A DNA stretch of 16,866 bases from positions 1 through 16,866 of the forward strand of contig JAZKIQ010000002.1 of the NCBI GenBank assembly GCA_040384765.1. The letters are read 5' to 3'. Shown in pieces: positions 1 through 16,866 of this stretch (its first letter is position 1; each line of letters starts with the position of its first letter). Position numbers and translations under genes: made by a program. The notes beneath the pieces are model-generated. The model did not search any database. It was not told the DNA's origin and saw only the letters and a program-made list of their open reading frames with translations. The stretch is from Patescibacteria group bacterium (GTDB lineage Bacteria > Patescibacteriota > Minisyncoccia > Phycocordibacterales > JBBUBG01).

Positions 1-71
1 AGGCGCCGGGGAGAATCGAACTCCCGATGCAGGATTTGCAGTCCCGTGAATTACCACTTTTCTACGGCGCC
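1..71 (-). tRNA. tRNA-Cys (GCA)
   Basis: Reverse complement folds as acceptor GGCGCCG/CGGCGCC, anticodon arm CGGGA-CT GCA AA-TCCTG, T arm GGGAG-TTCGATT-CTCCC, discriminator U at position 1. CCA status lies outside the window. Confidence 0.95.
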
Positions 72-79
72 AAAATTAT

Positions 80-424
80 CTACCCATTCTTATCTTCGTC
101 GAGCAGTTCGTCAACTCGCTGACGATTCTTCTCTCCTTTGTCGATGAGCATCTCTACAAAAGGCAGCCTTCCGATTCTCGAGTGTTTTTTAAGATACTCT
201 CGAAATTCTCCGCGCTTACGTTTTATGAATTCGGCAACGCCCTCTTCTGCGGAAGCAGGAAGAACGCTCACAAAAAAAGTAACGCGGTTACCATCGCGCG
301 AGAGCTTGCAGCTCGTTACTGTAATAAGCGACTGGCCGTTTGACTCCTCTTGGAGAAAGCGAGCAGCAAGCTCTTTCAAGAGCTGCTCGGTGCGGTCGTG
401 GCGGAATGGGCTTTTTTCAATCAT
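80..424 (-). CDS. rbfA: Ribosome-binding factor A
   Basis: 114 aa with R-x-E-x-L-x-x-E-LA, ITVT..KLSRDG and RLP....DKG...RVDELL motifs; directly downstream of infB with a 1-nt overlap. Confidence 0.92.
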   Translation of the reverse strand: MIEKSPFRHDRTEQLLKELAARFLQEESNGQSLITVTSCKLSRDGNRVTFFVSVLPASAEEGVAEFIKRKRGEFREYLKKHSRIGRLPFVEMLIDKGEKNRQRVDELLDEDKNG

Positions 425-1917
425 TATTTTTCAACTTTCTCTACGACCTCAAGCACGTCACCCTCTGCGATAGTCATCTTTGATTCTACGAGCGTACCAA
501 ACTGTTTTCCGGCCTCAACCTCTTTTGTCTTTTGCTTGTTTTGCTGGAGCTCGATCATTCTCCCTTGTCCGATCTCATGATCCTGGCGGAGGAGTTTGAA
601 CTCCTTTCCTACTGAAATCGTGCCAGAAAGAACGGCCCCTCCTAACACCTGGCGATCTTTGTCCTTTGAAAATAGCTTGAGCACTTTTGCTTTGCCGACG
701 GTCTCCTCTACGGTCACTTTCGGTGTTCTCTTTTTTACCTCTTCTGCTAGAGCCTCGGTTGCCTTGTAGATAATCTCAAAAAGCTGGATATGCACTTTGT
801 GCATATCGGCAAGCTCGCTTGCTGCGCGCTCTACCTTTGTGTGAAATCCGATAATGATAGGGTCTCGTGCGCCAAGTGCTAGCTTGATATCGTTTTCGGT
901 AATGGGTCCTGTGCTGCTTGCGACTATGGTGATCTTTACTACGTCTGTAGAAAGCTTACCAAGCTCCTTGGTGACTGCTTCAAGGGTACCAAGGGTGTCT
1001 GCCTTGATGATAAGGGGTAGATAGACATGACCCTCTTCGTTGCCATTGCGTGTGCGCTCTTTTACAAGCGGATCCTTGCGAGTAGAAAGGGCAAACGCCT
1101 CGGCCTCCTTCTTCTTTGTGAATGTGGTAAAGGCGCTTCCTGCTCCGGGTACGGCGGCAAGACTGTAGAGCCGCACCGAGGAAGAAGGACCAGCCTCCTT
1201 TATTGGCTTGGAAAGAAAGTTCTCAAGGATGCGCACTGGCGACACAAGACCGTCGATTACGATTGTTGAGCCGGAGACGAGCGTACCGTCGCGTATGATG
1301 AGAGTGCCAGCCGCCCCTCGTTTGGTGTCGAGATACGATTCAATTACAAACCCTTCCGCATCTTTGCTTGGATCGGCTTTGAAATCTTCAAACTCGGCAA
1401 CAAGTAGGATCGTATCAAGAAGTTCATCGACGCTCTGCCCGCTTTTTGCTGAGATTGCTACGCACGGCACGGTACCGCCATACCCCTCGACAAACACCTC
1501 ATGCTCGAGGAGTTGCTGCTTTACGCGGTCGGGGTTTGCTTCCGGACGATCTACCTTGTTGAGAGCTATGATGTAGGGGAGTTTGGTGTTCTTGATAGTA
1601 CCAAGCGCTTCGAGGGTTTGCGCCTGCACTCCTTCTACTGCTGAGATGATGAGGATCGCAATATCTGCCACCTGCGCACCGCGCTCACGCATGCCGGTAA
1701 AGGCTGCGTGGCCAGGAGTATCGATGAACGTTATTTTTTTGTCGGCCCAGAGCGCTTCGTAGGCGCCGAGGTGCTGAGTGATACCACCCGCCTCGCCTGC
1801 CACCACGTTTGTTTTGCGAATATAATCAAGAAGCGACGACTTGCCGTGGTCGATGTGGCCCATAATCACGATGATAGGAGGCCGAGACACACCCTTTTTT
1901 TCGATTGTGTTTGACAT
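424..1917 (-). CDS. infB: Translation initiation factor IF-2 (short form without the N-terminal extension)
   Basis: RPPIIVIMGHIDHGKSSLLD (G1), GGITQHLGAY, FIDTPGHAAFTGMRERGA (G3), NKVD (G4), IIKADTLGTLEA. Confidence 0.97.
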   Translation of the reverse strand: MSNTIEKKGVSRPPIIVIMGHIDHGKSSLLDYIRKTNVVAGEAGGITQHLGAYEALWADKKITFIDTPGHAAFTGMRERGAQVADIAILIISAVEGVQAQTLEALGTIKNTKLPYIIALNKVDRPEANPDRVKQQLLEHEVFVEGYGGTVPCVAISAKSGQSVDELLDTILLVAEFEDFKADPSKDAEGFVIESYLDTKRGAAGTLIIRDGTLVSGSTIVIDGLVSPVRILENFLSKPIKEAGPSSSVRLYSLAAVPGAGSAFTTFTKKKEAEAFALSTRKDPLVKERTRNGNEEGHVYLPLIIKADTLGTLEAVTKELGKLSTDVVKITIVASSTGPITENDIKLALGARDPIIIGFHTKVERAASELADMHKVHIQLFEIIYKATEALAEEVKKRTPKVTVEETVGKAKVLKLFSKDKDRQVLGGAVLSGTISVGKEFKLLRQDHEIGQGRMIELQQNKQKTKEVEAGKQFGTLVESKMTIAEGDVLEVVEKVEK

Positions 1918-1939
1918 GGTGTGTATGTAGTTTGAAACG

Positions 1940-2389
1940 CTATCTTTGGGCCCCTTCGATGGCTTCTTTTTCCTCGGGAGTGAGGGTGTAGGTTGATGCG
2001 AAGTTTTCTACTGGCTTTGAGAATACGCTGACTCTGTCTCGCTGGTAGAGTGTCGATATCACAACTCCGTTGCCGCGTTCGCTCAGGAATGCGGTTGCAA
2101 AGCTTTGCCCGCCGCCTGAATCACGAAATGCGTTGAAGCGCACTGTCTCCACTTTTTGGATGCTTCGTCCAAGACGAGCCTCGATATTAGCGAGATGCGC
2201 GCTTTTTTTATCGTGTTCTCCTTTTGCCCATTCGATTTCTGAGGCATGCTTGCGAAGCGTGTCTTCGAGAGTGCGAGCATCCATATGCTGGAGAAAGGCG
2301 CGCATGCGCCGCTCATTCCATACGATATAGCCAATCGTGACAAAAAGAGAACAAAGAGCAAGAAAAAATGGCGTACCCTGGATTGCCAT
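1940..2389 (-). CDS. DUF4446-like membrane-anchored protein
   Basis: N-terminal TM helix, coiled segment, then VRFNAFRDSGGGQSFATAFLSERGNGVVISTLYQRDRVSVFSKP...LTPEEKEAI, which matches the DUF4446 pattern as I recall it. Confidence 0.8.
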   Translation of the reverse strand: MAIQGTPFFLALCSLFVTIGYIVWNERRMRAFLQHMDARTLEDTLRKHASEIEWAKGEHDKKSAHLANIEARLGRSIQKVETVRFNAFRDSGGGQSFATAFLSERGNGVVISTLYQRDRVSVFSKPVENFASTYTLTPEEKEAIEGAQR

Positions 2390-2399
2390 AACACGAAAT

Positions 2400-2418
2400 A
2401 TTATACAGTATTATAGCA
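2400..2418 (-). promoter_or_regulatory. Tandem -10 boxes (TGCTATAAT and TATAAT) in the 31-bp divergent gap
   Basis: Minus-strand TATAAT at 2410-2415 (preceded by TGC) and at 2400-2405, just upstream of the ATG at 2389. Confidence 0.55.
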
Positions 2419-2420
2419 AT

Positions 2421-3614
2421 ATGAGCAAAGGCTTCCTTTTAGGCTTTTTTAGGAGCAAAAGAGTATTTCTCGATCATGCTGCGGGTACCCCCGTAGCACC
2501 GGAGGTTCTTCGTGCAATGATTCCTCATCTCAAAGTGGGTGCAGGGAACCCAAGCTCGATACACAAAGAGGGGGTAGAGGCGAAAGGGGTGCTCGAGGCT
2601 GCACGTGGCTCGGTTGCGCGCATGGTGGGTGCGCATGTCGACGAGATCGTCTTTACGAGTGGTGGTACTGAGTCGAATAACCTTGCGATTGAAGGCGTTC
2701 TGCGCTCCGAGGCCGCACTCCGACACGGTAGGCATGTTGTTACCACTGCTTTTGAGCACCATTCGGTCAAGCGCGTACTTCTCGAGTTTGAGAAGGAGGG
2801 GTGGGAGGTTTCGTGGGTTATGCCTGATGATAAAGGTTTAATTGATCCACGCGCCATTTTTGCTGCAATTCGGCCTGACACGGTACTTGTCTCTGTCATT
2901 GGTGGACACAATGAGGTGGGGACGATACAGCCTCTTTCAACTATTGCAAAAGCGATTCGCAAGGCTCGCACGGGAGCTTTCCCTTATTTTCATACTGACG
3001 CGTGCCAGCTTGCTGGAGCAGTTCCATTTTCTGTTGTCTCCTCGGGAGTGGATCTTGCTTCGTTTAATTCCCATAAGATGTACGGTCCTTCGGGGGCGGG
3101 AGCGCTCTTTGTGCGCCGCTCGGTGGCTCTTCGGCCAGTGATACTTGGTGGTGGCCAGGAGAAGGGTGTACGAGCAGGGACAGAAAATCTGCCATCGCTC
3201 TTTGGCTTTGCCGCTGCATGCGAGCTCTTTAGAGAAGAAGGTGCTGTGCGGGAAAAGAGGATGACTAGGCTTCGTGACCAAGCTATAGAAAAACTACTTA
3301 CCATAGAGGGTTCTCATCTTGTCGGGGATCGGGCAGATCGTTTGCCGGGCCATATCAGCATCTCCTTTGCAGGCGTCGAGGCAGAACAGCTGGTGATCGA
3401 GCTTGATAGGGTGGGTATCGCAGTCTCTTCGGGGTCGGCCTGTTCCACCGGAGAGAATACTGCCTCCTATGCTATACTGGCCCTCAGAAAGTCCGAAGAG
3501 GAGGCAAAAGGTACTCTTCGCATAACACTCGGTCGAGAAACCCGAAAGGGCGATCTCGATAGGCTCATGCGCGCGCTCCCGCCGATACTCAAAAAGCTCC
3601 GAAGATTCAGCTGA
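2421..3614 (+). CDS. iscS: Cysteine desulfurase (IscS/NifS, group I)
   Basis: FLDHAAGTP, GNPSSIH, FTSGGTESNN, HTDACQ, SHKMYGP (PLP lysine), SSGSACS (catalytic Cys). Start moved to ATG 2421 to avoid overlap with the divergent gene. Confidence 0.92.
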   Translation: MSKGFLLGFFRSKRVFLDHAAGTPVAPEVLRAMIPHLKVGAGNPSSIHKEGVEAKGVLEAARGSVARMVGAHVDEIVFTSGGTESNNLAIEGVLRSEAALRHGRHVVTTAFEHHSVKRVLLEFEKEGWEVSWVMPDDKGLIDPRAIFAAIRPDTVLVSVIGGHNEVGTIQPLSTIAKAIRKARTGAFPYFHTDACQLAGAVPFSVVSSGVDLASFNSHKMYGPSGAGALFVRRSVALRPVILGGGQEKGVRAGTENLPSLFGFAAACELFREEGAVREKRMTRLRDQAIEKLLTIEGSHLVGDRADRLPGHISISFAGVEAEQLVIELDRVGIAVSSGSACSTGENTASYAILALRKSEEEAKGTLRITLGRETRKGDLDRLMRALPPILKKLRRFS

Positions 3615-3690
3615 CACGCTCTTAAATCTTGCGCGTCATATACCATGAATACGGTCGCGCGCGGCTTGGATAAGCCATTCTATACTCGAG

Positions 3691-3719
3691 TTGACAGAGG
3701 CTCTTTTTCACCGTACAAT
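3691..3719 (+). promoter_or_regulatory. Sigma70 promoter of clpB
   Basis: TTGACA (3691-3696), 17-nt spacer, TACAAT (3714-3719). Confidence 0.8.
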
Positions 3720-3770
3720 GAATTGTATTTTTTGAAGTCGATTTCGTAGTAGTCAACTAATTAATTCATC

Positions 3771-6434
3771 ATGGTCCCTTTTCACAATTTCACATCGAAG
3801 GCGCGAGAAGCGGTACGGAAGGCGCACGAGCTTGCTATTGAGCGGGGCCAGAACCAGGTAAACCCTGTCCATCTTCTTCTCTCGCTAATTCTCAGCGACG
3901 ACAGCCCGATCCTCACTATTCTCGAGAAGCTCGAAGTCGACACTATTCTCCTTACCGATTACCTCGTAGACTCTATCGAATCGCCAGATGGCGCAGCGGT
4001 CCTTTCTCCTGCCTATCAGATATATCTCACACCTGAGCTTGTTCGGGTTCTTGATACCGCAGGCAAAATTACGAGCGCGATGAAGGAGGAGTTTGTATCG
4101 CTCGAGCACCTCTTCCTCTCGCTCCTTGAGGTGCCAAGCCAAGCTCGCGAGATTTTGGCGCGCTTTCGCGTGACCAAAGAAGGGGTCATTCGCTCGATGC
4201 AGGATACGAAAGAAGGAAAACCTGTTGAAGCTCACAGCTCCAAGAAGTCACGAGCGCTCGAGAAGTATGCAAAAAATCTCACCAGACTTGCAGCGCAAGA
4301 TAAGCTCGATCCTGTAATCGGTCGCGACGAAGAGATTCGTCGCATGATGCAGATCTTGACGCGTCGTACAAAAAACAACCCCATCTTGATCGGAGAGGCG
4401 GGTACTGGAAAGACTGCCGTTGTAGAAGGTCTCGCGATCCGCATTGCAAAAGGGGATGTGCCAGAGTCTCTCAAAAACAAAGAGGTCATCTCTCTCGACC
4501 TCGGATTCCTGGTTGCGGGGACAAAATATCGCGGTGAGTTTGAGGAGCGGCTCAAGACGGTCATGAAGGAGATTGAAAAGGCAGAAGGACGCATTATCCT
4601 CTTTATCGACGAGATTCATACTATCGTAGGTGCAGGAGCTGCAGAGGGTTCGATCGATGCGTCCAATATGCTGAAGCCTGCGCTCTCGCGTGGAGATCTT
4701 CGGGCGATCGGTGCGACCACCCTCAAGGAGTATCAGAAATATATTGAAAAAGATCCGGCCCTTACGCGCCGCTTTCAGCCGGTAAATGTAGGCGAGCCGT
4801 CGCAAGAAGATGCAATCGCTATTCTTCGCGGACTCAAGCCAAAATATGAGTTTCACCACGGAGTGCGTATTACCGATGAAGCCATTATCGCAGCCGTGAC
4901 CTTCTCGTCGCGATATATCTCAGACCGTTTTCTGCCGGACAAGGCGATCGACCTTATCGACGAAGCTGCTTCTGCGCTTCGCCTCGAGCTTGAGAACAAG
5001 CCTGCTGTGCTCGAAGACGCTGATCGTCGAGTGACTCGTCTGGAGATTGAGAAGGAGGCTCTTAAGAAAGAGGATGCAAAATCTGCAAAGACTCGCATTC
5101 GAGCAATCGACAAGGAGATAGGGGAGATCAAAGAAAGGAATTCAGATCTTTTGGATCGATGGCAGGCGGAAAAAGGGGGGATGACCGATGTGCGTGCACT
5201 CAAGAAAGAGCTCGAAGCCCTTCGCCGTCAAGCTGAGATAGCAGAGCAGAAGCAAGACCTCTCGCTTGCTGCGGAGATTCGCTATGGCAAGATTCCTGAA
5301 AAAGAGAAAGCCCTCCTTGCTCTTGAAACAAAGCTCCGGAAACGAGAAACGCTTCCTCGGCTCTTGCGAGAGGAGATTACCGATGAAGATATCGCAGGCG
5401 TTGTTGCCCGCTGGACCGGCATTCCGGTGTATCGAATGATCGAAGAGGAGTCCGCAAAGCTTACTCGCATAGAAGATGATCTGCGCAAGCGGGTCCTCGG
5501 CCAAGATGAAGCGATAAAGAAGATCTCGGATGCAGTGAAGCGATCTCGTGCAGGCATTTCGGATCCGGATCGGCCAATAGGCTCCTTTATCTTCCTTGGT
5601 CCGACGGGTGTAGGCAAGACAGAGCTCGCTCGTTCTCTTGCAGAGTTTATGTTCAACGATGAAAAGGCGATTATTCGCGTGGATATGTCCGAATATATGG
5701 AGCGCCATGCGGTGTCCAAGTTGATCGGCTCGCCCCCTGGCTATGTTGGCTATGATGAATCGGGTCAGCTCACCGAGCAGGTACGCCATCGCCCCTACTC
5801 GCTCATTCTCTTTGATGAGATCGAGAAGGCGCATCCAGAAGTGTTCAATATTCTCCTCCAGGTGCTTGATAACGGCCGCCTTACTGACTCAAAGGGTCGC
5901 ACCGTGAACTTCAAGAACACCATTATTATTCTCACGTCGAACATCGGTTCTGAGCATATCTTCAAGATGGAGTCGATGGGCTTTTCAAACGCCACATCGG
6001 TAGAGGAGTACGCTCGCACGAAAGATAAGATCCGTGAAGCGCTCAAGAACCAGTTTCGTCCCGAGTTCCTTAACCGTCTTGATGACATCATTGTCTTTGA
6101 TGTTCTCAAGCCTGAGGTGATAAAGGAGATTGTAGGTATCCAGATTGGCCTCGTTGAAAAACGCCTCGCAGGAAAGAATATCAAACTTTCCGTAGCTCCT
6201 GCCGCAAGCGAGCTTCTCGCAAAAGAAGGGTATGACGCGCATTATGGTGCACGACCGCTGAAGCGCGTAATCCAGACCAAAGTACTTAATCCAATTGCCG
6301 AGATGATTATCTCAAAAGCAATTATCGGTGGTGAGACTGTAGTTGCGGAGGCAAAGGATGGACAGATCGTGCTTCGCATTGAGAACGGGCAGAAGAGCCC
6401 CATCCGAGCGGCTACGCGAACGAAGAAGGAGTAA
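3771..6434 (+). CDS. clpB: ATP-dependent chaperone ClpB
   Basis: Clp N domain, NBD1 [15 protein letters not shown], long coiled-coil M domain ([10 protein letters not shown]), NBD2 [26 protein letters not shown]; 887 aa. Confidence 0.96.
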
Positions 6435-6444
6435 CTACAGATTT

Positions 6445-6543
6445 CAGAGATTAGAGTTTAGAGTTCAGTCAGAAAAAACAAAAAAGCACCCGCAGGGTGC
6501 TTTTTTGTTTGACTGAGCTCTAAACTCTGTAAGCTGATCTCTG
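6445..6543. terminator. Bidirectional terminator within an extended imperfect inverted repeat
   Basis: Core AAACAAAAAAGCACCC-GCA-GGGTGCTTTTTTGTTT between convergent genes; the arms extend outward to ~6445/6543. Confidence 0.8.
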
Positions 6544-6546
6544 CAT

Positions 6547-6978
6547 TTATGGCCAATACTGCGGATCTGTTTCTTCTCCAAAAAACTTTTTGTAATTCGC
6601 TTTTGTTTGGGTGTACGTTTCCGTCTCCCCGTACTTTGGCCTCAGCGAATTTTTGATCTCCTTCCACGTTTCCGGACCCGGGTCACCCATCTCGGGTGGA
6701 GGATTTGGTACGTGGTCGATAAATCCGCCAATATATTCTGCGAACTGCTTGTAAAATCGTGTGAACATGAGCATCTCGTGCCATGCGATGTCGACTCGGT
6801 CGGAGGGAGCTACCGCTTGGCCCGAGACGATGCACAAGGAGAGCATCCGTTTTGCTTCCCGCAGGAGTCCTTCACAGTAGCCGATAGGATAGTCGTAGAT
6901 TCGTGATATGCGAAGCGCGAGGAACGAAGGGACTTCGTATGCGTCAACTTCCGCGAGTGTAGGTGGTGTATGTTCCAT
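6547..6978 (-). CDS. DUF1399/glycine-rich-domain-protein (GRDP)-like domain protein, stand-alone
   Basis: PSDRVDIAWHEMLMFTRFYKQFAEYIGGFIDHVP and Y..TK.NY...FGE....YWP match the PS..VD..WH...L.T..Y..F....G.F..H.P signature. Confidence 0.75.
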   Translation of the reverse strand: MEHTPPTLAEVDAYEVPSFLALRISRIYDYPIGYCEGLLREAKRMLSLCIVSGQAVAPSDRVDIAWHEMLMFTRFYKQFAEYIGGFIDHVPNPPPEMGDPGPETWKEIKNSLRPKYGETETYTQTKANYKKFFGEETDPQYWP

Positions 6979-7006
6979 TTCCAGATTCTAGCGCGTATTT
7001 TGCGAA

Positions 7007-7048
7007 AAAGAAAAAGACCTGCGTGGACACTCGCAGATCTTTTTTCTT
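7007..7048 (-). terminator. Intrinsic terminator after the Cys-rich peptide gene
   Basis: Minus strand AAAGAAAAAGATCTGCG-8 nt-CGCAGGTCTTTTTCTTT hairpin with U-tract. Confidence 0.65.
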
Positions 7049-7067
7049 TAGCGTAATGCTAACGATA

Positions 7068-7313
7068 TTACATTGTGCCTTTGCAGCTGGAGCCTTCTGC
7101 TTTCGCTCCTTCTTCGCCCTTGCATGCACCGCCCATTGCAGGCTTGCAGGTTGCGCATTCGCCGCACTTCCCATCTTCACACTTCGTTGCGCCGGAGCAG
7201 CTTTTACCTTGCTGCATCCCGTTGCATCCATCTCCCTCCTTTTTCATTCCGTTGCACTGGCTTCCCATAGGCGTTGCGCCTGTGTCGCCAGAGCATCCCA
7301 TTCCTTGCATCAT
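7068..7313 (-). CDS. Small Cys/Gly/Met-rich peptide (81 aa, 10 Cys), metallothionein-like or precursor-like
   Basis: MMQGMGCSG...CNGM...CNGM...KCEDGKCGECATCK...SCKGTM; upstream extended -10 (TGGTATACT, 7341-7349) and downstream terminator. Confidence 0.65.
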   Translation of the reverse strand: MMQGMGCSGDTGATPMGSQCNGMKKEGDGCNGMQQGKSCSGATKCEDGKCGECATCKPAMGGACKGEEGAKAEGSSCKGTM

Positions 7314-7357
7314 GCTGATGGAATTAGCTTGTATGGGTAGAGTATACCATAGAGAAG

Positions 7358-7386
7358 TTGAAAAAAGTGTATAGATGCCGTATGGT
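7358..7386 (+). promoter_or_regulatory. Putative tRNA-Tyr promoter
   Basis: TTGAAA (7358-7363), 17 nt, TATGGT (7381-7386). Confidence 0.5.
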
Positions 7387-7404
7387 TGAATATGCATTGC
7401 ATAC

Positions 7405-7488
7405 GCGCAGGTGGCGGAGTGGTCAATCGCAACTGGCTGTAAACCAGTCGACCTTTGGTCTTCGGGGGTTCGAATCCCTCCCTGCGCA
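7405..7488 (+). tRNA. tRNA-Tyr (GTA)
   Basis: Acceptor GCGCAGG/CCTGCGC plus A, anticodon arm ACTGG-CT GTA AA-CCAGT, long variable arm, GGGGG-TTCGAAT-CCCTC; no encoded CCA. Confidence 0.96.
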
Positions 7489-7797
7489 CAAACTGAAAAA
7501 GCCCCCGTAAAGGGGCTTTTTCATTTTGTGCGCAGAGCGAGCAAACTGCTTTGCTCGCGTGGAGGGGTTCGAACAGCGGAGCGTTGCCGAGCAAGCTTGC
7601 GAGGCCGCGAGCTGGTGCCCAGCCCGAATCGAGCGACGGCGCGATGAGAGGCGCGGGCGAATCCCTCAGAATAAGGCGACTGAGCGGGGTCGCGGGTTTT
7701 GCGAGCACGCAAAACCCTGTGACCGAATCCCTCCCTGCGCACTTTGCGAGATGGAAAAGTACCCGCCCCCGTTGCGGGCGAATCCCTCCCTGCGCAC
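7471..7797 (+). repeat. tRNA-Tyr 3'-end repeats: three direct 19-mers, one partial copy and one interrupted inverted copy
   Basis: CGAATCCCTCCCTGCGCAC at 7471-7489, 7724-7742 and 7779-7797; GCGGGCGAATCCCTC at 7653-7667 and 7774-7788; inverted copy at 7527-7535 plus 7561-7574. Confidence 0.9.
7482..7535 (+). terminator. Terminator-like hairpin following tRNA-Tyr
   Basis: TGAAAAAGCCCC/GGGGCTTTTTCA stem, extended by CTGCGCACAAA/TTTGTGCGCAG. Confidence 0.7.
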
Positions 7798-7958
7798 TCT
7801 TCCCTAATTTGACTTTCCCTCATTTACGTACAAGATGGATCTTTAGGGGGATCAACTAGAATCCTAATGGATTGAAGGGGGTCTCAGTGTTCCAGAATGA
7901 GTTTGGTCCTTTTGGTGCTGGTCTTTGCAAACTAGTAGCGAATGATTCAACTACGGAG

Positions 7959-8705
7959 GTGAAATACAAAAAAATCGTCCTCAAGATCAGCGGGAACGAG
8001 TTCAGTAGCGGTTCTTTGCTGTGGAACAAGGAGCAGGTCGATTACATTCTCGATCAGCTTCAGGTCCTGGGTCAGTTGGGAGTGGAGGTGGCGGTTGTCC
8101 CCGGAGGTGGAAATATAGCTCGCGGTCGCGAGCTTACGGCCCAGGGGACGCTGGAGATGGATGAGCTCAACGCCGATCTTATCGGCATGCTTGCCATCAA
8201 CATGAACGGTATCGTGCTTCGCGACCAGGGAGAGAAGCGCGGCATGAACGTTCGGCTGTGCAGCTCCATTGCGATGCCGCAAATTACCGAGTCGTACTTG
8301 CCGTTCAAGATGCGAGCGCACATGGAAGCAGCCAACACCTTTCCAGTGCGCGGAGCAGGCATCGGAAATGGCGGGGTTTCCTCTGACTCCGCTGCGATGT
8401 ACACGGCGCGTGACATGCGAGCCGAAATCGTGCTGAAGGCGACAACCGTCGATGGAATCTTCGACAAGGACCCGCGAAGAAATCCGGATGCTGTACGGCT
8501 CTCGCGGCTCACGCATGACGAGTTTCTGAGTCGCAACCTCAACACGATCCTCGATCCGACTTCGGTGATCTATGCCCGGGACGCTCGCAAGGGCGGCATT
8601 CCTATCTGTGTCTTCGACTTCAAGACGCCAGGGGCGCTCGAGGCAATCATAAGAGGTGAACAGGTCGGTTCGCTCATCTCGAGCTCGCCGGAAGCGACCG
8701 CTTAG
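7959..8705 (+). CDS. pyrH: UMP kinase (divergent)
   Basis: KYKKIVLKISG, VAVVPGGGNIARG, ADLIGMLAINMNG, SDSAA, LKATTVDGIFDKDPR, IIRGEQVGSLI. Start uncertain: GTG 7959 chosen, frame open from 7872. Confidence 0.85.
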   Translation: MKYKKIVLKISGNEFSSGSLLWNKEQVDYILDQLQVLGQLGVEVAVVPGGGNIARGRELTAQGTLEMDELNADLIGMLAINMNGIVLRDQGEKRGMNVRLCSSIAMPQITESYLPFKMRAHMEAANTFPVRGAGIGNGGVSSDSAAMYTARDMRAEIVLKATTVDGIFDKDPRRNPDAVRLSRLTHDEFLSRNLNTILDPTSVIYARDARKGGIPICVFDFKTPGALEAIIRGEQVGSLISSSPEATA

Positions 8706-8728
8706 GGAGGTTCGTCACATATGGGTCG

Positions 8729-8760
8729 GGGCCGGCGCACTGCGCTGGCCCTTTTCTTTT
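8729..8760 (+). terminator. Intrinsic terminator after pyrH
   Basis: GGGCCGGCGC-ACT-GCGCTGGCCC followed by TTTTCTTTT. Confidence 0.75.
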
Positions 8761-8842
8761 CTGTATACAATATGCTGGCCTCACGTCCTCATTTGTGGAA
8801 CAATTTTAGAAGACCAGTCACTTCATGCCTCTAGGGGGAGTC

Positions 8843-9325
8843 ATGGAACGAACTCGTAGGACCCGGGTGCTCGTCGGGAGCTCTCAAGATCCCATAACAC
8901 TTCAGCTTATGGGCGTCGTGCATGCTCGGCTCGAACAGATTCGACCGGAGTACGAGCTGGACACGCTGTTCACCTCGAGCTCGAGCGAGCTGTTTGGGCA
9001 GCTCGTATTCCGCGAGCCGACGCTCGTCATCTCTCTTGCGCGGGTAGAGGATCCAGACAAGCCATCTGTGCCTGTACCGATTCCCGAGTTCGCTGCACGA
9101 GTGAAGTACACGTTTCGCAAATCCTTCTTCGTGGTCGCTACGGGTATAGATATCCCGGGTGTACGCGAAAGCCCCTCTGTCGACGCAATGGTCCTGATCA
9201 CTCCGGACTCAAGCGTCGAAACGATGGCGCGGCTCCTCGCTCACGACAAGCTCGCAGAGCTTTGGAATCTGCACCTTCCCAACTACACCGTGTTCGAAAA
9301 GAAGCACGCGCACAGTGCCGCGTAG
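8843..9325 (+). CDS. Hypothetical protein, possible degenerate receiver (CheY-like) domain
   Basis: GGGGGAG RBS before ATG 8843; beta/alpha pattern RVLV...EPTLVIS...IPEFAARVK...FVVATG...VDAMVL echoes REC domains, but the acidic residues are missing. Confidence 0.6.
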   Translation: MERTRRTRVLVGSSQDPITLQLMGVVHARLEQIRPEYELDTLFTSSSSELFGQLVFREPTLVISLARVEDPDKPSVPVPIPEFAARVKYTFRKSFFVVATGIDIPGVRESPSVDAMVLITPDSSVETMARLLAHDKLAELWNLHLPNYTVFEKKHAHSAA

Positions 9326-9343
9326 GCTTCTGGTCTAACACGA

Positions 9344-9371
9344 AAAGGGCGTCTCTCGTGAGACGCCCTTT
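9344..9371. terminator. Bidirectional terminator
   Basis: Perfect 12-bp stem AAAGGGCGTCTC-TCGT-GAGACGCCCTTT between convergent genes. Confidence 0.8.
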
Positions 9372-9376
9372 CTCCT

Positions 9377-10231
9377 TTAAAAAACTATTCGTGCGGTTAT
9401 GCCCGCAGGTACCGCGTATCCCTCTTTTGGGGTGAGTCCAAGTTCTTCAATGTGAACCACCGAAGGATTTTTAAAGACCGATTCAATCATGTTTGAAAGC
9501 GTCGTTTGTGAAAAGCCTGTGGTGTACGAACTGATGATAAGAAAAAGGGGCTTTTCTGAAAGTAGGCCACGAGCTCCCTCAATGAGCTCCAGGATATGAT
9601 CTTCTAATTTCCACACCTCTCCCTTTGCTCCGCGTCCATACGAAGGAGGGTCCATGACGATGGCATCATATTTTGCGCCTCGACGGGCCTCTTTGGCGAT
9701 AAATTTAAGAGCATCATCGACGAGCCAGCGCACGGGCTTGTCGGAAAGATTCGAAAGTGCTGAGTTCTCTTTTGCCCACTCTACGATGCCGCTCGCGGCA
9801 TCGAGGTGGGTTACTTCGGCCCCAGCGCTTGCTGCTGCAAGAGTTGCACCACCTGTGTAGGCAAAGAGGTTGAGAAGGCGAATAGGGCGCTTGGCGGCCC
9901 CTATCTGCGCGCGAATCCATTCCCAGTTTGCTGCCTGTTCAGGGAATATGCCTGTGTGTTTAAAGAGTGTCGGCTTTAGTTTGAAGGTGAGTGAGCCGTA
10001 TATCACGGTCCATTCGTCGGGCATGGCGCTCCCTTCACGCTTTTTCCATTTTCCCCCTTTCTCTCCGCGCGTAAACTGGGCATCAGCCTTTTCCCAAAGC
10101 TCGGGTTTTTGTTTTGACCACAGCGCTTGCGGTTCTGGCCGAGCAAGGATATATGCACCCCAGCGTTCAAGCTTTTGTTTGTCGCCCGAGTCTAGAAGTT
10201 CGTAGTCCGCCCAGTTTTGAGGAGTGATCAT
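9377..10231 (-). CDS. Class I SAM-dependent methyltransferase (RlmI/RlmK-like family)
   Basis: DYELLDSG...KLERWG...RPEPQALW, KHTGIFPEQ, LLNLFAYTGG (motif I), YDAIVMDPPSYGRG. Start taken as ATG 10231 because the ORF-track extension crosses the att junction. Confidence 0.9.
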   Translation of the reverse strand: MITPQNWADYELLDSGDKQKLERWGAYILARPEPQALWSKQKPELWEKADAQFTRGEKGGKWKKREGSAMPDEWTVIYGSLTFKLKPTLFKHTGIFPEQAANWEWIRAQIGAAKRPIRLLNLFAYTGGATLAAASAGAEVTHLDAASGIVEWAKENSALSNLSDKPVRWLVDDALKFIAKEARRGAKYDAIVMDPPSYGRGAKGEVWKLEDHILELIEGARGLLSEKPLFLIISSYTTGFSQTTLSNMIESVFKNPSVVHIEELGLTPKEGYAVPAGITARIVF

Positions 10232-10235
10232 GTTG

Positions 10236-10364
10236 CGAGGGCTAGTACAGGACGTTCGAACCTTTTGCGACGATCCTGCCAATGAAGAAACGATAGCAAC
10301 AATGAGGAAGATCGTCGAGGATATCAATCCTGATTCTGTTTCTAGTCATCTAAAATCTCCTTAA
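10236..10364 (+). pseudogene. Displaced C-terminal tail of the serine recombinase (RGLVQDVRTFCDDPANEE...KSP*)
   Basis: In the same frame across the GCGAGGGC core as the 14729-14840 fragment; 'V.DVRT' resembles tails I recall from CPR recombinases. Confidence 0.6.
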
Positions 10365-10701
10365 GCAACTGTTCAGGATCTTCGGACGCTCCACGTCCGG
10401 TCCATATATCCCACACATACCAGAGTCCCAGAAAGGCAACTGCGCTGATGTAAATCCCACGAAGCGTATCTGCGCTGATCATCCCAATATCGGGAAACGT
10501 CGATGAGATCGCTGGAATGGCCATAACCATTGCTACTAGTGCGTCACGTGGACGAACCTTTCTCTTCGTTGTGGACGAAAAGCGATGAAGTTTTAGGAGC
10601 AGTTCAGCTGTTTCTATCTTTATCCACGGGCGTTGTCGGTATGTCACCGTATGCCGCCGATGCGTTCCTGCTGGGCTCCTTTTTTGGGGTTTACCCGGCA
10701 T
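10342..10701 (-). CDS. Hypothetical 2-TM membrane protein (119 aa)
   Basis: Basic N-terminus; hydrophobic segments ALVAMVMAIPAISS and GIYISAVAFLGLWYVW; starts 2 nt after the upstream stop. Confidence 0.75.
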   Translation of the reverse strand: MPGKPQKRSPAGTHRRHTVTYRQRPWIKIETAELLLKLHRFSSTTKRKVRPRDALVAMVMAIPAISSTFPDIGMISADTLRGIYISAVAFLGLWYVWDIWTGRGASEDPEQLLKEILDD

Positions 10702-10703
10702 TG

Positions 10704-11243
10704 TTAGAGGTTGCTCTTTACCAGTGAATCTAGAATTCCCTTGAGCGCTGTAGCTTCGAATTCATTGATATCACGCGGAACGTAAATGGTGAATTTCGTG
10801 CCTGGTCGAAGTGAGAGCTCTATTCGATGCATGTCTGCTCCTGTGGATATGATCGGAGAATTCGGCGCTATTGTGCCCTCGGGTTCGACGGTGCTCTTGC
10901 CGCTCGCTGATTTCGATACACGCTTTACGGATTTATAATTCCAGCTAGCCATCTTTGTTGGATCTACTCCGTAACGGTTGAAGTCAGATACGGTCTTCGT
11001 TACTCGGGATCTATACGCGGCCAAAGAGCTGGCGCTCATCGATGCGCTATTGTGCCGGCATACATTCTGGTAAATGGGCTCAATATTAGCGGTGAATTTG
11101 TCCAGTGAGTCTCGTTCCTCATCGTTCAGTTCCTTCTCAAACAGTTTCAGTGCTGCTCGCAGACCTTGAGCGGTACTCTCGGGGTACTTTCGGTTACGTA
11201 CAGCTGTATCTACGAAGGCGTATAGATCTTGAAATGTCGGCAT
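10704..11243 (-). CDS. Hypothetical protein (179 aa), integrase core-binding (SAM-like) N-domain plus small beta-beta-alpha C-domain
   Basis: YPESTAQGLRAALKLF and MSASSLAAYRSRV helices, S/K-rich linker, HRIELSLRPGTKFTIYVPRDINEFEA. ATG 11243 follows a promoter; the ORF-track extension is likely non-coding. Confidence 0.75.
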   Translation of the reverse strand: MPTFQDLYAFVDTAVRNRKYPESTAQGLRAALKLFEKELNDEERDSLDKFTANIEPIYQNVCRHNSASMSASSLAAYRSRVTKTVSDFNRYGVDPTKMASWNYKSVKRVSKSASGKSTVEPEGTIAPNSPIISTGADMHRIELSLRPGTKFTIYVPRDINEFEATALKGILDSLVKSNL

Positions 11244-11270
11244 GGCAAAAAGGTTACTTGATTTGCCTCT

Positions 11271-11306
11271 AGTATAATCCAACACTTCTAATTGTCTATA
11301 TAGACA
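11271..11306 (-). promoter_or_regulatory. Promoter with a perfect 14-bp palindrome over the -35 box
   Basis: Minus strand TAGACA (11293-11298), 16 nt, TATACT (11271-11276); palindrome TGTCTATATAGACA at 11293-11306. Confidence 0.65.
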
Positions 11307-11396
11307 GATAGACGCAGATGTATTGTAAGTGCTGCGTAGGCGCGATGTGGATACTCTGTCTGCATGACATATAGATATATCGAAGAAGGACCTCTT

Positions 11397-11507
11397 ATGA
11401 ATTGCCCCGACCGGGCTCAGGAGTGGTTTGAGATCGTCCTTGAGGTGATACTGCAGGAAGAGCGAGTAGCTGGAACGATGGCGGATGGTAGCGCGCACTC
11501 AGTATGA
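11397..11507 (+). CDS. 36-aa ORF coupled to the recombinase start
   Basis: MNCPDRAQEWFEIVLEVILQEERVAGTMADGSAHSV*; GAAGGA upstream; stop overlaps ATG 11504 (ATGA). Confidence 0.45.
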   Translation: MNCPDRAQEWFEIVLEVILQEERVAGTMADGSAHSV

Positions 11508-11635
11508 GCGGGCACATGCGGAGATTCGTGGTAGCGTACTCGCGAGTTTCCTCGTCCCACCAGAGCGAACGCGGAGCATCACTCTTCGAGCAGCGTGCCG
11601 CAATCGAGCGAGTGGCAGATCGTGACGGTGCTGAT
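11504..11635 (+). pseudogene. N-terminal fragment of a large serine recombinase
   Basis: VAYSRVSSSHQSERGASLFEQRAAIERVADRDG matches the Y-x-RVS...Q...G.SL..Q catalytic motif. Similarity stops after ~43 codons although the frame stays open to 12226. Confidence 0.8.
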
Positions 11636-11690
11636 GCCAATTCAATCTTCGACACCTTCGGCAGCATGTTGCTTTGTCAGAGTTCAATGA

Positions 11691-11910
11691 ACGTACGTGA
11701 ATCCCTCAGAAGATATCGGGGAGGCGTGGAAGGTTGTTCGGCGATTCGGCCAAGACAACTGCGCAAGTACGAGCCAGATTGGCTTAGAGACGTTCAACAC
11801 GGTGCACTGGGCCAAGTCGCGAGGATGACTGGTGGAACATGCGAGGCCACGGTTCTTGCCCTTAGTCGCGCAATTCGGGCCGAACTCGGACTCAATCCCC
11901 TGGAAGACCT
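11691..11910 (+). pseudogene. Possible frameshifted phage ABA-sandwich/BC1872-like fragment
   Basis: NPSEDIGEAWKVV in one frame and ATVLALSRAIRAELG in another resemble the P(S/T).DI..AW.VV and A..LAI.RA.L motifs. Confidence 0.35.
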
Positions 11911-12419
11911 GCGGGTCTCCTCCCTTGCTCTCCCCCTAAGAGATTATCGAATGACTCAGGGGGGGCGCACATCTCCGGAGAAGGTTCACCGAAGCGCGTT
12001 GCGTAGTGGAGCCTTGGTGCTACAAGAAGCTGCATTGATGCACCAGCTCTATGCATTTCCACGGCCCCCGGATTCTTGTGCCGATAGACCTCGTTCCTTC
12101 GATGGAAAGCCTCGATCGTTGTCAGTTCTTCGACGCCACCAGGCGCTTGCGAGGTACCTTTGTTCGAGATATGAGGCTCGCAAAGTAGAGAGGGGCTGGC
12201 TTGAGAACTGGCAGTTAAGCAGCTGAAACGTGCGACTATAACCCCAGCTCAGTACAAGGAAATGTGTGGATTTCAAGTGGGAGCTCGGTCCGGTGCGGAC
12301 AAAACGGGTTGGCTGCCCAATGTGGCACCAATCAGCAACCCGTATGGCGACTAATTTGACTTACTCATGAGGCGCGATATGATGCTTATAGATAGGCTTG
12401 GTGATGTTTACAATTCACA

Positions 12420-12857
12420 GTGGTGGGAGGGGGCGATACTAAATTGTTTGAGTCCTTTGATTCAGTTGATCTTGCTCATGGTCGAAGGATTATCGAGCAA
12501 GTGTTTCTTTCCAGGTCAAAGTCATCTAGACAGCGAGCTCTAAATGCTCTCGCAAGGATAGACTTAGAAGCCATGGTGTTCGCCCTGGTGTCCACGGTAT
12601 TCGACCCATTTGTTCACGAAGAGATAGTGGACGATATCCGGCTTTTTCTGAGAGAGTGCTTTCTGAGGTGCGAGTGGCTCACAAATCACGCACGAAAGCA
12701 GGATAGAGCACGGCCATGCGCAAGGGCATTCCTCTCTCCGGTGTCTGTTGGCGGATTTACCGGACTAGCTCACATGCTGCATTCAACGGAGAATCTCAAG
12801 GACTTTAGAGCGATCCTTTTGAAAACTCCATACTACCCGACCAACCAGAGACCATGA
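12420..12857 (+). CDS. Hypothetical ORF, possibly a remnant
   Basis: 145-aa open frame with a helical-looking first half; no recognisable motif. Confidence 0.25.
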   Translation: MVGGGDTKLFESFDSVDLAHGRRIIEQVFLSRSKSSRQRALNALARIDLEAMVFALVSTVFDPFVHEEIVDDIRLFLRECFLRCEWLTNHARKQDRARPCARAFLSPVSVGGFTGLAHMLHSTENLKDFRAILLKTPYYPTNQRP

Positions 12858-13204
12858 TCCTGTATCTCCTCCGGGACTGATGCAATGAACCACGCTGATT
12901 TTTTGAGCGTGGTTTTCTTCGTCTTGGTCTGTAAGCCTTTCTCTCCTGAGATGGATTGGAAGGAACCGGCAAGACTGCTCGACTCGACCCTGCTTCGATC
13001 ATCTTCTTGAGGTAGTTACCGCCGCTCGGAGGCGCAGGTTGACTTGAGCGGGTTCAACCGAGAGCCGTGCAAGGGCACGAGTTCAAGGCCGACGACTCGC
13101 TTTGGCAGATCTTGGAATTGCCGTCAGGCTTGATGATGCTCGGGGCGTTGTTACGCGGCGCGCTCTGCCCGGGGGTCTGCAGCAAATTTGAACCGGGTGA
13201 GTTT

Positions 13205-13244
13205 CGTTCCGCGTTCCCTGCGTAGGGGTGGGAACGCGGGAACG
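13205..13244. repeat. Inverted repeat CGTTCCGCGTTCCC-11 nt-GGGAACGCGGGAACG
   Basis: The arms match except for one indel, and each arm holds two GTTCC units. Confidence 0.7.
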
Positions 13245-14050
13245 GTTTCGTGGGTGAGCGCATGACTCGGCGAGGCTCGTTTGAATTTGAAGAGGATGCT
13301 CGTGCTGGATGATAGGTTCCGTGACCTCGCCGCGGAAGATCTCGGCCAGACGGCCGTGATCCTCGACCCACCGGACAGCGGCGGCGCCCTCCACGACGAG
13401 CGCGCGGCATCTGGCGGCCTCCCTGGTGGTTGCACGACAAAGGGAGCCGGGATATACTGCGCAAGTCCGGTCATCCCCTGGTTGAACGGATAGGTCCTTG
13501 TTTCGCCAAGCTTCCAACGGCCGCGGCGGAACGGGACCTTTATTTTATCGAACCCTCCTGCTTCCCCGATCATCAGTCCGACTGGCGCATCAGCGTGCCA
13601 CGTCGGCTTTTTTGTTCATGCTACCGTCCGCATGCGAGCTCAGCCACTCGTCGATCAACATTCTTGAGGTATCAATCAACAATCCAACGATTAGAAGACG
13701 CGGACGTTTTTGTCCCAGTGCGGTATATCTAAAGGGCGTAGCGAGTTCCTTGATCTGCGGAAGCCCAAGAGGAGTGACATCCGAATGCCGCACGACCCGC
13801 GTCGCCAAGCCCGGGGCATTGGCCTGGAGCCGAGCCCTAGTCCCGAACCGCTTCCAGGATTGGAAGAACCCAACTCCGCGCACAACCAGGATTCTCAGGC
13901 GCCATTACAGAATTCGCGCGATCGGTCGATGACTGCGTCAGATCTGCACCAGAGCTTCAGCGCGAGCGGGAAAGGACGGGGCGCGTCAAAAAGTGTACAG
14001 TAGGACGCGCCCGAATCTGATACAATGCTTCAATAAGTAACTTCTTACCC

Positions 14051-14578
14051 ATGCCAATCCAAGAGTCTACGAGCTTCGTCAGCAGAGCAACTATCTATAC
14101 GTTTTCTTTCGAAATGCTCGTCGTGGGCGTTGTTGGCATTGGCGCTGCTGGATTGTATCTCTACAATACGATCCACCTTTTTGACGCGTACCCCCTCACT
14201 GAGAGCTTGCGAGAACTTCTGTGTGGACTCGGAATCCTTGCGTCCGCGGTGTTGTTTCTTGCGACGTCAAGGCAAGCGTTCCGGCTTCGCACCGCTGAGC
14301 CAGAGCGCCTAGCGCATAAAACGTACCGGATAGCGCTCTTGCTTGTTGTTGCAGGATCAATCCTCGCCTACGCGGGAATCGCCTACTTCGTTTCGTTAGT
14401 CGGCGTGCTTCCTACCGGGTGCCTTTGGGGAGCCCCCTGCATCCAGCAAACCCTACCGCTGTGGCCGCTATTGACAATCCATGTAATAGCCGCCTCGGTC
14501 TGCTCCACGCCAGCGGTAACTTTGTCGATCTTGGAAAAGTGCGGAACCTCTAGGGGGCCACAAGATAGTTCCGTGTAG
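14051..14578 (+). CDS. Hypothetical 4-TM membrane protein (island cargo)
   Basis: 175 aa with four hydrophobic segments; extended -10 TGATACAAT at 14018-14026. Confidence 0.6.
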   Translation: MPIQESTSFVSRATIYTFSFEMLVVGVVGIGAAGLYLYNTIHLFDAYPLTESLRELLCGLGILASAVLFLATSRQAFRLRTAEPERLAHKTYRIALLLVVAGSILAYAGIAYFVSLVGVLPTGCLWGAPCIQQTLPLWPLLTIHVIAASVCSTPAVTLSILEKCGTSRGPQDSSV

Positions 14579-14728
14579 GACTCAAGAGGCCATCTAGCGC
14601 CGAAGTGTGCATGGAGGTTTGCTTCGTGGGAATGATCCATGGCCGAGTTGCCTGCATTGAAGCGGATCGTGATCGAAGGATCACTTCTCGAAAGCTCTGT
14701 CCGCAGATATCGCGAGAAGTTTTCGTCC

Positions 14729-14840
14729 GTCACCGCGTGCGGTTCGAACCCTACTCTGAGAGAGAAAAAACTCTTCATTGAAGCCAGGAAACCGTTCAGC
14801 TTCAATGACAAAATGGATGCACTTCCTGAAAAGCGAGGGC
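14729..14840 (+). pseudogene. Near-C-terminal fragment of the serine recombinase running into the att site
   Basis: CGSNPTLREKKLFIEARKPF resembles the GSN..L..KKL.I.A.KPF ending I recall from CPR large serine recombinases; it reads into antisense tRNA-Trp. Confidence 0.6.
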
Positions 14841-14906
14841 ACCAGGATTCGAACCTGGAAGTTGGGATTTGGAATCCCACAGTTTAACCGTTGAGCTTAT
14901 GCCCCC
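14834..14906 (-). tRNA. tRNA-Trp (CCA)
   Basis: Acceptor GGGGGCA/TGCCCTC plus G, anticodon arm TGGGA-TT CCA AA-TCCCA, CCAGG-TTCGAAT-CCTGG; no encoded CCA tail. Confidence 0.95.
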
Positions 14907-14923
14907 TCGTGAGTTCTTATCCT

Positions 14924-14963
14924 AAACGAAAATCTCCCCTCAGTCGAGGGGAGATTTTCGTTT
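14924..14963 (-). terminator. Terminator after rpmG
   Basis: Perfect 18-bp stem AAACGAAAATCTCCCCTC-AGTC-GAGGGGAGATTTTCGTTT. Confidence 0.8.
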
Positions 14964-14966
14964 GCC

Positions 14967-15125
14967 TTAAATCTTCTTCTCCTTATGCACCGTTACCTTG
15001 CGGCACCAGTTGCAAAATTTCTTAAATTCAAGCTTCCGCTCAACTTTCTTGGCGTTTTTACGGGTGTAGTAGTTGTCCCGTTTGCACTTTGTGCAGTTTA
15101 GTTTTCGAAGGAGTTCCTTGGCCAT
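14967..15125 (-). CDS. rpmG: 50S ribosomal protein L33 (Zn-binding C4 form)
   Basis: 52 aa, LNCTKCKRDNYYTRKN...KLEFKKFCNWCRKVTVHKE; ATG at 15125. Confidence 0.96.
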   Translation of the reverse strand: MAKELLRKLNCTKCKRDNYYTRKNAKKVERKLEFKKFCNWCRKVTVHKEKKI

Positions 15126-15145
15126 CGTTTTTGTGTGTAGTAGAG

Positions 15146-15174
15146 ATGATACTATAGCCCGGCTTGTTTGACAA
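15146..15174 (-). promoter_or_regulatory. Putative rpmG promoter overlapping the miaA stop
   Basis: TTGTCA, 17 nt, TATCAT on the minus strand. Confidence 0.55.
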
Positions 15175-16042
15175 CCAGGGAGGCCTCCTCTGGCGACTGG
15201 ACCCAATGGATCCTCTTATTTCGCCGAAACCAGGTTCGTTGTTTCTTTGCGTAGTCGCAAATGGCAAGGAAGAGCTCTTTTTGCATCTCTGCCTTGGTCA
15301 AAATTCCCTGGAGGTACTGGGCAATAAAGCGATATTCGAGCCCGAATAAATCAAGCCGCTCCCAGCTGAGGCCGACTGTGTCGTGCAGCCCCTGCACCTC
15401 CTCAATCATCCCCTCGAGTAGGCGTTCGCCCAGTCTTTTTTCAATTTTTTTCTTTAGCTCTTCGGGGGGAAGTGAGATACCTATGAAAAGCGGCTCATAG
15501 GGAGTTTTGGTCAATCGAGCTTCAGGTACGGCACCAAGAGCTTCTGCGATCTCAAGGGCTCGCACGAGTCTTCGAGGGTTGTTTGGGTCGATGTTCGCAG
15601 CTCTCCGTGGATCTTTGGTACAAAGCATTTCATAGAGTTCGATTGTCGTTTTCTCGGTAAGTCGTGTACGCAGTTCGGGGTTCGGAGGTACCTCTGGGAT
15701 AGAGATACCATCTATGAGCGCATCGATATAGTAGCCAGTGCCGCCGCATACAATCGGAAGCTTCCCTCGCTTCTGGATGCCTTCTATGGCTACTCTTGCG
15801 TCTCTGGTGTAGTCGTTCACGGTGTACTGGCTCGCTGGTTCGGCTATGTCGATGAGATGATGGGGGATCCCTTGCATCTCCTCTGGTCGTATTTTTCCAG
15901 TACCGATATCCAAGTTTCTATACACCTGTCGTGAGTCGGCAGAGACAATTTCACCATCGAGCGCGCGCGCAAGCGAAACAGCAAGCGCGCTTTTTCCGCT
16001 TGCGGTAGGGCCTACAATAACGATCACCTGATGAGTTGACAT
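15152..16042 (-). CDS. miaA: tRNA dimethylallyltransferase
   Basis: GPTASGKS, SADSRQVYRNLDIGTGK, PHHLID, VCGGTGYY, RRLVRALE, YAKKQRTWFR. Confidence 0.97.
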   Translation of the reverse strand: MSTHQVIVIVGPTASGKSALAVSLARALDGEIVSADSRQVYRNLDIGTGKIRPEEMQGIPHHLIDIAEPASQYTVNDYTRDARVAIEGIQKRGKLPIVCGGTGYYIDALIDGISIPEVPPNPELRTRLTEKTTIELYEMLCTKDPRRAANIDPNNPRRLVRALEIAEALGAVPEARLTKTPYEPLFIGISLPPEELKKKIEKRLGERLLEGMIEEVQGLHDTVGLSWERLDLFGLEYRFIAQYLQGILTKAEMQKELFLAICDYAKKQRTWFRRNKRIHWVQSPEEASLVVKQAGL

Positions 16043-16063
16043 TTATGAAAGTAATGCTATAGT
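16036..16063 (+). promoter_or_regulatory. Promoter divergent from miaA
   Basis: TTGACA (16036-16041, overlapping the miaA start), 16 nt ending in TGC, TATAGT (16058-16063). Confidence 0.6.
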
Positions 16064-16122
16064 ATTCTTTACCGTTTGTGAAGCATTACGCTGCGCAGAC
16101 ATCTGGAACAGTGGAGGATACG

Positions 16123-16404
16123 ATGAAGAAGATCAAGAAGGTTGCCTCGAGAGTCCGGACCGCCAAGCGGTACGTCACGAATATCAGCGAAGTGGAGGTG
16201 ATGTCCGTCCTCAAGATCTTCGCACCCCGGGGAGTGGCCACGATCGGAGAGATCCGCAAGATGGCCACACACCTCCGGGTGCGCCCGATTCACCTCGTTC
16301 GCGCGCTCCAGGGCAAGCGGTTCACCGACCGCGGCCTCCGGGTGAAGGTCGCCCGCGATGGTGAGAAGCAGTGGATGTTCCCGGTGACGAGGCGCAAGCG
16401 CTAA
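16123..16404 (+). CDS. Small basic hypothetical protein (93 aa), possibly winged-helix-like
   Basis: GGAGG RBS at 16113-16117, own promoter and terminator; K/R-rich, three helices then a beta hairpin by eye. Confidence 0.7.
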   Translation: MKKIKKVASRVRTAKRYVTNISEVEVMSVLKIFAPRGVATIGEIRKMATHLRVRPIHLVRALQGKRFTDRGLRVKVARDGEKQWMFPVTRRKR

Positions 16405-16424
16405 CGCGCTTCGTCCACCGGAAG

Positions 16425-16462
16425 AGGGCTGCAGCTGTAATAAGCTGTGGCCCTTTCTTTTT
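16425..16462 (+). terminator. Intrinsic terminator
   Basis: AGGGCTGCAGCT-GTAATA-AGCTGTGGCCCT (with G-U pairs) followed by a T-tract. Confidence 0.65.
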
Positions 16463-16517
16463 CTCTAAGATTTACTTAGAGAAAAAGAAAACCGTTTTGT
16501 CCGAAGAAGTTTTGGGC

Positions 16518-16559
16518 AAAAAACAAAAAGAAAACCGCCCCAGCTTGTTCGGCTGGGGC
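16518..16559 (-). terminator. Intrinsic terminator of the edge gene
   Basis: GCCCCAGC-7 nt-GCTGGGGC followed on the minus strand by GGTTTTCTTTTTGTTTTTT. Confidence 0.65.
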
Positions 16560-16595
16560 AGGAGTCCGGAACTCGAGAGAGATTCCGGCGGTGGG

Positions 16596-16865
16596 TCATT
16601 CGCCCTTGGCGAGCGTGACCGTGTGGGGTGGTGGTGGCAGGGGCTTCCCTGCAAGCCACATCTTGGCGTGCACAGGCTTCTTCGCTTGGTACTTCGCTTC
16701 GGCGATACCGTACCAGAACTCGCCGCTCGAAGCGACGATAAGCAGTGAGGCCACTGCTACCAGCTTCCAGACATCTGCGAAGCGAAATGGGGGCGTCGGC
16801 GGATCAGTCCACTCACCGTGCTGCCAGTGAGCTTCCTCTTCACCCGAATCAGATTCTCCATTCTC
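16596..16865 (-). CDS. 3' part of a single-TM hypothetical protein (start beyond the window; absent from the ORF track)
   Basis: Frame open from the window edge: ENGESDSGEEEAHWQ...VWKLVAVASLLIVASSGEFWYG...PPPPHTVTLAKGE*; followed by a terminator. Confidence 0.6.
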   Translation of the reverse strand, partial: ENGESDSGEEEAHWQHGEWTDPPTPPFRFADVWKLVAVASLLIVASSGEFWYGIAEAKYQAKKPVHAKMWLAGKPLPPPPHTVTLAKGE

Positions 16866-16866
16866 C

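What the first reader, a model, noticed from the sequence alone, without database searches (positions are those of the whole stretch)
10235..14856. tRNA-Trp island whose att site splits its own serine recombinase gene (C-terminal swap on integration)
Seen: left GCGAGGGCtagtaCAGGAcgTTCGAACCT (10235-10263) versus right GCGAGGGCacCAGGATTCGAACCT (14833-14856, tRNA antisense); the cores are 4598 bp apart. Circularising at the core fuses ...EARKPF...LPEKRG in frame to LVQDVRTFCDDPANEE...KSP*. The integrated form instead ends RGHQDSNLEVGIWNPTV*, read from antisense tRNA. The empty site would place tRNA-Trp 3 nt before the methyltransferase ATG. Known: attP-in-integrase is described for tyrosine integrases (SSV1 type), and tRNA targeting is mostly a tyrosine-integrase trait. 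Inference: a serine-recombinase family with state-dependent C-termini as a possible directionality switch.
Basis: partly seen in the sequence, partly recalled or inferred. Interest (0 to 1): 0.85.

Follow-up and report, generated by a model that had tools for sequence, protein, structure and literature searches.

The report
Decayed serine-recombinase island at tRNA-Trp
A dead remnant of a mobile element sits beside the only tryptophan tRNA gene of this tiny bacterium, and its intact relatives show that a large family of serine recombinases inserts into tRNA genes with the tail of the recombinase gene overlapping the tRNA.

Summary
tRNA-Trp (14833-14906, minus strand) and a degenerate copy of its 3' end (10235-10263) bracket 4.6 kb that a same-family relative lacks.

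The 82-codon ORF that ends inside the antisense tRNA is a C-terminal remnant of a large serine recombinase (LSR). In relatives, 46 of 60 LSR loci (46 of 53 that can be judged) end inside a convergent tRNA gene.

Three parts of the claim fail:
- **The recombinase here is a wreck.** Only about 34-55 N-terminal codons (from 11528) and about 43 C-terminal codons are recognisable. About 3 kb of unrelated sequence lies between them.
- **The long "LVQDVRTF...KSP" tail is not robust.** It appears only if the crossover is placed in the first 8 bases. A T-loop crossover, as relatives indicate, gives "...HQDSNLLRRSCQ*". Nothing resembles the long tail.
- **Swapped tails in relatives are unconserved**. 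This gives no support for a directionality switch.

The architecture has a published precedent, Dehalococcoides dsiB at the tmRNA gene (PMC3146451). tRNA targeting by a widespread Patescibacteria-type LSR family did not turn up in eight literature searches.

The parts
14833..14906 (-). tRNA-Trp(cca), single copy in the genome. It is the integration target, and its 3' end abuts the island.
   Evidence: ARAGORN; Rfam RF00005, 48.8 bits.
14833..14856 (.). Right repeat: the last 24 nt of the tRNA (acceptor 3' strand through the T arm). This is the attL-like junction, lying inside the last codons of the recombinase remnant.
   Evidence: In relatives the repeats also start at the tRNA 3' end.
10235..10263 (.). 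Left repeat: a degenerate displaced copy of the tRNA-Trp 3' end (23 matching bases, 1 mismatch, 5 extra bases in three gaps). This is the attR-like junction, 3 nt from the methyltransferase ATG.
   Evidence: Alignment score 24. 27 of 16,430 genome chunks score as high. It is the best hit inside the island.
14639..14887 (+). 82-codon ORF, a C-terminal remnant of a large serine recombinase. 14705-14833 matches the family profile, including the nearly invariant 'SN' of the GSN motif. Its last 55 nt (14833-14887) are read from the antisense tRNA.
   Evidence: LSR profile positions 437-479 of 496, 10.4 bits. 0 of 5000 shuffles reach that score. Only hit among 101 antisense ORFs at tRNA 3' ends, E 9.7e-4. 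S449/N450 are nearly invariant in alignment A2.
11504..12226 (+). 240-codon ORF whose first part (about 11528-11695) is a serine-recombinase N-terminus with the 'YSRVSS' nucleophile region. The rest has no relative.
   Evidence: PF00239 positions 1-34, E 0.02-0.06. tblastn with relatives' LSRs, E 1.3e-5 and 2.8e-6. LSR profile positions 4-37. phrog_95 integrase, E 0.0048. Residues 50-240 match only themselves among 799 candidates.
11364..11507 (+). 47-codon ORF whose stop overlaps the recombinase ATG (ATGA). Function unknown.
   Evidence: No family hit.
11293..11306 (.). Perfect 14-bp palindrome TGTCTATATAGACA in the divergent intergenic region between p179 and the recombinase start. A candidate operator.
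   Evidence: Read from the sequence. Overlapping inverted repeat I15.
10707..11243 (-). p179: an intact gene of a conserved family of about 175-195 aa and unknown function. It is sporadic in this order and is cargo of the island.
   Evidence: 77 proteins at E<=0.01 among 124 candidates, self included. Found in 2 of 301 genomes of the order. phrog_2602, E 1.8e-4. Weak Phage_int_SAM_1 hit, E 0.083.
10342..10701 (-). p119: small ORF with hydrophobic stretches that suggest a membrane protein (read by eye), downstream of p179 and co-directional with the methyltransferase. No relatives found.
13069..13081 (.). Candidate internal third copy of the tRNA-Trp 3' end (11 of 13 bases, anchored at the tRNA's last base). 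It lies 1565 nt after the recombinase start at 11504. It may be the boundary between two tandem elements.
   Evidence: 23 such matches in 1,645,420 positions of the genome, both strands. The test is post hoc.
14051..14578 (+). p175: hydrophobic 175-codon ORF between the two recombinase remnants. No credible relatives. It overlaps a 131-165-codon minus-strand ORF (14383-14880).
9377..10231 (-). Flank: SAM-dependent methyltransferase (rRNA-methyltransferase-like), a host gene at the far side of the island.
   Evidence: PF10672, E 2.9e-13. NCBIfam rRNA methyltransferase models, all below their cut-offs. Found in 15 of 41 related genomes.
14967..15125 (-). Flank: ribosomal protein L33, a host gene upstream of tRNA-Trp, as in G001.
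   Evidence: TIGR01023, E 2.4e-16. Synteny seen.

Best explanation
Window 10235-14856 is the fossil of one, possibly two tandem, integrative elements. The element belongs to a large-serine-recombinase (LSR) family that uses the 3' end of tRNA genes as its chromosomal attachment site.

**How living members of the family are built**
- The LSR gene sits at the tRNA-proximal edge of the element. It is transcribed towards the tRNA and convergent with it.
- Its stop codon lies inside or beyond the antisense tRNA. The element's attachment site therefore lies within the last codons of its own recombinase gene.
- Integration restores the tRNA 3' end from an element-borne copy.
- The displaced copy of 17-19 nt, running from the tRNA's last base into the T-loop, is left at the far end of the element.
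- Excision or integration therefore exchanges only the extreme, unconserved C-terminal tail of the enzyme.

**State of the element in this window**
- The recombinase is reduced to its N-terminal and C-terminal ends.
- The far-end repeat has gained 5 bases and one mismatch.
- Only p179 and p119 still look like genes. They are co-directional with the methyltransferase whose start now abuts the island.

**Shown:** the synteny break, both repeats, both recombinase remnants, the family-wide overlap with tRNAs, the direct repeats and differing tails in three to four relatives, and near-identical LSRs in different host families.

**Inferred:** catalysis by the LSR, a crossover in the T-loop, the order of decay events, and co-transcription of the methyltransferase with p179 and p119.
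For: **Insertion**
- G001 (same family) has L33, tRNA-Trp, about 82 nt, then the methyltransferase. The window has 4.6 kb there.
- G003 has an exact 18-nt repeat of the tRNA-Trp 3' end about 120 nt downstream of the tRNA.
- G002 has 1.9 kb of other genes there.
- Host-trained hexamer scores are 0.23-0.62 for flanking genes and at most 0.13 for all island ORFs.

**Repeat**
- Score 24, starting at the tRNA's last base, against 27 of 16,430 genome chunks scoring as high.

**Recombinase ends**
- The LSR profile gives positive scores to only three six-frame pieces of 9900-15300. The two plus-strand ones are the top hits: positions 4-37 at 11528-11629 and positions 437-479 of 496 at 14705-14833. The third is a 3.0-bit minus-strand hit at 14094-14195.
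- Genome-wide these two pieces rank 4th and 5th of 11,811 pieces.
- 0 of 5000 shuffles reach the C-terminal score.
- It is the only hit among 101 antisense ORFs at tRNA 3' ends.

**Family trait**
- LSR ORFs overlap a convergent tRNA in 21 of 30 loci from the order: 4 loci are cut by contig ends and 5 show no overlap.
- In the phylum sample the figure is 25 of 30, with 3 cut and 2 without overlap.
- Targets include His, Arg, Glu, Leu, Gln, Phe, Tyr, Ser, Ala, Lys, Asn and Ile. A tRNA-Trp case occurs in viral contig L187.

**Boundaries in relatives**
- Repeats starting at the tRNA 3' end and stopping in the T-loop: 19 of 19 nt (7.9 kb element), 18 of 19 (12.3 kb) and 17 of 19 (3.2 kb).
- The LSR in L088 has Resolvase, Recombinase and Zn_ribbon_recom domains.

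**Mobility**
- LSRs with tree branch lengths of 0.017-0.03 sit at tRNA-Gln in five different host families.

**Precedent**
[quoted passage not shown] That system has 20-bp repeats, T-loop insertion and tandem islands (PMC3146451, passages).
Against: - The C-terminal match is short: 43 positions, 10.4 bits, E 0.11 when the whole genome is the search space.
- The left repeat needs three gaps (5 extra bases) and is not found by an ungapped search.
- No recombinase similarity is detectable in the roughly 3 kb between the two remnants in any frame. An in-place decay of one gene does not explain the anatomy, so a replacement or a tandem history must be assumed.
- Only one relative (G001) shows a near-empty site, and its spacer is about 82 nt, not 3 nt.
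- None of 80 metagenome loci with the methyltransferase has tRNA-Trp upstream.
- Repeats were not found within 20 kb in 3 of the 7 full 20-kb relative loci (L090, L091, L095). One further locus (L087) had only a weak 11 of 12 match.
Confidence: 0.75

Rival explanations
1. The att site splits the recombinase gene as an adaptive device. The integrated and excised forms make enzymes with different C-termini, and this difference sets the direction of recombination.
For: - The geometry is strongly conserved: 46 of 53 LSR loci that can be judged.
- In-silico circular forms of 3-4 relatives do end differently from the integrated forms.
- In the window a join in the first 8 bases is in frame and open for 43 more codons.
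Against: - The tails differ freely in length and sequence. Circular forms run 6 to 77 residues past the repeat, against 16-41 residues in the integrated forms.
- At least two reading frames across the T-loop are used, '(D/E)SN' and 'xRT'. Overlap ranges from 6 to 294 nt.
- The window's long tail vanishes if the crossover is in the T-loop, and it has no relative anywhere.
- The authors of the Dehalococcoides precedent judged the overlapping part unlikely to be functional and noted that it is divergent (PMC3146451).
- The recombinase in this window is dead.
- From recalled knowledge: the direction of serine integrases is set by separate directionality factors.
Confidence: 0.08
2. Two elements integrated in tandem at tRNA-Trp.
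- A distal element (10264 to about 13068) carries p119, p179, p47 and a recombinase that started at 11504 and ended near 13069.
- A proximal element (about 13082-14832) retains only the recombinase C-terminus.
For: - A third copy of the tRNA end, 11 of 13 bases and anchored at the tRNA's last base, lies at 13069-13081. That is 1565 nt (about 522 codons) after the ATG at 11504, which fits the LSR lengths seen here (476-587 aa in the profile set).
- Such 13-mers occur 23 times in 1,645,420 positions. About 0.06 are expected in the island on that strand.
- Tandem islands bounded by repeats are the rule in the Dehalococcoides precedent.
- An extra LSR C-terminal remnant at tRNA-Asp lies inside relative locus L094.
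Against: - The internal match is short and was chosen post hoc.
- No recombinase similarity is found between 11700 and 13069, or between 13100 and 14700, in any frame. Both recombinases would have to have lost their bodies.
Confidence: 0.3
3. There is no integration event. The left 'repeat' is a chance match, and the 4.6 kb is an old variable spacer that happens to hold recombinase debris.
For: - The repeat needs three gaps.
- The spacer between tRNA-Trp and the methyltransferase is variable in all four family members.
- The metagenome scan gave no empty site.
Against: - The match starts at the tRNA's last base, as the repeats in relatives do, and sits exactly at the synteny break.
- The recombinase C-terminus overlaps the tRNA in the family-typical geometry. 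About 31 residues separate the GSN motif from the tRNA end, against about 30 in G013.
- The island's composition is foreign.
- p179 is present in only 2 of 301 genomes of the order.
Confidence: 0.05

Closest known systems
Dehalococcoides ssrA-specific genomic islands with the large serine recombinase DsiB (McMurdie et al. 2011, PMC3146451; passages read)
   Same: - A large serine recombinase gene lies at the edge of the island next to the target RNA gene.
- Its 3' end always overlaps attL and the 3' end of the RNA gene.
- The far end is marked by a direct repeat of about 20 bp of the RNA gene's 3' end.
- Insertion is placed in the T-loop.
- Tandem islands occur.
- The overlapping tail is divergent in length and sequence.
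   Different: - The target there is the single tmRNA gene. Here it is many different tRNA genes, at least 13 amino-acid identities.
- The host is Chloroflexi-type rather than a Patescibacteria-type small genome.
- DsiB has a small partner recombinase, DsiA, and a six-gene integration module. No partner is seen in this island.
- Whether the two LSR groups are sister clades was not tested.
Islander-type tDNA islands of tyrosine integrases (Hudson et al. 2015, PMC4383910; passages read)
   Same: The signature is the same: an intact tRNA gene, a displaced 3' fragment, and the island with its integrase between them. attP carries a tRNA fragment that restores the gene.
   Different: - The enzyme class differs.
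[quoted passage not shown]
- In the family described here, 46 of 60 LSR loci abut a tRNA.
SSV1-type archaeal tyrosine integrases with attP inside the int gene (recalled; the review PMC8371274 was seen only in search listings)
   Same: attP lies inside the integrase ORF, the target is a tRNA gene, and integration changes the integrase ORF.
   Different: - It is a tyrosine recombinase.
- Its gene is cut into two large parts and inactivated.
- Here only the last few to few dozen unconserved codons are exchanged, and the catalytic body stays whole.
Integration-dependent immunity of mycobacteriophages, with attP inside the repressor gene (recalled; no paper consulted)
   Same: An att site inside an ORF gives integrated and free forms of a protein with different C-termini.
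   Different: - There the swapped protein is the repressor, and the tail is a functional degradation tag.
- The integrase is of the tyrosine family.
- No functional tail is evident here.
Classical phage large serine integrases such as PhiC31 and Bxb1 (recalled; PMC10083194 and PMC1470463 seen in search listings only)
   Same: Intact relatives have the same domain set: Resolvase, Recombinase and zinc ribbon.
   Different: - Classical targets are protein-coding genes or intergenic sites.
- The listing for the large LSR survey PMC10083194 shows 0 occurrences of 'tRNA genes'.

Membership tests
Large serine recombinase (window gene) | N-terminal Resolvase catalytic domain with the serine nucleophile | tested here: inconclusive
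   Only positions 1-34 of 145 match, at 11528-11638 (E 0.02-0.06, below the curated cut-off). tblastn with relatives' LSRs gives E 1.3e-5 and 2.8e-6. The 'YSRVSS' region is present, but the rest of the domain is missing.
Large serine recombinase (window gene) | Recombinase domain (PF07508) and zinc beta-ribbon (PF13408) | tested here: not met
   No match to PF07508 on contig C2. No recombinase family in any of six read-through frames of 10232-14889 at E<=1. No profile hit for positions 38-436.
Large serine recombinase (window gene) | Family-specific C-terminal segment (GSN motif ... PF) just before the tRNA | tested here: met
   Profile positions 437-479 of 496, 10.4 bits. 0 of 5000 shuffles reach that score. 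Only hit among 101 antisense ORFs at tRNA ends.
Large serine recombinase (relatives used for comparison) | Resolvase + Recombinase + Zn_ribbon_recom in one protein | tested here: met
   The LSRs of L088 and L183 carry all three domains. The other loci were identified by similarity only.
tDNA-integrated genomic island (Islander signature) | Intact tRNA gene at one end and a displaced fragment of its 3' end at the other | tested here: met
   The tRNA is intact and single copy. The fragment is degenerate: 23 matching bases, 1 mismatch and 5 extra bases in three gaps.
tDNA-integrated genomic island (Islander signature) | Empty site in a relative | tested here: inconclusive
   G001 has the tRNA and the methyltransferase about 82 nt apart. 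G002 and G003 hold other inserts. None of 80 metagenome loci keeps the synteny.
dsiB-type architecture (recombinase 3' end overlapping attL and the RNA gene) | Recombinase ORF convergent with the RNA gene, with its stop codon inside or beyond it | tested here: met
   The window ORF 14639-14887 overlaps the tRNA by 55 nt. Relatives: 21 of 30 and 25 of 30 loci.
dsiB-type architecture | Phylogenetic kinship with DsiB/CcrB, and a small partner recombinase | not tested
   No DsiB sequence was fetched. No small resolvase lies in the island. An LSR preceded by two small resolvase ORFs exists elsewhere in the genome (C1).
SSV1-type integrase | Tyrosine recombinase catalytic domain | tested here: not met
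   No Phage_integrase domain in any frame. The only related hit is a weak SAM-like N-terminal hit in p179, E 0.083.
Active mobile element | Junction-skipping or circle-junction reads in the source population | not testable with these tools

The most novel reading that the evidence does not exclude
A very large, horizontally spreading family of large serine recombinases in Patescibacteria-type bacteria uses tRNA T-arms as attB and keeps attP inside its own last codons. Every integration then does two things. It rewrites the enzyme's tail, and it sets the recombinase gene head-on against a strongly transcribed tRNA gene. On this reading the arrangement is not a packing accident but a state sensor. 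The tail, the convergent tRNA transcription, or both would tune recombinase level or direction between the free and the integrated form.
Probability: 0.12. Interest if true: 0.8.

Novelty: new variant of a known kind. Interest (0 to 1): 0.58.

Why it matters
- **It contradicts a textbook rule.** tRNA genes are regarded as the attachment sites of tyrosine integrases. [quoted passage not shown]
- **The family is common in the samples.** It matched in 257 of 401 genomes of the order and 178 of 301 of the phylum. The recombinase ends in a convergent tRNA in 46 of 60 loci fetched.
- **It extends a known case.** The only precedent found, Dehalococcoides at the tmRNA gene, would become a general mode of integration.
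- **It bears on gene transfer.** It gives a handle on horizontal transfer in very small genomes. Near-identical enzymes occur in five host families.
- **It offers candidate tools.** These are serine integrases whose natural target is a short, conserved, symmetric RNA-gene segment.
- **For this window the result is modest.** The element is dead and serves mainly as a marker of past integration. It possibly also supplies the upstream region of the methyltransferase.

Tried and rejected
**Searches that gave nothing useful**
- Pfam, PHROGs and NCBIfam on the island ORFs. Only weak integrase N-terminal hits and phrog_2602 for p179 turned up.
- Pfam on six read-through frames with X at stops: nothing relevant.
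- tblastn of the genome's own intact LSR against the island: nothing below E 0.1.
- phmmer of the 82-aa ORF against 1.84 billion representatives: 5 proteins at E<=0.001, one of them the query itself. I reject the other four. The best owes its E-value to six near-identical CarbopepD_reg-like repeats, with 29-31% identity per unit. The rest are giant proteins of 1290-2846 aa with no recombinase domains.
- Word-index search of p240 residues 50-240: only the query itself among 799 candidates.
- Word-index search of the 46-aa tail among longer proteins: none. The tool itself calls this weak evidence.
- Protein atlas for p179 and p175: only unnamed clusters, and under 0.9 for p175.
- Rfam at E<=1 on 10100-15000: only the tRNA and a sub-threshold CRISPR-repeat match at 11889-11926.
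- Promoter and terminator scans: counts no higher than in shuffles.
- DNA self-comparison of the island with the genome: no other copy.
- tblastn of all island ORFs against 25 p179 loci and 39 LSR loci: only the recombinase N-terminus hits.
- Metagenome scan with the methyltransferase: 80 loci at 45-55% identity, none with tRNA-Trp upstream, of which 54 had at least 1500 nt of upstream sequence.
- G002: no repeat of its tRNA-Trp end; best score 17.

**Ideas considered and dropped**
- That p179 is a truncated tyrosine integrase. It has only a weak SAM-like hit and no catalytic domain.
- That the host-trained hexamer score could tell which overlapping ORF at 14051-14887 is real. All island ORFs score low.

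**Literature**
Eight searches found no description of serine recombinases targeting tRNA genes in Patescibacteria/CPR. The library lacks most subscription journals. Supplementary files were not consulted and may hold such data, for example the integrase/att tables behind PMC12884075 or PMC10083194.

- The look-up of encoding contigs is declared closed and was not called.

Full report
**1. What is in the sequence**

The window is the first 16,866 bases of a 47-kb contig. The genome is 0.82 Mb in 12 contigs and 99.8% complete.

- tRNA-Trp(cca) lies at 14833-14906 on the minus strand. It is the only tRNA-Trp among 43 tRNA genes.
- Upstream of it, on the same strand, are ribosomal protein L33 (14967-15125) and miaA.
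- At 9377-10231, also on the minus strand, is a SAM-dependent methyltransferase (PF10672, E 2.9e-13). Its start at 10231 agrees with the N-termini of its homologs.
- They align as 23 matching bases with one mismatch and three gaps, starting at the last base of the tRNA.
- Against the last 40 nt of the tRNA, 27 of 16,430 overlapping 150-nt chunks of the genome (both strands) score as high. That count includes the tRNA itself and other tRNA genes.
- The ungapped repeat finder does not list the pair.

**2. It is an insertion**

The methyltransferase was found in 15 of 41 related genomes. The three other members of the same family differ at this spot.

| Genome | What lies between tRNA-Trp and the methyltransferase |
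|---|---|
| G001 | About 82 nt; L33 lies upstream of the tRNA as in the window |
| G003 | About 120 nt, an exact 18-nt repeat of the tRNA 3' end, then one gene |
| G002 | 1.9 kb of three other ORFs, no repeat |
| Window | 4.6 kb |

- The spot downstream of tRNA-Trp is therefore a variable hot spot in this family.
- Host-trained hexamer scores separate the flanks (0.23-0.62) from every island ORF (0.13 or less).
- A metagenome scan with the methyltransferase returned 80 loci at 45-55% identity. None had tRNA-Trp upstream.

**3. What the island holds**

- Only one gene has a family. p179 (10707-11243, minus strand) has 77 relatives of 126-212 aa at E<=0.01 among 124 candidates, itself included.
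- p179 was found in only 2 of 301 genomes of the order, and it hits phrog_2602, of unknown function.
- p119, which follows p179, and p47, p145 and p175 have no credible relatives.
- Between p179 and the plus-strand genes lies a perfect 14-bp palindrome at 11293-11306.
- The 240-codon ORF starting at 11504 begins like a serine recombinase. The evidence is Resolvase positions 1-34, tblastn with relatives' enzymes at E 1.3e-5 and 2.8e-6 extending to residue 64, and phrog_95 integrase.
- From residue 50 onwards that ORF matches nothing among 799 candidates except itself.
- No Recombinase or zinc-ribbon domain is found on the contig or in any read-through frame.

**4. The turn: relatives' recombinases end in tRNA genes**

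- One of the weak N-terminal hits, in same-order genome G013, is an intact 483-aa large serine recombinase. Its stop codon lies 20 nt (19-20 by two counts) inside a convergent tRNA-His.
- Searching with it, 257 of 401 genomes of the order matched at E<=1e-10. That tally includes one unpublished genome, G251.
- Of the 30 loci fetched, which include the query locus, 21 have the recombinase ORF overlapping the 3' part of a convergent tRNA by 14-287 nt. Four are cut by a contig end at that point, and five show no overlap.
- A profile of 14 of these enzymes matched 178 of 301 genomes sampled across the phylum.
- Of its 30 best loci, 25 overlap a convergent tRNA by 6-294 nt and 3 are cut. The 2 without overlap have truncated ORFs.
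- Together that is 46 of 60 loci, or 46 of the 53 that can be judged.
- Targets include His, Arg, Glu, Leu, Gln, Phe, Tyr, Ser, Ala, Lys, Asn and Ile. A viral contig adds a tRNA-Trp case (L187).
- In a tree of 23 enzymes the tRNA-Gln targeters cluster: two label changes are needed, and none of 500 label shuffles needs as few. Five of them sit in five different host families yet differ by branch lengths of only 0.017-0.03. That points to recent transfer.

**5. The 82-codon ORF is a recombinase C-terminus**

A profile was built from 23 full-length relatives and run against all six-frame pieces of 9900-15300.

- Only three pieces score positively, and the two plus-strand ones lead. One is the N-terminal fragment: positions 4-37, 13.4 bits. 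The other is the ORF 14636-14884: positions 437-479 of 496, 10.4 bits. They lie in the right order. The third is a 3.0-bit hit on the minus strand at 14094-14195, which I disregard.
- Over the whole genome (11,811 pieces) these two rank 4th and 5th. Only the genome's intact LSR and a small resolvase rank higher. Their E-values are 0.014 and 0.11.
- None of 5000 shuffles of the ORF reaches 10.4 bits; the best reaches 6.6.
- Among the 101 antisense ORFs that cross the 3' ends of this genome's 43 tRNAs it is the only hit (E 9.7e-4; the next best is 4.4).
- The aligned segment, GSNPTLREKKLFIEARKPF, covers the nearly invariant 'SN' of the family (S449/N450 in G013 numbering).
- It sits about 31 residues before the tRNA end, against about 30 in G013.
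- It reads the T-loop as 'DSN', as 11 of the 21 overlapping relatives in the order do.

**6. Where the att site and the swap lie**

Seven relative loci of the full 20 kb could be searched for a far-end repeat.

- Three have a repeat that starts at or within two bases of the tRNA's last base and stops in the T-loop: 19 of 19 nt (7.9 kb away), 18 of 19 (12.3 kb) and 17 of 19 (3.2 kb).
- One has a weak 11 of 12 match, and three have none.
- Joining the ends in silico changes the enzyme's tail in each of the four cases. The new tails run 6 to 77 residues past the repeat and share nothing.

In the window the result depends on where the crossover is placed.

| Crossover position | Resulting tail |
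|---|---|
| T-loop, or after the whole repeat | ...HQDSNLLRRSCQ* |

- 'QDVRT' is the decayed T-loop copy, read in a frame shifted by its 2-nt insertion.
- No relative or any longer protein resembles the long tail.
- State-dependent C-termini are therefore real as sequence facts in this family. They concern an unconserved appendage.
- I found nothing that points to a directionality function.

**7. What happened here**

- The body of the recombinase (profile positions 38-436) is absent from the roughly 3 kb between the two remnants.
- That stretch holds orphan ORFs and a G+C-rich segment of 62% at about 13000-13600.
- There are two possible histories. In the first, the interior of one gene was replaced. 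In the second, two elements sat in tandem, as in Dehalococcoides.
- An 11 of 13 copy of the tRNA end at 13069-13081 lies 1565 nt after the ATG at 11504. About 0.06 such matches are expected in the island on that strand. This favours the tandem reading, but the test is post hoc. I put the tandem reading at about 0.3.
- p179 and p119 run in the same direction as the methyltransferase, whose ATG is 3 nt from the island. They may now supply its upstream signals. This is inference only.

**8. Comparison with what is known**

- The closest precedent is the Dehalococcoides ssrA islands. [quoted passage not shown] Those islands have 20-bp repeats, T-loop insertion, tandem islands and a divergent overlapping part that the authors thought non-functional (PMC3146451, passages).
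- The inovirus survey lists serine recombinases among integration genes and CPR among hosts, but not this arrangement (PMC6813254, passages).
- A patescibacterial phage paper does not mention it (PMC13059738, passages).
- The listing for the large LSR survey shows 0 occurrences of 'tRNA genes' (PMC10083194, listing only).
- Eight searches found no description of tRNA-targeting serine recombinases in these bacteria. Supplementary files were not seen.
- SSV1-type integrases and integration-dependent immunity are analogies recalled from memory, not tested here.

**9. Verdict**

The architecture is right and general. The local gene is dead, the specific tail is an artefact of decay and of the chosen crossover, and the switch is unsupported.
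- The window itself is an ordinary fossil.
- The family-level pattern is a new variant of a known kind and deserves a proper census.

Noticed in passing
Own genome, contig C1 about 89761-92554 (loci L016-L018, L020): An intact 555-aa large serine recombinase is preceded on the same strand by two small resolvase-domain ORFs of 163 and 136 aa. This resembles a CcrA/CcrB or DsiA/DsiB layout. ARAGORN finds no tRNA in the loci, and ychF follows the recombinase.
   Followed up: partly
L008 (G003) 3179-3196 and 3320-3337: There is an exact 18-nt direct repeat of the tRNA-Trp 3' end about 120 nt downstream of the tRNA and 7 nt before the ATG of an ATPase-like gene. It looks like a minimal scar of an element at the same target as in the window.
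   Followed up: partly
L072, L074, L077, L078, L082 (five host families): Near-identical recombinases (tree branch lengths 0.017-0.03) sit at tRNA-Gln in genomes of five different families. This suggests very recent spread. Closely related enzymes L080 and L081 sit at different tRNAs (Tyr and Arg).
   Followed up: partly
Match tables: Many recombinase matches begin 200-500 nt from a contig end. The elements seem to break assemblies, as multi-copy or polymorphic DNA would.
   Followed up: no
L183 and L185 (viral contigs): L183 is inovirus-like, with Zot-family and Rep G2P genes followed by a large serine recombinase. In L183 and L185 the last about 45 nt of the recombinase read like the antisense 3' half of a tRNA, but no full tRNA is found. 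This may be the free attP form.
   Followed up: partly
L094 (oriented copy) 11441-11683 and 17955-18347: Further recombinase C-terminal fragments lie inside a 12-kb element. One overlaps tRNA-Asp and one is on the opposite strand. Nested or tandem remnants seem common.
   Followed up: no
L045, L047, L052, L053, L054 (p179 loci): In 5 of 25 genome loci the p179 homolog starts 85-110 nt after the 3' end of a co-directional tRNA (Gly or His) at the end of a tRNA cluster. In L032 it lies 1 kb from a 5'-truncated serine recombinase.
   Followed up: partly
L056 (G013) 9189-9277: ARAGORN calls an 89-nt tRNA-Ile(gat) about 420 nt beyond the start of the G013 recombinase. This is unusually long for tRNA-Ile.
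   Followed up: no
L095 15668-15753 and 19844-19929: Two tRNA-Tyr(gta) genes lie 4.2 kb apart on the same strand, with a recombinase overlapping one of them. The element may carry or duplicate a whole tRNA.
   Followed up: no
L088 11970-19851 (G175 element at tRNA-Glu): The cargo of an intact 7.9-kb element is a trypsin-like peptidase, a SET-domain protein, a cyclodipeptide-synthase-like protein and a RadC-like JAB protein.
   Followed up: partly
window 14924-14963: A perfect 18-bp inverted repeat with a 4-nt loop lies between L33 and tRNA-Trp. It may be a terminator or a processing hairpin.
   Followed up: no
window 13000-13600: This stretch has 62% G+C in a 52% genome and several overlapping long ORFs on both strands. 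None has a family. Its origin is unknown.
   Followed up: partly

Follow-up and report, generated by a model that had tools for sequence, protein, structure and literature searches.

A stand-alone core-binding-domain protein, candidate autoregulating repressor with variable downstream genes in Patescibacteria

Two small genes, 2 nt apart on the minus strand of a Patescibacteria contig, raise the question of whether they form a dedicated defence or toxin-antitoxin cassette, as an earlier note on this DNA had proposed, or a looser arrangement. The stretch that was analyzed, here called the window, comprises 16,866 nt. As had been claimed, both frames are uninterrupted: the first gene, P0001, occupies positions 10704-11243 (minus strand, 179 aa) and the second, P0002, positions 10342-10701 (minus strand, 119 aa). 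A longer P0001 of 264 aa starting at 11498, as listed by an ORF finder, was rejected; the extension scores -0.24 bits per codon, and we set the start at the ATG at 11243 because homologs begin there.

The structure model of P0001 (pLDDT 85) begins with a helical domain, from which a disordered linker leads to a beta-beta-alpha tail. Residues 1-93 (10965-11243, minus strand) fold as the core-binding (CB, SAM-like) helical bundle of tyrosine recombinases and are predicted to bind DNA. In VIA-align, ranks 1-19 are all taken by integrase- or recombinase-type chains, the best being 3nrw (Z 9.7, rmsd 2.2 over 87 residues), and the first unrelated row has a Z of 5.8. Foldseek, which the earlier note had recommended, returned no match at E<=0.001 in PDB or BFVD, and a sequence search of the PDB with P0001 gave none either. 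Family statistics were calculated on 150 sequences, those listed of 736 cluster representatives. In these, Y77 and R80 are invariant, and positions 18, 19, 29, 33, 78, 80 and 83 are basic in 78-100% of the sequences. The conserved basic and aromatic residues sit on two CB helices, and in integrases these two helices face the DNA.

Behind the CB domain, 86 residues are left for the disordered linker and a 43-aa module. The linker (residues 101-136, 10836-10943, minus strand; pLDDT<50 at 115-133) is poorly conserved, with a mean top-residue frequency of 0.25 versus 0.58 in the CB domain. The terminal beta-hairpin plus helix (residues 137-179, 10707-10835, minus strand; pLDDT 86) is a putative oligomerisation domain. 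Fold matches of this module are weak (best Z 4.3; Z 3.7 to residues 285-326 of P1 ParB; Foldseek E 2.5 and 4.2 to the Lsr2 dimerisation domain, below significance) and some of them are to oligomerisation modules, so that a role of the tail can only be suggested. Neither the R-K-H-R-H/W-Y residues of a tyrosine-recombinase catalytic domain nor a Phage_integrase match was found in P0001. The resemblance to an integrase core-binding domain lacking its catalytic partner, noted before from the letters alone, is thus recovered in the model, in which P0001 is a CB-domain fold without catalytic domain. The name 'site-specific recombinase XerD', automatically assigned to three homologs, is an over-call, as a catalytic domain is lacking.

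P0001 belongs to an unnamed family distantly related to phrog_2602. The search with P0001 yielded 77 matches at E<=1e-3 (P0001 itself counted), and the family comprises 736 cluster representatives at the same threshold; named close homologs stem from Patescibacteria. The 219 family proteins retrieved range from 83 to 212 aa in length and no fusion occurred among 7999 candidates of 372-2000 aa (weak evidence, with lengths of 315-371 aa outside the range), and on these grounds we regard the catalytic domain as absent from the family. A literature description of the family was not found, and subscription papers and supplements, e.g. candidate lists from defence screens, could name a member. The statement that the pair cannot be matched to a named system proved correct for the PADLOC 2.0 library (dated 2023), where neither P0001 nor P0002 has a match at E<=1; nine P0001 homologs and two distant relatives likewise matched 0 families.

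A single GTDB scan with one peptide pattern, biased to close relatives, provided 33 homolog loci, which together with the window make up a set of 34. A relative of P0002 accompanies the P0001 homolog in 0 of the 33 (best tblastn E 0.99, best phmmer E 0.91), 32 of which are informative downstream since L015 ends about 50 nt past the gene. As judged from these genomes, P0001 and P0002 are not a conserved pair, and the fixed two-gene system of the earlier note is not supported; missing co-occurrence is one of the two outcomes which that note had itself listed as speaking against its proposal. At L015, the homolog's promoter and first codons appear twice around a run of N (5817-6010), probably an assembly artefact.

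In a tree of the homologs (neighbour-joining with 40 bootstraps, not maximum likelihood), 22 of the 34 loci fall into one clade (40/40 bootstraps) and are syntenic in the region of a tRNA cluster and rny. Downstream of the homolog lies a convergent rny (10 loci), a ZIP transporter gene (9 loci) or else YibE/F, a convergent purL or the contig end; where the convergent rny follows (10/22), there is therefore no cargo. The non-clade set, consisting of 11 loci plus the window, occupies different sites throughout. In 7 of these 12, a downstream ORF overlaps the homolog, is fused to it or begins no more than 5 nt away, and these ORFs represent five unrelated kinds: P0002 in the window, a 62-aa two-helix protein at L001 with a fused, 51% identical copy at L005, a YjzC-like protein at L008 and L011, an NYN nuclease at L031 and a 150-aa protein with an N-terminal hydrophobic stretch at L032. 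Across loci, the pattern suggests a stable head gene with cargo that is absent or swappable.

The two-helix protein is the only membrane partner met twice. Its ORF at L001 (4013-4201) overlaps the end of the homolog, while the L005 homolog (5968-6729) reads in frame into the matching segment; the fusion may be a frameshift or assembly error because P0026 matches its first part and ends at 193 aa. L008 and L011 lie in defence islands, adjoining Type IIG restriction-modification genes and other PADLOC matches (a raw count from two loci). Together with L031, they constitute a subgroup (L008 6001-6564, L011 5297-5929, L031 5986-6567; 40/40 bootstraps) that has a different C-terminal module, defence-type neighbours and hardly any of the upstream half-sites described below. 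Neighbours were chosen for scanning with a preference for non-clade loci (Pfam, 120 of about 260 listed ORFs; PADLOC, 51), and Pfam detected no tyrosine-recombinase catalytic domain in these 120 or in 16 window ORFs. L003, L007, L015, L024, L027, L028 and others are titled Saccharibacteria and show Staskawiczbacteria synteny and clade membership or fall among Parcubacteria-type loci; the titles may be loose because synteny and protein clade fit other groups.

P0002 (10342-10701, minus strand) is an orphan small protein in the position of a downstream passenger. It probably encodes a protein: of 5000 shuffled sequences, 26 contained an open frame as long as its 119 codons, and none of the five other frames reaches its codon score of 0.05. 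The codon score is -0.09 for residues 1-59 and 0.19 for residues 60-119, and a form of 60 aa beginning at M60 is listed in the ESM Atlas; translation may start at M1 or at M60 (ATG at 10524), giving 119 or 60 aa. The two helices are moderately hydrophobic (Kyte-Doolittle 1.61 at 54-72 and 1.34 at 82-100, with the start uncertain), a layout that presumably resembles a widespread unnamed family of two-helix membrane proteins of about 110-120 aa. Homologs were not found by a word-index search among proteins of 65-209 aa, in the Atlas (best feature score 0.80, which is chance level) or by tblastn against plasmids and phages, where E was at least 0.3. An ORF on a Paenibacillus plasmid (L034) gave E 7 at first and E 5.5e-4 in a small re-search, and was not accepted because the re-search used a locus picked by that same search. 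The P0001-P0002 combination is probably a one-off.

The genes had also been credited with a promoter of their own. A promoter-like site is present at 11271-11298 (minus strand; -35 TAGACA, -10 TATACT, 16-nt spacing, 10/12 matches), but with two such sites against 1.6 expected it is at chance level when taken alone. Its -35 box is covered by an array of five AGA(T/C)(A/G) half-sites, a candidate operator at 11293-11320 (sites at 11293, 11302, 11306, 11310 and 11316) that includes the palindrome TGTCTATATAGACA over the -35 box and is the sole 40-nt stretch with at least four such sites in the 16.9 kb of the window. In the 110 nt upstream of P0001 homologs, AGATA is the top enriched 5-mer: it occurs at 29/34 loci, as against 33/161 promoters from the same loci that served as controls. 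Convergent half-site pairs are found at 21/34 loci as compared to 2/161 controls and 0/69 AT-matched controls, and pairs with an exact 6-nt spacer at 8/34 loci and in 0/161 controls. For L006, L009, L017 and L033, inspection by eye places a TTG-type -35 in the 6-nt spacer region, 17 nt from a TATAAT-like box. The array of L010 is situated about 150-240 nt upstream of the start, past an inserted palindromic repeat. ZIP, pyk, rny, clpP and tig promoters carry no arrays (0-3 sites per 110 nt, mostly 0), and a Fur/Zur reading of the motif, prompted by the ZIP neighbour, was dropped, as arrays go with the CB gene and not with ZIP promoters.

The motif was found post hoc and widened from AGATA to AGA(T/C)(A/G) once the window, which itself has a single strict AGATA, had been inspected; of the 104 half-sites at the other 33 loci, 18 belong to the wider types. 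Collapsed at 60% protein identity, convergent pairs occur in only about 3 of 11 independent groups (window, L002, clade). Strict AGATA at the 12 non-clade loci amounts to 8 against 6.5 expected, a value reached by 58 of 200 shuffles, and L005, L008, L011, L014, L022, L031 and L032 have 0-1 upstream sites each. The upstream cluster is strictly the densest 60-nt stretch in only 9/34 loci, and spacers in the window are 4, 8, 12 and 18 nt with the 6-nt form absent.

Inside the gene, AGATA reaches 133 in the 22-locus clade versus 83.5 after synonymous shuffling and ranks 3 of 512 5-mers, compared to ranks of 234-472 in five neighbour genes; relatedness of the sequences inflates the z-scores within genes, and control genes reach z 3-11 for other 5-mers. 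In the linker-coding DNA of the clade, phased AGATA/AGACA copies lie 9-12 nt apart, some in other reading frames, and are followed by TATCT (L006 6322-6413, with equivalents in L007, L009, L010, L012, L013, L017, L021, L024, L030 and L033). It is possible that this in-gene array is an internal operator that shapes the KD-rich linker. Another word conserved in the same DNA, ACACCCCTGT, is frequently present in two copies per gene (L030 6319-6404, L021 3811-3830, the first position in L021 carrying the variant ACAGGGGTGT), and its 5-mers rank at the top alongside AGATA.

We give a probability of roughly one half to the reading that P0001 acts on its own as a CB-domain repressor of its own promoter, at the head of an operon whose passenger can be exchanged. 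The CB domain would read the AGA(T/C)(A/G) half-sites, and the beta-beta-alpha module, in place of the lost catalytic domain, would join P0001 monomers. Convergent half-sites flanking or covering the -35 and -10 boxes of the gene's own promoter could then be bound together, and the occupied array would block the promoter and hold P0001 and its transcript-mates at a low, buffered level. P0002 would be a passenger recruited behind P0001 in this genome, co-transcribed with it and not obligatory.

By analogy, P0001 would work like FliZ or MrpR, integrase-fold proteins turned repressors. FliZ of E. coli is described, in the accessible part of the report, as a repressor of about 180 aa with an integrase core-binding-like domain and no recombinase activity that binds promoter elements (PMC3367168). 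Its integrase-like region is C-terminal and reads the sigmaS extended -10, whereas the CB domain of P0001 is N-terminal and followed by the beta-beta-alpha tail; FliZ family profiles in Pfam or NCBIfam did not match P0001. MrpR (YopR) of SPbeta/phi3T appears in the available sections of two papers as a tyrosine-recombinase-derived repressor that acts on a repeated promoter DNA element (PMC10516654, PMC8612738). The CB domains of MrpR and SroF align with P0001 at Z 5.4 and 6.0, but MrpR, with about 320 aa, has retained an inactive domain of the catalytic fold, of which P0001 has no trace. Tyrosine recombinases (lambda Int, XerC/D/A, IntI) have the CB fold in common with P0001 (Z 7.3-9.7) and possess a catalytic domain that P0001 lacks and has no room for. 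P0001 belongs to neither FliZ nor MrpR, nor is it an integrase.

Distant relatives reside in prophages. The phrog_2602 profile matches P0001 at E 1.8e-4 over residues 22-177, as well as 74 of the 150 listed family members at E<=0.01 (best member E 2.9e-10). Direct tblastn of P0001, P0183 or P0150 against phages and plasmids gave no match, and P0128 alone reached lambdoid prophage relatives (E 4). In hhalign, where E-values refer to single pairs picked by a prior search, the family aligns over the full length with Sap23 of VT2-Sakai (probability 95, E 3.8e-8, 158 columns); profile comparison likewise gave a full-length match (probability 95) to a gene in a Salmonella phage-satellite-like element. 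Sap23 (Sp5 ORF23) is identical to ECs_1184 (173/173 residues) and has relatives in 50 phage records, with an identity of >=99% in 44. The gene lies between cI and N in VT2-Sakai, phi-8, Oslo and SH2026Stx1, apparently also in a Proteus prophage, and directly after an integrase-like gene in Yersinia phage YP3. A match from an Oscillospiraceae phage (L037) was discarded; it falls inside a 510-aa gene.

These relatives and P0001 share full-length homology and the sequence of CB domain, linker and small module. They differ in identity (about 20%), in location (the prophage cI-N slot versus the Patescibacteria chromosome for P0001), in having another upstream inverted repeat, and in lacking a coupled membrane ORF, none of which was found in six prophage or island loci. 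In four of the six, hydrophilic ORFs of 40-57 aa begin 150-175 nt downstream and are candidates for regulated cargo. Small basic ORFs follow the relatives at L035 (3567-3689), L039 (3194-3319), L042 (3175-3348) and L038 (about 3310-3450). The AGA(T/C)(A/G) array is absent upstream of the prophage relatives. An inverted repeat, CAAGACT-N2-AGTCTTG, is located 74 nt upstream of the VT2-Sakai and Oslo genes (L035, about 2798-2813; equivalent in L039) and partly kept in the Proteus locus, and may be regarded as a candidate operator of the prophage branch. The accessible part of one study names two ORFs that resisted deletion from an Sp5 lysogen, ECs1184 being one of them; its deletion appeared lethal, and no conserved domain is reported for it there (PMC5155283). 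In the portion available of another, ECs1184 is not a strong RNA binder (PMC7618764). Being undeletable and not a strong RNA binder fits a DNA-binding repressor or antitoxin; with about 20% identity, the function of ECs1184 need not carry over to P0001.

Several other explanations have to be weighed against an autoregulated operon with exchangeable cargo. Proteins of the P0001 family could act as antitoxins at the level of transcription and shut down any small toxic gene behind them, here P0002, with loss of the repressor, e.g. upon phage shut-off of host expression, freeing the cargo. Such a role is in line with the five kinds of coupled or fused ORFs at 7 of 12 non-clade loci, with the Type IIG restriction-modification genes and other PADLOC matches beside L008 and L011, with the failure to delete ECs1184 (PMC5155283) and with the cI-N slot of the relatives, a known hotspot that holds rexAB and bstA according to the accessible text of PMC8585504. 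We nevertheless consider it unlikely in view of the convergent rny (10) or ZIP transporter (9) at a fixed position in the 22-locus clade, the 0-1 operator sites at the defence-type loci L008, L011 and L031, and the six prophage or island loci without a coupled membrane ORF. In a wider version, a catalytically amputated integrase bound to half-site arrays that resemble recombination sites, at its own promoter and in the clade also within the gene, would silence any recruited toxic small gene in Patescibacteria and lambdoid prophages alike, which is doubtful to the same degree; equally tentative is the idea that it would amount to a cargo-independent antitoxin or abortive-infection switch and account for the undeletable ECs1184. 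The dedicated abortive-infection or toxin-antitoxin system of P0001 and P0002 favoured by the earlier note draws on the 2-nt spacing, the one promoter, the two hydrophobic helices of P0002 and the recombinase remnant close by. It has become decidedly improbable, as P0002 relatives are missing from the 33 loci and from the other homolog searches, PADLOC has no match and both start and membrane topology of P0002 are uncertain. A looser form of that proposal survives in the coupled or fused ORFs at 7 of 12 non-clade loci, two of these loci lying in defence islands, and in the failure to delete a prophage relative (PMC5155283).

A single-gene anti-phage factor with cis self-immunity was considered as well, in which P0001 would bind invading DNA and the array would titrate or disarm it. 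The model is BstA-aba, for which the part of the report at hand describes a KilA-N-like domain, proven abortive infection and a cognate DNA element at the start of the gene (PMC8585504). Like bstA, the prophage relatives stand alone downstream of cI, one relative is found in a phage-satellite-like element, and the clade has sites upstream of and inside the gene just as aba, in that description, spans the bstA start (PMC8585504). The shared slot is an analogy of position only, the fold is CB and not KilA-N, synteny is fixed on the chromosome in 22 loci, and neither P0001 nor nine family members nor the prophage relatives match PADLOC; moreover, a defence effector should be deletable and ECs1184, by the available account, was not (PMC5155283), all of which renders this option improbable. 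A nucleoid-associated bridging protein or silencer following the logic of Lsr2 or ParB, with sites genome-wide and the promoter array as one of many, would suit a DNA-binding domain joined by a flexible linker to a small beta-beta-alpha module and the weak matches to the Lsr2 dimerisation domain and P1 ParB. We judge it highly improbable, since arrays are dense at the gene itself and not across the flanks, the distribution is patchy with differing insertion sites, and the fold matches stay under significance. Least credible of all is that P0001 supplies one half of a tyrosine recombinase encoded in two pieces, or assists mobilisation in the way of MpsB of SGI1, which the accessible part of the source presents as a stand-alone SAM-like CB protein working with the catalytic-domain protein MpsA (PMC9299015). 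Inverted half-sites with a 6-nt spacer are akin to core-type recombination sites, and the Yersinia phage relative adjoins an integrase-like gene; yet the half-sites sit on a promoter, and among the ORFs scanned (120 of about 260 listed neighbours, 16 in the window) there is neither a catalytic domain nor any partner corresponding to MpsA.

What the analysis mainly yields is the family with its candidate operator, and the P0001-P0002 pair matters less. For an unnamed family of 736 cluster representatives in Patescibacteria there is now a fold, a candidate for its DNA site and a function that can be tested, and a domain is assigned to ECs1184, a prophage gene described as undeletable, for which the accessible part of the original report gives no conserved domain (PMC5155283). 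Should family members indeed silence toxic genes, the genes located right behind them could be mined for new toxins or defence effectors.

The surroundings of the pair had been described as a tRNA island, otherwise decayed. From translations and with Pfam support, we take the window to contain rbfA, infB, clpB, a pyrH-like gene, miaA and rpmG, accompanied by three tRNAs, the only matches in an Rfam scan. Assignment to a tRNA island did not withstand inspection: the 3' end of tRNA-Trp is not duplicated as an att site in the window, where its longest match has 11 nt, the ORF pair is 3.6 kb away from tRNA-Trp, and an integrase was not seen in the window beyond a weak, divergent remnant with a serine-recombinase-like N-terminus (11504-12226, plus strand; Resolvase E 0.06, phrog_95 E 0.0048, codon score -0.17). 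Decay applies in part. ORFs at 11.5-14.0 kb have negative codon scores, and this stretch, with the recombinase remnant, looks non-coding or decayed, but the GC content of the ORF pair (48-50%) is host-like and a 175-aa ORF is intact. The latter (14051-14578, plus strand) encodes four hydrophobic helices, has a negative codon score and is without significant family match. Positions 13001-13500, with 62% GC versus about 51% and overlapping ORFs of no family, are possibly a foreign remnant. Island DNA found no match in plasmids, and neither did 94 six-frame pieces in 43 loci. An RlmI/RlmK-type methyltransferase gene (9377-10240, minus strand) is co-oriented with the pair and lies 101 nt past the P0002 stop, with no minus-strand terminator seen in between. 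Elsewhere in the window, the tRNA-Tyr 3' end is present three times (7471-7490, 7724-7743 and 7779-7798), together with a hairpin with 24-bp arms at 7482-7535.
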